Part shown: positions 1-64,000 of the stretch, in pieces
Layout: each line of letters begins with the position of its first letter
Position numbering within the stretch: position 1 is the stretch's first letter
Source: an uncultured Desulfosarcina sp.
Lineage (GTDB): Bacteria > Desulfobacterota > Desulfobacteria > Desulfobacterales > Desulfosarcinaceae
Direction of reading: 5' to 3'
Assembly: GCA_963674945.2 (NCBI GenBank)
Contig: CAXXWQ010000003.1
Coordinates: forward strand, 2,176,001 to 2,240,000
Length of the DNA stretch: 64,000 nucleotides
The notes under the pieces: model-generated
What the model saw: only the letters and a program-made list of their open reading frames with translations
What the model was told of the DNA's origin: nothing
The model's database searches: none
Made by a program: the position numbers and the translations under genes

Positions 1-800
1 CCACAAAACACCCACATATACGATTTTGTTGTATTGCTGCGGCCCGGTTCCTGAAGCACCTGAAACGGACTTTCATCGATATTGATCACAGGACCGCTTC
101 GAATCTCCTGATGCATCAATTCGACGATCGGCTGGCAGCAACCGGCGGCCTGAATCATCCAATTGGCCATGGTTGACCGTGAGATGTCAACGCCCAGACG
201 GTCAAATATCTTTTGTTGGCGATGCAGGGGAAGCGCATCGGCGAATTTTGAGACAGCGATGTGGGCCAGCAGTCCCTCAGTGGCGTTGCTCTTGGGAATC
301 AGTTGTTCTGGCGGCGGAGCGATCCTAACGGTGGGGCCGTCATCCTCGACGCCTTCGCAGGCCTTGCAGGCGTATTTGGGGCGGATGTGACGGATCACCT
401 GGATTTTTGCCGGGATATAATCGAGCTTCTCACAGGTCTCTTCGCCGATACGGCTCAGTTCAACTCCGCAAGCACACCGTTTCTCGGCCTCAGGGATATC
501 GTGCAGGACCTCGACGCGGGGCAGATCCTCAGGCAACGGTTTGCGGCCACGCTTTTTGCGGGTGTGCTCCGGGACGGTGATGTCGTCATCGGCAAGGACG
601 GGCTCTGCGGTTTCGTCGGGTTTGAACAACTGGAGTTGGTTGGGATTGACGGCCGGCAAAACTTCACTTTTGCGACCGAACAGCTCGTTCTTCAGCAGAC
701 GTACCATTTCTTGCAGATGGTCGATTTGCTGCTGCTGAGAAGAGATAATCTCCTTAAGCGATTGGGCGTCATCGGGCAGGTTGTTCGATTCCGAAAGCAT
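1..800 (-). CDS. tnpC: IS66 transposase TnpC (5' part)
   Basis: Hand translation from ATG at 800 gives MLSESNNLPDDAQSLKEII...LFGRKSEV, a zinc ribbon, and SKFADALPLHRQQKIF. Missing from the ORF track because it has no stop in the window. Confidence 0.9.
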   Translation of the reverse strand, partial: MLSESNNLPDDAQSLKEIISSQQQQIDHLQEMVRLLKNELFGRKSEVLPAVNPNQLQLFKPDETAEPVLADDDITVPEHTRKKRGRKPLPEDLPRVEVLHDIPEAEKRCACGVELSRIGEETCEKLDYIPAKIQVIRHIRPKYACKACEGVEDDGPTVRIAPPPEQLIPKSNATEGLLAHIAVSKFADALPLHRQQKIFDRLGVDISRSTMANWMIQAAGCCQPIVELMHQEIRSGPVINIDESPFQVLQEPGRSNTTKSYMWVFC

Positions 801-863
801 GCCTGATACATAGCATAACCAATTGAATTTGTACACACTTATTTTACTTCCAGGTGGATGTTC

Positions 864-1211
864 TCAGCTTGCATAACGGTAGTTTAAACGCACATGAGCA
901 TTCGTATAATCCAGTCCGGCGAGAAGCCATTCCAGTTCTTTCGCACTAAGGGAAACGACTTCTTTTGTGGTTGTTGGCCAGTGGAAACGGTGCTTCTCCA
1001 GCCGTTTGAGCCAGAGAGCAAATCCATTTTTATCCCAGTATAAAATTTTTATCATGTTCCGACGCCGATTGCAGAAGACGAACAGGTCCCCTTCGAAGGG
1101 ATTCAAATCCATGGCCTGTTCCACCAAAACCGAAAGCCCGTTGATCGATTTGCGCATATCGGTATTACCCACGGCCAGAAAGACCCTTTTGGGATTGGTG
1201 GGCAACATCAT
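864..1211 (-). CDS. tnpB: IS66 accessory protein TnpB
   Basis: TDMRKSINGL, LFVFCNRRR, KILYWDKNGFALWLKRLE. Confidence 0.95.
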   Translation of the reverse strand: MMLPTNPKRVFLAVGNTDMRKSINGLSVLVEQAMDLNPFEGDLFVFCNRRRNMIKILYWDKNGFALWLKRLEKHRFHWPTTTKEVVSLSAKELEWLLAGLDYTNAHVRLNYRYAS

Positions 1212-1537
1212 AATGTAGCCACCATTGCAACAAGCTTGTTGATTTCTATCGATCCGTTTTGATCATCGACTTCGATGGTAAATCCGTTGGGGGTATGAAT
1301 ACGAACGGATGGATGTTTCCTCGTCGCTGATCCGTTGAGCGCAACCGGCAAAAAAGTAACTCGGGTTTTATCAACGGGCATGATGCGCCGTTTCCAATCG
1401 TAAAACCGATGGAGAATGAGATCGTTTTTTTTACAATAGGCCCTTTGGCTTAGGCTGCTGATCTTCCATTTCTCGATATGATTTTCCCAAAATTTTCGCC
1501 TTTGCTTGGAATCGAATGAATCATAGTCTTCAGGCAT
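1208..1537 (-). CDS. tnpA: IS66 accessory protein TnpA
   Basis: WENHIEKWKISSLSQRAYC...FYDWKRR HTH; overlaps the tnpB start. Confidence 0.88.
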   Translation of the reverse strand: MPEDYDSFDSKQRRKFWENHIEKWKISSLSQRAYCKKNDLILHRFYDWKRRIMPVDKTRVTFLPVALNGSATRKHPSVRIHTPNGFTIEVDDQNGSIEINKLVAMVATL

Positions 1538-1616
1538 GATATCTTCTCCTTTCTTTGGGGAAACACATTGCCATGCCTGAACAATTTTGTGAAGATGGGG
1601 TTAATAAACCGCTTAC

Positions 1617-2452
1617 TTTGTAGCGTAAGCAATATAAAAAATAAGATATACAAAGCAGATAGGAAATACAAAGGAAAACCATTTTTGACCAAAGGAGCAA
1701 GCAGCAACGATTGACGCAAATAATGCGAGCTTTCCATCAAGGAATACGTTACTTCTATTAATATAGAAAAACACGCCTATCAAAAAATATAGAGATGGTC
1801 TCGACCATTTCAAATTTTGACCAAGTAAAGGTATGTCCGAATAATAAAAATAACCGAATAACAGAAGTGACAGTATAAGGCAATTTGCTATCGCTTTGTG
1901 TCGTAGTAGCCCGAAAGAGCCAACTATCCCTAAAAATAAATAACACCTAACTTCAACGGTCAAAGTCCACAATGACCCATTAATTGCAGCCTTAATATTT
2001 TGCTCAAATACCCCAGGCAAGATCCATTGCATACGTTTGAAGGCTATAGCATTACTAAGGTAACTATACGTTTTAGGGTTAGAAAAATATGCAAGTCCCT
2101 CTGTATTTGTCATTATTGGCCCAAGAATGAATACTGAAGCAAAGATGCAAACGATGAGAGCTGGGTATATGCGAAGTGCTCTTGAAACTGAATAATCAAA
2201 AAAACCTCTATTCATAAAGCTCGCGGTAACCAAAAAACCGCTAATTGAAAAAAAACCATTAACAGCTAGTGCGCCAGTCCAAATCGATCCCTGAAATATT
2301 AGATTCAAAGGGTTTTTTATTCCTGGGACCGTTTGTATCGCATAGCTGTGCCCGTATAGAACCAGCTATGCAAAAGTAATCCTGATGAGAGTAAAGTTAT
2401 TGTTACGATTTCCATCAAAATCAACAAGTGATATCTTTGCAGAGTCTTTCAC
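1617..2452 (-). pseudogene. Acyltransferase-3 (OafA-like) cassette gene with an in-frame TAG at 2366-2368; 3' end cut by IS66
   Basis: From GTG 2452: ...RNNNFTLIRITFA*LVLYGHSY...AVNGFFSISGFLV...RALRIYP...NGSLWTLTVEVRCY. Confidence 0.88.
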
Positions 2453-2477
2453 AAGTTTCCTTAAGTTGTAGGTTTAA

Positions 2478-2542
2478 ATTTAACACTGCGCTGTGGGGCC
2501 GCCAGTAATCCACAGCAGTTTGCAGAACCAAAGACGCTCGAA
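2478..2542 (-). other. Degenerate attC-like site
   Basis: ATTTAAC followed by a CTGTGG...CCACAG hairpin between two cassette-like genes; R'' box poorly conserved. Confidence 0.45.
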
Positions 2543-2544
2543 TT

Positions 2545-3417
2545 CTATTCAAAATCTATACGTTCCAAGTAGTCCCACTGAATCCCTTCATACCAATCCT
2601 TACCTTTTCCGATGACACCGGAAAGTCCTACTATATGATTGTCTATTTCAAAACTTTTTTTATCTCCGGTTTTTAATTGAACGTCGCACAAAACCGAACT
2701 GCGGCTGCCATCTTCTATTTCTATTGTCTTAATATTTTTTGTTGGCACCGTTATTGTTGATTCATTATGTGTCAAAATAAATTCGGTGGGTCTGAAATCA
2801 GTGAGTTGCCTTTTAGTCCCATCGTTTAATGTTACAATTGCAGTTAATGATGATTTCGCCTTAATGTCGATGTTTTGAAAATCGGGAATAATAACTGAAT
2901 CTCCAAAACGACCAATTTCTGCCTTGAATTCTCCGGAGCCGAATGCGCCTAAATCTTCTTCACCGGAAATTTTAATTGGATACTTGTACGCGAATATTGG
3001 TTCGCGTTTGTCTTTGAAAAAAATTTTAGCGATGTCACTATTTTTGAAAATTATTTCAGAAATATCGTGTGCGGGAATAAATACTTTGAAACGACCTTTA
3101 CACAATGAATGACAATAATAACGACTTTTATCTCGCTTATAATCATAACCAGGGGTCAGTATTTTTGAATCCAAGGCAAAAGTCAGACAACCGTCCAAAT
3201 CTATTTCGAATTTTTCATATAGATAATTATAATTAGCGCCCATTTTCGCTGAGTTCAAAGAATGCTTTTTCCCATCTTTCGTAACAACTAAATTCTTTTG
3301 GAATGATAAAAAATAATCTCTATAGGAACTTCTCGGTACATAAACAATCTGGCCGGCTTCCAATGCCGAAACGAAAATTGCAGACAGAAATAGAACGCAT
3401 GTTAAAAAAATACGCAT
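2545..3417 (-). CDS. Hypothetical exported protein (cassette-like)
   Basis: Long AT-rich ORF; GAGGAGG RBS before ATG 3417; signal peptide MRIFLTCVLFLSAIFVSALEA. Confidence 0.75.
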   Translation of the reverse strand: MRIFLTCVLFLSAIFVSALEAGQIVYVPRSSYRDYFLSFQKNLVVTKDGKKHSLNSAKMGANYNYLYEKFEIDLDGCLTFALDSKILTPGYDYKRDKSRYYCHSLCKGRFKVFIPAHDISEIIFKNSDIAKIFFKDKREPIFAYKYPIKISGEEDLGAFGSGEFKAEIGRFGDSVIIPDFQNIDIKAKSSLTAIVTLNDGTKRQLTDFRPTEFILTHNESTITVPTKNIKTIEIEDGSRSSVLCDVQLKTGDKKSFEIDNHIVGLSGVIGKGKDWYEGIQWDYLERIDFE

Positions 3418-3531
3418 TTGTATTTCCTCCTCAGTAAAAAGCAAATCCTTCTTGTCGAATATTTTGTCTTTATCTGTACATGCTGCTTAAAACAGACACT
3501 TCGGGGAGTACCCCCCCATCAGCTGCACAGA

Positions 3532-3960
3532 TTATTGATCAAATGTGAGCAGCATCATCCCACACTCTTTTATGATATCAGTGAGAATTTTTTCACTAGT
3601 GATCTTAGTTATAAGAAATTCGCGTTTTTTTACGATGATTTCCAAAAAACGTTTTTCGCGATTTGTAAAATCATAATAGAGTTTTTCGATCAATTTCTCA
3701 TCTGCAATTTTCGAGACACAATATTTAAATGAATCCATTGGACCGACGATTCTGGCAATATCAAATCGTAATTCCTCATTATCAATTGAATCTATGACTG
3801 CTTTAAATGTACTGTGATTCTTCACACACAAAGCCAGATTTAATAAACGTACTTGGTCCTTTATTCCTTTAAAAGCTACGACCAACGATTGATGATCTTG
3901 GGTGGCGACTTTAATATCATTAATTTCCAGTATGATCGTTTCGCTTGAAATATTTTTCAT
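3532..3960 (-). CDS. Hypothetical protein (cassette-like)
   Basis: 142-aa AT-rich ORF; residual hairpin at ~3472-3532 downstream. Confidence 0.55.
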   Translation of the reverse strand: MKNISSETIILEINDIKVATQDHQSLVVAFKGIKDQVRLLNLALCVKNHSTFKAVIDSIDNEELRFDIARIVGPMDSFKYCVSKIADEKLIEKLYYDFTNREKRFLEIIVKKREFLITKITSEKILTDIIKECGMMLLTFDQ

Positions 3961-4789
3961 CGCCCAAAATCTGTTTAAGTTATCTGTGTCGTTTCTTGCT
4001 ATCCACTCTAATTTTTTTGGTCATTCAGAGATTTAATAGCCTCCAGTCGAACAAAACTGCAGCTATGCTTCCACTTTGGTCGTAAAAAGACTCGCTTTTT
4101 TGAAATAGCGGAATTTTTTCCGGCCAAATTTGAATCACATAAGTTGAATTCGGTGTTGGACCCTGTTTACCAAGTTCAATTGTGAAATTGTCATTTGGGT
4201 TTTTCAATATCCATCCTGGCTCATTAAACGGAGTAAAGTCATGACACACGAGCGCAGCGGAATTTGCATCCGAGTTAATTTGCTTGGTTCGCTTCCGTTA
4301 CATATAATACAAAAGAAACCGGTTTCCCTTCCATCTGGAAATTTTCAGCGATGAATTCAATTTTTTTCAATAACGTAAATCCATTTTCTTTTATTAAATC
4401 CAAGATATAAAACTGACTATGTTTATACGTAATGAGGCCGTTTTTACCACGCGGTTTTTCTATGATTTTCGGTTTAGACGGGTCAATATTTTCTTCGATA
4501 ATAAATGCCCATATCCCTTTATCTTTGATTATTCTGGATATTTCTTCAAAGAGATTATCTACTCTTTCAATAAAGTATAATATGGCATTTGCGCTGATAT
4601 GATCAAAAAAATCAGTAGGGTATGGCCATGGTGTATCATTCAAGTCTAACTGTTTTAAGTCTACCGTGATATCTTTTTGCCTGCAAACCTCTAACATCTC
4701 ATTGGAATAGTCAAGACCATATACATCTAAACCCAAAGTATAAAAACCGGTTGCACTCAACCCTGTTCCTATGCCGATGTCTAAAATTT

Positions 4790-6355
4790 GTACGCATTCA
4801 CAGGGTAACACCCATTGGATTAAATCCAGGAAAGGTTTGGCTCTAAATTTCGAAAATAGGAAGTAATGCACTCCACGAGAAAAGGAAAAGTCTGCTTTGC
4901 TTGTAAGCGACAGGTTTCTTTCAGTGACAATATCCGCTCAACCCAACGGTTTCCTTTCTCGCTTTGGGTGCCAAGGCTTCGTTTCCGCCACAATACACCA
5001 AAGCGTAGCGCTCTTTCGGCACGATTGTTTGTGGGATCGACGCCCTTGTGATCCATAAACACCCATAGGTTGTTCATTTCCCGGATGATCTGCCGAGCGA
5101 GTTTTCCTGCATCCGTTTTATCGGGTTCCCAAAGGGACACGGTAAACAAGAAGAATGTATAAAAATCCGACCATTGCTTTGGGTCGGGTGGCTCTTTGGC
5201 AAACGATACCAGTTGTCTCAACCAAGCGGCGACGATTTCTCCGAAGCGACGTAAATCCGGCTTCTTTCTCTCCGCCAGAGAATCGGCCTTACGGATTAGA
5301 TGAGCCAGGCACGTCTGGCGGTGAACCCATTTTTGATACAGGCCGTAACCGTCGCTGACCAGAATGCCGTTCCAGTCCTGGATGAGTGCTTCGAAAGCCA
5401 CCTTGGAGCGATGCGGGTCTATGCGATAGAAAGCAACCCGCTCGTTGACCATGGCCCACAGCCAGTGCAGATCGTTTTCTGTAAACCAGGAGGTCTCATC
5501 GATATAATTGCACCAGAAACTTCTGGCGATACCCCCGATACGTTCATACACAGGCAAAATCGCCATTGAAGTGCGGTCAACGATTTTTTGGATCGTCCCC
5601 GTAGCAATGGGAATGTCTAACACAGAGTCGCATAACTGCTTTACGTCCATTCGGCTCATCCCTTTAATACCGCTTAATTCACCAACAAATGCGGTAAATC
5701 GGGGACCGTATCCGCTCGACAGGGCAGATGGCAGCTTGGCTTTGACAACCTTCCCGCAATTGGGGCAATCGCACTTGTGCAGAATATAGTGGCTGACTTC
5801 CATTTCGATTTTGGGAAGTTCGATCTGTTGATGGGTGTAAAAAGGCTTCATCTTTTCCTGATCGAACACCGAATGACCACAACTGCAGCATTTTGGCATC
5901 AACGAATGTTGCTTTGTCGGCTCGAGCAGTTGTTGCTGGTGCGGTTTGTGTCCTTTTTGTCCGCCTTTGGATCGCTTGCTCTTTTTCTGTTTTCTTTTCT
6001 GCTTGCTAAAAGGCGGATCGGATGAGGGCGGTTTACTGGAATTACGAGAATTCATTTTGGTCTGGACTTCAAGTTTCTCTATGCGTTTTTCATGGGTCTC
6101 AACCCATTTTTGCATATCATGAAGCGCCTGTTCCAGATATAGGATGTAATTTCTCACCGCCTCTGGTGTCAGTTGCCAATCGAGTTCTGAAAATGGTCTT
6201 TTGAGTGCCATGAAAAGCACTCTAACATAGTTAAAAGAAAAAATCTAGATTTATTTTAAATTATTTCAGGCAGTTACGGTGCACACAATTTATGCTTTGT
6301 TTTCAATGGGTTAAAGGCCATGATGTCAGCCCTAAAATGCCCCGTGAACGGTTAC
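4790..6355 (-). mobile_element. Single-ORF IS66-family element, 1566 bp
   Basis: Imperfect IRs GTACGCATTCAC / GTAACCGTTCAC; 8-bp target duplication TAAAATTT at 4782-4789 and 6356-6363. Confidence 0.95.
4820..6220 (-). CDS. IS66-family transposase
   Basis: NSRNSSKPPSSD, GGQKGH, IDETSW, VSDGY, CLAHLIR, PTNNRAERALR. Confidence 0.95.
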   Translation of the reverse strand: MLFMALKRPFSELDWQLTPEAVRNYILYLEQALHDMQKWVETHEKRIEKLEVQTKMNSRNSSKPPSSDPPFSKQKRKQKKSKRSKGGQKGHKPHQQQLLEPTKQHSLMPKCCSCGHSVFDQEKMKPFYTHQQIELPKIEMEVSHYILHKCDCPNCGKVVKAKLPSALSSGYGPRFTAFVGELSGIKGMSRMDVKQLCDSVLDIPIATGTIQKIVDRTSMAILPVYERIGGIARSFWCNYIDETSWFTENDLHWLWAMVNERVAFYRIDPHRSKVAFEALIQDWNGILVSDGYGLYQKWVHRQTCLAHLIRKADSLAERKKPDLRRFGEIVAAWLRQLVSFAKEPPDPKQWSDFYTFFLFTVSLWEPDKTDAGKLARQIIREMNNLWVFMDHKGVDPTNNRAERALRFGVLWRKRSLGTQSEKGNRWVERILSLKETCRLQAKQTFPFLVECITSYFRNLEPNLSWI

Positions 6356-6520
6356 TAAAATTTTATCTTTCGTTTTCAAATACTCAAATATCATTCCAAG
6401 CAAAATTTCAGATCCGTACCAATTTTGTTTTCCCACTAAATCATCATACCTTAAAGCGAATTCATTATTAAAAAACAGATTACTTTCTTTTTTCATTGCA
6501 ATTCCATTACATTCATAGCA

Positions 6521-6590
6521 AGCTAAAGCCAGCATCACCAGCCGGTGTGGAGCGGCAGCGTAACACCGGTCTGAGTGAATGCAGTCGCTT
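6521..6590 (-). other. Degenerate attC site
   Basis: Core (CCGGTGTGGAGCGGCAGCGTAACACCGG) nearly matches attC 14523-14595, but both R boxes are mutated (AGCTAAA; GTCGCTT). Confidence 0.7.
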
Positions 6591-6719
6591 CTTGGACTTT
6601 CGTTTAGATACTTTTAAACTGAATTTCAATTAAAAAACCACTCTAACGCCGACAATATTAAGTAAAAGGTCATCCGTTCCAAAAAATTGAGACCAATATG
6701 CATCAACTTGTATGTTTTT

Positions 6720-8375
6720 CCTGTTTCCGTGGCACAAAACCTGATTAAAACACTATAACCAATTGATAAAACATATATATTATGGTAATATTAGGGCACT
6801 AAACGCTCACTTCGGAGGTGAAATCAATGCGGCGTCCGATCACCATAAAACACGAGATGGAAAAACTTGCCAGTCATAGCGGATTGATCAATATCGGCGC
6901 ATTACTTGATGCGATAAATTTCAGGTTCCGTTTCGAAAAGATCAACGGCGTCCATTGTGTAGACCCGAAAATTTCTCATGGTGACATTTTAGCTTCGATG
7001 ATTGCTCTCATGAGTATTGGTAAACCTGATTACGATGCGATCGAGATTTTTCGTGAGAAGCAAGAATTTTTCAACAAGGCCATTGGCAATCGTGCATGCC
7101 CGTCAAGCCCGACATTGCGTCAGCGAATCGATTTGATCGGCAACCAAGCCGATAAGCTGATTAAGGATGCAGGCGTTGATTTGGTTCGATCCTGCGCTCC
7201 GGCGATTTCACCCATCCAAACCAGTGCGGGTGATTTCCTTCCTTTGGATATGGATGTGAGTCCGTTTGACAACTCAAAGACTCAAAAGGAAGGCGTTTCC
7301 AGAACCTACAAAGGCACGGATGGCTTCGCTCCGATCTTTGCCTACCTGGGCACCGAGGGGTATCTGGTGAATCTTGAGTTCAGAGAAGGAAAACAACACT
7401 GCCAGAAAAACACCCCCGAATTTATCAACGCCACCTTGGATTATGCCAGGCAAATTACCGATCAGCCTATTTTGATGAGGTTGGATTCAGGAAACGACAG
7501 TCAAGACAACTTTCCTGACGATTCACGAAAGAATGTCCACTTTATCATCAAACGCAATTTGCGTAGAGAATCTGTTCAAAAGTGGGTTGATCTGGCAAAA
7601 AAATCCGGCAAGCAACAGCATTGCCGCTCAGGAAAATGTGTATGGATCGGAAAGACGATTGAAGACATCAACGGCAATCCATTGCGCTACCCAATCATCT
7701 TTGAGGTTACCGAAAGGCATACCAAAAAGGGCCAAGTACTGCTGTTCCCCGAGTATCAGATCGATACCTATTGGTGCAGCCTCGCACAGTTGCCACCGGA
7801 TGAGGTGATTCGACTTTATCACGATCACGGTACCAGCGAGCAGTTTCACTCCGAACTCAAATCCGACATGGGCCTGGAGCGCTTGCCGAGCGGTCATTTT
7901 TCCACCAATAGCTTGATTCTTCATTTGGCGATGCTGACGTACAACATGCTACGGATTATCGGACAAATCAGCATCGAAGAGAGTGATCCGACTGAATTGC
8001 CCGGTATACGCCGGAAGAAAGTTACCCGGCGTCGAATCCGGACAGTCATGCAGGACTTGATGTATATGGCCGGTCGATTAGTAACCAGAAGTAGAAAATG
8101 GTACATATCCTTTGGCCAACTCAATCCATTTTCCAAACTGATGGATCGGATTTATCTTCGTCTGAATTTGCTTTCCGCTATGAAGTAGCTATAATTTTTA
8201 AAAGAACAATTTTACAGGCATTTGCTTGGTGATTTGCTATGGCTAAAGAATGAGAAACAGGAGCAAAATTCCTTCGAAATTTGAAAATAGTGAGAAAAAT
8301 TATCAACAAATGATGGTGTGTGAGGCAATCGCCCCGCGCCAATCCTAACAGCAAAAATTAGGCCACTGATTCAGG
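6720..8375 (+). mobile_element. IS1380-family element, 1656 bp
   Basis: IRs CCTGTTTCCGTGGC / CCTGAATCAGTGGC; TTTTT duplicated at 6715-6719 and 8376-8380. Confidence 0.88.
6818..8188 (+). CDS. IS1380-family DDE transposase
   Basis: PSSPTLRQR, LDMDVSPFDN, RLDSGND, YHDHGTSEQFHSELK. Confidence 0.9.
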   Translation: MKSMRRPITIKHEMEKLASHSGLINIGALLDAINFRFRFEKINGVHCVDPKISHGDILASMIALMSIGKPDYDAIEIFREKQEFFNKAIGNRACPSSPTLRQRIDLIGNQADKLIKDAGVDLVRSCAPAISPIQTSAGDFLPLDMDVSPFDNSKTQKEGVSRTYKGTDGFAPIFAYLGTEGYLVNLEFREGKQHCQKNTPEFINATLDYARQITDQPILMRLDSGNDSQDNFPDDSRKNVHFIIKRNLRRESVQKWVDLAKKSGKQQHCRSGKCVWIGKTIEDINGNPLRYPIIFEVTERHTKKGQVLLFPEYQIDTYWCSLAQLPPDEVIRLYHDHGTSEQFHSELKSDMGLERLPSGHFSTNSLILHLAMLTYNMLRIIGQISIEESDPTELPGIRRKKVTRRRIRTVMQDLMYMAGRLVTRSRKWYISFGQLNPFSKLMDRIYLRLNLLSAMK

Positions 8376-8852
8376 TTTTTGCTAAATTCCATTGTTGTTC
8401 CGATCTGATACGCTGCTCCAAATGACCGAACAGTAGTGGACACCGTTGCGTAGTAAGCGTAAGATCCGCCACCGTCATTTCCGCTTATCCACGCATTATC
8501 AAGATATTTAAATGCACCAGCTGATATACCAGCGGATAAGTATGGATTAAGTTTGCGCTTTGGGCGGATATTATATTTCACATATCCGTCTCCTTTAATT
8601 CCTTCAGCATTGTCATTCTCTGAAACAGAAAAGCCGGCGTTTAGACCGTAGGAAAAATAATTTCCGAAAGTATATTCGGTTCCTAATGAATATAGACCGA
8701 CAAACGTATCTCCATCGATTCCCTTACTAAGCACGACTGCGTCTATGCCAATCAAAACGCGAAATTGCCCTGCATGTGCTACTGAAGCAATAAAAATAAG
8801 AAAAAAAACTGAAATTAGATATTTCATGCTTGCGATAGACTTTCATTTTTAA

Positions 8853-8911
8853 AGCGAACGGTTGAGTTGAGACGCGCGCGTTTTTTGCGTGTCGATTCTC
8901 AAACGATTTGT
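8853..8911 (-). other. attC site interrupted at its R'' box (TTGT|T) by a group IIC intron; remainder at 9713-9718
   Basis: AGCGAAC...TTGAGACGCGC/GCGTGTCGATTCTCAA...TTGT, then intron, then TGAGAT. Confidence 0.88.
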
Positions 8912-9712
8912 GTGTGCCGGGCACGGCACGTGTTCTTAAGGGTGCGATGGGCCAAGCATACCCTTTGTTCTATGGCTCATCAAGTCCCAAATCCAGGTCA
9001 TCGCCAATAAAGGCGCCTCCGGTGTCGATGGCATGACCACCAAGCAACTTAAGGGATACCTTAAGCGATACTGGTCCAAAATCAAGCAGGACCTGATAGA
9101 TGGGACCTACCGTCCCTTACCGTGAAGCTCAAGCTCAAGGTAAACGAAGAGAAAAGTGCAGTGAGTCGGCCGTGGCTACGCAAATTCCTGGGATTTACCT
9201 TCATCAGTATGTGCGGCCAGACCAAGATCCGGATTCACCAAAAGACCATATCACGCTTCAAGGACCGAGTCCGGGAATTGACTGACCGCAATTGCGGGAA
9301 AAGTCTGGACCAGATCATAAAGGGGCTGAATCAGTATCTCATCGGATGGTGGAATTATTATCGCCTGACGGAAGCGAGGTACATATTCAAATCCCTGAAA
9401 GTCTGGATCATCCGTAGATTGCGGTGCACCGTCTGGAAACAATGGAAAAACCGGAGGACCAGGGTCCGAAATCTGGAAAAACTTGGAATTTCTCATCGGA
9501 ATGCCATGCTATGCGGGAACGCCCGTAAAAAGTACTGGCGCATGAGTAAGGTCAAGTGGGTGGTATTTGCTCTATCCGATCGCTACTTCTTCGAACGAGG
9601 ACTGTTCCTGCCTGCTCAATAAACTTCCTGATCAGCCGAACCGCCTTGGTACGCGATCCGTATGCCGGGTGGTCTGGGAGGGGGTAGCCGTGAGGCTACT
9701 CCCTATCCCGAT
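8912..9712 (+). mobile_element. Group IIC-attC intron, internally deleted, both ends retained
   Basis: 5' GTGTGCCGGGCACGG; short IIC-type domain V GAACCGCC...GGTGGT; domain VI ending CCCTATCCCGAT; RT fragments match the 16010 copy. Confidence 0.92.
9122..9622 (+). pseudogene. ltrA: C-terminal fragment of the intron RT/maturase (RT7 + domain X)
   Basis: LKLKVNEEKSAV, KFLGFTF, LNQYLIGWWNYY, WIIRRLR...WKQWK. Confidence 0.88.
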
Positions 9713-9728
9713 TGAGATATCTCTGCTA

Positions 9729-10148
9729 TTAACCCTTTAATATTGAAACCTTGCTGCGTTTTGCAGCTGCCAATAAATTTTTATCAAGCGTGGCAATGGG
9801 CAATCCTTTTCTCATAGAGAGGTCCAAATATGAAGCATCGTAGCTTGACAGGTTATGCTGACGAGCTAATGCAAAAATTTCTTTAATCATCCTTTCTGGC
9901 GATTCTTGCTCTACAATTATTGGAAGTTCAGTAAGCAGGGCGATGAAACGTGTGCTATCCGCCTCACCTATTCGTTTTTTTCGCTCAGCCACTAATAATA
10001 CATTGGTAACTTCTAAAGGCCAAATAGATGGGACGAACGCGGTGGCGCTTTCAAGCCTATCTAGTATTAAATCAGTGTATTGACTGTCTTCATCCTTAAA
10101 ACACCACGTCATAACCACTGAATTGTCAACAACGAAATCATCGCTCAT
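9729..10148 (-). CDS. vapC: PIN-domain toxin (VapC family)
   Basis: FVVDNSVV, WPLEVTN, LSSYDASYL, ATLDKNL. Confidence 0.93.
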   Translation of the reverse strand: MSDDFVVDNSVVMTWCFKDEDSQYTDLILDRLESATAFVPSIWPLEVTNVLLVAERKKRIGEADSTRFIALLTELPIIVEQESPERMIKEIFALARQHNLSSYDASYLDLSMRKGLPIATLDKNLLAAAKRSKVSILKG

Positions 10149-10394
10149 TTATCGCCTTCCTTCTTCAATCATTTCGCGAATTGAAAGCCCTTTAAGGGTA
10201 TGTTTATCACGAAATTTTCGTATTTCAGCGATAACCTTGCTTGGTTCAGTCCTTTTTGAAGACATAGGTGGCTGCAGAACAGCAACTGGCACACCATGTT
10301 TTGTAATTGTTATCCGTTCGCCTTTGATTACACGCTCAAGCAATTTGGGTAAATGCGTTTTGGCTTCGTATGCACCAATGGTTTCCATAATCAA
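10149..10394 (-). CDS. Phd/YefM-family antitoxin
   Basis: IGAYEAKTHLPKLLERV..GERITITKHGVPVA; abuts vapC. Confidence 0.93.
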   Translation of the reverse strand: MIMETIGAYEAKTHLPKLLERVIKGERITITKHGVPVAVLQPPMSSKRTEPSKVIAEIRKFRDKHTLKGLSIREMIEEGRR

Positions 10395-10415
10395 TCTCCT
10401 TATATCAAAAGACTA

Positions 10416-10454
10416 GTTTTAGACCAGTCTAAAACAGACCATTCAACATGTCAA
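10416..10454 (-). promoter_or_regulatory. TA promoter TTGACA-17-TAGACT with operator palindrome
   Basis: -35 at 10454-10449, -10 at 10431-10426; perfect IR GTTTTAGAC-CA-GTCTAAAAC at 10416-10435. Confidence 0.8.
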
Positions 10455-10491
10455 GTTTCGCCTTTATTCTATCGGAGCTATTTGATGTGGT

Positions 10492-10621
10492 GCCGAACGC
10501 TTCATTTCACCCGGGCGCAGGTATGGAATTTTAAGAGTTTTGAGATGGAAAAAGCATCAATGAAACTACGATTTTTAGAAATGCCACGCCCCCTGCGCTC
10601 GGGTGAAATTGTTTGTTGAAC
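10492..10621 (-). other. attC site (long)
   Basis: GCCGAAC...ATTTCACCCGGGCGCAGG / CCTGCGCTCGGGTGAAAT...GTTGAAC. Confidence 0.85.
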
Positions 10622-10714
10622 GAAGCCGCTAACGCGGCGGAAAAAAACTTCAAATCCTGTATACTTTCCGTAACCGTCCAATTTCGGACGATTATAACAC
10701 GAAGGGAGTATACC

Positions 10715-11342
10715 ATGGACAAGAAAGAAACCAAACGATTCGACAAACTGTATCAGCGTCATTTGCAAATGCTCAATCTCCAGGGCAAGAGCGAAAAGAC
10801 CCGGGAGGCATACGCAAGATCCGTCCGGCGGTTGCGGGATCATTTCGATTGCTGCCCGGACAAGCTCACTCCCAAGCAATTGGAATCCTATTTCGCCCAA
10901 CTTGTGGAAACCCATTCCTGGAGCACGGTTAAACTCGATTGCTATGGGTTCAAATTCTTTTGGAAGTTCGTGCTCGAAAAAGACATGCAATGGATCAATA
11001 TCGTTCATCCGAAATTATTGTTTCCAAACGTAAGCGGCCCCATTGATCGAATCAAATATGCAAAAAATCATATGGATATGGGCGGCACGCAAAAGGCCAT
11101 GAAAGTGGTTGTACAGGAATGCGGCATTAAAAAAAGCCTCCATCCATTCGCTTCGCCACAGCTATGCCACCCATCTTCTGGAACGTGGCCTGAGCCTGCG
11201 TCATATCCAGCTCCTTTTGGGCCATGCCAACTCGAACACCACCGAACGATACACCCAACTCACCGAGATTTCCGAAAAAGATAGCATGTCCACCATCAAT
11301 TCCCTGGTCAACTCCATACATGTTGATTTCAAGAAGGTGTGA
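10715..11342 (+). pseudogene. Tyrosine recombinase with N-terminal SAM-like domain; internal deletion and frameshift in an A7 run (~11129-11135)
   Basis: LQGKSEKTREAYARSVR N-terminus; [22 protein letters not shown] in another frame; the catalytic Arg/Lys segment is missing between INIV and HPKLLFP. Confidence 0.85.
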
Positions 11343-11344
11343 TC

Positions 11345-12382
11345 ATGGAACTGGCCAAGATTTTCCATCAATACCGGCAACCCTTCATGCGTAAGTATGG
11401 AGACTTTCTTTCACACGATCAGGTCAAAGCCTTCAACAATATTTTGGAATGCAGGACCGTCGAATCCGGTGAAGTAGCGGTATCGTGTTCCAGTTGTTCT
11501 CACATCGAATGGAAGCCCTTGTCATGCGGAAATCGCAACTGCCCCAAATGTCAGAACCATAACGCATCCCAATGGATCGACCGTCAGATGAACATACTAT
11601 TGCCGGTGCGTTACTTCATGATCACATTTACCTTACCGTTTAAGTTTCAGGCATTGGCAGGGCGTTTGCCTAAACAAATCTACTCCTTGTTCTTTTTATG
11701 CGTTGCCGGCGTTCTCAAGGATTTCGCATCGAACCCCAAACACCTGGGGGCTGAAATCGGGATGACCATGGTGCTGCACACCAACAGTCGCAGTTTAGAT
11801 TACCATCCCCATATTCATGTGATCGTACCAGGCGGCGGCATCGTTCGTTCCAGAAAGCAGTGGAAAAAGAAAAAGGGGAAATATCTGTTTAAACAGGATA
11901 ACCTCGCCAATGTCTTTCGCGCTCGCTTTTTGACGGAGCTGAGAAAATGCGGTTTTTCCATTCCAACGGCCCCTTTCGAATGGATCGTCGACTGTCGGCA
12001 GGTCGGGAAAGGCGCCGGTGCCGTCAAATACCTTTCCAAGTATTTGTAAAAAGGCGTGATCAGCGAAAAGAACATCGTTGCAAACGAAAACGGCAAGGTC
12101 ACTTTTCGGTATATCGAAAGTGAGACCAAAACCGAAAAATACCGTGCTCTGCCCGGCGAGGATTTCATTTACCTGATTATACAGCATGTCCTCCCCAAGG
12201 GCTTTCGCAGAGTGCGAGATTACTGTTTCCTGCACGGCAATGCAAAAAAGCTCCTGTCGCTGGTCCAGCTGGTTTTGCATGTGGTTATTCAGGAAATTGG
12301 GCTTCGCGCTCGTCCGTCGTTCAAATGCTCCCGGTGCAAATCGCCGATGGTAGTCATCGGGTTTCGGTTAAGACCGGGATAA
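11345..12382 (+). pseudogene. IS91-family (Y2 HUH) rolling-circle transposase with a premature TAA at 12047-12049
   Basis: SCGNRNCPKCQ zinc motif, YHPHIHVIV (HUH), YLSKYL*, then HVLPKGFRRVRDY in the same frame. Confidence 0.92.
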
Positions 12383-12589
12383 CCGCCACATCGGCAAAGA
12401 ACTGCCGTTCATGGTAAATACAGGAGGACTTGCCGACCTTATGGAAAACATGGTTGACCATTATGCCTGTGCAAGGCAGTCGCACAAGTACGCCCAAAAA
12501 AAGCTTCGATTTTCAAAGAGCCGTATCTCCTACCTTCTCCCGAAATAGATATTTCCTTTATAAATAGATCATCCTTTAATATCGGGCTT

Positions 12590-12652
12590 GTTCAACAACC
12601 GGATAAGATCGTGGCTCGCTTCGCTCTCACGATCTATCCTTATTCGTTATGT
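12590..12652 (+). other. attC site with polarity opposite to the array
   Basis: GTTCAAC-AACC-GGATA[A]GATCGTG...CACGATCTATCC-TTATTC-GTTATGT; the extra base is on the left arm. Confidence 0.75.
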
Positions 12653-12660
12653 TCTTTTGT

Positions 12661-13197
12661 TTACCAATAAACGGGGTCATTGAATTCCTTAACGCACCCG
12701 GGTCGTTCATTAATAGTTGGAATTGGCTCTCCCGTTAAAGATTGGCCAAGCCAGCCAAAAGGCATTGAAAGCTTTAACGGAGCCTGAATTACATTTTCTG
12801 AAAGTACCTGAAATCCCACCTTTGAATAAAAGGATGGATCTCCATATGTGACAGCAACATTAACAGAGCGCTTTTTGAGCTCATTAAGCCCGTAATTGAT
12901 TAGCGCCTGTCCGATGCCTTTTCCCTGATATTCAGCGCTTACTGCAACTGGGGCAAGCATGTAAACCTGCGTAGGCTTACTAAACTGAAGGCGAGTGAAG
13001 AAAATAGAACTGATGAACGTTTCATTTTCATATACGCCGAAACAGATTATTTCCTGATCGTCGATGTTTGACGCCAACTGTGAAGAAAGGTTGCCAATCA
13101 ATTTTCCTTCCTTTTCACCCTCCGATGAAGTGAATACAGAAGTGAATAGATCTTCTACTTCTTTTTGTTTTGATTTGTCCAGAATTCGGTGAATCAT
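12661..13197 (-). CDS. GNAT-family N-acetyltransferase (YhbS-like) cassette
   Basis: LAPVAVSAEYQGKGIGQALI, TYGDPSFYSKVGF. Confidence 0.92.
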   Translation of the reverse strand: MIHRILDKSKQKEVEDLFTSVFTSSEGEKEGKLIGNLSSQLASNIDDQEIICFGVYENETFISSIFFTRLQFSKPTQVYMLAPVAVSAEYQGKGIGQALINYGLNELKKRSVNVAVTYGDPSFYSKVGFQVLSENVIQAPLKLSMPFGWLGQSLTGEPIPTINERPGCVKEFNDPVYW

Positions 13198-13229
13198 GCC
13201 TTACCTTTCAAGATTACTGCGCTTATCGC

Positions 13230-13995
13230 ATCGAGGTAGGATGGCCAGTTACCCGAACGCCCCCTCACAGATCCCTGCGTGCGGTTTTCCCGCACAAGGC
13301 TCTTCAGTATTGTTCGCTTCGTACGAAAGCAAGGTTAATCCCAGTATCCGATAATTCGGGGCTGCGGTATCAGGAACTGCTTTAGCAATTCTGAAAACCC
13401 GCTCCAATTTAGGCTTTTTCTCTGGCTTCGGCGATTGAGCCATTTAAAGACGATATTGATGGTATGATGATAGAAGGATTTTAGCATTTCCATATTGCCG
13501 GATACCCCGTAATAATTGAAATGGCCCTGCAATTTGCAGCGCAATGCCTCCATTATCTCCGTCGTACCGTCAAACCTATCTTTCTTCATCCACGCCTTGA
13601 TTGACGACAATGCCTGCCGAAACTTCTTTTTCGATGTTCGCATCTTCACCAGTGGCTTGCCTGTGCGGCTTCGACCCCAACGATATTCGAATCCGAGAAA
13701 GGTGAATGATTCACTATTTTCGGTTACAAAACGAGTAAATTTTATGGTTCGTGTCTTGTCCTGGGAAAGTTGTAAGTTGAACTTTCCCAGGCGACCGTCG
13801 ATGGAGCTTCGAACCTTCTGCAAGTCCCTGTGATACTGAAAACAACAGACGTAATCATCGGCAAACCGAATCAGCATAGCATCACCGTCACTGTTTGGCT
13901 TGACAACCTTTTCAAACCACAGATCCAGTGCATAGTGAAGATAAATATTGGCCAGTACCGCCGATACTACACCTCCCTGAGGTGTGCCGGTTACC
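13230..13995 (-). mobile_element. ltrA: 3' half of a second, non-IIC group II intron (RT4 to domain X, DV/DVI)
   Basis: GTPQGGVVSAVLANIYLHYALDLWF, RFADD, QGHFNYYG, WLNRRSQ; DV GAGCCTTGTGCGGGAAAACCGCACGCAGGGATC; ends CCTACCTCGAT at 13230. Confidence 0.92.
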
Positions 13996-14163
13996 GGAAC
14001 GAATTGTAGAACGAAGGAGCATGTTAAGAGCAATGAACCAGGTCATTGCCAACAAAGGCGCCGCCGGTGTCGATGGCATGACCACCAAGCAACTTAAGGG
14101 ATACCTTAAGCGACACTGGCCCAAAGTCAAGCAGGAGCTGATAGATGGGATCTATCGTCCCAA
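13989..14163 (+). mobile_element. Internal fragment of the group IIC-attC intron RT gene
   Basis: Near-identical to 16621-16795 (ERIVERRSMLRAMNQVIANKGAAGVDG...IYRP). Confidence 0.9.
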
Positions 14164-14502
14164 TATACCTTTCTTGTCAACGACAAAACCAGCCCCCCAG
14201 GTATTATTTTCGCCTTCAACCTCGGCTATAGCCATCCTTATTGTTGGTAAAAGATCGCTGAATTTATCAACGCGCTTATCGATGTCCTTTTGAACTTGGA
14301 CTGGGGGTAGTTCATCTTCGGCTGCGGGTGGTAGAAGACGAACTGAACCCCAAGGTGTCGGTATTTCAGCTTCACGCTTTTTTAATGATAAAATTAGCTC
14401 ACGGATAGGGCGCAAATATAATAGAAATATTACCAAGACTACAAAAGGTCATGAAACAATGATTTTCAAAAATTCTAAGATCGTTTTTATGATATCATTC
14501 AT
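14161..14502 (-). pseudogene. Membrane-anchored protein, possibly a trypsin-like protease; TGA at codon 18 and 3' truncation
   Basis: MNDIIKTILEFLKIIVS*PFVVLVIFLL...WGAGFVVDKKGIL, then fused to intron sequence. Confidence 0.6.
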
Positions 14503-14522
14503 TGTTCACTCTTAATCTGGAT

Positions 14523-14595
14523 GCCCAACGCCGAATTCACTTGCTGGTGTGGAGCGGCAGCGGAACACCAGTCAGAGTGAAATGAGCGGTTATAC
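14523..14595 (-). other. attC site
   Basis: GCCCAAC...ATTCACTTGCTGGTGT / ACACCAGTCAGAGTGAAAT...GTTATAC. Confidence 0.92.
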
Positions 14596-14609
14596 GAAAT
14601 TTTGTCTTG

Positions 14610-14644
14610 TTGACGAATCGCCCGGTGGTGTGTATTATTACACA
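14610..14644 (+). promoter_or_regulatory. hicAB promoter TTGACG-17-TATTAT with operator TGTGTA-TTAT-TACACA; near-leaderless hicA
   Basis: -35 at 14610-14615, -10 at 14633-14638, IR at 14629-14644, ATG at 14647 with no RBS. Confidence 0.8.
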
Positions 14645-14646
14645 TC

Positions 14647-14835
14647 ATGGATAGTCGAGCTATTATCAAAATGCTAAAACAAAACGGCTGGTATAAAGTC
14701 GCAACATCCGGTTCCCACACACAATTTCGGCATCCTGAAAGAAAAGGGCGTGTAACGGTTCCACATCCTAAGAAGGACATCCCCATTGGCACTTTGAAAA
14801 GTATCGAGCGTCAATCGGGAATCAAGTTTAGTTGA
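14647..14835 (+). CDS. hicA: HicA toxin
   Basis: GW...SGSHTQFRHP...VTVPHPKKDIPIGTLKSI. Confidence 0.95.
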   Translation: MDSRAIIKMLKQNGWYKVATSGSHTQFRHPERKGRVTVPHPKKDIPIGTLKSIERQSGIKFS

Positions 14836-14845
14836 GGTTTTAATA

Positions 14846-15262
14846 ATGTCTAACTATATAGCCACCATTCACAAAAATGAAAAAAGCGATTTTGGTGTAT
14901 CGTTTCCCGATTTTCCTGGATGTATCACTGCAGGGAAAACCATCGATGAGGCCAAGGACATGGCTCACGAGGCCCTTACCTTCCATATCCAGGGTATGAT
15001 CGAAGATGGTGAAAAGTTACCCAATCCCTCCAAACTAGAAAAAATTATGAGTGACCCGGACTACTCTGGAACCGTTGCATTTCTTGTTGTTTCAATTCCT
15101 GATTTAAAGTCCCGAACAGTTCGCGTAAATATCACATTGCCGGAACTAACACTCAAGCAGATCGATGCTGCTGCGAAGAAAAAAGGTATGTCCAGATCAT
15201 CGTTTCTTGCCCGCGTAGCAAAAGATGCCATTCAACCCAATGCTTCTGGAGCTTCTGTATAG
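14846..15262 (+). CDS. hicB: HicB antitoxin with C-terminal RHH
   Basis: FGVSFPDFPGCITAGKTIDEA; RVNITLP...SRSSFL. Confidence 0.95.
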   Translation: MSNYIATIHKNEKSDFGVSFPDFPGCITAGKTIDEAKDMAHEALTFHIQGMIEDGEKLPNPSKLEKIMSDPDYSGTVAFLVVSIPDLKSRTVRVNITLPELTLKQIDAAAKKKGMSRSSFLARVAKDAIQPNASGASV

Positions 15263-15272
15263 TCCCATTTGC

Positions 15273-15400
15273 GTATAACGGCCCGAGTCGAGCGGCAAGC
15301 CGCCCGACTCGGGCCGGTGGCGCCGCACGCAGCGGGGCGCCACCGCCGCAGTCACAGGCCGCGAGGTACGAAAGGTCCATTGTGAAACCGCAGATTATCC
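15273..15400 (-). other. Atypical attC-position element with two tandem GC-rich hairpins
   Basis: GTATAAC core, then GGCCCGAGTCG..CGACTCGGGCC and GGTGGCGCC..GGCGCCACC; far box degenerate (ATTATCC). Confidence 0.5.
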
Positions 15401-15406
15401 TGCAGT

Positions 15407-15931
15407 TTACTTTATTTCAGTGACTTTAAGACCAAAGAACCGGTCTGAAGTAATAAATCTTTTGATTTCGTTTTCTTTACAGTATTCCATACACTTTTCA
15501 GTATTTTCTTTGAAATTATGAAACATCGCGGATATCAGCAATAGATTCTCAATGTTACCCTGTTCGATAATTCTCCGATATTTCGCGTCATTTAGAAATT
15601 TGAATTCATAGCAAATAATTATCAGCGTCCGACCGATAGATAAGTCTAATGATTTCTTCTTTTCCTCGCCGGAAGTGATGAATTTATGTTCATCATTATG
15701 TACATGAATCTTTCTGATATTATGTGTTTTATCTCCATCAATAACCAAACATGAACTATAATTTTTGCTATCTTCTCTTTCAATGTAACCGGAAATGAGG
15801 ACATCAAATCCAAATTTTTTATACCACCGAAGGATATCTTGAGACTCTTCCCTTGATAATGGCGCCTGAGGAGGAAAGTCGGTTAAGTGGTACTCTGGAA
15901 AAATGAGTATGTTTTTACCATTGATATTCAT
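15407..15931 (-). CDS. Carbon-nitrogen hydrolase (nitrilase superfamily)-like cassette protein
   Basis: IFPEY, RKIH and IICYE give the Glu-Lys-Cys triad. Confidence 0.75.
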   Translation of the reverse strand: MNINGKNILIFPEYHLTDFPPQAPLSREESQDILRWYKKFGFDVLISGYIEREDSKNYSSCLVIDGDKTHNIRKIHVHNDEHKFITSGEEKKKSLDLSIGRTLIIICYEFKFLNDAKYRRIIEQGNIENLLLISAMFHNFKENTEKCMEYCKENEIKRFITSDRFFGLKVTEIK

Positions 15932-15952
15932 TTTTTAACTTCAGGTTGTGAA

Positions 15953-16009
15953 GGACAACGCCAAGCTGTGGGGCGGCATGGTCCTCGCCGTCCCACACCA
16001 GCGAGTTGT
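15953..16009 (-). other. attC site interrupted after TTGT by a group IIC intron
   Basis: GGACAAC..GCTGTGGGGCGGC/GCCGTCCCACACCAGC..GAGTTGT. Confidence 0.9.
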
Positions 16010-17100
16010 GTGTGCCGGGCACGGCACGTATTCTTAAGGGTGCGATGAGCCCAGCATACCCTTTGTTTCACGGCTCATCAAGTCCCAAACCCAGCCCGAT
16101 GGAGGCGAAGGGTATAGCGGTAGCGCAACCGGGTATCCGGCGACGGTGCCTGGGAAGGAGGCCGCCCTGCTACGGTAGGGTACCGCGAACGCATGGGGCG
16201 ATGTACAAGAATCGAGTTGGAGGCGATTTTTGGTGGGACGAGCCTGCACAACAAGGCAAAGTCCTCTATCCATCTCAGGCCAAAGGCGTAAACTCGGCGT
16301 TCATGTGCGGAAAGATGCGTGTTCACCCCGGGAGATCTGCCATGATGTCCAGTAAGGACTGACCGAACCGCAAGGGGAGGCGACCTCGTGGCAGAAGTCA
16401 GCAGAGGGCATAGTAGTCGGTGGAAACGAGCCGGGCCTCCCGAATAAGGGAGAAGGATACCCGGAGGCCTCACCCCGATGAAGGCCCGAACGGTGCCCGG
16501 ACCGAGTGGTACGGGTAAATGAAAAGACCAGTAGGAGACGTGTACTTATGAACATAAAGCCTCAGCAGACGGAAATGTTTGTAGCGTCACGGATCGCCGA
16601 ACGTCTGGGAGCAAACGAGCGGTTACTGGAACGAATTGTAGAACGAAGGAGCATGTTAAGAGCAATGAACCAGGTCATCGCCAACAAAGGCGCCGCCGGC
16701 GTCGATGGCATGACCACCAAGCAACTTAAGGGATACCTTAAGAGACACTGGCCCAAAATCAAACAGGACCTGATAGATGGGATCTATCGTCCCAAGACGG
16801 TCAGAAGGAAAGAGATCGATAAGCTGGATGGCGGTGTCCGCCTGCTTGGTATTCCCACGGTATTGGACCGGATGATCCAACAGGCGATCGCTCAGTTGGT
16901 GGAACAGATCTGGGACCCGACCTTTTCCGAATATAGCTTTGGATTCAGGCCTGGAAAATCCGCCCATGACGCTGTCTTAACCGCCAAGAGCCATCTGCTT
17001 GACGGGTACACCCATGTGGTTGACATGGATCTGTCCAAGTTTTTCGATAGAGTCAATCACGACCGGCTGATGAGCCGACTCGCAACCAGGATTCGGGATA
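16010..17100 (+). mobile_element. Group IIC-attC intron, 5' half (ribozyme DI-DIII and RT0-RT3), 3' deleted
   Basis: 5' GTGTGCCGGGCACGG; GCAGAAGTCAGCAGAGGGCATAGTAG; GAAGGCCCGAAC; RT ORF follows. Confidence 0.93.
16548..17100 (+). pseudogene. ltrA: Truncated intron reverse transcriptase
   Basis: NKGAAGVDG, RLLGIPTVLDRMIQQA, SFGFRPG, DMDLSKFFDRVNH; no YADD region. Confidence 0.92.
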
Positions 17101-17428
17101 ATACGACGGTAGAAAAAATAACATCAAATGAATAAGATAGGCGAAACTCGTTAATGTCAGCAACAAAGACCTTGATTGACACATTTTCCTTTTCGGCAAG
17201 GCGTTTAGCCTTTTCTATGCCAATTGGTGAAGCATCGAAAGCTGTTACTGAGTAGCCCTTTCCTGCAAAGAAGACAGCAGCATCACGACCTTCGCCACAC
17301 CCAACATCAAGCAGTGTAACATGACGATCAGGAGGCATGAGTTCCAACACCCTGGCACAGTTGGACGATGGCTTTAACCCCCAGTAATAGTCATCTTGAT
17401 CGTATCGTTTGTCGTATAAATTTCTCAT
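17101..17428 (-). pseudogene. Class I SAM methyltransferase cassette gene, 3' truncated at the intron junction
   Basis: YYWG, LLDVGCGEGRD, VTAFDAS, FDVIFS. Confidence 0.85.
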
Positions 17429-17437
17429 GATTTATCA

Positions 17438-17500
17438 AGCCAACGCCCGGCATAAGGCGCGGCGGCTGTTTGCCGTCGTTTCTTAATGCCATGGTTCGAT
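17438..17500 (-). other. attC site
   Basis: AGCCAAC..GCATAAG..GGCGGC/GCCGTC..CTTAATGC..GTTCGAT. Confidence 0.9.
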
Positions 17501-17547
17501 CTTTATCCTATAAGAGTTTTTAATTTTCATTGTTCAATTGATGATCA

Positions 17548-18159
17548 TTAAAAAACAACAACCCACCAATTCCTCGCTGGGTCTCTTTCAAATTTAACTG
17601 GATTGGCATATTTCTTCCCATTCTTTATCGTTGTGAATTTATACTCAACTTCACAATATTCTCGCTCACAACCCCAAACTTTTACGAACCTTAAATTTTT
17701 AGCTGAAGATATATCGTTGGCAAGTTTAGAAATATTTGATTTACTGATGCCTTTATATGCGGACCTCGTTTTTGGGGATATATATCTCAAGGCACAATCT
17801 ATATCTTCATTGGTTAGGCATTTAACCATATCATTCCAAATAGTTTTTAACTCGGTATCGACAGAATCGCCCTGGGTAATCTCTAAATATTCATTTTCAG
17901 AATGATTATGATAAACATCTGGCCTGTCAAAGGTGGATGTGTTTATTGTCATTTGCTTGTATTCATTTGAAGATTTCGTAGGGGTGGTGCAAGTAGGCTG
18001 CTTTTCAAAATCAGAAATTGCTTCTGGTTCGGAGGGGAGTGAATCAGAAAAGTGTACAACTCCATTACCATCTATCCATTTATACATTTCTGCATACGCT
18101 AAACTGCCCAATATTATAAATGCAAAAATCATATATCCAATTTTTCGAAATATAATCAT
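17548..18159 (-). CDS. Exported DUF4124-like domain protein cassette
   Basis: Signal peptide, then AEMYKWIDGNGVVHFSDSLP. Confidence 0.8.
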   Translation of the reverse strand: MIIFRKIGYMIFAFIILGSLAYAEMYKWIDGNGVVHFSDSLPSEPEAISDFEKQPTCTTPTKSSNEYKQMTINTSTFDRPDVYHNHSENEYLEITQGDSVDTELKTIWNDMVKCLTNEDIDCALRYISPKTRSAYKGISKSNISKLANDISSAKNLRFVKVWGCEREYCEVEYKFTTIKNGKKYANPVKFERDPARNWWVVVF

Positions 18160-18194
18160 TAATTCATTCCTTCTGAATAGATCGCTCAATTGCT

Positions 18195-18327
18195 ATCGAA
18201 CGCGCGTGTCACCTGGCCGGGAGGGAAAAAGAAAGTCTTTTATACACCGGCTGGTGAGAAACCGTTTAAACTCGTTTATAATAAAATCGCTGGACCCTCC
18301 CGGTCAGAGTGAACACGGTGGTTATGG
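18195..18327 (-). other. attC site (long)
   Basis: ATCGAAC..GTGTCACCTGGCCGGGAGGG / CCCTCCCGGTCAGAGTGAACAC..GTTATGG. Confidence 0.9.
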
Positions 18328-18360
18328 CTAAATATCCTTATTTGCTTTGATTATAAAAAT

Positions 18361-18603
18361 CTATTCGCCTTTATTGACGGTAGATTTCCTGTATATAATG
18401 AAATCAAAAACTGCATAACAGATCAGCGCTATGCCTAATAGTATCATCAATAAACATGCATTTCCGCTAAAGGACGCCCCAATGTCAGCTTTAGAGTTAA
18501 GTACAAAGCCCACGCCTTTCCATCGCATGAAAAAAAATGGTATCAAGGCGATACCGGTGATTAAAAATGCAATGTCAATGAGTATGAATAGTGTATTCTT
18601 CAT
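18361..18603 (-). CDS. Small two-TM hypothetical cassette protein
   Basis: 80-aa ORF filling the space between two attC sites; two hydrophobic segments. Confidence 0.7.
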   Translation of the reverse strand: MKNTLFILIDIAFLITGIALIPFFFMRWKGVGFVLNSKADIGASFSGNACLLMILLGIALICYAVFDFIIYRKSTVNKGE

Positions 18604-18613
18604 TTAGATATGT

Positions 18614-18677
18614 TTTGAACATTTGCTTAACCTGCGACGACCTACTGGTCGGAGTCAGGTTGAAGCGGTTGTTATAT
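18614..18677 (-). other. attC site
   Basis: TTTGAAC..GCTTAACCTG/CAGGTTGAAGC..GTTATAT. Confidence 0.85.
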
Positions 18678-18908
18678 GTCTTCCTCTGTATTATCGCCGG
18701 TGACGGTTGCCGTGAAATCTTCGCCGTTCTCACCGACCCCTTCGCAGAATCCACCATACCGCGCCTCATTCCACGCGACCTGCGCCATGACCTCGTTTAT
18801 ATCAGCCGTTTCGCTTATGCACTCGCGGTAATCTTTTACGGCCTTTTCAATCTTGTCGTCGGGTATTTCAACATCGACGAAAATCTCAACGGTAAAGCTC
18901 TTTTTCAT
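18672..18908 (-). CDS. Small acidic hypothetical cassette protein
   Basis: GGAGG RBS; stop codon inside the R'' box. Confidence 0.75.
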   Translation of the reverse strand: MKKSFTVEIFVDVEIPDDKIEKAVKDYRECISETADINEVMAQVAWNEARYGGFCEGVGENGEDFTATVTGDNTEEDI

Positions 18909-18965
18909 CTTCTTTCCTCCTGCACTGCGTCCAGAAACGATTTATTGTTTCTGGCGAAAGTGTCC

Positions 18966-19089
18966 GTATAACGTACTGCTAAGGGGGCGGGAGCCTTAGC
19001 GAAAAATTTTCTTGAAACAAATAACTGCCCCAACGATATTTTTAAAAATGCCCAAGCTTACCCGCTCCCGCTTGAGCAGATTGTTAACT
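18966..19089 (-). other. attC site (long)
   Basis: GTATAAC..TGCTAAGGGGGCGGG / CCCGCTCCCGCTTGAGCA..GTTAACT. Confidence 0.88.
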
Positions 19090-19549
19090 ATTTTCCACAT
19101 TCACATGTCCCTGTAACGATACCGGCACCCCCCATGGACATAGCAACAAAGGGTTTAATGGCCCCTTGCTGGAATATTTGAATTTCCAGTAATTGAAGAG
19201 ATGCAGTACTTACAGCATCTTCCGATCCATTTGATAATGGTTTATTGACCGCATCAAACTCAGCAACAGACTTGAATGAGTACGATTCATTTCCTTTATT
19301 TATAACCTTTGTTGAGTTCGCCATTAGGGTAGGGAGAACTTTGCCGACAATTTCACCTGAAATACGGGACACCGAAAATTCACTGCCTTTAAATTCTTTT
19401 TCCATGTTCGAATTTTTAAGCGAGCCGTCATCATTCAGAACATAAACATTTTTTACTATACATTTGTACATAAGATCATCAGCAGACAAAAAAGAGCACA
19501 TTGTCATTACAATAAAAATGGATAATACTCCTATGTATAGCCTTTTCAT
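19088..19549 (-). CDS. Exported hypothetical cassette protein
   Basis: AGGAG RBS, signal peptide, bounded by attC sites. Confidence 0.8.
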   Translation of the reverse strand: MKRLYIGVLSIFIVMTMCSFLSADDLMYKCIVKNVYVLNDDGSLKNSNMEKEFKGSEFSVSRISGEIVGKVLPTLMANSTKVINKGNESYSFKSVAEFDAVNKPLSNGSEDAVSTASLQLLEIQIFQQGAIKPFVAMSMGGAGIVTGTCECGK

Positions 19550-19563
19550 TGTTTTACTCCTAT

Positions 19564-19624
19564 AGTTAACGTTTTAATAACGGGCGCAACGCTTTACCGC
19601 GTCCCGTTGATTTAGATGTTAGCG
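19564..19624 (-). other. attC site
   Basis: AGTTAAC..AATAACGGGCGC/GCGTCCCGTTGATT..GTTAGCG. Confidence 0.93.
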
Positions 19625-19632
19625 AGGGTTTT

Positions 19633-20673
19633 CTAAAAAGACAAACTTCTCCAAAATTCTGGAAACAATTCCTTACAAGTTACATTTGCCATGTTTGAAT
19701 GAATAACAGAATCGAACAATTCAGATATCTGAGCATTAATTACTTCTTTATCACTTTTTGAAATACCAAGTGTGGTGGCAAAACATTTGATTTTAGAAAA
19801 ATCCACACGTTCTATTTTAGATGGTTTTAGAAGCCCCATGTTCAATTTGTGAAATGCAAAACCTAAAAAAACCAAACGATTTGCATTAGAAATTTTTTCT
19901 CTGATTGCGACAATATCACTGGATTCAGGGTTGGTCCCTTCTGTGAATGTTTTTATACCATCAGTAAGTTTTAATAATCTTTGAGCATCGGGTTCCTCTC
20001 CAAAATCGGTTGCCCTGTCTCTATTTTGCCATGGCAGATGCCCAACTTTGCCATAAGGATGAAATATATTTATAAATTTGGTTAGTTCCGCTGATTCTTC
20101 TGGAGAAATCCTATAATAGTTAATAAATGCATGGAATAAGAAGTGTTCTATACAACGATCATAATTGAAAACTATAATTGAAATTTTTTTAAGCCTTTCT
20201 TCAAGATCTTCCTTGGTGCAATTTTCAGTAATTATCTGAAAGAAAGGTAAAAACCATGTGTTTTGAAGAGAACTAAATTTTATTTTTGAGTCATGTCTAT
20301 TTTTTTCAAAGTAAAGCGATGAATTTGACTCAGCTTTCAAAATTGACCTTACAATTGCTAATTTGCCACACAAGGCTAATGACTCATTGCCCCTTTGAGA
20401 ATCAATAAAATTATCGATGGATAAAGCTTGAGGAAGTGCATCTCTAATGTGCCAAGCTTCATGCACATATGGATTAATATCACCCCTATTTCCCTCGGGG
20501 GTTTTTACATGTTCCCTTAGGGCATATGCAATTAAATGGTCGCCAGATACCATTTTATGGATATCCCAACGCAAGTCAAGGAGATCTGCGATAATACGTT
20601 TTAGTTCATAACCCGTCGGTAGGTTTACTTCCTTACTTGCGCCTGCTCCGATTATAAAGACTGTATCATTCAT
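19633..20673 (-). CDS. SIR2-like (NADase-fold) protein, stand-alone cassette
   Basis: VFIIGAGASKEVNLP, FNYDRCIE, HPYG, LVFLGFAF. Confidence 0.8.
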   Translation of the reverse strand: MNDTVFIIGAGASKEVNLPTGYELKRIIADLLDLRWDIHKMVSGDHLIAYALREHVKTPEGNRGDINPYVHEAWHIRDALPQALSIDNFIDSQRGNESLALCGKLAIVRSILKAESNSSLYFEKNRHDSKIKFSSLQNTWFLPFFQIITENCTKEDLEERLKKISIIVFNYDRCIEHFLFHAFINYYRISPEESAELTKFINIFHPYGKVGHLPWQNRDRATDFGEEPDAQRLLKLTDGIKTFTEGTNPESSDIVAIREKISNANRLVFLGFAFHKLNMGLLKPSKIERVDFSKIKCFATTLGISKSDKEVINAQISELFDSVIHSNMANVTCKELFPEFWRSLSF

Positions 20674-20700
20674 TGTCGTTCAATTCATATCATCGTTTTT

Positions 20701-20761
20701 CGCTAACGCTTTAATAACGGGCGCAACGTTTTACCGCGTCCCGTTGATTTAGATGTTAGCC
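20701..20761 (-). other. attC site (near-identical to 19564-19624)
   Basis: CGCTAAC...GTTAGCC with the same arms. Confidence 0.93.
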
Positions 20762-21276
20762 TTTATCAACTCTTCTAACAAATTTTTTTCAGGTACAATT
20801 TCAATTGTTTTTCCGACTGATGTATGAACTTGTAGTCTTAATGTCTTTAAATTATTTTCACTGCAGTCTTCAACAAAATCATTTGAGAATGAATTTATCC
20901 AACTTGACTCAATATCTAACGGAATTAAGAAGGTGCCAGATTCACCATAAGATAAGATTAGAGGACATTGAGAACTCTCGTTAGATCTAAATGGTTGTAT
21001 ACAATGTTTCTTTTTTTTCTTTTTGCCAACAGTCCAGCCAACACTATTTATTGTTACAATTCTGTCGGCAATGTTAGTGACTGTAATGCCTACATAGTTC
21101 CTTTGAGGGCTTCCATCACCATCAAAGATGACCCTCATTCCCACATAAACCTTAAGTTTGATTTTTTCTGAACGTTTTGCCAAATGGAGCGACAGAATTA
21201 CTGCTAAAAATGTTGCTATGGCCGCGAACCAAACGCCAATTGAGTTTATTATTTGAATTTTTTGATCAAATGTCAT
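20749..21276 (-). CDS. Hypothetical cassette protein with N-terminal TM helix
   Basis: Likely start MTFDQKIQ at 21276 (the upstream ORF extension lies inside the attC). Confidence 0.8.
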   Translation of the reverse strand: MTFDQKIQIINSIGVWFAAIATFLAVILSLHLAKRSEKIKLKVYVGMRVIFDGDGSPQRNYVGITVTNIADRIVTINSVGWTVGKKKKKKHCIQPFRSNESSQCPLILSYGESGTFLIPLDIESSWINSFSNDFVEDCSENNLKTLRLQVHTSVGKTIEIVPEKNLLEELIKANI

Positions 21277-21287
21277 TGGATTCTCAT

Positions 21288-21353
21288 GGCTAACGGCTGG
21301 CTGAGGGGTGCGGCGCGATTTTTGCCGCATCCCTCTCCAGCCAAGGGTTATGC
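21288..21353 (-). other. attC site
   Basis: GGCTAAC..GCTGAGGGGTGCGGC/GCCGCATCCCTCTCCAGC..GTTATGC. Confidence 0.92.
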
Positions 21354-21689
21354 AGTGTTGTTATCTTTTTTATGATCATTTGTATAACAAAAACGTACTC
21401 CAAATCCAGCTAATAGCCCGATAAGGGCACCACTTACAATTCCTCCCAAAATGCCTTTCAACTCGAAAACCTTTTCTATTAACTCAAATGACATTATCGA
21501 AGCCAACAATATCAATGGTAGTACAATAAAAGCCATTTTCATTGAAATTTTTAATGGAAACACTTTTTCGCAGTTTGGGCATCTCGCACCAGGAGATTTA
21601 TGCCAATTATTGAAAACCCATCTTGATGGTTTAACGAAAAATGGAAACGGCTTTCTACAGTTTGGGCATATTACTTTATTAATATTCAT
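21348..21689 (-). CDS. CxxC-CxxC zinc-ribbon plus two-TM hypothetical cassette protein
   Basis: CPNC...CPNC followed by two hydrophobic helices; stop in the R'' box. Confidence 0.78.
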   Translation of the reverse strand: MNINKVICPNCRKPFPFFVKPSRWVFNNWHKSPGARCPNCEKVFPLKISMKMAFIVLPLILLASIMSFELIEKVFELKGILGGIVSGALIGLLAGFGVRFCYTNDHKKDNNTA

Positions 21690-21702
21690 CTCTATCTTGT
21701 GT

Positions 21703-21833
21703 GCATAACGCTAAGCTCACAGCGGGAAGGGTAAAAGGAATATCGTAAATACTCTTGCCGGTGAGAGCTTACAAAATATCGTTTAGGTTAAAGCCGCTGG
21801 ACCCTTCCGGTTATGTGCAGCAGAAGGTTATAC
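21703..21833 (-). other. attC site (long)
   Basis: GCATAAC..GCTCACAGCGGGAAGGGT / ACCCTTCCGGTTATGTGCAGC..GTTATAC. Confidence 0.88.
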
Positions 21834-22181
21834 ACCGCCATCATCAGCTTCATCTTGCTGATCTAATGCACCAATGTTCATGAAAGATGGTGAAATTGGC
21901 ACCTTCGGTTTACTCTTAATTTTATCTATGAGATGGCATACTGTATCCCTCGATTTTTTCCAGGCGACAGCAAAGGCTATTCCAAGAAATATCCCAACAA
22001 TCCCTATAACTAAATTTATATTAAATGAGAGAGTTGGAAGGAATGTAGTTTGTTTGTTTACCTCTACAACAGCATTTATTGTGTCCTTTCGGCAACGGTG
22101 CGTAAGCAGATTTTTCTCAAGGCGGGGCTACGGTGCTGACAGAATGGCTACGTAGGCAGGGTGATAAGCCCCTGCCCACGG

Positions 22182-23741
22182 TTAGGAGTTGATTTCAGAG
22201 GTCTGCCGTTCATAATTCCACGGCATCCATTGATCCGGGCGGGCTTTCACCTGCTCTGAGTGTTCCCGGATGGCAACCAGATAGTCAAAAGGATTTGCAG
22301 TGCATAGTTCGCAGGTGTGGATCAGGCTCATAAACAGGTCACCGACTCGGGCACCACGTTCAGTCTTGTAGAACAAGGCGTTTTTCCGATTCAAAATCGC
22401 TTTTTTCAAGGCGCGTTCACAAACATTATTGTCTAACGGGGCACCCGGCTGACGTAAAAACAGGGTCAGTTTCTCCCAGTGGTTGCACATATACTTGATG
22501 GCCTGGCCAAGCCCGGAGTTGGGCTCCACATTTTTTTCCTCGAACTGCTCATCAAACCAGTCTCTAAGATCCTTCATCAACGAACCGCTATGGTTCCGAT
22601 GGTATTCGAGGCGCTGATCGTCAGAAAGGTTTTGCTCCCTGGCATCGGCATCGTTTTTATACACCTTGCCCAACACGTTGAGTACATGAGTGCATTCGTC
22701 CGGGAAGTTATCGTATACATCCACGAAGCGCCGCCTTCCATGTGAGATGCAGTTGGCCAAAAGGGTTTCAAAATCCTTGGGCACATTTCTCGACAGCGCG
22801 TCGCACATCTGGATCGGCGGACCCAGATCGGCCTGGCGCTTGGTAAGTAGATCCGCCAGGTTTTCTCCGGCATGGTTGTTTCCGGTAAAAAACAGCCCGA
22901 TTTTGTGATCGTCCGACACCGCCACCATGCCGCTGGTAAAAATGCCCTTTCTTTTGGCATCTTGTGTTTCGTTGACCAAAGAAAGAATTTTCATGGTGGT
23001 GTCGTCATTATGGATCAGCTTTGCGCCAGCCGCTTGCCGGATCAGTTCATCAAAGGCCGGGTAGGCGTGCCAATAAAAATCCCTGACAATATCCCATTGG
23101 GTCGATGCAGGCAGCGGTATGCCGATACTGTCCTGCAGATTTTGAAGCCGGTAGAAAGGAAAGCCGTTGCCATATTTTAAAAGAGCAATCATTGCTCCGG
23201 CGGATGCATCGTATTTTTCCTCGCCGACATCCCGTGGGGCATCGGCCGTAAAAATCTCTCCACACAGATTACAGCGCAATTTTTCCAGCTCGTATATCGA
23301 CGCTGTTAACGGCGAGGTGCCGGTGACACGGATGAGGGTTTTGGGCTGTTTATATACATAGACCTTGCCCTTGGGACAAAGCGGGCACGGATCTTTATGT
23401 TTAAGCTCACCATGAGACACCGTGATCTTCTCGGCACCGGTGTAATCATCAGCCCCATTTCGGCCATGGCCTTTTTTCTTGGCCTTGGGCGTTTTATCAG
23501 CGCTCTTCGGTTTTCGTTTTTTGACAATGGTATCGGTTTTTTCCGTGGATGCGCCGAAGATCATTTTCAGCAAGCGTTTGATGGATGCGGCTTTTTCATC
23601 CACACTGTGACTCAACACGTTGATCGTCTCGCCCATGGCCGCAATAGTTGCATAATCCTTATCCAAAAGGCTGCGAGATTTGACCCGATCGATCAGTGCG
23701 TTAAGCTCCTCGGCCGAAAGTTCGATGGGCGGCGGTGTCAT
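22182..23741 (-). CDS. tnpC: IS66 transposase TnpC
   Basis: IFGASTEK, PFYRLQ, HNDDT, MCDA, CISHGRRRF, LDNNVCERALK. Confidence 0.93.
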   Translation of the reverse strand: MTPPPIELSAEELNALIDRVKSRSLLDKDYATIAAMGETINVLSHSVDEKAASIKRLLKMIFGASTEKTDTIVKKRKPKSADKTPKAKKKGHGRNGADDYTGAEKITVSHGELKHKDPCPLCPKGKVYVYKQPKTLIRVTGTSPLTASIYELEKLRCNLCGEIFTADAPRDVGEEKYDASAGAMIALLKYGNGFPFYRLQNLQDSIGIPLPASTQWDIVRDFYWHAYPAFDELIRQAAGAKLIHNDDTTMKILSLVNETQDAKRKGIFTSGMVAVSDDHKIGLFFTGNNHAGENLADLLTKRQADLGPPIQMCDALSRNVPKDFETLLANCISHGRRRFVDVYDNFPDECTHVLNVLGKVYKNDADAREQNLSDDQRLEYHRNHSGSLMKDLRDWFDEQFEEKNVEPNSGLGQAIKYMCNHWEKLTLFLRQPGAPLDNNVCERALKKAILNRKNALFYKTERGARVGDLFMSLIHTCELCTANPFDYLVAIREHSEQVKARPDQWMPWNYERQTSEINS

Positions 23742-24631
23742 GCGCTTTTTCCTGCGGTAAGACGAGATCTGAACATCTTGACCAGCGGATATCCCCAAAC
23801 CGCTTTGATGGATCGGTTCGGCCGGTGGGTTTGGTCATTCTTCCCACGGCCGGTGGTATCTCCCAGGTAAATCCAGTTGGCGGCGTTGTAACAGGTGCCG
23901 GCAAACCGGTCCTTGTCCACGAAGGTTTCCAGATAATAAATGGGATGATTGTATATCGCTTGCCAATCCGTTGGCAGGATACGACGCATCCGCCCCAGAA
24001 TATGAGAGGCCAGGTGTGATACGCGAACCCAGGGCAATATCAAAAAGCGGCTGTTGTATGCCATCAAATGCAGGTTCGCCATTCGCCGATGCTGGGACCA
24101 ACCGATGAACCGGTCACGGCATCCGATATGCCTGGCGGCCGATGACCAGGACAGGCACGCGATGGGCCGCTTTTGAGAATAAACGATGTATTTCAGGTGT
24201 TCACCGACCGGCTGGGTGTAGCCCAAATAATGGTACTGTTCCAACAAGCTGTTGAACAACGGTTCGGCATCGGTTCGGCGAACCTGTCGGAATGTAAGGG
24301 GGGTAATGGCTGACAGCTTGCTTTCTATCGGGCATCGCTCAATGGTGATGTTCTCAGGCTCTTTTCGTCTGGCCAAAGGATTGTTCGGGGTCATTTTTTT
24401 GGCCGGCAATCGAATGTGCCCGGCCCGGTGAAGAGCGAGCATCAAGCCCCGGCAGACCATATCCCGAAAGGCGCCGTTGGCTTGGCGCCAATCCCAGGCT
24501 TGGCAAAGTTTGACGGAAAGGCGTCTTCGGCTGTCGCTCGGGTTTCGGTCGATCAGCTGCTGGATAAACGCCGCATCCTGAACTGTTACGGTTTTGCCGC
24601 GGTAGGTGAGAATCGTTTCCATGGTCGGCAT
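23738..24631 (-). CDS. DUF4338 / Druantia DruA-like domain protein
   Basis: HYLGY..PVGEHLKY, RDRFIGW, NSRFLILPWV...HLASHIL, LETFVD...GTCY.AANW..LG.TTGRG. Confidence 0.85.
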   Translation of the reverse strand: MPTMETILTYRGKTVTVQDAAFIQQLIDRNPSDSRRRLSVKLCQAWDWRQANGAFRDMVCRGLMLALHRAGHIRLPAKKMTPNNPLARRKEPENITIERCPIESKLSAITPLTFRQVRRTDAEPLFNSLLEQYHYLGYTQPVGEHLKYIVYSQKRPIACLSWSSAARHIGCRDRFIGWSQHRRMANLHLMAYNSRFLILPWVRVSHLASHILGRMRRILPTDWQAIYNHPIYYLETFVDKDRFAGTCYNAANWIYLGDTTGRGKNDQTHRPNRSIKAVWGYPLVKMFRSRLTAGKSA

Positions 24632-24663
24632 TCATAGCACACTCGTTACTGGAACGCAAGCCC

Positions 24664-25020
24664 CTATGCATGAATCTTTTTCCAATGCGGGGCGACCTCG
24701 ATGGTGGCAAGGTCTCCGTTCCAAATCAGCGATTGCAGTTGATACGCATTGAGCCGACGCAAGACATCATCCGTGCCATTGGGCCACCAGGTAAACCGCC
24801 CTTTCGACAGCCGCTTTTGACAAAGCCAGAATCCCTGGCCGTCGTATACAATAATTTTCAATGCCGTGGCCCGTTTGTTGCGAAAAACAAATACGGCACC
24901 GGAAAATGGGTCCGCCTTGAGATGGTCACGGCAAAGCTTGGCTAATCCGTCGATGCCTTTTCGAAAATCAGCCGGCTCCACTGCAACAAAAATCCGCATG
25001 TGTGGCGTGATGGCAATCAT
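24664..25020 (-). CDS. tnpB: IS66 accessory protein TnpB
   Basis: ADFRKGIDGL, VFVFRNKR, YDGQGFWLCQKRL. Confidence 0.95.
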   Translation of the reverse strand: MIAITPHMRIFVAVEPADFRKGIDGLAKLCRDHLKADPFSGAVFVFRNKRATALKIIVYDGQGFWLCQKRLSKGRFTWWPNGTDDVLRRLNAYQLQSLIWNGDLATIEVAPHWKKIHA

Positions 25021-25430
25021 GAAGCCATAGCCAAAAATGCTTTTCCCAGTTCCACCAGATCGGAACAGGTGGCTCCTTTTACATTCATTCTCATGACCGA
25101 ACCGTTCGTTTTGATCATTTCGATGGTGGATTCAGGTAGAAGGGGTGCCGGAGCCGGCAATTCTATAAAGGGTGTGGAGAAAATCTCGCACGGGTGTTCT
25201 TCCGGCAAGTGAGTACCGGCAACTTTTTTCTTTAACGTCGTGTAGTTTACACGCAGGGCCTTTGACAGGTGGTAGATGGAGTACTCTTCTGATAGCGCGA
25301 CCGCTGCCTGCCAAAGGTTTTGGGGAATTCGGGTGCGTTTCTTTCGCAGCTTTCGCCAGGATTCAAACCGCTGTTGAACTTGCTCAAGGCTGGGAGCGAT
25401 TATAGAAACATCTTGGATATCGTCATTCAT
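25017..25430 (-). CDS. tnpA: IS66 TnpA-like accessory protein
   Basis: FESWRK...RIPQNLWQAAV HTH; overlaps the tnpB start. Confidence 0.8.
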   Translation of the reverse strand: MNDDIQDVSIIAPSLEQVQQRFESWRKLRKKRTRIPQNLWQAAVALSEEYSIYHLSKALRVNYTTLKKKVAGTHLPEEHPCEIFSTPFIELPAPAPLLPESTIEMIKTNGSVMRMNVKGATCSDLVELGKAFLAMAS

Positions 25431-25926
25431 CGGCGGGCCTCCTTATTATTGGGGTCAACCGATAATATCCCATCTCTCAGCGGATTTCATGCACGCTTGC
25501 CGAAAACACACCATTTATTGTGCAAGGAATTCCAACTGCGAAACAGAAGATGCAGAAATCTTTCCAACTATTCTGCCCAGCATTGGCTAAATTTTGTAAT
25601 TCTTCTTCCGAAAGAGAATAATCAATCCGATTAGGATCATAATGAATATAGGACTGAGATGCTTGTTCTGTCACTCCGCACCCCCTTCCTTTTTATCACG
25701 AAGTCCTAAAACAGCTAATGCGAATAGACGTACATTACCACAATTGTTGCATACTAATGCCGCTGTTGGAATGTTTGGAGGAGGTAGAGAAATGCCTCCT
25801 TCTAGATTTGAAACCAACAATGTTACCGCCTGATCAGCTACAGACCAACTATTTTGGCCGCACACCTCACAATTAGCATTGATTTTCTTTTTATTTATCG
25901 CTTCTATTACTTTTTGCTGATAATTT

Positions 25927-28382
25927 CAGGAAACTTGATTTCCTAATTGTTGCATATGGCAAGCAAAACATAATGTAAGTGGTTGAAAAACAGAAAGATA
26001 GGAGTCTGAATCCAGCAGGCCGGTAAGGTATTGCAACCGGAAAATGAACATGGCACCTTTAACCTTATTATCTTGGCGGATAAATGAAAGGAAAAGGATG
26101 CCATGCCTCAACAGATACTACCACTTATTCCTCGCGGTGCAAGACAAATCAACGGGCTTGTCAGTGTATTTCGTGACGATACGACCTGGACCTATTTTCT
26201 ATCGACCGTTCCGATTTATTCTCACAGACAAGGCGATCAACGAATGTTTCGGATGATAACAGCCCAACTGGTTGAATCCGGAGCTTGCCGCCAGATCGAT
26301 ATCCAAAACACATTCGGCGTATCCAAGAGCAATGTCATCCGATCCGTGAACAAACTCAGGTCCGGCGGCGCCGAGGCATTTTTCGTTCAGCGGCGGGGAC
26401 GACGCGGCGGCAAGGTTTTCAAACCTGAGGTGCTTGAACAAGCCCAACGTTTACTGGATCAAGGGTGCTCGAAAAAAGATGCCGCCCTGGAACTTGGCAT
26501 TAAATACGATACGTTTCGCAAAGCTATAGATGATGGTCGGTTAATCGAATCAAGGATTGGTGAACCGTGTCTAACCAAATCAGATCGGGACATGGTCGAC
26601 ATGGCTGCTGCCGATAGTATGGGGACGGCTTGCAACCGAGTCGGGGAACGCATATTGGCATCATTGGGCAAAATGGTTGGTGCGCCGGTTCGTTTTGACA
26701 GATGCCTGGACGTTCCCAAAGCAGGCGTTCTTTGTGCGATACCGTCATTGGTGGCAAACGGGTTGTTTACCGGCGCAAAACAGTTCCTCGGCCAAGTCAA
26801 AGGCTATTACACGATCTTTCATGTCTTGTTGCTGCTTTCGTTTATGGCCTTATGCAGGATCAAGACGACAGAAAAAATACGAGGCCATGCTCCGGGAGAA
26901 TTTGGTAAGTTATTGGGCTTGGATCGTGCACCGGAGGTTCGCTGTTTGCGTTACAAGATGGATGCGTTGAGCGCAGACCACGGCGCGGAAAAGTGGGCCG
27001 CATACCTCGGTAAATACTGGATGGAACAGGCGCCCGAATCGGTTGGCGCGCTTTATGTTGACGGGCATGTACGTGTTTATCATGGAAAATTGACCCGACT
27101 ACCGCGCCGCTACGTGTCCCGGGAACGATTGTGCATGAGGGGCATTACCGACTATTGGGTTAACGATGCGATTGGCCGACCTTTTTTTGTCGTCGAAAAG
27201 CAGATCGATCCTGGATTATTGGCGGTTTTAAGAGACGATATCGTTCCCCGGTTGTTGCAAGACGTTCCGAATCAACCCGGTTTGCAGCAACTACAAGAGA
27301 ACCCATGTTTATGCCGGTTCGTTCTTGTTTTCGACAGGGAAGGATATAGTCCCGCATTCTTCAAGGAAATGTGGGATCGCCATCGAATCGGCTGCATGAC
27401 GTATCATAAGCATCCTGGTGAATCATGGCCGGAGCATTGGTTCACCGAGTATGAAGTTGCGATGCCAAACAAAGAGGTGGTGAAGATGCGGCTTTGCGAA
27501 ATGGGTAGTTTGGTGGGATCTGGTAAGGGTGCAACATGGATGCGACAAGTGCGAAAACTGACCGATTCCGGACACCAGACCAGCGTAATCAGCACCGCTT
27601 TCGATTTGCCGCATACTCAATTGGCAGCACGCATGTTCAGCCGGTGGTGTCAGGAAAACTTTTTCAACTATATGATGCAACATTTTGATATCGATGTGCT
27701 TTTAGATTATGGTGTCGTTGAATTTCCTGATACCGAACGGGTAATCAACCCCGTTTGGCGGCAATTGAATCAATCCCGTAATTCGTTGCAGAACAAGCTA
27801 CGATATCGTCGTGCCTGTTTTGCCGAGATGACCATTCACCCTGAAAATGAAGACAAACCGGTAAAGTTTAAGAAGTGGATAGAGAAAAAGGCCGAGCTGT
27901 TAGAAGAAATCGAAAAGATGGAGTATCAACTCAGCGAGTTGAAAGAAAAACGAAAACAGACAAGTAAACACATCACGTGGGGAGAACTTGAAGCAAAAGA
28001 TAAATTTTTACGTTTACAACCGGGCAGAAAACGCCTGATGGACACGGTTCGTATGATTGCATATCGTGCAGAGACGGCAATGGTTGGGTTGCTCACGGGT
28101 CCGACGGTAAACTCGTCGGATGCACGGAGTCTTCTCCAGACACTGTTCCAGACCGAAGGCGATGTACTGCCCGATATTGAAAATCAGCAATTGAATATAC
28201 GATTGCACGGCGCTTCGTTCCCAGCGGCCAATCGGGCTCTTTGCCAACTGTTTGCGCATCTGAACAGTGCGCAGGTAAAATACCCCGGTACCGAGCTGCA
28301 AATGATATTCGAACTAAATGGCTGCAGCACCTCAAATCATGCCGGAGGTGTCACATAGTTTTCCCGGAGATGCAGTGTTCTG
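25927..28382 (+). mobile_element. Unclassified DDE insertion sequence, 2456 bp
   Basis: Imperfect IRs CAGGAAACTTGATTTCC / CAGAACACTGCATCTCC; AATTT duplicated at 25922-25926 and 28383-28387. Confidence 0.88.
26103..28358 (+). CDS. 751-aa putative DDE transposase
   Basis: N-terminal HTHs; YVDGH, VFDREG, SRWCQENFF (YREK-like); fills the IS. Confidence 0.85.
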   Translation: MPQQILPLIPRGARQINGLVSVFRDDTTWTYFLSTVPIYSHRQGDQRMFRMITAQLVESGACRQIDIQNTFGVSKSNVIRSVNKLRSGGAEAFFVQRRGRRGGKVFKPEVLEQAQRLLDQGCSKKDAALELGIKYDTFRKAIDDGRLIESRIGEPCLTKSDRDMVDMAAADSMGTACNRVGERILASLGKMVGAPVRFDRCLDVPKAGVLCAIPSLVANGLFTGAKQFLGQVKGYYTIFHVLLLLSFMALCRIKTTEKIRGHAPGEFGKLLGLDRAPEVRCLRYKMDALSADHGAEKWAAYLGKYWMEQAPESVGALYVDGHVRVYHGKLTRLPRRYVSRERLCMRGITDYWVNDAIGRPFFVVEKQIDPGLLAVLRDDIVPRLLQDVPNQPGLQQLQENPCLCRFVLVFDREGYSPAFFKEMWDRHRIGCMTYHKHPGESWPEHWFTEYEVAMPNKEVVKMRLCEMGSLVGSGKGATWMRQVRKLTDSGHQTSVISTAFDLPHTQLAARMFSRWCQENFFNYMMQHFDIDVLLDYGVVEFPDTERVINPVWRQLNQSRNSLQNKLRYRRACFAEMTIHPENEDKPVKFKKWIEKKAELLEEIEKMEYQLSELKEKRKQTSKHITWGELEAKDKFLRLQPGRKRLMDTVRMIAYRAETAMVGLLTGPTVNSSDARSLLQTLFQTEGDVLPDIENQQLNIRLHGASFPAANRALCQLFAHLNSAQVKYPGTELQMIFELNGCSTSNHAGGVT

Positions 28383-28424
28383 AATTTGGGGGTAAAGCCA
28401 TAGATCTATCCTTCTTCAATTGTT

Positions 28425-28551
28425 GTATAACGCCCTGCATGACCGGACGGGAAAACAAAACCGGACTATGCAAAAGGCACTTTTAATGATGACTGCGAAA
28501 AAGTTAAAACGGCAGCGTTTTCCCGGTCCGCTGTCTATGCAGTTGTTAGGT
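28425..28551 (-). other. attC site of the first cassette
   Basis: GTATAAC..CTGCATGACCGGACGGGAAAAC / GTTTTCCCGGTCCGCTGTCTATGCAG..GTTAGGT; TCACCTAAC is complementary to GTTAGGTGA at attI. Confidence 0.92.
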
Positions 28552-28555
28552 GATT

Positions 28556-29254
28556 TTACAGCAAAGTACTCTGAATACTAAAGGAGCCTTCTTTTGATCT
28601 GTATTCATCTTTTAACACTTCAAGAAACATTTCAGGTGATTCAAGCGCATCGTTAACAATGCCCAAATTTCTAAGCGATACATATAAAGCAGCAGAGTAT
28701 GCTTGGCAATTTATAGATTTTTTGGGATTAAATTCGATATCCGTAAACCCCTGATAGGAAATAATTTGATCAGCCAATTCTTCATTCTGATGCAATGCGT
28801 TAATATACAGCCAGTCATAAAAAAATGTTCTTGGTTTTAATGGAAATTCTTTGGAGAAAAACAAAAACTTTATTAGATTTCCGGATTCCTTAAGGCGCAT
28901 ATCCTTTTTGGCTTGAATAGAAGTTCCTTCTAATAAATCAATATAAGGTCCACCTTTATCAAATACCTTACTGCTTTGAAAAGCTGTTTCAACAGAGAAG
29001 GATTTTTGCTTTTTCTTTGTGGTTATCAATAAATTAAATGCGCTTAATTGAACGCCTATCTCAAATTCTGATTTGCTGGATATTTCAAGCACCGGGGATA
29101 TATTTAAAATGTTTAAGGCTTCATGAAGTGATGAAATTGATTTTTGCTTCTGGGATTTAGACATCCCAGGAAACCACTTAAACTCAATATACTTAACAAT
29201 AACTCCAGATGCGTCGGTCTTTGTTTTTGGAATGTAAACTGGACGTTTAGCCAT
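28556..29254 (-). CDS. DarT-associated NADAR-family antitoxin (DarG1-like)
   Basis: MAKRPVYIP, LEISSKS, LSAFNL, VETAFQSSKVF..GGPY, FYDWLYINAL, FTDIEFNPKKSINCQA; directly downstream of darT. Confidence 0.82.
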   Translation of the reverse strand: MAKRPVYIPKTKTDASGVIVKYIEFKWFPGMSKSQKQKSISSLHEALNILNISPVLEISSKSEFEIGVQLSAFNLLITTKKKQKSFSVETAFQSSKVFDKGGPYIDLLEGTSIQAKKDMRLKESGNLIKFLFFSKEFPLKPRTFFYDWLYINALHQNEELADQIISYQGFTDIEFNPKKSINCQAYSAALYVSLRNLGIVNDALESPEMFLEVLKDEYRSKEGSFSIQSTLL

Positions 29255-29273
29255 TATAAAACCTTATCATATA

Positions 29274-29936
29274 TCACGATTTATATAATCTGACATAATC
29301 GCGTGAACTAAAATAATTTTTGTTTAATATCGCTTTGATATTAGGATATTTAACTTTAAAATCACTCAGTAGTTTTTTATTTTCAAAAGCAATCCCTATT
29401 ATTTTATCTATAGGAATTATGTCGAAAACAAGTATCTCCGCCTGAGAATCAGTTGGATCAAAAGTTTTCAACTTTTTTTCAGTCCTTGTTTTTGGCTTAT
29501 TTTCAATGCCTAAAACTTCTATTAAAAAATCATCTTGTTCAAATTCTGCAAACATACTCTTAAAAGCGGATAGGGATTTCAAATCATCTTTTTGAATGCA
29601 TGACATTCTTGAATCCGCTGCATTATATTTGCAAAAAGCACATTCATATTCCCATAAAACACTCGAATGAATTGCCAGAACAGCCCATCCATCCGCTTTA
29701 GAGTTTATTCTATATCTGTAAAACATCTTGTAATTTGGAAATGCTATTGATAGAGAAACTGAATCCTGATGACCGTCCAGTCGTAATTCATCATTTATTG
29801 AAACTTCAAACGGCAAATCCTCGATCAGTATTTTTGGCAAAAGGCCATATTGGATTATACCCTCAATGTTTTCCCACCGAGTGAAATGAACAAGGTAAGG
29901 AATTTTTATTTCTTCTGAAAACTCTTTAATGCTCAT
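29274..29936 (-). CDS. darT: DarT-family DNA ADP-ribosyltransferase toxin (DUF4433)
   Basis: LVHFTR.EN...I..GLL, NDELRLDG, SLSIAFPNYKMFY, NAA, PTDSQAEILV. Confidence 0.85.
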   Translation of the reverse strand: MSIKEFSEEIKIPYLVHFTRWENIEGIIQYGLLPKILIEDLPFEVSINDELRLDGHQDSVSLSIAFPNYKMFYRYRINSKADGWAVLAIHSSVLWEYECAFCKYNAADSRMSCIQKDDLKSLSAFKSMFAEFEQDDFLIEVLGIENKPKTRTEKKLKTFDPTDSQAEILVFDIIPIDKIIGIAFENKKLLSDFKVKYPNIKAILNKNYFSSRDYVRLYKS

Positions 29937-29952
29937 ACCTCATTCTTCCATC

Positions 29953-29970
29953 ACCTAACCTAGTTTCGAC
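29953..29970 (-). other. attI site (core GTTAGGT preceded by GAAACTAG)
   Basis: Minus strand GTCGAAACTAG-GTTAGGT, between intI and the first cassette; no attC-type hairpin. Confidence 0.85.
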
Positions 29971-30088
29971 TGCCGAATAGACGCATTATTTTACGTCTAA
30001 TTGGAGGCCTAAATGATATTATTGGTCTCATCAGGCCAATAATATCCTGAATTTCGATTGTTATTGGCCTAAATCGTCCAATAACAAG

Positions 30089-30133
30089 TTGACAATTATT
30101 TTACGATCTCGTAGTATGTGAACAAACGTTCAT
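30089..30133 (+). promoter_or_regulatory. Pint (TTGACA-17-TAGTAT) followed by palindrome TGAAC-AAAC-GTTCA (candidate LexA box)
   Basis: -35 at 30089-30094, -10 at 30112-30117, GAAC-N4-GTTC at 30120-30131. Confidence 0.7.
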
Positions 30134-30182
30134 GTAGCATGGAACGAAAACGGCGGAAAGGATTGATTTTTTCCCCTCTATT

Positions 30183-30211
30183 CGTTTAGCGACAGATGGA
30201 CGTTATGTCAA
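30183..30211 (-). promoter_or_regulatory. Candidate Pc cassette promoter TTGACA-17-TAAACG
   Basis: Minus strand TTGACATAACGTCCATCTGTCGCTAAACG, pointing at attI. Confidence 0.6.
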
Positions 30212-30226
30212 TGAAATAAATAGTTT

Positions 30227-31282
30227 TTGAAAGTTCCAACGATGGAGAGTGTTATGTTTACCAACACCGATTTACCCGATGGGCCTATGGGCGCAACAAA
30301 TGGAAAACAAACTACGAACAATCCACGTTTGCTCGATCGTGTACGAAACGTAATACGCTGTAAACACTATAGTATTCGCACAGAGCACAGCTACATCGAG
30401 TGGATCAAACGTTACATTTTTTTTCACGACAAACAGCACCCGGAAAATTTGAACGAAACGCACATCAGCGCATTTCTAACTCATCTGGCCGTCGAAAAAA
30501 AGGTTGCCAGTTCGACCCAAAATCAGGCGCTTTGTGCGCTTGTGTTCCTGTATCGCCAAGTACTGAACAAGGAGATGGGTGATTTCGAAAACCTTATTCG
30601 CGCCAAACGCCCTGCGAAATTGCCCGTCGTATTCACCCGGGATGAAGTCAGGAAGGTGTTGCTCCAGTTGGATGGGGTAAATTGGCTGATGGGTCAGATT
30701 CTTTACGGGGCTGGGCTCCGCGTCATGGAATGCGTTCGGTTGCGGGTGAAGGATATCGATTTCGGATACCGTCAAATTATCGTGCGTAACGGCAAGGGGA
30801 ATAAGGACAGGATTACGATGCTGCCGGATATTATTTCAGAGCAACTCCAACGTCACATGCAAAAAATCAAGATCATTCACGAAACTGACCTGAAAGCGGG
30901 TTTCGGATCGGTCTATCTTCCCTTTGCCTTGGAAAGAAAATACAAAAATGCCGACCGGAATTGGTCGTGGCAATATGTTTTCCCGGCTTCCCGTCGCTCA
31001 ATCGATCCTCGGTCTGGCGCTGAACGTCGTCATCATATCTCAGAATCCGTTCCCCAGCGTGCCATCAAAAAGGCCATCCGAAAAAGCGGAATCAGTAAGG
31101 CGGGAAGTTGTCACTCCCTTCGCCACAGCTTTGCGACACATCTTCTCGAATCGGGCTACGATATCAGAACGGTGCAGGATCTGTTGGGCCACAAGGACGT
31201 GTCCACCACCATGATCTACACCCATGTTCTCAACAGGGGAGGAAAGGGGGTGCAGAGCCCGGGGGATACATTATTTGCGTAG
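30227..31282 (+). CDS. intI: Integron integrase (probable start ATG 30254)
   Basis: [33 protein letters not shown], integron-specific [39 protein letters not shown]. Confidence 0.98.
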
Positions 31283-31355
31283 TTTTATTGGGGTAAAAAA
31301 CAGATAGTCCTTCAGACGAGATAAGAGTTCATTGGCTCTTTCGTATAATTGCTAT

Positions 31356-31538
31356 AAGAATCCAGGAGTCAGAATTCAGAATCAGGTGTTCGCCTTCGGC
31401 TCGATCCATTTTGTCCAATCGACGGAGCGAAGCGACAACATCGCACTTCTCGTATGAAACTATACCAAAATGGGATAGTTTCAGTCAAAGTTCAAACCGA
31501 CCAAAGGTCGGCGGCGGCGCTGACTTCTGACTCCTGTG
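31356..31538. repeat. Intergenic repeat family A (heptamer-rich CAGGAGT/CAGAATT ends), copy 1
   Basis: ~80 bp near-identical to the 32726 copy, plus a shared CTTCTGACTCCTGTG end. Confidence 0.8.
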
Positions 31539-31624
31539 ATCTTTATGTGATCACAATACGGTACGATACATATGAATGTAGGCGCAACATTACATAGAAT
31601 TCTTTTTGAGCAAAAGGATATGTC

Positions 31625-32248
31625 ATGACCTCAGACCTCACTCCCCGCCAGCAGAGCGTGCTTGCCTATGTCATCGAACACCAGCGGCGGCATCTCATGG
31701 CGCCGACAGTGCGGGAGATCGCCGCCCATCTGGGGCTCAGTTCTCCGGCCGGCGTTCACCGTCTTCTCAATGTGCTCACGGACAAAGGGTACCTGAAGTC
31801 GGAACCGGGAAAGAAGCGGTCCTGGCGGTATAGGGAGGAGGTGGCCGCAGATCGCATCCCCATGATCGGCGATATTGCCGCAGGAAAACCCATGGAGGCA
31901 GTCGAATCGTTCGGCGATGCGCTTCCGGTATCACCCGGACTGTTCGGCTGTGAAAGCTGCTTCTGCCTGCGGATCCGCGGCGACTCCATGGTCGATGCCC
32001 ATATCCTGGATGGGGACATGGCCATCATCCGCCCGCAGCCCAATGTGGAAAATGGGGAGATTGCCGCCGTAATCGTTGCGGACATGCTGACCGAGGCGAC
32101 ATTGAAACGCGTGCACAGGGACCGGTATTCCATTACCCTGGCGCCGGAAAATCGTTCCCATTCGCCCCTCATCATCAAAGGCCCAAAACGGGCGAACGTG
32201 AAGATTATCGGAAAGCTGGTGGGCATCATACGCCGGGAGAGAACATGA
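31625..32248 (+). CDS. lexA: LexA-family repressor
   Basis: LTPRQ, PTVREI, IAAG cleavage site, GDSM, EATLKR. Confidence 0.93.
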   Translation: MTSDLTPRQQSVLAYVIEHQRRHLMAPTVREIAAHLGLSSPAGVHRLLNVLTDKGYLKSEPGKKRSWRYREEVAADRIPMIGDIAAGKPMEAVESFGDALPVSPGLFGCESCFCLRIRGDSMVDAHILDGDMAIIRPQPNVENGEIAAVIVADMLTEATLKRVHRDRYSITLAPENRSHSPLIIKGPKRANVKIIGKLVGIIRRERT

Positions 32249-32652
32249 AGGAAATCGTCCAGGTCACCGCGGCCGTACTGGAAAAAGACGGCAAATATTT
32301 TATCGCCCAACGCAAACTATTTCTGGACGGACGCAAACGGGAAGATCCCCTCTCGGGAAAGTGGGAGTTTCCCGGCGGAAAGATCGAACCCGGAGAAACG
32401 CCGGAAGAATGCCTGGCACGAGAACTCAAGGAGGAGTTGGGCATCGAGGTGACCGTGCACGAGTACCTGGGCTCTACTGTTCACCATTACGATCACATCT
32501 CCATCGAACTGATGGCCTACCGGGCCACCTGGGTCGGCGGAGCCATCACCGTGAAGGATCACCACGACTATCGATGGGTGTCGGCCGATGAACTGGACCG
32601 GTTTGAATTCTTGCCGGCGGATATCCCGTTCGTTGAGATGCTGAAAAGTTAA
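32245..32652 (+). CDS. MutT/NudG-like NUDIX hydrolase
   Basis: WEFPGGKIEPGETPEECLARELKEELG; ATGA-coupled to lexA. Confidence 0.92.
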   Translation: MKEIVQVTAAVLEKDGKYFIAQRKLFLDGRKREDPLSGKWEFPGGKIEPGETPEECLARELKEELGIEVTVHEYLGSTVHHYDHISIELMAYRATWVGGAITVKDHHDYRWVSADELDRFEFLPADIPFVEMLKS

Positions 32653-32725
32653 CCTTTTTTTCGGTTAAAAAACAAGTCCTCTTTGGCTTGCTATAAGATG
32701 ATTGGCGCTACTGCTGGATTGTTAC

Positions 32726-32858
32726 AAGAATTCAGGAGCCAGGAGTCAGAATTCAGAATCAGGTATTCGCCTTCGGCTCGATCCATATTATCCAATCGAC
32801 GGAGCGAAGCGACATCAGATTCATTCTGGCTCCTGAATTCTGTCTTCTGACTCCTGTG
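32726..32858. repeat. Intergenic repeat family A, copy 2 (inverted heptamer arms)
   Basis: CAGGAGCCAGGAGTCAGAATTCAGAAT...ATTCTGGCTCCTGAATTCTGTCTTCTGACTCCTG. Confidence 0.8.
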
Positions 32859-32935
32859 TTTCGATGAGATGCAAGTGTTTTCCCCTGCCAGTTCATAAGG
32901 AAAGTAGCTGAAAACCAATAAAATGAGGTCTTACC

Positions 32936-33943
32936 ATGAAAAAGCCGGAGAAAAACCAAGGCCGGGTCATCGTTCTGGCAACCGGGGGAACCATTGCCGG
33001 AACCGCCGAAACGAAAACCCGTTCCGGATACGTTTCCGGCATGATGACCGTGGATGAAATGATCGACGCCGTTCCCGACATTCGAGAGCTGTCACCGATA
33101 AAAGGGGAGCAGATCGCCAACGTCGGCTCCCAGGACATGACATTTGCGATCATGATCACCCTGGCCAACCGGATCAATCATCACCTGAAAGACGACGCCG
33201 TAAAAGGGGTGGTGGTCACCCACGGCACCGACACCATGGAGGAGACGGCCTATTTTCTCAACCTTACCGTACACAGCGACAAGCCGGTGGTACTCACCGG
33301 CGCCATGCGACCGGCCACGGCGTTGAGTGCCGACGGACCGCTTAACCTGTACAATGCCGTTGCCGTCGCCGCGGACACCAAAGCCAAGGGGCGCGGCGTC
33401 CTGGTGGTGATGAACGACCGGATTCACGGCGCCCACTCCTTGAGCAAGACCAACACGACCGCAGTGGAGACGTTTCTCTCACCCGTGAGCGGACTTATCG
33501 GCACCGTGAACTACGGGGAGATGGAGTATTTCAGGCGACCGTTTCGCCGCCATACCCGAAAAAGCGATTTTTCCGTGGCCGGCTTGACCACCTTGCCGCG
33601 GGTGGATATTCTCTATGCATGTGCGGATATGCCGGCCGATCTGATCGACTGCTCCGTTTCCCGTGGGGCCCGGGGGATCGTCATCGCCGGAGACGGCAAC
33701 GGCAACATGAACCAGTCGACCATACAACGCGCCTTGTGGGCCGTCCAGCAGGGCGTGATTGTCGTCCGCAGTTCCCGGGTGCCAACGGGAAGGGTCGGCC
33801 GAAACGTGGAGATCGATGACGATGGCATGGGGTTCGTCGCATCGGACGAACTCAACCCTGCCAAGGCCCGCATCCTGTTGATGCTGGCTCTTGTGAAGGA
33901 GCGCAGCATAGATGAGATCCAGCAGTTGTTTTTCGAATATTGA
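32936..33943 (+). CDS. L-asparaginase (type II-like, no signal peptide)
   Basis: ATGGTIAG, THGTDTMEET, GAMRP, SADGPLNL, LNPAKAR. Confidence 0.95.
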   Translation: MKKPEKNQGRVIVLATGGTIAGTAETKTRSGYVSGMMTVDEMIDAVPDIRELSPIKGEQIANVGSQDMTFAIMITLANRINHHLKDDAVKGVVVTHGTDTMEETAYFLNLTVHSDKPVVLTGAMRPATALSADGPLNLYNAVAVAADTKAKGRGVLVVMNDRIHGAHSLSKTNTTAVETFLSPVSGLIGTVNYGEMEYFRRPFRRHTRKSDFSVAGLTTLPRVDILYACADMPADLIDCSVSRGARGIVIAGDGNGNMNQSTIQRALWAVQQGVIVVRSSRVPTGRVGRNVEIDDDGMGFVASDELNPAKARILLMLALVKERSIDEIQQLFFEY

Positions 33944-34075
33944 CGGCTCCGTATAAAGGCCGATATCGGCGTTACGCTTCATCCTTCGTCACTGTGGCGT
34001 ATCCAACCATACGCCTCGTTCCTCGTGTCTCGCAAGCCTTGCTCTCGAACTTCTAAGGAACCCGTCCATTAATCG
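33941..34075. repeat. Intergenic repeat family B (MITE/REP-like), copy 1
   Basis: TGACGG...CCGATATCGGCGTTACGCTTC...TACGCCTC...GCAAGCCTTG shared with 46396 and 47427. Confidence 0.85.
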
Positions 34076-34309
34076 AAGTAAAAAGTTTTTTTATAAAAAG
34101 CTTTCACCCCGCGTTAGACCATCGGCAAAATAACTGAGGAATGAGTTTTTTTCTCAATACTGATTGATCATCTTTGGCATGGAAAAGCTTTTTACGTTGC
34201 ATTTAGATCCGACGATGCGATAATGCAATACGTGGATAGTACCGATATTCGTGTTTTATCGAATCATTCATCAATGCTGTTGTTGATACGGGGTATAGTG
34301 AGGTTTGAA

Positions 34310-36379
34310 ATGAGATCAATTACGGTTTTCTTCTGGGTTGCCGTGTTGAGCTTCGGCCTTTGGATGCCATATCCTGCCAACCCGATCGCCCATGCTGCCG
34401 AAAGTGACAGCGCTGGCCCGGACGCCACCGATTTTACCAAATTTTCGTTGGAGGAGCTAAAAAATGTGGTGATCATCTCGGTTTCCAAAAAACCCGAGAT
34501 GGTATCGGACGTGGCGGCAGCGGTCTACGTGATCACCCAGGAGGAGATACGACGTTCCGGTGTCACGAGCATCCCCGAAGCACTGCGACTGGCGCCCGGT
34601 GTCCACGTGGCCCGTATCAGCGCAACGGACTGGGCCATTAACATCCGTGGACTGAACGGCCAGTTCGCCCAAAACCTGCTCGTGATGATCGATGGCAGAA
34701 AGGTTTACACACACGTTTTTTCGGGTGTTTTCTGGGATATTCAGGACACGGTGATCGAAGATATCGACCGCATCGAAGTGATCCGCGGGCCGGGTGCGGC
34801 ACTTTGGGGGTCCAACGCGGTAAACGGTGTGATCAACATCATCACCAAACCGGCGAAAAAGACGCTGGGGGGACAGGTCGCGGTTCTGGGCGGGAACGAG
34901 GAGCAGAGTGCAAGCTTTCGATACGGCGGCACCTTGAACAACGGCACGCAGTATCGCGGCTATGGAAAGGTCTTCAACCGGGGGGATCTCGAAGATGTCG
35001 ACCTGAAACTGGAAACCTCCCAGGCCGACGTCAACGATGCACAATCCACCGACAACTGGCGATCCGGCCGGGGTGGTTTCAGAGTCGATATGGAGCCGGG
35101 ATACGGCCTGCCGGTGGGGAATAAAAACTCCTTTACCGCACAAGGGGAGGCTTACACCAACAGCTATGACAAGGAATTTGAACGCCGTTCCATCATCTTT
35201 CCTTCAGCGGTTACCCACCAGGACGGCGAGAGCGATACCTCCAAGGCGACCGGTTGTCATCTGCTCGGTCGTTGGCAGCACAGCCTATCCGATGATTCCG
35301 ATACCATTTTGCAGGTTTACTACGACTTTACCCAGAAGGATTACGATCCGGGCAGCGGCGAGGTTCACACCACCGACCTGGATTTTCAACATCGGTTGCC
35401 CCTCGGCACACGAAACGAGGTGGTGTGGGGCCTGGAATACACCTTCATATCCGATGATTTCGACGACAGTGCCAGCGTACAGATGGATCCCTCCCTTCTG
35501 CGGCAAAACCTCTGGAGTGCCTTTGTCCAGGATGAGATGCAGGTCATCGAGGACCGGTTGAGTCTCATCGCAGGGTCCAAGTTCGAATACAATGAAGTTA
35601 CCGGTATGGAGATTCAGCCCAGTGTTCGCGGAATTTACGATCCCATCGAATGGTTTTCCGTCTGGGCGGCCATATCCCGTGCCGTGCGCGTACCCTCGCG
35701 CATCGAAATGGACGGCCGGACAATCGACGCCATCGCCTTGCCTTCGGATCCGGAAACGCAGGTGGCGGTGGTGACCCAGGGCAACGACGACCTCGATGCC
35801 GAATATCTGACCGCCTACGAACTGGGCTTCCGATGGATGCCCAAACCATACCTTTGGCTGGATACCACTTTGTTCTTTAACGACTATCAGGACCTGATCG
35901 GCCTGGAATTGATCGACATTGATGCGGGCACCGGTCGCTATCTGCTCGGTTATGCCAACAACCAGGCCGGGGAGGCTTACGGACTGGAGATGGTGGCGGA
36001 TTGGAAGGCCACCGCGAACTGGCTGCTGGGCGCCTCCTACTCGTATTTGCATACCCAGATCGACGAGAACATGATCTCGGACCCCGACATCGACAGGCTG
36101 CTCTCACAGGACAGCAATCCACGCCATCTGTTTTCCATCCGATCCAATCTGGATGTCACGCCGAAGATCGACTTCGATCTGTGGTTTCGATTCGTGGGCA
36201 GTCTTCCCGAAAGGAATATTTCGAGCTATACGGTGCTGGATGCACGACTCGCCTGGCGGCCCCTTACCAGCCTTGAACTCTCCGTGGTCGGGCAAAACCT
36301 CTTGGAAGAGGGGCATTCGGAATTCTCAACGTTGGAAGTCGAACGCAGTATTTATTTTAAACTCGATTGGAAATTTTAA
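34310..36379 (+). CDS. TonB-dependent receptor
   Basis: Plug motifs SIPEALRLAPG, LLVMIDGR, IDRIEVIRGPGAALWGSNAVNGVINIITK; ends LDWKF. Confidence 0.95.
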   Translation: MRSITVFFWVAVLSFGLWMPYPANPIAHAAESDSAGPDATDFTKFSLEELKNVVIISVSKKPEMVSDVAAAVYVITQEEIRRSGVTSIPEALRLAPGVHVARISATDWAINIRGLNGQFAQNLLVMIDGRKVYTHVFSGVFWDIQDTVIEDIDRIEVIRGPGAALWGSNAVNGVINIITKPAKKTLGGQVAVLGGNEEQSASFRYGGTLNNGTQYRGYGKVFNRGDLEDVDLKLETSQADVNDAQSTDNWRSGRGGFRVDMEPGYGLPVGNKNSFTAQGEAYTNSYDKEFERRSIIFPSAVTHQDGESDTSKATGCHLLGRWQHSLSDDSDTILQVYYDFTQKDYDPGSGEVHTTDLDFQHRLPLGTRNEVVWGLEYTFISDDFDDSASVQMDPSLLRQNLWSAFVQDEMQVIEDRLSLIAGSKFEYNEVTGMEIQPSVRGIYDPIEWFSVWAAISRAVRVPSRIEMDGRTIDAIALPSDPETQVAVVTQGNDDLDAEYLTAYELGFRWMPKPYLWLDTTLFFNDYQDLIGLELIDIDAGTGRYLLGYANNQAGEAYGLEMVADWKATANWLLGASYSYLHTQIDENMISDPDIDRLLSQDSNPRHLFSIRSNLDVTPKIDFDLWFRFVGSLPERNISSYTVLDARLAWRPLTSLELSVVGQNLLEEGHSEFSTLEVERSIYFKLDWKF

Positions 36380-36391
36380 TCCCTGCGATTT

Positions 36392-36979
36392 ATGGATATC
36401 CCTATCATACCCAATAGATGGGCCGATTTGTGCACAAGCCGGATGATTGTCATCTGTCTGCTCGGCATCTTGTTATTGTCGCCGGCGACTGCGGCCGGTG
36501 AGACGATCATGGGACAGGAGTACGACGTCAAGATCGGTTTTATTTACAATTTCATCAATTTCGTGACCTGGCCCAAGGGGGTTTTTTCCGAAGACTCGGA
36601 ACCGCTGATCCTCTGTCTCGTGTCGGATAACCAGGAGAGCGAAACGATCTTCAAATTGGACAAAACACCCATCAAGGGACGAACCATCAAGGTGGTTTCC
36701 TATCAGGAAGGGGGGTGCGTAACCCGAAGCCATGTCATCTTCTTCGCCACACAGAACAAGAGTGTCATCCGGTCGACACTGAATCAATCCAAGGGGCTGA
36801 GCATTTTGACCATCGGTGAAGTCGACGGTTTTACCGGCATGGGAGGCATCATCAATTTTTTTGAGGAGAGCAATCGCCTCCGATTTGAAGTCAACATGGA
36901 AGCCGTCCGTATCGAAGGATTGAAAATGAGTGCGCAACTGCTCGGATCCGCCCAGATCGTTAAACAGGAGTCCGAGTAA
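36392..36979 (+). CDS. YfiR-family periplasmic protein
   Basis: EYDVKIGFIYNFINFVTWP, GGIINF, RLRFEVN, GLKMSAQLL. Confidence 0.9.
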   Translation: MDIPIIPNRWADLCTSRMIVICLLGILLLSPATAAGETIMGQEYDVKIGFIYNFINFVTWPKGVFSEDSEPLILCLVSDNQESETIFKLDKTPIKGRTIKVVSYQEGGCVTRSHVIFFATQNKSVIRSTLNQSKGLSILTIGEVDGFTGMGGIINFFEESNRLRFEVNMEAVRIEGLKMSAQLLGSAQIVKQESE

Positions 36980-36980
36980 C

Positions 36981-39281
36981 ATGAGACCGTTTCGTGACCT
37001 GAGCATCAAGCGGAAACTGACGATGATCATCATGCTGACCAGTGGCATCGCCCTGGTGTTTGCATCCGGTGCACTCATGTACAGCAATATCAAAACTTCC
37101 GAGAAAATTCTCAGAAATGATCTTTCCAGCCTGGCCAGCGTGATCGGCGCAAACAGCGTGGGCGCGATTGTTTTCGATGACCAGCAGACGGCGGAGCAGA
37201 ATCTTGCCGGCCTGCATGCAAAGCCGGATGTCGCACTGGCCTGTATCTACGATCGCAATGGCAAAATTTTTGCCACCTACATGCAAAAGGGGGCCGGTGA
37301 GGTGGTGCAGGTTCCCCAGTTGCGTGATCCGGGTCAATATTATGAGGGCAACTATCTATTGGTATACAGTCCGATCCTGCAATGGACAAGTACCATCGGT
37401 ACTGTCTGCATCCAATTCGATTTGCGCAGGACACAAAAAGAGACTTTACGTTCTGCGGCGATATTCGGCATCATTTTGTTTTTTGCCTTTGTTATCATCT
37501 GGGTGCTTTCCTTTCACCTGCAGAAAGTCGTTTCCCGTCCGATCATGCGTCTTACGGAAATTGCACGGGTGGTTTCCGAAAAGAAGGACTTTTCGGTCCG
37601 GGCCGAAAAGTTCGCCGATGATGAAATCGGTGTGCTGATCGATGTGTTCAATGGCATGCTGGCGCAGATTCAATCCCGGGATGAGAAGCTTCGGGAGTAT
37701 CGGGAACATCTGGAGGAGCAGGTGGCCAGTAGGACCATCGAGCTTCGCCAGGCAAACAAGATGCTCCAGTCGGCAAAGGACGCTGCCGAATCGGCAAACC
37801 GCGCCAAAAGCGAGTTTTTGGCAAACATGTCCCACGAAATCCGGACTCCCTTGAACACGGTATTGGGATTTTCGGATCTGCTGCGGTCGCTGATCACCGA
37901 CGAGAGTCAAAAAAGCTACCTGGCGGCAATCATTTCCAGCGGCAAAGGGCTGCTCTCTTTAATCAACGGAATCCTGGACCTGTCCAAGATCGAAGCGGGA
38001 AAGATGGATCTTCAGTACGAAGCGGTCAATCCCCATGCGATCTTCGAGGAGGTCCGGAATATCTTCGCCTTGCAGGCCTTTGAGAAAAAGATCGATTTCA
38101 GCGTCGTTCTCGATTCGGAGATTCCCGACTGTCTGATGCTCGACGAGGTGCGTCTCAAGCAGATCCTGTTCAACCTCATCGGCAACGCCGTCAAATTCAC
38201 CGAACAAGGTTATGTCCGCATCACCGTGAAAAAAGGGGAGGAGACCGAAGACCCCAGCGACATTCCACTCACGATTTCCGTGGAAGACACGGGGATCGGC
38301 ATCCCGGAACAATTCCACGATGAGATCTTCGAGGCCTTTCGTCAAAAGGACGGTCAGAGCACCAAACAGTTTGGTGGGACCGGCTTAGGGTTGTCCATCA
38401 CCAAGCGGCTTGTGGAGATGATGGGGGGAACCATCAGCGTCCATAGCGAAAACAACCGGGGAAGCCGGTTTGACATTTTCATTCCTCACGTGAAGGTGAC
38501 CGAAGCCGAACATCCGGCGGAATTCGGTGACACCTTCGATCCCGAAACGATCCGATTCAATGAGGCCACGGTTTTAATCGCGGACACCATTGCCTCCAAT
38601 CGTTCCCTGATCAAGGCCTTTTTGCATCAGACCCCATTGGTTCTGATAGAGGCCAACAACGGCGAAACCGCCACAAACATGGCCCGAGAGTGCAAACCGG
38701 ATGTGATTCTCATGGACCGCAGGATTTCAGGGGAAATCGGCCCCGATGCTACGGCAAACATCTGTTTGATCGACGAAGCCTGCCGGATCCCCATCATTGC
38801 AATGACGGCAGCCGGTGCAAAAGGGGAAAAGGAGGCATTGACTGCCAAGGGGTTTTCCGGATATCTGACAAAACCGCTTCAAAAAGCCGCCCTGTTCAAG
38901 GAACTGAGTCGATTTCTCCCCCACCATACACTTCAGCGAGGAGATGCAGGCCAGGCATTGACGGCGTCGCCCGTGAATCCCGATCGGCTGCCCATGGTGA
39001 TCGAGCGGTTGGAAAAGGAGTACCGACAGACATGGGAGACGGTTCGGAAAAATCAATTTTTTAATGAAATTGAAGATTTTGGAACAATCATCGCCAAACT
39101 TGGGGAGGAGAATGCCATCGGGGGCCTTACAACCTACGGACAGGATTTGAGTGCATATGCGGCGCGTTTTGACGTGGAGAAGATGAATACGACCCTGGAT
39201 GCCTATCCGCAATTGATACAAAACATCAAGGCGATATCTGCATCAATGGTAAAGGAAGAGGCAAATGGATCCGAAAAATGA
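36981..39281 (+). CDS. Membrane hybrid histidine kinase (periplasmic sensor, HAMP, HisKA, HATPase, REC)
   Basis: FLANMSHEIRTPL, NAVKFT, GGTGLGL, PDVILMD. Confidence 0.95.
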   Translation: MRPFRDLSIKRKLTMIIMLTSGIALVFASGALMYSNIKTSEKILRNDLSSLASVIGANSVGAIVFDDQQTAEQNLAGLHAKPDVALACIYDRNGKIFATYMQKGAGEVVQVPQLRDPGQYYEGNYLLVYSPILQWTSTIGTVCIQFDLRRTQKETLRSAAIFGIILFFAFVIIWVLSFHLQKVVSRPIMRLTEIARVVSEKKDFSVRAEKFADDEIGVLIDVFNGMLAQIQSRDEKLREYREHLEEQVASRTIELRQANKMLQSAKDAAESANRAKSEFLANMSHEIRTPLNTVLGFSDLLRSLITDESQKSYLAAIISSGKGLLSLINGILDLSKIEAGKMDLQYEAVNPHAIFEEVRNIFALQAFEKKIDFSVVLDSEIPDCLMLDEVRLKQILFNLIGNAVKFTEQGYVRITVKKGEETEDPSDIPLTISVEDTGIGIPEQFHDEIFEAFRQKDGQSTKQFGGTGLGLSITKRLVEMMGGTISVHSENNRGSRFDIFIPHVKVTEAEHPAEFGDTFDPETIRFNEATVLIADTIASNRSLIKAFLHQTPLVLIEANNGETATNMARECKPDVILMDRRISGEIGPDATANICLIDEACRIPIIAMTAAGAKGEKEALTAKGFSGYLTKPLQKAALFKELSRFLPHHTLQRGDAGQALTASPVNPDRLPMVIERLEKEYRQTWETVRKNQFFNEIEDFGTIIAKLGEENAIGGLTTYGQDLSAYAARFDVEKMNTTLDAYPQLIQNIKAISASMVKEEANGSEK

Positions 39282-40269
39282 AGGGCAATTCAATATTCTG
39301 ATCGTCGACGATGTCCCCAAGAACATTCAGGTGGCGGCGAATATTCTGCAAAAGAGCGGATATCGCATGGCTTTCGCACAGGACGGTCCCGCGGCCATCG
39401 CCCAGAGCGAAGCCAACCGTTTCGATCTGATCCTGCTGGACATCATGATGCCCCAGATGGACGGGTTTGAGGTGTGTCGACGTATTCGGAGCAATCTGGA
39501 CAACAGGGAGATTCCCATCATCTTCCTGACAGCCAAAAACGATACGGACAGCATCGTAAAGGGATTCGAACTGGGCGCCGTGGATTACCTGACCAAACCG
39601 TTTAACGGTGCCGAATTACAGGTCCGGGTCAAAACACACTTGGATCTGCATCGGTCGAAAAGAGAGATCATCGCCACCAACAAGCGCCTCACCGAGGAGA
39701 TCGCGGAGCGCATAAAAGCGGAAAAAGCCCTGGAGGAGAGCAAAGAGGACTACCGCAAATTGTCCATCCACGACAGTCTCACCGGTTTATACAATACCCG
39801 CTATCTCTACAGCACGATGGAATCCCTGGTCGATGAAAGTCGGCGCACGAAATTACCCTTTTCCCTTATTTTTCTGGATATCGATAATTTCAAAATGGTG
39901 GTCGACACCCATGGACATCTTTTGGGCAGCCAGGCCCTTGCCGAAGTTGCGCAGACCATTTTGCACTGTATTGCCGAGCCTGCCTTCGGCGTGGCCTATG
40001 GCGGCGACGAATTCGTCGTCGTGTTGCCAGGCCATGACCACGGCCAGGTGTTGGAAAAAGCCAGGCAGATCCGGGCCACCATGTTGGATACGCGCTACCT
40101 GCCCGAGGTGAAAAACGGGGTTCGGTTGCAGGCCAGTTTCGGTATTGCCACCTACCCGGATGATGCCTCCGACATCAAGACGATTCTTGCCAAGGCGGAC
40201 CAGGCCATGTTCCAGGTAAAGACACGGGGGAAGAACGCGGTGGGGGATGTGCGTCGCATCATGGAATAA
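39265..40269 (+). CDS. Response regulator diguanylate cyclase (REC-GGDEF)
   Basis: ILIVDD, DLILLDIMMP, DSLTGLYN, DIDNFK, YGGDEF. Confidence 0.93.
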   Translation: MDPKNEGQFNILIVDDVPKNIQVAANILQKSGYRMAFAQDGPAAIAQSEANRFDLILLDIMMPQMDGFEVCRRIRSNLDNREIPIIFLTAKNDTDSIVKGFELGAVDYLTKPFNGAELQVRVKTHLDLHRSKREIIATNKRLTEEIAERIKAEKALEESKEDYRKLSIHDSLTGLYNTRYLYSTMESLVDESRRTKLPFSLIFLDIDNFKMVVDTHGHLLGSQALAEVAQTILHCIAEPAFGVAYGGDEFVVVLPGHDHGQVLEKARQIRATMLDTRYLPEVKNGVRLQASFGIATYPDDASDIKTILAKADQAMFQVKTRGKNAVGDVRRIME

Positions 40270-40273
40270 GAAC

Positions 40274-41227
40274 CTATACAAGGTCCGTCGAGTTGGTAAT
40301 CTGATTGAAATATTCGGTCACCTGGTTCTTGTTTTCCGATTCCATGTGGGCCATGGCAGTACGGGGATGCTGGTTCAGCACGCCGGTCACCATGTAGGGA
40401 ATGAAGTAGCCCCAGTCGATTTTTTCCCGCCATGGAAAGATGTGGGATTCGATCACTTCAATGAGAGGCTTCACCCTGAATTTGGGATTCTTCAAAAAGG
40501 AGACCAGAAGTTCCAACGGACAATTGCCCGCACCCCGCCCGATACCGTAAAGGCTGCCGTCCAGGTAGTTTGCACCGTTGATGATGGCGGCAATGGTGTT
40601 GGCGAAGGCCAACTGCTGGTTGTTGTGGGTGTGAATGCCGATGGTCTTGTCCGGCAGGGCCGCCATGTACTTCTGGGTCAGCGTATCGATATCCTCCGAA
40701 TAGAACGCACCGAAGCTGTCGACCAGATAGATGACCGGCACCCGGCATTTGGACAGATCGTCCAGTGCCTCCTCCAGGTCCCTGGGACCGACGGTGGATA
40801 CGGCCATGAGGTTGATGGTGGCCTCATATCCCTTGTCCATGCAGTGATGGGCCAGGGCAATGGCCGCATCGATCTGATGGACGTAACAGGCCACACGAAC
40901 CATGTCCAAGGAGCTCTCCGCACATGGGGGGATGTCTTCATACTCGATCCGACCGATATCCGCCATGGCGGACAGCTTGATCTTCCTGTCTCCGTTGTGG
41001 CCGACGATGCGTCGGAGATCCTCTTCGGCGCAGAATTTCCACGGGCCGAATTCATTCCGGGAGAATGCCGATTCGGAACTCAGATAACCGATCTCCATAT
41101 AGTCGATACCGGCCTTGACATTGGCCAGGTAGACCTGTTCCACGAAGTCGTCTTCGAACTGCCATTTATTCATCAATCCGCCGTCGCGAACCGTACAATC
41201 CAATACCTTGATTTGGGGACGATACAT
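40274..41227 (-). CDS. HMGL-like (DRE-TIM) aldolase-domain protein
   Basis: LDCTVRDGG, VDSFG, IHTHNNQQLAFANT, GIGRGAGN. Confidence 0.88.
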   Translation of the reverse strand: MYRPQIKVLDCTVRDGGLMNKWQFEDDFVEQVYLANVKAGIDYMEIGYLSSESAFSRNEFGPWKFCAEEDLRRIVGHNGDRKIKLSAMADIGRIEYEDIPPCAESSLDMVRVACYVHQIDAAIALAHHCMDKGYEATINLMAVSTVGPRDLEEALDDLSKCRVPVIYLVDSFGAFYSEDIDTLTQKYMAALPDKTIGIHTHNNQQLAFANTIAAIINGANYLDGSLYGIGRGAGNCPLELLVSFLKNPKFRVKPLIEVIESHIFPWREKIDWGYFIPYMVTGVLNQHPRTAMAHMESENKNQVTEYFNQITNSTDLV

Positions 41228-41541
41228 CTCATTCTCCGTATTCTGCGGTAATCATTTTCCCTGACATCTTTCCAATCCATTTTTCTCCATGGAGGGCAAT
41301 TTCATCCGGATGAAACCCGTGAATCAACGTCCATAGCCCAACCCTCGCATCAATGTCAAGCTTGTTCTTATACATAGAAACAAAAACGGAAAATTATTTT
41401 TCTCCCGTACCCTAAAGCCCGTAAAAATAATGCCGAGATAATAAGTGATCGGCGTTCATTCCAAATGCGACAACCAGCGATCCTGGACATGGAACACCGC
41501 GGGCACACACCACCTCACGAAAAAGGCGAAGGATCGGAAAC

Positions 41542-41913
41542 ATGGGATCCAAAGACGATAAAATAGAATCTTGCCAGTCGTTCACGACCACGTCGGTAAC
41601 AGCACAATGCGCTGGAATCGCAGCGGACATTCATCCGGATGACAGTTTGCCTTTCCTTGAACCGCCGGTTTTTACAAACCTGGGCAGCGAACCGGAATGC
41701 GGCGTCGAAATACCGGACAACAAACGGATCGCCCGGTTGTTCATCGGTTTTGGCGGTATTGCCGCTTCGACGATGTTTGTCATGGCAGGCTTCGAACGGG
41801 CGTCATCGGTCTTTATCCCTTCCATCACATTGCTCAGCGTTTTCGCCGGTGCCGGATTCGTGTACCTCTTCGTAAAGGCCATCCTGGCCGCCGAATACGA
41901 TTTTGAGTTGTAG
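41542..41913 (+). CDS. Hypothetical membrane protein
   Basis: 123-aa ORF with two C-terminal hydrophobic segments. Confidence 0.5.
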   Translation: MGSKDDKIESCQSFTTTSVTAQCAGIAADIHPDDSLPFLEPPVFTNLGSEPECGVEIPDNKRIARLFIGFGGIAASTMFVMAGFERASSVFIPSITLLSVFAGAGFVYLFVKAILAAEYDFEL

Positions 41914-42041
41914 AACCGAACCGATCGCCTACCTGGTCGGTTCATCGTCTTTCCACTCTCCTGTCTTGAAATGCATGCGAATTCGGGTATAATTTGGGCC
42001 TAACCATTAATCGTGTTCGCCGAGAAATAGGAGATTCTGTG

Positions 42042-42812
42042 ATGGCTCGAATCATTTCGCTGGTTTGGTTGACAGGTGTTCTTGTTCTGGGGGCGGTCAG
42101 CTCCGCAGGGGCCGTTGGTGCTGAAATTGCGTTTGGCGGTTGGATGCAGTGCCCCAGCGGCATAATCGGATATCAACCTTCCGGTGAAACCGATCTGCTG
42201 GATCTGGAAGAGAACCTGATGTATGACGACGAAACACGAGCCTATGCACGTATGTATGTCGACATGCCCTTTTATGTCCCCAACGTTTACTTGATGGCCG
42301 CACCAATGGAATTCGATTCCGACGGCCTAGTGGAAAACGGATTCAATTTCGGTGGTTCCGCGTTTGAGGCGGGTTCTTTTTATTCGGAAATGGAGTGGAA
42401 GAATATCGATATCGGCCTGTATTACGGGGTCCCTTTTTTTGAAAAGAAAAATAAATATGTGTTCAACATCGATTTCGGGCTGAACCTAAGACTGATCGAT
42501 TACGAACTGATAATACGCCAGCCGGAAAATCGGTTAACCAAAAAAACATCCGATATCATTTACCTTCCCCTGCTATTTCTTGCAGTTCAGTTTCGTCCCA
42601 TGGAACGGTTGTCCGTGGAAGTGGAAGGCAGGGGAATCTCTTACGACGAAAACGAAATTCTCAGTTTGATTGGCCGGGTTGAAGTGAAAATCGCAGGCCC
42701 CGTTTTTTTGGCGGGTGGATATCGGTATGAGAAATCCAAGCTGGATGAGGATGACATTCAAGCGGATATGGAGTTCAGCGGTCCATTTCTGGAATTGGGC
42801 TTATCCCTGTAA
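42042..42812 (+). CDS. Outer-membrane beta-barrel protein (TIGR04219-like)
   Basis: Signal peptide, alternating beta-strand pattern, GGYRY, FSGPFLELGLSL. Confidence 0.75.
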   Translation: MARIISLVWLTGVLVLGAVSSAGAVGAEIAFGGWMQCPSGIIGYQPSGETDLLDLEENLMYDDETRAYARMYVDMPFYVPNVYLMAAPMEFDSDGLVENGFNFGGSAFEAGSFYSEMEWKNIDIGLYYGVPFFEKKNKYVFNIDFGLNLRLIDYELIIRQPENRLTKKTSDIIYLPLLFLAVQFRPMERLSVEVEGRGISYDENEILSLIGRVEVKIAGPVFLAGGYRYEKSKLDEDDIQADMEFSGPFLELGLSL

Positions 42813-42919
42813 AACCCTTTTGACATAGTTCTGAAAACCGTCCGCCACAGACCGCCATTTACTCGTTTCATTGTTTTCGATTCCGTGTCCGCTCATATCC
42901 AACGAATAAGGAGGACGTT

Positions 42920-43381
42920 ATGGCATTGTATCTAGTCCAACATGGGAAGAGCAATCCAAAAACAATAGACCCCGAAAAGGGACTGTCCGAAGAAAGTATG
43001 GAAGAAGTTACGCGGATCGCGCAAGTTGCGGCCGGGTATGGCTGTAAGGTTGGCAAAATATTTCACAGTGGAAAGAAACGCGCCGAAGAGACGGCTGCCA
43101 TCTTTGCATCTCATCTGAAACCGGATGGTGGGGTCGAACAAATGGATGGCATCGATCCACTGGATGATGTCGTTCCCTTTTCACACACCCTATCGGCTGA
43201 AGACGACGCGATGGTGGTGGGCCACCTGCCGTTCATGGAGAGGCTGACATCCTACCTGATTATCGGCTCGGTGGAGCCACCTGTGTTTCAGTTTCAGAAC
43301 GGCGGGATCGTCTGTCTGGACAAGGGACCGGGTACACAGAACTGGATCGTGAAGTGGGCATTGATGCCGAATATTGGATAG
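42920..43381 (+). CDS. sixA: Phosphohistidine phosphatase SixA
   Basis: LYLVQHG, HSGKKRAEETA, VGHLP. Confidence 0.88.
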   Translation: MALYLVQHGKSNPKTIDPEKGLSEESMEEVTRIAQVAAGYGCKVGKIFHSGKKRAEETAAIFASHLKPDGGVEQMDGIDPLDDVVPFSHTLSAEDDAMVVGHLPFMERLTSYLIIGSVEPPVFQFQNGGIVCLDKGPGTQNWIVKWALMPNIG

Positions 43382-43393
43382 AAACCGATCCAT

Positions 43394-46141
43394 CTACACG
43401 GTCTTTTCCGGCGGTTGGCGCTTTCCGTTTTCCGGTGCAAACGGCAATGAAAAATAAAAGGTGGCGCCTTTCCCGGGCGTACTCGTGACGCCGAGTTTTC
43501 CCCCGTGGTGCTCGATGATCTGGCGTGTGATGGACAACCCCAGGCCGGTTCCCGGCGGGCGACCTCTTTTTGAGTCGACGACCTGCTGAAATTTATCGAA
43601 GATATGCTCCTGGTCCGCCTCGCTGATGCCGATACCGTTATCCGATACATACACTACCAACGCATCGATTTCGTAAGCCACTCGTATTTCGATCCGTCCG
43701 TTCTCAGAATCGCAAAATTTTACGGCATTGGAAATCAGATTCACCATGGCCTGAATCAACTGGTCCTGGTCTCCCTGGATGGGCTGGGACCAGTCGGGCA
43801 TGGTAATCTCCATCCGAATATTTTTCTCATCCACCAATTGCCTCGTGGTACTCACCGCATCCGTTACCACATCTTTCACGTCCACGGTCGTAATGTTCCA
43901 GGTCGTACGGCCGGACTCCAGCTTTTGAAAATCGAGGACCTGGGTGATGAGCCGGGTGAGTCTTCGTGTCTCCCGGATGATGATGCCGGCAAACTCTTTC
44001 TGTCGGTCGGCGGGCGTGTCGGTGTAATCGTGAAGAATTTCGGCAAGGGATCGGATGGCGGTGAGCGGTGTCCGCAGCTCATGGGAAACGGTGGAGATGA
44101 ATTCGTCCTTCATCCGATCCAGTTCCCTGAGGCGCTGGTTGGCTGCCTTGAGTTCCGCGGTCGCCCGTTCCAGTTCATGGCTGTAGATGATGGCTTGCCG
44201 GGTTTCGTTCAAGATGTCCATCACCTCGTCGATGCCCAGAGGCTCTTCCTTGACAACCGATGCGACCATGACCCGGGCCGATGCCGACCCGATGGCACCG
44301 GCCAAAAGTTTCTCGATGTGATTGACCAGACCGGGGTCTCTGGTAAGTGCCTGGTCCCTGTCGATGCCATAGGCCATGACATAACTGTCCAACGCCGCAT
44401 CGGTCCGTTTTCTTCCCAGAAAACGCTGCAACATGGAAACGAGGTCCGGAAGGTAGGCGGTCCCCCGCCAGATGGAAGGGTCATGAACCCTGCCCACATA
44501 CCGGTAGACATCCACGAACATGCTGGCCTGGCTATGTTCCATGGCAGATGGACGGCTGAAGAGGGAACCGGCCAGGTAGCATCCCAAATTGGCCAGCATG
44601 CTCCAGAACACCGCATGGGTGATATGATCGAATACATCGAGTCCGAACAATTCGAACGGTTTGAGAAAGGAGATGCCAAAGGGACCGTGTTCCAGGTAGT
44701 CCTGAGGCATCAAGCCCGCACCGGCAAGGGAAGGGAGAAAAAGGGTATAGCCCCAGACGGAAAAACCGGCGATCAGGCCCAACAGTGCGCCGGTGCGCGT
44801 CCCTCCTTTCCAGAAAATGCCCAGCAGCAGCGCCGGTGCGAACTGCGCCACGGCCGTAAAGGAGACCAGTCCGATGGAGACCAGTGTATAGTGCTCGCCG
44901 GCATAGTGGAAGTAGGCGTAGCCCAGCATCAAGACCAGGATGATGGAAAGTCGTCGAATGGACATCAATATGCTGCTCAAATCCTCCCGCTGGGCCAGCT
45001 TAAAGGTGCGCATGTGAAGGAGCAGCGGCATTACCAGATCATTACAGATCATGGTGGAAAGAGCAACGGTCTCCATGATGACCATTCCCGTTGCCGCGGA
45101 CATGCCGCCGATGAATACCAGGACCGCCAGAAACAATTGTTCATTGGCCATAGGGAGGGTGAGAACGTACATGTCCGCGTCCAGTGCGCTGGCCCCGAAA
45201 CAAAGCTTGCCGGCAAATGCCACCGGTAAAACGAAGATGTTGATGGCCACGAGATACAAAGGAAAGAGCCAGATGGCCTTGTTCAGGTGTTTTTCGTTGA
45301 CATTCTCCACTACCAGTACCTGGAATTGGCGCGGAAGAAAGACGATGGCCATCATGGACAAGAAGATATGCGCCAGCCAGCTGTAGAAGGCGTCGGTATT
45401 GGTGGGAAGGGTCATCAGTTTCCGCAGTTCGTCCGATGCGATTGCCCGCTGGCCGAGATCGGCGAAACCATCGTAGAGGATGAAGGTGACGAAGATGCCG
45501 GCGGCCAGAAATGCCACGAGTTTGACGATGGACTCCAAGGCGATGGCCGCCACCAAACCCTCATGGCGTTCTGTGGCCTCCAGGCTGCGGGTGCCGAAAA
45601 TCGTCGCAAACAGCGCCAGGAACAGGGCCACGTAAAAGGTGGTGTCACTCCAGATACCGATCACCTCCGGAGAGGGCAGGGGGGCCAGGGAGGGATATTG
45701 ATGGATCAGGAGAAAGCTTGTGGAGATGGCTTTCAGCTGCAGTGAGATATAGGGAATGATTCCCAGCACGGCGATGACGGTCACCACACCCGCCAGCGTC
45801 ATGCTCTTGCCGTAACGGGAGCCGATGAAATCGGCAATGGAGGTGATCCGGTGAATTTTGGAAATCCGGATGATCTTTTTCAGCACCAGAAACCCCAAGG
45901 TGGCCATCAAGGTGGGACCCAGATAGGTGGTGAGATACCCCGGTCCTGCCGATGCGGCCCGACCGACGCTACCATAGAAAGTCCAGGCGGTACAATAAAC
46001 GGCCAGGGAAAGGGCGTAGATGTAGGGGTTGCTGATGATGCTCCTTCCCACATCGGCGCGTTTGTCACCAAAGTAGGCGACGCCGAACAGGATGCCGATG
46101 TAGCAAAGGGAAAAGAAGATGACGGTTTCCGTTGCCAGCAT
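43394..46141 (-). CDS. Sodium:solute symporter-fused histidine kinase (CbrA/CrbS-like)
   Basis: YALSLAVYCTAWTFYGSVG, LPRQFQV, IGSASAR, SHELRTPL, GTGLGL. Confidence 0.93.
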   Translation of the reverse strand: MLATETVIFFSLCYIGILFGVAYFGDKRADVGRSIISNPYIYALSLAVYCTAWTFYGSVGRAASAGPGYLTTYLGPTLMATLGFLVLKKIIRISKIHRITSIADFIGSRYGKSMTLAGVVTVIAVLGIIPYISLQLKAISTSFLLIHQYPSLAPLPSPEVIGIWSDTTFYVALFLALFATIFGTRSLEATERHEGLVAAIALESIVKLVAFLAAGIFVTFILYDGFADLGQRAIASDELRKLMTLPTNTDAFYSWLAHIFLSMMAIVFLPRQFQVLVVENVNEKHLNKAIWLFPLYLVAINIFVLPVAFAGKLCFGASALDADMYVLTLPMANEQLFLAVLVFIGGMSAATGMVIMETVALSTMICNDLVMPLLLHMRTFKLAQREDLSSILMSIRRLSIILVLMLGYAYFHYAGEHYTLVSIGLVSFTAVAQFAPALLLGIFWKGGTRTGALLGLIAGFSVWGYTLFLPSLAGAGLMPQDYLEHGPFGISFLKPFELFGLDVFDHITHAVFWSMLANLGCYLAGSLFSRPSAMEHSQASMFVDVYRYVGRVHDPSIWRGTAYLPDLVSMLQRFLGRKRTDAALDSYVMAYGIDRDQALTRDPGLVNHIEKLLAGAIGSASARVMVASVVKEEPLGIDEVMDILNETRQAIIYSHELERATAELKAANQRLRELDRMKDEFISTVSHELRTPLTAIRSLAEILHDYTDTPADRQKEFAGIIIRETRRLTRLITQVLDFQKLESGRTTWNITTVDVKDVVTDAVSTTRQLVDEKNIRMEITMPDWSQPIQGDQDQLIQAMVNLISNAVKFCDSENGRIEIRVAYEIDALVVYVSDNGIGISEADQEHIFDKFQQVVDSKRGRPPGTGLGLSITRQIIEHHGGKLGVTSTPGKGATFYFSLPFAPENGKRQPPEKTV

Positions 46142-46152
46142 AGCAGTATCCG

Positions 46153-46377
46153 TTACTCGTCATGTTCGGAAGATCGAATCGACGGCTTGGATTGACTGAC
46201 CAGGAAGGTCAGAAAAATGATAAACATCCAGGAACCGAAAAGGTACAAAAACATGATGGGAATGCCAAACACCAGCACCGGACGATCGAAGAGGAGGAGA
46301 AACGGGTAGTTGAACAAGACCAGGCTGATAAAGAAAATTCCCACCAGGCGTATGCTTCTTATTTTGTCGCGGGTCAT
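46153..46377 (-). CDS. Small two-TM protein upstream of the symporter-kinase
   Basis: LFNYPFL..VFGIP..LYLFGSW. Confidence 0.75.
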   Translation of the reverse strand: MTRDKIRSIRLVGIFFISLVLFNYPFLLLFDRPVLVFGIPIMFLYLFGSWMFIIFLTFLVSQSKPSIRSSEHDE

Positions 46378-46395
46378 GGGGCGGCTCCCTGAACC

Positions 46396-46537
46396 TGACG
46401 GCTTCGTAAAAAGCCCGATATCGGTGTTACGCTTCGTCCCTCGTCATAAATACGCCTCATTCCTCGGGTCTTGCAAGCCTTGATCTCGAACTTCTGAGGA
46501 ACTCGTTCATTAACCCGACTTTTTACGTGTTCATCAA
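46396..46537. repeat. Intergenic repeat family B, copy 2
   Basis: TGACGGCTTCGTAAAAAG ... CTTTTTACGTGTTCATCAA. Confidence 0.85.
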
Positions 46538-46574
46538 TATTGCGTTGTGCCCCTATGGATATGGAAAGGCGGGT

Positions 46575-47321
46575 CTACTCGATTTCAACCTCCGCGGGGG
46601 CGATGATGTTCGGATTCTCTCTATCGGACAGTGCAGGCATGGAGATGGTTTTCAACTGCCAGCCACGATGTCGCAAAACCCCGGTAAAAGGTGGCTGGCC
46701 GACCACATTGCCCACCAGTTTGATGGCGCTTTGATCGAATCCCTGGTCAATCTGCACACGCTCCCCTTCGGCTTCTTTCATCACGGGCGCCAAAGCCAGG
46801 TAGCGGTCCACGGTCTTCCGGCAATTTTCGTGAATGCTGCGTACGGCTGCCCCAATCTGTGCATCCTGATACAAGGTAAGATCCTCCTGCAAGAAATCCA
46901 TGAGACGACCCTGGCGCTGGAGAACCGAAAAGAGATGGACAAACAACCGTTTTTCCTTGTTCTCCCGCTTGTCCCGTTGTGTTTCGGTTTCCTGTAAGGT
47001 TGCAGACTTTTTCTCAGGTTTGGCCACCTTGGACGGGGGCGGTTCCCTGTTGGCGACGAGAAGTTTGGTCAAGGTGTTTCTTTGAAACATCCAAACGAGG
47101 ATACCATACAAAAAAAGAAATGCGAACATACAGATGTAAATGACCGGGTCCATCGGCGTCCCCGGTTTCTGGGCCTGCCAGTAGAAGCCGGCAACGACGG
47201 CGAACAGGATCGTCGAGAAAAAACAGGATAGAAAAAAGGTGCGCAGGGAAAAAGACTTCAGTAACATATGAGGTTTCATCGATATTTGGCCTGTTGGGTT
47301 TTTTATTGAAAAAGACGTCAT
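46575..47321 (-). CDS. DUF2760-like membrane protein
   Basis: LQRQGRLMDFLQEDL..YQDAQIGAAVR, GVLRHRGW, IAPAEVE. Confidence 0.85.
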   Translation of the reverse strand: MTSFSIKNPTGQISMKPHMLLKSFSLRTFFLSCFFSTILFAVVAGFYWQAQKPGTPMDPVIYICMFAFLFLYGILVWMFQRNTLTKLLVANREPPPSKVAKPEKKSATLQETETQRDKRENKEKRLFVHLFSVLQRQGRLMDFLQEDLTLYQDAQIGAAVRSIHENCRKTVDRYLALAPVMKEAEGERVQIDQGFDQSAIKLVGNVVGQPPFTGVLRHRGWQLKTISMPALSDRENPNIIAPAEVEIE

Positions 47322-47426
47322 ACCTATTTTCTAGGGTCTATAATGAAAACTCTCGTGTTCTGTCAATACAATCGATGCCAGGAATTGCCTTGTGAAGGGT
47401 GTATGGTTGTGATAATCACGTTACAA

Positions 47427-47582
47427 TTGACGGGTTCGCAAAAAGTCCGATATCGGCGTTACGCTTCATCCTTCGTCACTGCGGCGTACGATCAGTACGC
47501 CTCATTCCTCAAGGACTCGCAAGTCTTGATCTCGGGCTTTTTACGAATCCGTCCGAACAGCGACCTTTTACGAGTTCATCAA
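47427..47582. repeat. Intergenic repeat family B, copy 3
   Basis: Terminal IRs TTGACGGGTTCGCAAAAAG / CTTTTACGAGTTCATCAA. Confidence 0.85.
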
Positions 47583-47655
47583 AATTGGGAGCAGGAATGA
47601 GCCGGTTCACGTATCACATTCGATGTTCGCTTTCAACCGCGTGAGAACCATTATC

Positions 47656-47880
47656 ATGGCAAACAATTTCAGACATCGTTTCGATTTTGATATCGGTTAT
47701 TTGATAAAAAGTCCATGCAAAGAGTGTGTGGATCGTTATCTGTTTCCTGATTGCATAGACGACTGCATGCCGCTGGATCGAATCCGTACGGTATTGGCCA
47801 ACTCCGTATCCTGCTCCAGGGTCCATTCATCCATGGAATCCAGCGCCATTTTTAATGACACTACGGAAAAGAAACAGTAA
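47656..47880 (+). CDS. Small Cys-rich hypothetical protein
   Basis: DFDIGYLIKSPCKEC...PDCIDDC. Confidence 0.6.
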   Translation: MANNFRHRFDFDIGYLIKSPCKECVDRYLFPDCIDDCMPLDRIRTVLANSVSCSRVHSSMESSAIFNDTTEKKQ

Positions 47881-48034
47881 AGACGCCGTTTTCGAACCTA
47901 CCCGCCCAAAACCCGTTGTCAACAGCGACCTCCGGTTGCCGAAAACAAACCGAAGAGGCAAATCAATTCTGACATCATCCAACATCTTTTTCAAATGCGC
48001 GTGATGTCATGGCGGCTCAAGATCAGGAGGGACC

Positions 48035-49663
48035 ATGGGGAGTTATCGCTTTCATCATCAGCCACAGTATGAACGCCTGGCGGCGCATGCCAAAACCATG
48101 GAAGGCGACGCGTATCACCTCCGTGAACTGGTTCGTGCCCGTAACCGGTTAGCGGATTTCAGTGTCAGTGGCGGTGGCATCTTCTTCGATTTTTCCCGAC
48201 AGCGGGTGGTCAGCGAAACCATGGCAATGCTTTTCGATCTGGCCGAAAACGCCGATGTGCGCACCCGGTTCTCTGACATGACCCGTGGGAAAAAGGTCAA
48301 TCGAACCGAAAATCGAGCCGCCCTTCACACGGCAACACGGGATTTTTCCGGTTCGCCGGTTGTGTTGGACGGACGGGATATTCAGCCGGAACTCGCCGCC
48401 GTGCGAAGGAAAATCGAAGTATTCAGCCAAAGTGTGCACCGGGGGGACGTTGCCGGTTCAACGGGCAAAGCATTCCGCCATGTTGTCGTGGTGGGCATCG
48501 GTGGCAGCTACCTGGGTACCGAATTTGTCGCCAAAGCCCTGGAGGCCTATGCCGACAGGCAGATGACACTGGATTTTGTCGCCAATGTGGACATTCACAA
48601 TTTCGGGGCCGTCTGGATGCGGCGGTCGCCGGAAAAGACCCTGTGGATCATCATATCCAAGAGCTACACCACCGTCGAGACCATGGCCAACGAGGCGCTG
48701 ATCCGACGCCACATGGATGCCGCCAATCTGGACCCATCCAAGCATATCGTTACGGTTACCAGCAAGGGAAGCCCCGGCGATCAGGGCGGCACACAAAACC
48801 TGGCCTCATTTCATATGTTTGATTTCATCGGCGGGCGATACAGCGTGACCTCCGCCGTTGGCGGTGTGCCTTTGAGCCTCTATTTTGGCTACGATCGTTT
48901 CGAGCGGTTTTTAAAAGGTGCGCAGGAGATGGACATCCACGCAGTGAACGCCGCACCCGAAAAGAACATTCCCCTCCTGGCCGCCCTGATCTCAATATGG
49001 AATACCAGTTTTCTCCGGTATCCCAACAACGCCATCATCCCCTACGCATCACCGCTATGCAGATTGACACCACACGTCCAGCAGCTGAACATGGAGAGCA
49101 ATGGGAAGTCCGTCGATACACAGGGACGATTTCTGCGGGAGCCCGCCGGTACCGTCATTTTCGGAGAGCCGGGCACCAATGCCCAGCACTCCTTTTTTCA
49201 ACTGGCGCACCAGGGAAAGGCCTTTCCCATTGATTTTATCGGTGTTTTGCACCCGCAGTACCGAATCGACGAAGGACGCTTCAAAGGGGTGGGACATCAG
49301 CAGGAGTTGTGGGCAAATATGCTGGCCCAGGCCACGGCACTGGCAAACGGTCGGGAAAGCGAGGATCCGGCGAGGTTCTTTTCGGGGAACCGGCCCTCAT
49401 CGATTATCGTTCTGGAAAACTTGGAACCGGAAAACGTCGGCCGGTTGCTATCGTTTTACGAAGCCAAGACCGTATTCGAGGCTTTCATCTGGGGGATCAA
49501 TCCCTTTGACCAGTTTGGCGTGGAACTTGGAAAGGTGACCGCCGGGACCTTGCGAAGCGAGATTGCATTCCGAAACGATGATTCGAACCACGACTTTGCC
49601 GGCATCGATCCCATTAACCGCGCCTATCTGCAGATGATGTCCGACGGCCGGATTCCGAAGTAG
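48035..49663 (+). CDS. pgi: Glucose-6-phosphate isomerase
   Basis: TENRAALH, GIGGSYLG, GGRYS, QQLNMESNGK, GTNAQH, FDQFGVELGK. Confidence 0.97.
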   Translation: MGSYRFHHQPQYERLAAHAKTMEGDAYHLRELVRARNRLADFSVSGGGIFFDFSRQRVVSETMAMLFDLAENADVRTRFSDMTRGKKVNRTENRAALHTATRDFSGSPVVLDGRDIQPELAAVRRKIEVFSQSVHRGDVAGSTGKAFRHVVVVGIGGSYLGTEFVAKALEAYADRQMTLDFVANVDIHNFGAVWMRRSPEKTLWIIISKSYTTVETMANEALIRRHMDAANLDPSKHIVTVTSKGSPGDQGGTQNLASFHMFDFIGGRYSVTSAVGGVPLSLYFGYDRFERFLKGAQEMDIHAVNAAPEKNIPLLAALISIWNTSFLRYPNNAIIPYASPLCRLTPHVQQLNMESNGKSVDTQGRFLREPAGTVIFGEPGTNAQHSFFQLAHQGKAFPIDFIGVLHPQYRIDEGRFKGVGHQQELWANMLAQATALANGRESEDPARFFSGNRPSSIIVLENLEPENVGRLLSFYEAKTVFEAFIWGINPFDQFGVELGKVTAGTLRSEIAFRNDDSNHDFAGIDPINRAYLQMMSDGRIPK

Positions 49664-49757
49664 GTCCTTTCGGCGGACTATTTATCCGGTTATTTTATTC
49701 AATCGACAAAGTCGAGAACGCCGGCATGGGCCATGAGATGCCCTTTGTGTGAGGACA

Positions 49758-50768
49758 CTACACGGGGAACCGGTAAAGGACAGCCCCCCACGTAACCCCC
49801 GCACCCAGTCCGAGAAACATGACCGTGCTGCCCGGTCCCACGATCTTTTTTTCCACGGCTTCGTCCAGGGCGATGGGAATACTCGCCGCCGTCGTGTTTC
49901 CGTATTTCTGGATGTTGTTGAATACCTTGGATTCCGGAAGATCCAATGCCTTGGCAAAGGCTTGGTTAATTCGCAGATTGGCCTGGTGGGGGATGAACAG
50001 GTCCACTTCGGAAAGTGGGACATCCGCTGCCGACAAGGCTTCTTTCGCCACTTCGGGAAGCCGCCGCACCGCGTGTTTGAATATGTTCCTGCCATCCATA
50101 TGGGGATAGTGTTTGCCCTCTGCCAACATCGTTTCATCGATTCTGGGATTTTCCCTTGATGCCGGTGCGTAAACCATCAGGCTTTCTGCCAGGGAACCGT
50201 CGGCATGAAGACACGAGGCGAGAACGCCGGCATTCACATCTGTTTCCATTCGTTCCAGACAAACGGCAGCCGCGCCATCACCAAAAATCACCGCAACATC
50301 CCTTCCGTTCGTGCTGACGTCGAGGCCTGTGCTGTGAACCTCGGCGCCGACCAAAAGCACGCGCTCGGCCATGCCGCTTCGAATGTATGCATCGGCGGTG
50401 GCCATGCCGTACAGAAAACCGGTACATTGCTGACGGATGTCCAGGGCAGGCGTCGTTGTCAGGCCCAGTTTATGGGCCAGCAGGCATCCGGAGCCGGGGA
50501 AAAAATAGTCCGGGCTCAGTGTGGCGAAAACAATGAGGTCGATCTCATTCGGTTCCCAACCGGCACGTTCCAAGGCGATTTTCGAAGCTTCAAATCCCAG
50601 ATCGGCTACACCAACGCCGCCCTCTTCCGGAATCCAATGACGCTTTTGAATGCCGGTACGTTGGACAATCCATTCATCGGATGTATCCATTTTCTGCGCA
50701 AGGTCCTCATTGGTAACGATTCGCGGCGGAAGGTATCGGCCGGTACTCCTTAAAACAGTTCGTTTCAT
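49758..50768 (-). CDS. fabH: 3-oxoacyl-ACP synthase III family protein
   Basis: DTSDEWI..RTGI, QQCTGF, FGDGA, PHQAN, GNTTAASIP. Confidence 0.9.
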   Translation of the reverse strand: MKRTVLRSTGRYLPPRIVTNEDLAQKMDTSDEWIVQRTGIQKRHWIPEEGGVGVADLGFEASKIALERAGWEPNEIDLIVFATLSPDYFFPGSGCLLAHKLGLTTTPALDIRQQCTGFLYGMATADAYIRSGMAERVLLVGAEVHSTGLDVSTNGRDVAVIFGDGAAAVCLERMETDVNAGVLASCLHADGSLAESLMVYAPASRENPRIDETMLAEGKHYPHMDGRNIFKHAVRRLPEVAKEALSAADVPLSEVDLFIPHQANLRINQAFAKALDLPESKVFNNIQKYGNTTAASIPIALDEAVEKKIVGPGSTVMFLGLGAGVTWGAVLYRFPV

Positions 50769-51171
50769 GATCGCGCACTCCTTGATGGGGAATCCATTTT
50801 ATGGGAAAGGCCGGTATCGTTGACGCGTAACCGGAATTTTATCGGTTTCGATATCCAACATATACGTTTAGATCAAAAAATGATCAACCATTTTGCCGTA
50901 ATCCGATCACGATGGGAAAGTCTTAAAGGCAGATGCACGACTTTTGCAGCAAAAAACATTTCATGGATCGATTATAGATAAAATTCTTAAGTTTGCCGGT
51001 TCTGTCGTCGATATCTTTACTGAATTAAACTCGTGACCGGGGCTATTTACTCTGTGACCGTGACCAATTCAGCGTGTGTGCACGGACCTGTGAGATCACT
51101 TGTCGGCAAGTCGCTTTCCAGAAAAGCATTTTTTTTATGCCGACAACGGCGTTGAGGTAAGCGAAGCGGTG

Positions 51172-53802
51172 ATGGCAAAAGACGAAGAAGAAATACTGGA
51201 CGAAGACCAGCAAAAGGCTTTCGATAGCATCATGGCCCAGATTCAGGGTGGTGATGGGGTTGCGGACGCGGTCGAGAAGCCGGCACCGGAGGGATCAACT
51301 GCGGTCGATGATGAGGTTGCTTTTGCCGCCGAACTCGAAAACGCTGCCCAGGAGGCGTCTGCCGGAAAAGCCGCTTCATCCTCTTCCGACGGAGCTACGA
51401 AGGACGATGAAGATGGCCTGGATGATGAGCAACAGAAGGCCTTGGATAGCATCATGGCCCAGATCGGGGGCGGTGATGGGAGTGCAAAAGAAGTCGAAGA
51501 GAAGGCCCGGGAGGAAGGGGCGGCGGTCGACGATGAGGTCGATTTTGCCGCCGAGCTTGAAAAAGTCGTCCAGGAGGCGTCCGCAGGGGAAATTGTATCA
51601 TCTTCTTCCAACGAAGTTTCGATTGACGAAGAAGACTTGGACGAAGACCAGCAAAAGGCCTTCGATAGCATCATGGCCCAGATCGGGGGCGGTGATGGGG
51701 ATGCGGAAAAGGTCGAAAATCCTGCCAGGGAGGAATCGGAAGCGGTCGACGATGATATCGATTTTGCCGCCGAGCTTGAAAAAGTCGTCCAGGAGGCATC
51801 CGCAGGGAAGGCCGGACCATCCTCATCCGAGGAAAGTTCGGATGACGGTGAAGTGACTCTGGATGATGAGCAGCAGAAGGCCTTGGACAGCATCATGGCA
51901 CAGATCGAGGGCGGTGATGGGGATGCGGAAACGCTCGAAGATTCTGCCCGGGAGGAAGGAGCCGCGGTCGATGATGAGGTCGATTTTGCCGCCGCGTTAG
52001 AAAAAGTGGCCCAGGAGGCATCTGCAGAAACGAACGCCTCATCCACTGCCGAGGAAGATTCGGATGACGATGAGGTGGGGCTGGATGATGAGCAGCAGAA
52101 GGCCTTCGAGAGCATCATGGCACAGATCAATGAAGGCAATAATGATACCGACGACAACGTCGACGAACCGGATGCCGACGCGGAGGATTCGCAAAGATCT
52201 GTGGAAATCGCCGATGAATCGAACGATTCGGAACCTCCGAGCGCCGTCGAATCAGAACAGGAGACACCGGCCGAAGAAGAAGTGCCAATCGAAGATATTT
52301 CCGATGAGATCGACGATATATTGGCGGAAGTCCGTGATGAGGAGGATGAGCCGGAAGAAGCCGATGATACGGGGGAAAAAGAGGATATTGTCGTCGCAGC
52401 CTTGAATGGTGGCACTTTGCCTCCGGAAGCCGGTAAAGATCAAAAGGATGAATCCGGCAAAGGGAAAAAGAGGACAACCACGAATCAGGAAAAATCGTCT
52501 GGCGAAAAAAAACAATCCAAATCAAAGAAAAAAGACGACACCCCATCTCCTGTTGCATCCAAGGGAACGAAGAGGGTCGAACCGTTGCGTGAGGCGGCCC
52601 CGACAAAGGCAAAGAGGAAGAATAAGAAGCGGGTCGTATTACTCTCGACGGGGTTTGTGATCCTGCTCTCCTTTGCAGGCTATTTCTTTTGGACGCAGAA
52701 AATCCAACGCGGATCCGAAAATACGACGGTACCAATCGCCGAAGCCGTGGTTCACAAAGTCCCGGAAGAAGTACACCCTGCTTCTTCCGACCCTGTGGAA
52801 CAGGCCTTCGTTGAAGATTCTTCCGATGTATCCAGGTTGAAAATGACTGCCGAGGCGTTGATGCGGCTGCGGGAAAGAGTGATGGAAAAGCAAACCGAGA
52901 TTGATGAGCTGCAAGGCTACTACCAAACGGGAATCGAGGCCGAGGTCAACGCCATCATGAAAATCGTGCAAGATGCCAAAATGGAGGAACGATCCCATGA
53001 GGCAGCCATGAAAGATCCTCGGATTCGGCTTGGATTGACGGCCATTCAACGGCGAGATTCCTACATCCAAAAGCTCAAAGAACCGGCAAAACAGCTTTTG
53101 GATAATGGTGAAGAGCTTTTGTTTTTATCGCGAAAAGCCGAGTTACTGGCCCTGATGGCTGAAAAGACAAGCGATCTGGAAATCGACGGATTCATCCGGA
53201 CAGCCGAGGAGATTGCCGCTTCCCATGGGGCTCACCTGGAAAATCTCAATATCGATGCCGATTCGGCCACGTCGGCTTCCACCCAATCCATTTGGCGGGA
53301 CATCATCGGACGGTTACCGAAAAAACAGGCAATTGCCTCCGTTGGAAACGTCGAGGCCGCAAAAACGGATAATTCGCAGATATGGAAACAAATCTGCGAC
53401 GGAGACCTTTCCCAGCGCCATCGTCTGACCCAATTAAATCCATCGGCCGCCAAGTGTCTGGCCGCATGGGATGGCAAGGACCTGTATCTTAACAATCTGA
53501 CGGAACTGTCGCCAGAGGTGGCCGCACAATTGGCGCAATGGGACGGTGATTGGCTGGGCTTGAACGGCCTTACGGAACTCTCCCCGGAGGCGGCGAGTCA
53601 TCTGGCTCGCTGGAAAGGAAAAAAACTTTCATTAAACGGACTCACGCGACTTTCACCCAGAGTCGTTGCAATCTTGTCCGAATGGAGGGGGGAGCAAATC
53701 GAACTCATCAACGTAAAACACATGGCGCATTGGGAGAATCAAAACACCCGGCTCTTCCTCTCGGAGGACTTGCAACGAAAACGCCTTGTCAAAGGAGACT
53801 AA
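51172..53802 (+). CDS. Single-pass membrane protein with acidic N-terminal tandem repeats and C-terminal LRR-like repeats
   Basis: Five LD(E/D)(D/E)QQKA(F/L)(D/E)SIMAQI motifs; basic stretch then TM helix; three LxLNxLTxLSP repeats. Confidence 0.85.
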   Translation: MAKDEEEILDEDQQKAFDSIMAQIQGGDGVADAVEKPAPEGSTAVDDEVAFAAELENAAQEASAGKAASSSSDGATKDDEDGLDDEQQKALDSIMAQIGGGDGSAKEVEEKAREEGAAVDDEVDFAAELEKVVQEASAGEIVSSSSNEVSIDEEDLDEDQQKAFDSIMAQIGGGDGDAEKVENPAREESEAVDDDIDFAAELEKVVQEASAGKAGPSSSEESSDDGEVTLDDEQQKALDSIMAQIEGGDGDAETLEDSAREEGAAVDDEVDFAAALEKVAQEASAETNASSTAEEDSDDDEVGLDDEQQKAFESIMAQINEGNNDTDDNVDEPDADAEDSQRSVEIADESNDSEPPSAVESEQETPAEEEVPIEDISDEIDDILAEVRDEEDEPEEADDTGEKEDIVVAALNGGTLPPEAGKDQKDESGKGKKRTTTNQEKSSGEKKQSKSKKKDDTPSPVASKGTKRVEPLREAAPTKAKRKNKKRVVLLSTGFVILLSFAGYFFWTQKIQRGSENTTVPIAEAVVHKVPEEVHPASSDPVEQAFVEDSSDVSRLKMTAEALMRLRERVMEKQTEIDELQGYYQTGIEAEVNAIMKIVQDAKMEERSHEAAMKDPRIRLGLTAIQRRDSYIQKLKEPAKQLLDNGEELLFLSRKAELLALMAEKTSDLEIDGFIRTAEEIAASHGAHLENLNIDADSATSASTQSIWRDIIGRLPKKQAIASVGNVEAAKTDNSQIWKQICDGDLSQRHRLTQLNPSAAKCLAAWDGKDLYLNNLTELSPEVAAQLAQWDGDWLGLNGLTELSPEAASHLARWKGKKLSLNGLTRLSPRVVAILSEWRGEQIELINVKHMAHWENQNTRLFLSEDLQRKRLVKGD
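51196..52130 (+). repeat. Coding tandem repeat, ~222-bp unit, four copies plus a partial fifth
   Basis: Unit starts at 51196, 51418, 51637, 51859 and 52081. Confidence 0.9.
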
Positions 53803-53805
53803 CGC

Positions 53806-54381
53806 ATGAGAAGTTCCAATATCTTCGGGCGGATTTTTTCGTTGGCGGTGCTTTTGTTTTTTTCCATACACCCCGCATTCGCAAAGACTGAAGACGATGG
53901 CGAGCAACTGCTAAAGACCATGGCCGAAATTTCATTGCTCAACAACCAAATGGCGCAGAGAAAGGTGGATGCCGAAAATATTCGGGATGCATTGATCAAA
54001 CAATTGAAGTCGATCCAGTCGGAGACACGAGATGAGCTGAAAAAGAAGAAGATCGGCAGTGAAAACAAAGCCAAAAAAGACCCGAGGATCCGGCACAATA
54101 TGATGCTCATTGCCGAGATCAGCGCCTATATCGACAGATACACGCAAAAGATTCGATACTATCGCGTGGCCTGCGACCGTCTTACGTATCTTTATCAGAA
54201 GGCCGACGATGATCTGAAGATCGTCAGTACGCTCTCCGGGTTGAAGATCGATGCCTTGATCGACCAGGCGAATCGACTCATCGACGATTACATGCCCCAG
54301 GCCCAGACCATACTCCTTTCTCCCCAAACGATCACCATTAAAGAGCCGGATCAGTATCTAAAAGGATTCGCGCTGAAATAG
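53806..54381 (+). CDS. Exported helical hypothetical protein
   Basis: GGAG RBS, signal peptide, coiled-coil pattern; KDPRIR motif shared with the upstream protein. Confidence 0.75.
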   Translation: MRSSNIFGRIFSLAVLLFFSIHPAFAKTEDDGEQLLKTMAEISLLNNQMAQRKVDAENIRDALIKQLKSIQSETRDELKKKKIGSENKAKKDPRIRHNMMLIAEISAYIDRYTQKIRYYRVACDRLTYLYQKADDDLKIVSTLSGLKIDALIDQANRLIDDYMPQAQTILLSPQTITIKEPDQYLKGFALK

Positions 54382-54464
54382 GGGATAGACACCAGGCATC
54401 GGGCGTGATAATTCAGCCTACATTGAGCGTTTCATCTTTCTCAGGTTTGGGTAAAAGGAGAAAT

Positions 54465-55058
54465 ATGGCTGAAAGCAAGCAACCCGGATACGTAAAATCG
54501 GAAACTGTGATCTGGCTCGTCGTGGCATCCCTTTTGGTTGGATTCGTTGGCGGCGTCGCCTTCGGGATTTACAAAAGCGGGACCGTTCGCGGGCTTCAAC
54601 CAACCAGTGCCGAGGATTCGCAACGAAAGGCCGCCATCGAAGCACTTCAGGCCAGAATCCGTCAGGATTCCCAGGACCTGGATGCATGGATTCAATTGGG
54701 CCATCACTATTTCGACGCGGGATTGACCAAAAACGCCGTCGATGCCTATGAGAAAGCCTTGGCCATCGATCCGAATGATGCCAATATCTGGACGGATTTA
54801 GGGGTAATGTACCGAAGAAACGGTGATCCAAGAAAAGCGGTGGAAGCCTTCGACAAGGCCATCGCAGTGGACCCCGCCCATGAAATCTCCCGATTCAACA
54901 AAGGAATCGTTCTCTTTCACGACTTGCAAGACGAGGATGGCGCCCTAAAGGCATGGGAATCTCTGTTGGCCATCAATCCCGACGCCAAGACACCGGGCGG
55001 TCAAACCGTCCGGGAACTGGTGGACCATATAAAAAGCAACCATGGAAAAAACAAATGA
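54465..55058 (+). CDS. Membrane-anchored TPR protein
   Basis: AWIQLGHHYFD, AYEKALAIDP, WTDLGVMYRR, AFDKAIAVDP. Confidence 0.9.
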   Translation: MAESKQPGYVKSETVIWLVVASLLVGFVGGVAFGIYKSGTVRGLQPTSAEDSQRKAAIEALQARIRQDSQDLDAWIQLGHHYFDAGLTKNAVDAYEKALAIDPNDANIWTDLGVMYRRNGDPRKAVEAFDKAIAVDPAHEISRFNKGIVLFHDLQDEDGALKAWESLLAINPDAKTPGGQTVRELVDHIKSNHGKNK

Positions 55059-55606
55059 AAAAAGCGGTTTGCAACCGGTCCGCCCTGATCTGTAAAGGAC
55101 GTGTGTTTGATCTTTATTCCGAAAACATCACTCTTCCCAACGGCGTTACCTTCGAAATGGAGATCATCCGGCACCCCGGTGCCGCCGCCATCGTTCCCGT
55201 CATGAAGGACGGGCTCGTATTGCTTCTACAACAATACCGTCATGCGGTTGGCGGTTACATATGGGAAATACCCGCAGGAACACTGGAAGCCGGGGAGGAT
55301 CCCCGTCAATGCGCACAGCGGGAACTCATCGAAGAGACCGGCTACAGCGCCGGGTCCTTCGAAAAGCTTACGGAACTTACGCCCCTTCCCGCATATTCGG
55401 ATGAGAGAATCCACATTTACCTGGCGACCGATCTTTCCCGCGCCACGCAACGATTGGACGACGACGAAATTCTTTCCGTTCATCCGTTTGGTTTTAACGA
55501 GGCATTGGAAATGATCTCCAACGGCAAGATTCAGGATGCCAAAACCATCGCCGGTTTGCATCTTGCCGCCGGGCGTCCAAAAGACGTGTGCAACCGATTA
55601 CGGTGA
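55055..55606 (+). CDS. NUDIX hydrolase (ADP-ribose pyrophosphatase-like)
   Basis: HPGAAAIVP, QYR, WEIPAG..E......AQRELIEETG, IQDAKT. Confidence 0.9.
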   Translation: MKKAVCNRSALICKGRVFDLYSENITLPNGVTFEMEIIRHPGAAAIVPVMKDGLVLLLQQYRHAVGGYIWEIPAGTLEAGEDPRQCAQRELIEETGYSAGSFEKLTELTPLPAYSDERIHIYLATDLSRATQRLDDDEILSVHPFGFNEALEMISNGKIQDAKTIAGLHLAAGRPKDVCNRLR

Positions 55607-55607
55607 A

Positions 55608-55847
55608 TCACCGGCATTCGGGCGGCGTTCGTGTACAATGGGTGCTCTGGAGGCGCTCGGTGTATTTCGCCCAAAATCCCTTCTTTGTTTTGGTATCCGC
55701 CGAATCGTATTTTCGCCGACAGGCGTCTGAACAAAAATAGTGGATCCCTTTGTCATCCTTGGAGGTAAAATGGATTTCACGCGGGTCGAAGGTTTTCCCG
55801 CACACGGGATCGACTACAGTTTCCGGGTTTGTGCTGGTTTGTGTCAT
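55608..55847 (-). CDS. YHS-domain small protein
   Basis: VDPVCG...HYFCSDACRRKY. Confidence 0.75.
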   Translation of the reverse strand: MTQTSTNPETVVDPVCGKTFDPREIHFTSKDDKGIHYFCSDACRRKYDSADTKTKKGFWAKYTERLQSTHCTRTPPECR

Positions 55848-56309
55848 GTTTGCCCCCTTTCTGTTACCAAATACGATGCCTATTCGCTTCGTAGAATATA
55901 ATACCGTTTCGTCAATTCGCACGTTCATTTTTTCATGCCGGTATCCTGTCCTCTTGCTGTTCTACGAAAAAATGGAAATCTGTTGGCCTGGTTGCGTGGT
56001 CAGTTTATCGTCAGGACTCCTCAAGCGTGAACAGGGAAGAAGAAAGGGGATTTCGGATAGACGTAATGTGAAGATCGTAAGCGCGCCGAAGGAGGTTTGG
56101 CTTTTTTGATCAGCGATCATGCCTGTTTCAGGCAGATAAACGGTTTTTCTGCTGACAAACGAAACCATGTCAGATTTTTTTACAAAATAGAAAATTTTGC
56201 CAACAGTTCACATTCTCTTGTGAAGATGTCAAGTTGGCATTTACCTGGTTGTCTGAAGAAAATCAATCAATGGCAGCTTTTTCGTTATGGTACTGAACTT
56301 GCTTGAATA

Positions 56310-57374
56310 TTGCGTAGCTCGATGGACGCGGCGATTGATCCAATAGACAGGGGAATAGACAAAGGACTGAACATGCTTGATGATAACAGGCAATTGCCTG
56401 CTTCCCAGAACCAGCCTGCATCGGAATCGGTGAAAAAGCTTGTCGCCCGATGGATGCCTCAGCACTGGAAAAGCGATACCCTCCGTGTGCATACGGATAC
56501 CACAGATTTTTTTTCCATTGAATACGGAGATGTAGTGCTTTTGGAGGGTCATCCCTACCTGATTCGCAACAATGCCCGGGAAGGCCGGTTCGGACTGGAG
56601 GATGACGTCAAACACTGGGTCAAGCGATCCATCGATTTGGTCAGCGGAGAGATGTGCATCATCAAGCTGGTTTTTTACGAAAAGTTTACGACGCGTATCG
56701 GCGGAATCGAATTTGAATGTTTTCGCAGTCCACGAAAGGAGGCCCGTATTCTGGATCTGGTGAAAACCCATCCCAATTTCATGCACGGCATCTCAACGAT
56801 TGATGCAAAAGAAAACACCGTCCGTATTTTGCAGCATATTCGCGGCCCATCTCTTTCCAATTATATTGCCGACATTGTGCAAAACCATGAAAGATATTTT
56901 TATGAAACCTTCCCAAAGATTTTAACAAATTTCATCACATGTGTGGCCGCCATTGGATTTTTGCACGACCATAGAGAAAAACACGGAGACATCCGAAGGG
57001 ATCATATCCTCGTGGACAAACAGACCGGCCAATACCGATGGATCGATTTTGACTACAATTTTCGGCACCGGGAAAATATGTTTGGGTACGATCTGTTCGG
57101 ACTGGGCAATATTCTTATGTACATTGTGGGCAAAGGCGACGTGTATGTGGGGGACCTCGCACGAACCGATCCTGCGATGATTTCCCGACTGACCGATGCG
57201 GATTTGAATATCGTGTTTCATAACCGTGTGGCCAATCTGAAAAAAGTGTATCCCTATATTCCCGAATCCTTGAATCTGGTACTGTTGCATTTTTCCAACG
57301 GTGCCAACTGGTTTTACGAAAACACCGAACAATTATTGCATGATCTTGGATCCGCCATGTGCGACATGCAATAA
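56310..57374 (+). CDS. Protein-kinase-like protein
   Basis: IIKLVF, EARIL, HPNF, FLH..EKHGDIRRDHI, IDFD, YDLFGLG. Confidence 0.8.
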   Translation: MRSSMDAAIDPIDRGIDKGLNMLDDNRQLPASQNQPASESVKKLVARWMPQHWKSDTLRVHTDTTDFFSIEYGDVVLLEGHPYLIRNNAREGRFGLEDDVKHWVKRSIDLVSGEMCIIKLVFYEKFTTRIGGIEFECFRSPRKEARILDLVKTHPNFMHGISTIDAKENTVRILQHIRGPSLSNYIADIVQNHERYFYETFPKILTNFITCVAAIGFLHDHREKHGDIRRDHILVDKQTGQYRWIDFDYNFRHRENMFGYDLFGLGNILMYIVGKGDVYVGDLARTDPAMISRLTDADLNIVFHNRVANLKKVYPYIPESLNLVLLHFSNGANWFYENTEQLLHDLGSAMCDMQ

Positions 57375-57386
57375 AAAGGAGGTGTC

Positions 57387-57860
57387 ATGAAAAAAGCGCA
57401 AACCGTACAGAAGAACAAAAAATTTCTGGTTGCCGTCGATGATTCCGCAAACTCTCGTCGCGCCGTTGAATATGTCGGTTACATTATAGGCGGTATTGAC
57501 GGTATTCATGTGACGCTGCTTCATGTGATTCCCGAACCGGAGGATGATTATTTTCAGGAAGAAAGACTAAAGGCGCAATGGGTAAGAAAATATCAAGAAA
57601 AGATGACCTCGGTTCTGGAGGACTATCATGGTATATTAACTGCCGCTGGTATTCCCGAAGGTGCCATCGAAACCCGAATGCCCATGCGCCATTGCCCTTC
57701 CATGGCCGAATGCATCCTTTCGGAAAAGGATGACCGCAACTTCGGCACCATTGTTGTAGGACGCCATGGATTGTCCAGACAGGAAGAATTCCTTTTCGGC
57801 AGCATTTCCAGCAAAATTATCAATCACGCCCGCCATTGCACGGTATGGGTGGTGGAGTGA
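57387..57860 (+). CDS. Universal stress protein
   Basis: LVAVDDSANSRRAV, TIVVGRHG, GSISSKII. Confidence 0.92.
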   Translation: MKKAQTVQKNKKFLVAVDDSANSRRAVEYVGYIIGGIDGIHVTLLHVIPEPEDDYFQEERLKAQWVRKYQEKMTSVLEDYHGILTAAGIPEGAIETRMPMRHCPSMAECILSEKDDRNFGTIVVGRHGLSRQEEFLFGSISSKIINHARHCTVWVVE

Positions 57861-58053
57861 AATCGTTGATCCAACGAGACCAGATGTCTGCCCTTGCAGT
57901 TGACCGGCCGTAACGGGTCCTATAATGGCGCTGTCGTCGCAGCTGTGCACTGCGCCGAGACCGCCTCAAAAATCGAACATTGTGTTCAAACGAGACGAAA
58001 CGTCCCTCCTGCATTGCGTTCAGACGCTTTTTCCAGCCGGCTGGTAAAAAGGC

Positions 58054-58536
58054 TCACTTCAGTTGATAAGGATTGATCGAGAGCACCGGTATTGGTGATT
58101 TCTTAACCACCTTTTCCGCCACGCTGCCAAAAATCACGTGCTCCAATCCCTTTCTGCCGTGGGTTCCCATAATCAGCAGATCGATGTCCTCGGATTCAAT
58201 GACATTCAGAATTTCCTCGGCTGTATCCCCGGCGACGACAATCTTTTGAAAATTGGGACAGCTTTGCAATTGATCATCGCATACGGATTGCAGTGTCTTC
58301 TTGGCAGCTTCGATGGCCTCGTCTTGGAATTTGTCCATGGAAGGATGGGGCACATAAAGTTTTCCCCATCTGTTCAGATCCTGCACCACATGGAGCAGAT
58401 AGACGATACTGTCATATTTCTCGGCAAGGGATAAGACATACGGCAGCAGTTTCGATGAATTTTCCGTTAAGTCAACGGGGAAGAGTATCCTATTGATGAT
58501 GACCGTTTTTTTAATCGTCCCGGACTCTTTGTCCAT
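58054..58536 (-). CDS. Universal stress protein
   Basis: ILFPVDL, DLLIMGTHGRKG, GSVAEKVV. Confidence 0.92.
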   Translation of the reverse strand: MDKESGTIKKTVIINRILFPVDLTENSSKLLPYVLSLAEKYDSIVYLLHVVQDLNRWGKLYVPHPSMDKFQDEAIEAAKKTLQSVCDDQLQSCPNFQKIVVAGDTAEEILNVIESEDIDLLIMGTHGRKGLEHVIFGSVAEKVVKKSPIPVLSINPYQLK

Positions 58537-59234
58537 TGGTGGCCTCCCGTTTTGTGGTTGTTTCGGAAACGGTTTAATTCATGCCCCCCTTTGCTGTGGA
58601 TGAACCGGATGGTAAACCATTCCATAGAATACTGAAGCAAAAACAGCGCCAATCGAATCGTTGGATGTTGCATGATAAACAATGGATCTCATCGGCGGGC
58701 AGATGTTGACAAAAAACTTCGCGGGTACCGCACAAATTGACGCATCTCCAATTTGCGTGGGATCTTTGGTGCCGATGATATTCCGACCGTGGCATTTACT
58801 TCCACTGCACATGTTAGTGTTACGGTTTCGCAACGGTAGCGCCACCCGGGGTTAGGGGTAAGGGACGTTGTTTACAAAACATACAAAAATGGTCTGGTCG
58901 ACATTTTGGACTTCTCGAGATAAAATTAGAAAGCAGCGTTCCTGATTTTTGGGTAACGATGTTACGAAATATTTTTTATCCGCATGGTTGCAGTGGCCAT
59001 GGATATGATATAAAAGAATAGTTTCATTGTTCTGATGCCGTGGAATCGTTGATTATTTCCCAATTGCTGCCCATCGCTCGACCTTCTCACTCCTGAATCG
59101 CTTCTTTGTTCCGTGATTTCGACCAAGTGTGACAAAATTAAAAAACCCTAAAGAAGTATTCGGAAAATGTCGATTACTCTGATTACTCTATGGTGTGTTA
59201 TTGATCATATTTCTCATTTCACTCTGGATAGTCG

Positions 59235-62200
59235 ATGAAACTGACCATCGCAAAAAAGATCTGGATCAGCCTGGGCATATTGATACTAGGCTATTTTTTT
59301 TCCATGGTTCTGGGGTTCGTCACAGGATGGAACACCGAAAATCAATTGACTTCGGTCCTTACCAATCTTTTTCCCGCCACCAAGCACAGTCTCCTCGCCG
59401 AGACGACCTTCAAGGAACAGATCCGGCTGTATAGCGATGCCATCCTTATTGGAGACGCGACCAATATAGACAAAGCCAACCAGAAGGCGCGCCAGGTGCA
59501 AGAGGCGCTCTATCGAATCATCGGTCTATCGGGCCTGCCCCATGAAAAAAAGGAAGCCACTCGGCTGCTCAGGGAACGACTGAAGGATTTCAGCCGATCC
59601 GCCCAAACCACCTACACGGCCCTGGTCAGTGAGTTTGAACACCAGAACCTGGGATCCTTTTCGTCCCAGGAAGCCGAACAACTCGCCCAGGAGACCGAGG
59701 ACCTGAAAAAAGGATTGGCAGACCTGAACCAGTCTTTTTCCGAGGCATTGGAAACCGAACTGACCCAGATCAATCAAAGGACGTATCAACAGCGTCACAT
59801 CAACATGGCCCTTTTTGCAATCATCCTCCTATGCCTGGGTGTGGGGGTCTTTTTCATGACCACCCGAACGATCACCAACCCCTTGAAAAAGATCATGGAG
59901 ACCGCCGAGGCCATCTCCCAAGGCGATTTCAGCAAGGAGATCCAGATTCAACAAGAGGATGAAATCGGCCAACTGGCAACGACTTTCTCCAAAATGAAGC
60001 AAATCATCAACGAGGTTTTGGAGAGCATGGACAGGCTGATCAAGGCCATCAGGGAAGGCCGGCTTGACCATCGGGGTGATCCGGGTGCCTTTTCCGGAAA
60101 CTGGCGCAATCTCATTTCCGGTACCAACGACCTCATCGAGGCGTTCACTGACCCCATCAACACATCTGCCATTGCCCTCGAGAAAATGTCGGCCGGTGAG
60201 ATTCCCGAGACCATTGCCACCACATACCGGGGGGATTTCAACAAGACGAAGAACAACCTCAACGATCTCATCCGCAACCTCGATCGAACCGTCGAAATCG
60301 CCAAGAAGATCGCCGACGGTGATTTGTCGACCGAGGTGATTCCCCTGTCGGCAAAGGACAGCCTGGGGAAATCGCTGGCCACCATGACGCGCAGCCTGAA
60401 AAAGATGACCGACGATTCCAGTCGCGAGGACTGGCTCAAAAGCGGACTCAACGAGATCAACAAGGGGATTCACGGCGAGATGGATGCGGTCACCATCACG
60501 CGCAACGTGATTACCTTCCTGGCCGGATACCTCGATGCACAGGTGGGTGCCTTTTACCTGGCGGACCATTCGGATTCGGGGAAACCGATAAAATTTAAAT
60601 TGGTCAGCAGTTACGCCTACAAGGTGCGCCGAAGCAATACCAGTGAATTCCAATTGGGCGAGGGTCTCATCGGCCAGGCGGCACTGGAGAGAAAAGGAAT
60701 TTTATTCACCAACGTGCCGGATGACCATGCGGTCTACACCATCGACTCAGGCGTGGGCGAGTCGTCTCCCCGCCACATCTACGTGATGCCCATGATCTTT
60801 TCCGATCAGGTACTGGGCGTCCTGGCCCTGGGGGCCGGCAAGGAATTCGGCCAAACGGAAATCGAACTCATCGATCGAAGTTCCGAGAGCATCGCCATCG
60901 GTCTGAGCGCCGCCCAATCCCGCTTTCAGATGGCGGACCTGCTCAAAAAGACCCAGAACCAGGCGGAGAAACTGCAGACCCAACAAGAAGAGCTGAAGGC
61001 AGCCAATGAAGAACTGGAAGAGCAGACCCAACTGCTCAAACAGTCCGAGGAGGAACTGAAAACCCAGAGTGAAGAACTTCAGGTGACCAACGAGGAACTG
61101 AAGGAAAAATCCAAAATCCTGGAGGCACGCCAGAAAGAGATCGATCGGTCCAGAAGGGAGATCCAGCGTCGTGCCAGGGACCTGGAACTGGCCAGCAAAT
61201 ACAAATCGGAATTTCTGGCCAACATGTCCCACGAACTGCGAACCCCCTTAAACTCCATGCTTTTGTTGTCCAAAATGCTGAAGGACAACGAGGAAAACAA
61301 CCTTACCCAGGGACAAATTGAATCTTTGCAGGTGGTGCACAGTTCGGGCAAGGATCTGCTCAACCTGATCAACGACATCCTGGATCTTTCCAAGATAGAA
61401 GCCGGAAAGATGGATATGAACTTCGAAGAGGTGAACATTGAAGAAATTGCCAAGTATCTGAACGACCAATTTTTGCCGGTGGCAAAGGACAAGGGCGTGT
61501 CCTTCCGCAGCCGGGTAGCCGAAGGTCTTCCGGAAATCTTGATCAGTGACGGCCCCCGGGTGGAGCAGATCTTGCGGAACCTGATTTCCAATGCCATCAA
61601 ATTCACCGAAAAAGGCAGTATCTCCGTGACCATTGACCGTCCCGATGAAAACACGGTGCTTGGAATAACGGGAATGGACCCTGAATCGGCCATCGCTTTT
61701 TCCGTATCGGATACGGGCATCGGTATTGCCGAAGATAAGCAGGCGGTCATATTCGAGGCCTTTCAACAGGCCGACGGTACCACCAGCCGGCGGTTCGGTG
61801 GCACCGGTCTGGGGCTGACCATCTCCCTGGAACTGAGCAAGAAACTGGGGGGAATGATCCTCATGGACAGCAAAGAGGGAGAAGGCAGCACCTTCACCCT
61901 GGTGCTGCCCCAACAGGGAGTGGATGGCGAGGCGAAATCAAAACCGGCGGATCTGCCCGACATCATTTCCCGTGGGACAATTGAAAAAGAAACACCGGTT
62001 GTGCCCTCGATGAAAGCCACCGAAGAACCGGACCGGGAGGAGGGCAAAACAGCCACCTTACCAGATGACCGTGCACTGATTGAAAAGGGCGATAAATCGA
62101 TTTTGGTCATCGAAGACGACCTTCGCTTTTCCAACATCTTGAAGGACTTCATCCATAAACGGGGATACAAATACCTGGCCAGCGAAAGGGGAAAAAGCGG

Positions 62201-63272
62201 CCTGGAACTGGCCATCCGATACCAGCCCACATCCATCATTCTGGACATCCACCTGCCCGATATGGACGGCCTGATGGTTTTGGACATGCTGAAAAAAAAT
62301 CTTGCGACCCGCCACATCCCGGTCCACATCATCTCTGTCCGGGAAGCCAATTCGGAAGCCATGAAGAAAGGGGCCATCGGTTGGAACAAGAAGCCCACGA
62401 CCGCCAAGGAGATCGAATCTGTTTTATCCAAATTCGAACAGGTTTTGAAAAAGTCATTGAAGGAAGTGTTGATCGTCGAGGACGACGAGGCCAACCAGGT
62501 GGCGTTGACCCAGCTGATCAAGAGTCAGGGAGTGAACATCACGGTCGCCGGGGATGGCCGGCAGGCCCTGGATTCGATCACGGCCAACAAGCCCGATTGT
62601 GTCATCTTGGACTTGGGATTACCGGACATATCCGGGTTTGATCTGCTCGAAAAACTGGAATCCGAAATGTCCGAATCCGGTGAATCACTGCCACCGTTTA
62701 TCATCTATACGGGAAAGGAGCTGTCGGAAGAAGAGTACCGGAATCTAAACAAATATGCCAAAAGCATCGTCATAAAAGGGGCCAACTCCCCCGATCGTCT
62801 ATTGGACGAAGTGTCACTGTTTCTGCACAGCGTGGAAAGCCAACTTCCCGAAGAGCAACGAACCGTCTTGCGTATGCTCCATGATCCCACCAAGGTACTG
62901 GAAAATCGAACCGTTTTATTGGTTGACGACGATCTTCGCAACACCTTTGCCCTCTCAAAGATACTGGGAAACTATGGTATCAAGGTAATTCTTGCCGATA
63001 ACGGGCAAATGGCCATTGAAAAGCTGGAGAGCGAGACGGCGATCGATCTGGTCCTCATGGACATCATGATGCCGGTCATGGATGGATTCGAGGCGATTCG
63101 GCGAATCAGGAAACAACCCAGGTTCGAGAAGTTGCCCATCATCGCACTGACCGCAAAGGCCATGAGCACGGATCGGGACAAATGCATCGATGCCGGTGCC
63201 AATGACTATCTGGTAAAACCGTTGGACGAGGAAAAGTTGGTCTCGATGCTTAAGATATGGCTTTTCAAATGA
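59235..63272 (+). CDS. Membrane hybrid histidine kinase (HAMPs, GAF, HisKA, HATPase, three REC domains)
   Basis: GEGLIGQAA, FLANMSHELRTPL, GGTGLGL, three receiver domains. Confidence 0.95.
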   Translation: MKLTIAKKIWISLGILILGYFFSMVLGFVTGWNTENQLTSVLTNLFPATKHSLLAETTFKEQIRLYSDAILIGDATNIDKANQKARQVQEALYRIIGLSGLPHEKKEATRLLRERLKDFSRSAQTTYTALVSEFEHQNLGSFSSQEAEQLAQETEDLKKGLADLNQSFSEALETELTQINQRTYQQRHINMALFAIILLCLGVGVFFMTTRTITNPLKKIMETAEAISQGDFSKEIQIQQEDEIGQLATTFSKMKQIINEVLESMDRLIKAIREGRLDHRGDPGAFSGNWRNLISGTNDLIEAFTDPINTSAIALEKMSAGEIPETIATTYRGDFNKTKNNLNDLIRNLDRTVEIAKKIADGDLSTEVIPLSAKDSLGKSLATMTRSLKKMTDDSSREDWLKSGLNEINKGIHGEMDAVTITRNVITFLAGYLDAQVGAFYLADHSDSGKPIKFKLVSSYAYKVRRSNTSEFQLGEGLIGQAALERKGILFTNVPDDHAVYTIDSGVGESSPRHIYVMPMIFSDQVLGVLALGAGKEFGQTEIELIDRSSESIAIGLSAAQSRFQMADLLKKTQNQAEKLQTQQEELKAANEELEEQTQLLKQSEEELKTQSEELQVTNEELKEKSKILEARQKEIDRSRREIQRRARDLELASKYKSEFLANMSHELRTPLNSMLLLSKMLKDNEENNLTQGQIESLQVVHSSGKDLLNLINDILDLSKIEAGKMDMNFEEVNIEEIAKYLNDQFLPVAKDKGVSFRSRVAEGLPEILISDGPRVEQILRNLISNAIKFTEKGSISVTIDRPDENTVLGITGMDPESAIAFSVSDTGIGIAEDKQAVIFEAFQQADGTTSRRFGGTGLGLTISLELSKKLGGMILMDSKEGEGSTFTLVLPQQGVDGEAKSKPADLPDIISRGTIEKETPVVPSMKATEEPDREEGKTATLPDDRALIEKGDKSILVIEDDLRFSNILKDFIHKRGYKYLASERGKSGLELAIRYQPTSIILDIHLPDMDGLMVLDMLKKNLATRHIPVHIISVREANSEAMKKGAIGWNKKPTTAKEIESVLSKFEQVLKKSLKEVLIVEDDEANQVALTQLIKSQGVNITVAGDGRQALDSITANKPDCVILDLGLPDISGFDLLEKLESEMSESGESLPPFIIYTGKELSEEEYRNLNKYAKSIVIKGANSPDRLLDEVSLFLHSVESQLPEEQRTVLRMLHDPTKVLENRTVLLVDDDLRNTFALSKILGNYGIKVILADNGQMAIEKLESETAIDLVLMDIMMPVMDGFEAIRRIRKQPRFEKLPIIALTAKAMSTDRDKCIDAGANDYLVKPLDEEKLVSMLKIWLFK

Positions 63273-64000
63273 CGAACATCGAATCCATAGAGATGGATCT
63301 GTTGCTCGAAGGCATCTATCGACACTACGGATACGATTTCAGAAATTACAGTCGTGCCTCGTTGAAACGGCGGCTGACCCAGCACATGAAACGTTCCGGG
63401 CAGACGCGTCTTTCGGAGTTGATTCCACGGGTGCTCCACGACCAGGCGTTTTTCAATGCTCTTCTCAAGGAGATGTCCATCACTGTTACGGAGATGTTCA
63501 GGGACCCCGCTTTTTATAAAGTGTTGCGTAAAAAAGTGATTCCCGTACTCAAGACCTATCCTTTCGTCAAGATATGGCACGCCGGGTGCGCTACGGGCGA
63601 GGAGGTCTACTCCATGGCCATCGTACTTACCGAGGAGGGCTACTACGATAAGTGTCATATTTACGCGACCGATTTCAACACTCACGCCCTCGACACGGCC
63701 AAAGAGGGGATCTACCCCTTGGAACGCATACGGGAGTACATGGAAAACTACAATCAGAGCGGCCGCAGGTCCTCTTTTTCCGAATACTTCACCGCGGCCT
63801 ACCAGTCGGCGAAGATGATCAATTCCCTGAAAAAACAGATAACCTTTACCCATCACAACCTGGCCACCGATACATCCTTCGGTGAGATGAATATGATCGT
63901 TTGCCGAAACGTTTTGATCTATTTCAACAAGACACTCCAAGACAGAGCTCTTTCCCTTTTCCACGAAAGCCTCTGCCATGGCGGTTTTTTGTGTCTGGGG
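63269..64000 (+). CDS. cheR: CheR-family methyltransferase (truncated by the window edge)
   Basis: Hand translation: YGYDFRNYSRASLKRR, SITVTEMFRDP, IWHAGCATGEEVYS, CRNVLIYF. Confidence 0.93.
   Translation, partial: MTNIESIEMDLLLEGIYRHYGYDFRNYSRASLKRRLTQHMKRSGQTRLSELIPRVLHDQAFFNALLKEMSITVTEMFRDPAFYKVLRKKVIPVLKTYPFVKIWHAGCATGEEVYSMAIVLTEEGYYDKCHIYATDFNTHALDTAKEGIYPLERIREYMENYNQSGRRSSFSEYFTAAYQSAKMINSLKKQITFTHHNLATDTSFGEMNMIVCRNVLIYFNKTLQDRALSLFHESLCHGGFLCLG

Follow-up and report, generated by a model that had tools for sequence, protein, structure and literature searches.

Organisation of the locus

The window, the whole stretch of 64,000 nt analysed here (contig CAXXWQ010000003.1 of an uncultured Desulfosarcina sp., positions 2,176,001 to 2,240,000), holds a chromosomal integron whose cassettes run leftwards on the minus strand, as follows from the integrase gene on the plus strand at 30287–31279. 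Within the array lies a two-gene unit of opposite orientation, made up of a tyrosine recombinase gene and an IS91-family transposase gene and closed by an attC-like hairpin. Its features and those of its surroundings are as follows, slashes within motifs marking junctions or cuts.

8912–9712, plus strand: group II intron, shortened, at TTGT/T in the R'' box of another attC
10492–10617, minus strand: long host attC with R' GCCGAAC at 10492, arms, a 5-nt spacer and the shared GTT at 10615–10617; outside the element
10615–10640, plus strand: element left end; GTT/GAAC restores a box of R'' consensus; conserved in relatives
10715–11342, plus strand: tyrosine recombinase gene, broken (PF13495 and PF00589)
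11129–11136, plus strand: A7G run where the family has its conserved frameshift site, most relatives having A8G or A9 there
11345–12382, plus strand: IS91-family Y2 HUH transposase gene (PF14319 and PF04986)
12584–12648, plus strand: element right end, GGGCTT, GTTCAAC (R''-like), stem, TTATTC and GTT
12649–12652, minus strand: leftover of the split host R'' box (ATGT), judged by its sequence; the aadA1 attC is split likewise
12661–13197, minus strand: GNAT cassette gene, its end 12 nt away from the element
30287–31279, plus strand: host integron integrase IntI (TIGR02249, 470 against a cut-off of 265)

Both genes named in the preliminary description were borne out by their domains, whilst the overlap it reported exists only with a GTG start (11339) for the transposase, the ATG at 11345 lying 2 nt beyond the recombinase stop. 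The termini it had proposed, GTTGAAC at 10615 and GTTCAAC at 12590, are both present, as is a 63-nt attC-like terminal hairpin with an extra A on its left arm (12590–12652; stem 12601–12613/12628–12639), and the right arm is indeed the one with the extra bases in the array attCs at 14523, 17438, 19564 and 21288. On the bottom strand the left end reads GTTC adjoining a short palindrome (10625–10638), like the terIS of IS91. Compared with the intact relative L001 (2307 bp), the window copy has lost one A of an A8G run and 276 bp at 11004/11005, the deletion taking out the recombinase's first catalytic motifs, and its transposase gene has an internal TAA (12047–12049) directly past the YxxxY motif. 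Since it combines the A7G run, the deletion and the stop, the copy is dead either way; all three lesions claimed for it (deletion, frameshift and nonsense codon) were seen, although the frameshift site proved native to the family.

The two plus-strand group II introns of the window begin after TTGT (8912 and 16010), the first ending CCCGAT/TGAGAT, in agreement with the reported use of TTGT/T by the IIC introns, and an Rfam search returned group II intron domains only. A further intron remnant, on the minus strand and in cassette orientation, occupies 13225–14033 just upstream of the GNAT gene. The first cassette (28556–29936) is a DarT toxin and NADAR antitoxin pair, and other modules of the array include Phd-PIN (9729–10394), a HicB-type module (14846–15262) and several IS66 and other transposases. 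The search of the same genome for further full copies found none; a solo right-end remnant of 172 bp on contig C1 (G000:C1:364219-364390) is 92% identical to the window's end, and at G000:C4:3238211-3239478 a distant Y2-like fragment adjoins an IntI-like fragment with a stop.

Taken alone, the window reads symmetrically, and the unit could equally be an inverted cassette that owns the long attC at 10492, with the 12590 hairpin serving as the attC of the GNAT cassette; the minus-strand boxes GTTCAAC (10621–10615) and GTTGAAC (12596–12590) are indeed complementary, as a cassette's own boxes are. The long attC has no bulge of its own, so that its minus polarity is deduced from the array and from a contig C4 homologue, which has its extra base on the right arm and stands there without the element. 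No empty site for the GNAT cassette was found among 61 genomes, and the sole homologue spanning the 3' end of that cassette has, by eye, no attC there. A passive cassette is nevertheless a reading to which we assign next to no likelihood: a long-attC homologue free of the element exists, and in relatives, as set out below, the hairpin is retained by the element where the adjoining genes are unrelated, the left attC is a different one in each copy, and an attC is split in the aadA1 case. Flank comparison in relatives rules out an ordinary inverted cassette owning the 10492 attC.

A mobile family with conserved ends

The closest named copies (83% transposase identity) are in records of Desulfosarcina and other Desulfobacterota. 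Over the loci collected we counted 78 distinct left and 91 distinct right junctions, with 49 copies two-ended, numbers that overstate independence because the loci are related; they include the unverified ATT left ends of L199, L203 and L219, which were left out of the attC scoring of 62 flanks below, and exclude many of 122 metagenome pattern matches, which were chance hits or members of a distant clade. The left end in relatives is GTTG(A/G)AC-GAAGCCGC..GCGGC, and the right end, GT(T/C)CAAC...TATCCTTATTC-GTT, is kept next to unrelated genes, also in Gammaproteobacterial relatives of about 47% transposase identity. Whether the hairpin would vary with the neighbouring cassette had been posed as a check, and across the 91 distinct right junctions, with their unrelated neighbour genes, it stays with the element. 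In Desulfobacterota and Gammaproteobacteria alike, hairpin and ends thus go with the element, the left-flank attC differing in every copy, and the 12590 hairpin is assigned to the element rather than to the neighbouring cassette because relatives keep it beside unrelated genes.

Intact copies measure 2.25–2.44 kb. One genome (G007) has four copies of 99–100% identity and another (G023) three identical copies at three different sites, from which it follows that the unit moves on its own. The unit at 10615–12648 is a decayed member of this mobile and widespread two-gene family. Among 73 element hairpins the extra base is A in 59, G in five, absent in three and not classed in six, and the spacers depart from the 5/6 pattern, the window site aligning best as 4/6 and the left spacer varying in length among relatives.

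Several variants were met along the way. Short derivatives of 547–1755 bp (L255, L274, L090, L095, L069 and L185) retain both ends and are possible non-autonomous forms; of these, L274 and L090 occupy R'' boxes of attCs. At L009, L039, L045 and L053 the last 19, 6, 37 and 41 nt of the element, respectively, are repeated directly after the right-end GTT, which may reflect a replication step there. A symmetric site at L254:1495-1555 consists of two right arms of the element hairpin flanked by CCTAAC and GTTAGG, and resembles an attC derived from the end of the element. A distant soil clade (L197, L179, L186 and L148; about 33% identity) has the left palindrome and both genes in common with the family; its four elements have simple dyad ends with 5–6 nt spacers, no hairpin and a palindromic target, a layout like that of a recombinase core, in keeping with recombinase-type sites in the wider family. 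In a more distant relative on a Vibrio plasmid (L273:2069-4400) the element has its own hairpin and no left attC, and is followed by an arr gene in forward orientation, which may mean an insertion of attI type in the forward direction.

Target choice and orientation

Left flanks were scored where they extended over 100 nt or more, and 25/62 scored as a host attC (score of at least 8), as against 13/640 control GTT positions from the first locus set, in which 17/40 junctions pass. The expectation that the left flank is consistently a host attC ending in GTT therefore held in part, the 37/62 flanks below the score including some weak or half attCs and two intron ends. The extra bases of the 25 positive flanks lie on the inverse (right) arm in 24, on neither arm in one (the window) and on the forward (left) arm in none. 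On the other side, 47/79 right flanks (113/942 controls) have a gene that ends toward the element no more than 60 nt away, and nine of the 79 (274/942 controls) have one that starts away from it. Insertion mostly at GAAC or CAAG tetramers had been named as the outcome that would speak against attC targeting, and right flanks begin with GAAC in 0/91 and with CAAG in 2/91; the IS91 target tetramer is not used.

The cleanest case is an intact relative of 2339 bp (L269) between aadA1 and qacEdelta1 in the class 1 integron of the E. coli plasmid RCS41_p. Against the empty site of plasmid R100, the 300 nt on its left align as far as the GTT of the aadA1 R'' box and the sequence on its right resumes at the next base (two mismatches in 300), so that the aadA1 attC is cleanly split; both flanks rejoin at a single GTT present at both ends of the element, for which a shared core and a fixed 3-bp repeat are indistinguishable. 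The record is the only one to span the junction among the 5000 best plasmid matches, and the element is absent from 5,426 complete E. coli genomes.

Targets extend beyond attCs, two of the G023 copies lying, by eye, inside coding sequence. T at −2 occurs in 23/25 attC-positive and in 23/25 attC-negative targets, and 12/25 of the attC-negative flanks resemble the L''-side profile above the 90th percentile of background, the attC-negative set (n = 25) having been chosen by eye and possibly including decayed attCs. Since hairpin-less flanks share T(−2) and the L''-side profile, the target appears to be a T-N-GTT core plus an arm resembling an L box, supplied by attC R'' halves; a full host hairpin is not required, as copies also lie inside genes at T-N-GTT. 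The proposal of insertion into the R'' boxes of host attCs thus stands for the scored attCs, inverse in 24/25, and has to be widened to genes. At the left junctions of L004 and L005 the 3' end of a group II intron abuts the element (CCCGAT/TGAAC), and the rebuilt R'' box accordingly appears to remain an intron target.

The orientation bears on IntI, which the preliminary description had offered as a possible integrator. The element might make its own circle and leave host IntI to integrate the folded junction as a cassette attC, which would suit the attC layout, where the L''-like arm has an extra base (A in 59 and G in 5 of 73), the bottom-strand bias and the presence of IntI in 5/5 genomes checked. 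IntI, however, uses folded bottom strands and yields forward insertions, according to the accessible text of PMC8876359, whilst none of the 25 scored attC insertions is forward, both loci at which a full intI adjoins an end have the inverse orientation, and genes starting away from the element are scarcer than in controls (9/79 against 274/942); the spacers, moreover, depart from the usual 5/6 and 3/73 hairpins have no extra base. With no forward case among the 25, we judge host IntI decidedly unlikely as the integrator, though all five genomes checked do carry IntI and the element may yet depend on it.

Enzymes, predicted circle junction and proposed mechanism

The transposase scores 362 bits against the NF033538 cut-off of 125, and both the HUH and the YxxxY motif are kept in 39/42 full-length transposases. 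In intact-length relatives the recombinase keeps its catalytic Tyr in 41/42 and its R-K-H-R-H-Y motifs in 39–41/42. It is 28% identical to the host IntI, without the 28-residue insertion of the latter, which helps IntI handle folded attC; it reaches 141 bits against the TIGR02249 cut-off of 265, lies below every NCBIfam cut-off and has archaeal XerA as its nearest models and structures.

Of the 42 relatives, 30 have the catalytic C-terminal half of the recombinase in the −1 frame, five have it in frame and two in the other frame, with five not called. The switch lies at the A8G or A9 run, in phase as A-AAA-AAG, a known slippery motif, and the in-frame copies have the run broken. The −1 frameshift site is therefore a conserved feature of the family and not only a lesion, a simple lesion being an insufficient account with the −1 frame in 30/42 relatives. 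No clear stimulatory hairpin was found downstream in six copies, a result compatible with both ribosomal frameshifting and transcriptional slippage.

The left 7-mer is complementary to the R''-like box of the hairpin in 41/49 two-ended copies: 26 pair GTTGAAC with GTTCAAC and 15 GTTGGAC with GTCCAAC, five are mismatched and three begin with A. The two boxes, about 2.3 kb apart, can pair only in a circle. GTTGGAC is always found with GTCCAAC, in five lineages, and GGAC arises about five times on a tree of 43 element interiors; junction pairing continues beyond the box, GGCTT with AAGCC. The right-end stem covaries too, 7/14 predicted pairs having two-sided changes among 66 right ends. The R-box mismatch, at five tips, is G.T on the bottom strand, with no case of the mirror image; the most variable stem pair is C-G in 27, T-A in 25, bottom-strand G.T in eight and bottom-strand A.C in none; and over the whole stem the bottom strand has 14 G.T against five A.C, a bias that is not absolute. 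These wobble patterns point to folding of the bottom strand, which is also the strand inserted by IS91 in the accessible text of PMC13181058. Folding of both strands, which had been called for, gave a mixed answer, with z scores of −2.3 (bottom) and −2.6 (top) for the window hairpin, a lower energy for the bottom strand in only 52/73 hairpins and a better fold of the top strand at the L269 junction (−20.1 against −17.6). No circle or end-to-start joint was found in assembled contigs, which drop rare forms, from five public runs (X1–X4 and X12); in X2 one mixed loose-end consensus at the right end resembled the left end, which a second look did not confirm. No RNA dataset is listed as carrying the element.

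Our main reading, to which we give roughly even odds, is that the window holds a dead two-gene element that was inserted in inverse orientation at the GTT of an attC R'' box, that its HUH enzyme would release a bottom-strand circle and that its recombinase would join the folded junction to the target. It builds on the observed ends, target, orientation, mobility of relatives, conserved catalytic residues and conserved −1 site; the parts given to the two enzymes in excision and integration we infer. The HUH enzyme would start at the right end and copy out the bottom strand as far as the GTTC or GTCC and palindrome of the left end. The joined ends of the circle are predicted to fold on the bottom strand into an attC-like hairpin, and the recombinase would then exchange one strand at G/TT with the L''-spacer-R'' half of a host attC, reading a putative core T(−11)..A(−8)..T(−2)-N-GTT, common in attC R'' halves and occasional elsewhere. 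The left end would rebuild the host R'' box, so that cassette plus element would stay movable by IntI, and the frameshift probably rations active recombinase. Such a mechanism would account for the inverse orientation, the hairpin-less insertions and the rebuilt R'' box. Three right ends with GAT, GAT and GTC in place of GTT favour a crossover at G/TT; a left-end variant GAT in L221 would fit a cut after GTT and speak against G/TT. Also against the main reading are the recombinase's want of the 28-residue insertion of IntI and the five stem cells with A.C on the bottom strand.

The HUH transposase might instead excise and insert the element alone, with a bottom-strand cut immediately 5' of AAC (GTT/ on the top strand), a target shifted from the tetramer to T-N-GTT and the recombinase, or its short unshifted product, as an accessory or regulator like IS91 Orf121 or as a resolver of by-products. 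IS91 TnpA does insert bottom-strand circles unaided (accessible text of PMC13181058), the left-end GTTC or GTCC beside a palindrome is terIS-like, distant relatives retain GAAC whilst the three preceding bases vary, one left end is GAT, and direct translation in 30/42 relatives gives a product without HxxR and Tyr. We consider it a credible though rather unlikely account: it sits badly with the catalytic set kept in nearly all copies of the recombinase and with the three right-end variants, which at GTT positions 2–3 favour G/TT; the conserved target bases lie across the cut from the side of the IS91 tetramer; and the attC-shaped junction would be left without a reason. The reverse division of labour, in which the recombinase would both excise and insert the element by exchanging single strands, leaving the HUH protein only to replicate or resolve the intermediate, would find a parallel in the dyad ends with unlike spacers of the soil clade, which resemble one-strand-exchange systems (strand-biased elements, in the accessible text of PMC9345347), and T-N-GTT is common to both junctions; we regard it as very doubtful, the terIS-like GTTC and palindrome kept at the left end suggesting HUH cleavage there.

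The main reading has a bolder form, which we offer tentatively and hold to be somewhat short of an even chance. Here the element would be a self-mobile cassette whose HUH enzyme makes single-stranded DNA and whose IntI-like recombinase, lacking the insertion, joins the folded junction to half-sites of attC. This would amount to a minimal, IntI-independent form of cassette recombination, would seed attC-like sites (L254) and may reflect an origin of folded att sites from dyad cores like those of the soil clade.

Significance and relation to known systems

Its proteins place the element among the IS91 members that have an upstream recombinase, a group that in ISfinder includes ISShvi3, ISWz1, ISSod25, ISSde12 and ISAzo26. 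In the open full-text literature that was searched, we found no description of attC R'' targeting by such elements. The accessible text of PMC9229058, PMC13181058, PMC9345347, PMC7923331, PMC8876359, PMC11322121 and PMC9751785 does not describe end complementarity, inverse orientation, an element-borne hairpin or the frameshift in recombinase-bearing IS91 elements; the nearest precedent there is one sentence on ISShvi3 beside an attC (PMC9229058, whose Figure S2 may bear on targeting).

Integron arrays are known to be entered at attCs by IIC introns and IS1111-type elements, and the element family would be a third route, one that employs an attC mimic of its own and the chemistry of single-stranded DNA. 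An E. coli IncC plasmid already carries a member in a class 1 resistance integron, with aadA1 parted from its attC, so that the element can change cassette excision, and integron annotation can miscount it as a cassette or an attC. The element bears on the role of the upstream recombinase in these IS91 elements and on how a recombinase without the IntI insertion might use a folded single-stranded site, and its ends and target rule define a small substrate for recombinase studies.

With the IS91 family (IS91, IS801, IS1294 and IS1294b) the element shares the Y2 HUH transposase, above the NF033538 cut-off, and, as far as the accessible text of PMC13181058 goes, a palindrome beside GTTC or GTCC upstream of tnpA (here a putative terIS), an upstream ORF abutting tnpA and a bottom strand that is likely the active one. 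It differs in that its upstream ORF is a tyrosine recombinase, its target is T-N-GTT, mostly in attC R'', rather than the CTTG/GTTC of IS91, and it closes downstream in an attC-like hairpin that is complementary to its upstream end. The recombinase-bearing members such as ISShvi3 and ISWz1 have the two-gene layout in common with it, and of the Myroides plasmid copies, which the literature calls ISWz1, one follows an attC-like hairpin and lies inverse to aadS.

The likeness to an integron cassette and its attC lies in the R''-L''-L'-R' layout with an extra base, the shared GTT crossover triplet and the bottom-strand bias. The element has complementary R'' and R' boxes (41/49) and an L''/L' stem with an extrahelical base on L'', but neither the canonical 5/6-nt spacers of attCs nor, in the 25 scored attC insertions, the forward insertion at attI or attC R' that marks cassettes; unlike a cassette it encodes its own enzymes and inserts inversely at R''. 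Its recombinase shares PF13495 with IntI, yet falls below the TIGR02249 cut-off and lacks the IntI-specific insertion.

Closest in target are the group IIC-attC introns, which insert inversely into the R'' box at TTGT/T (accessible text of PMC7923331), and the IS1111-attC elements, the target of both lying within one base of the element's crossover. Both differ from the element in their chemistry, which is RNA and reverse transcriptase based or of IS110 type, and they have neither the recombinase-HUH pair nor an attC-like end of their own.
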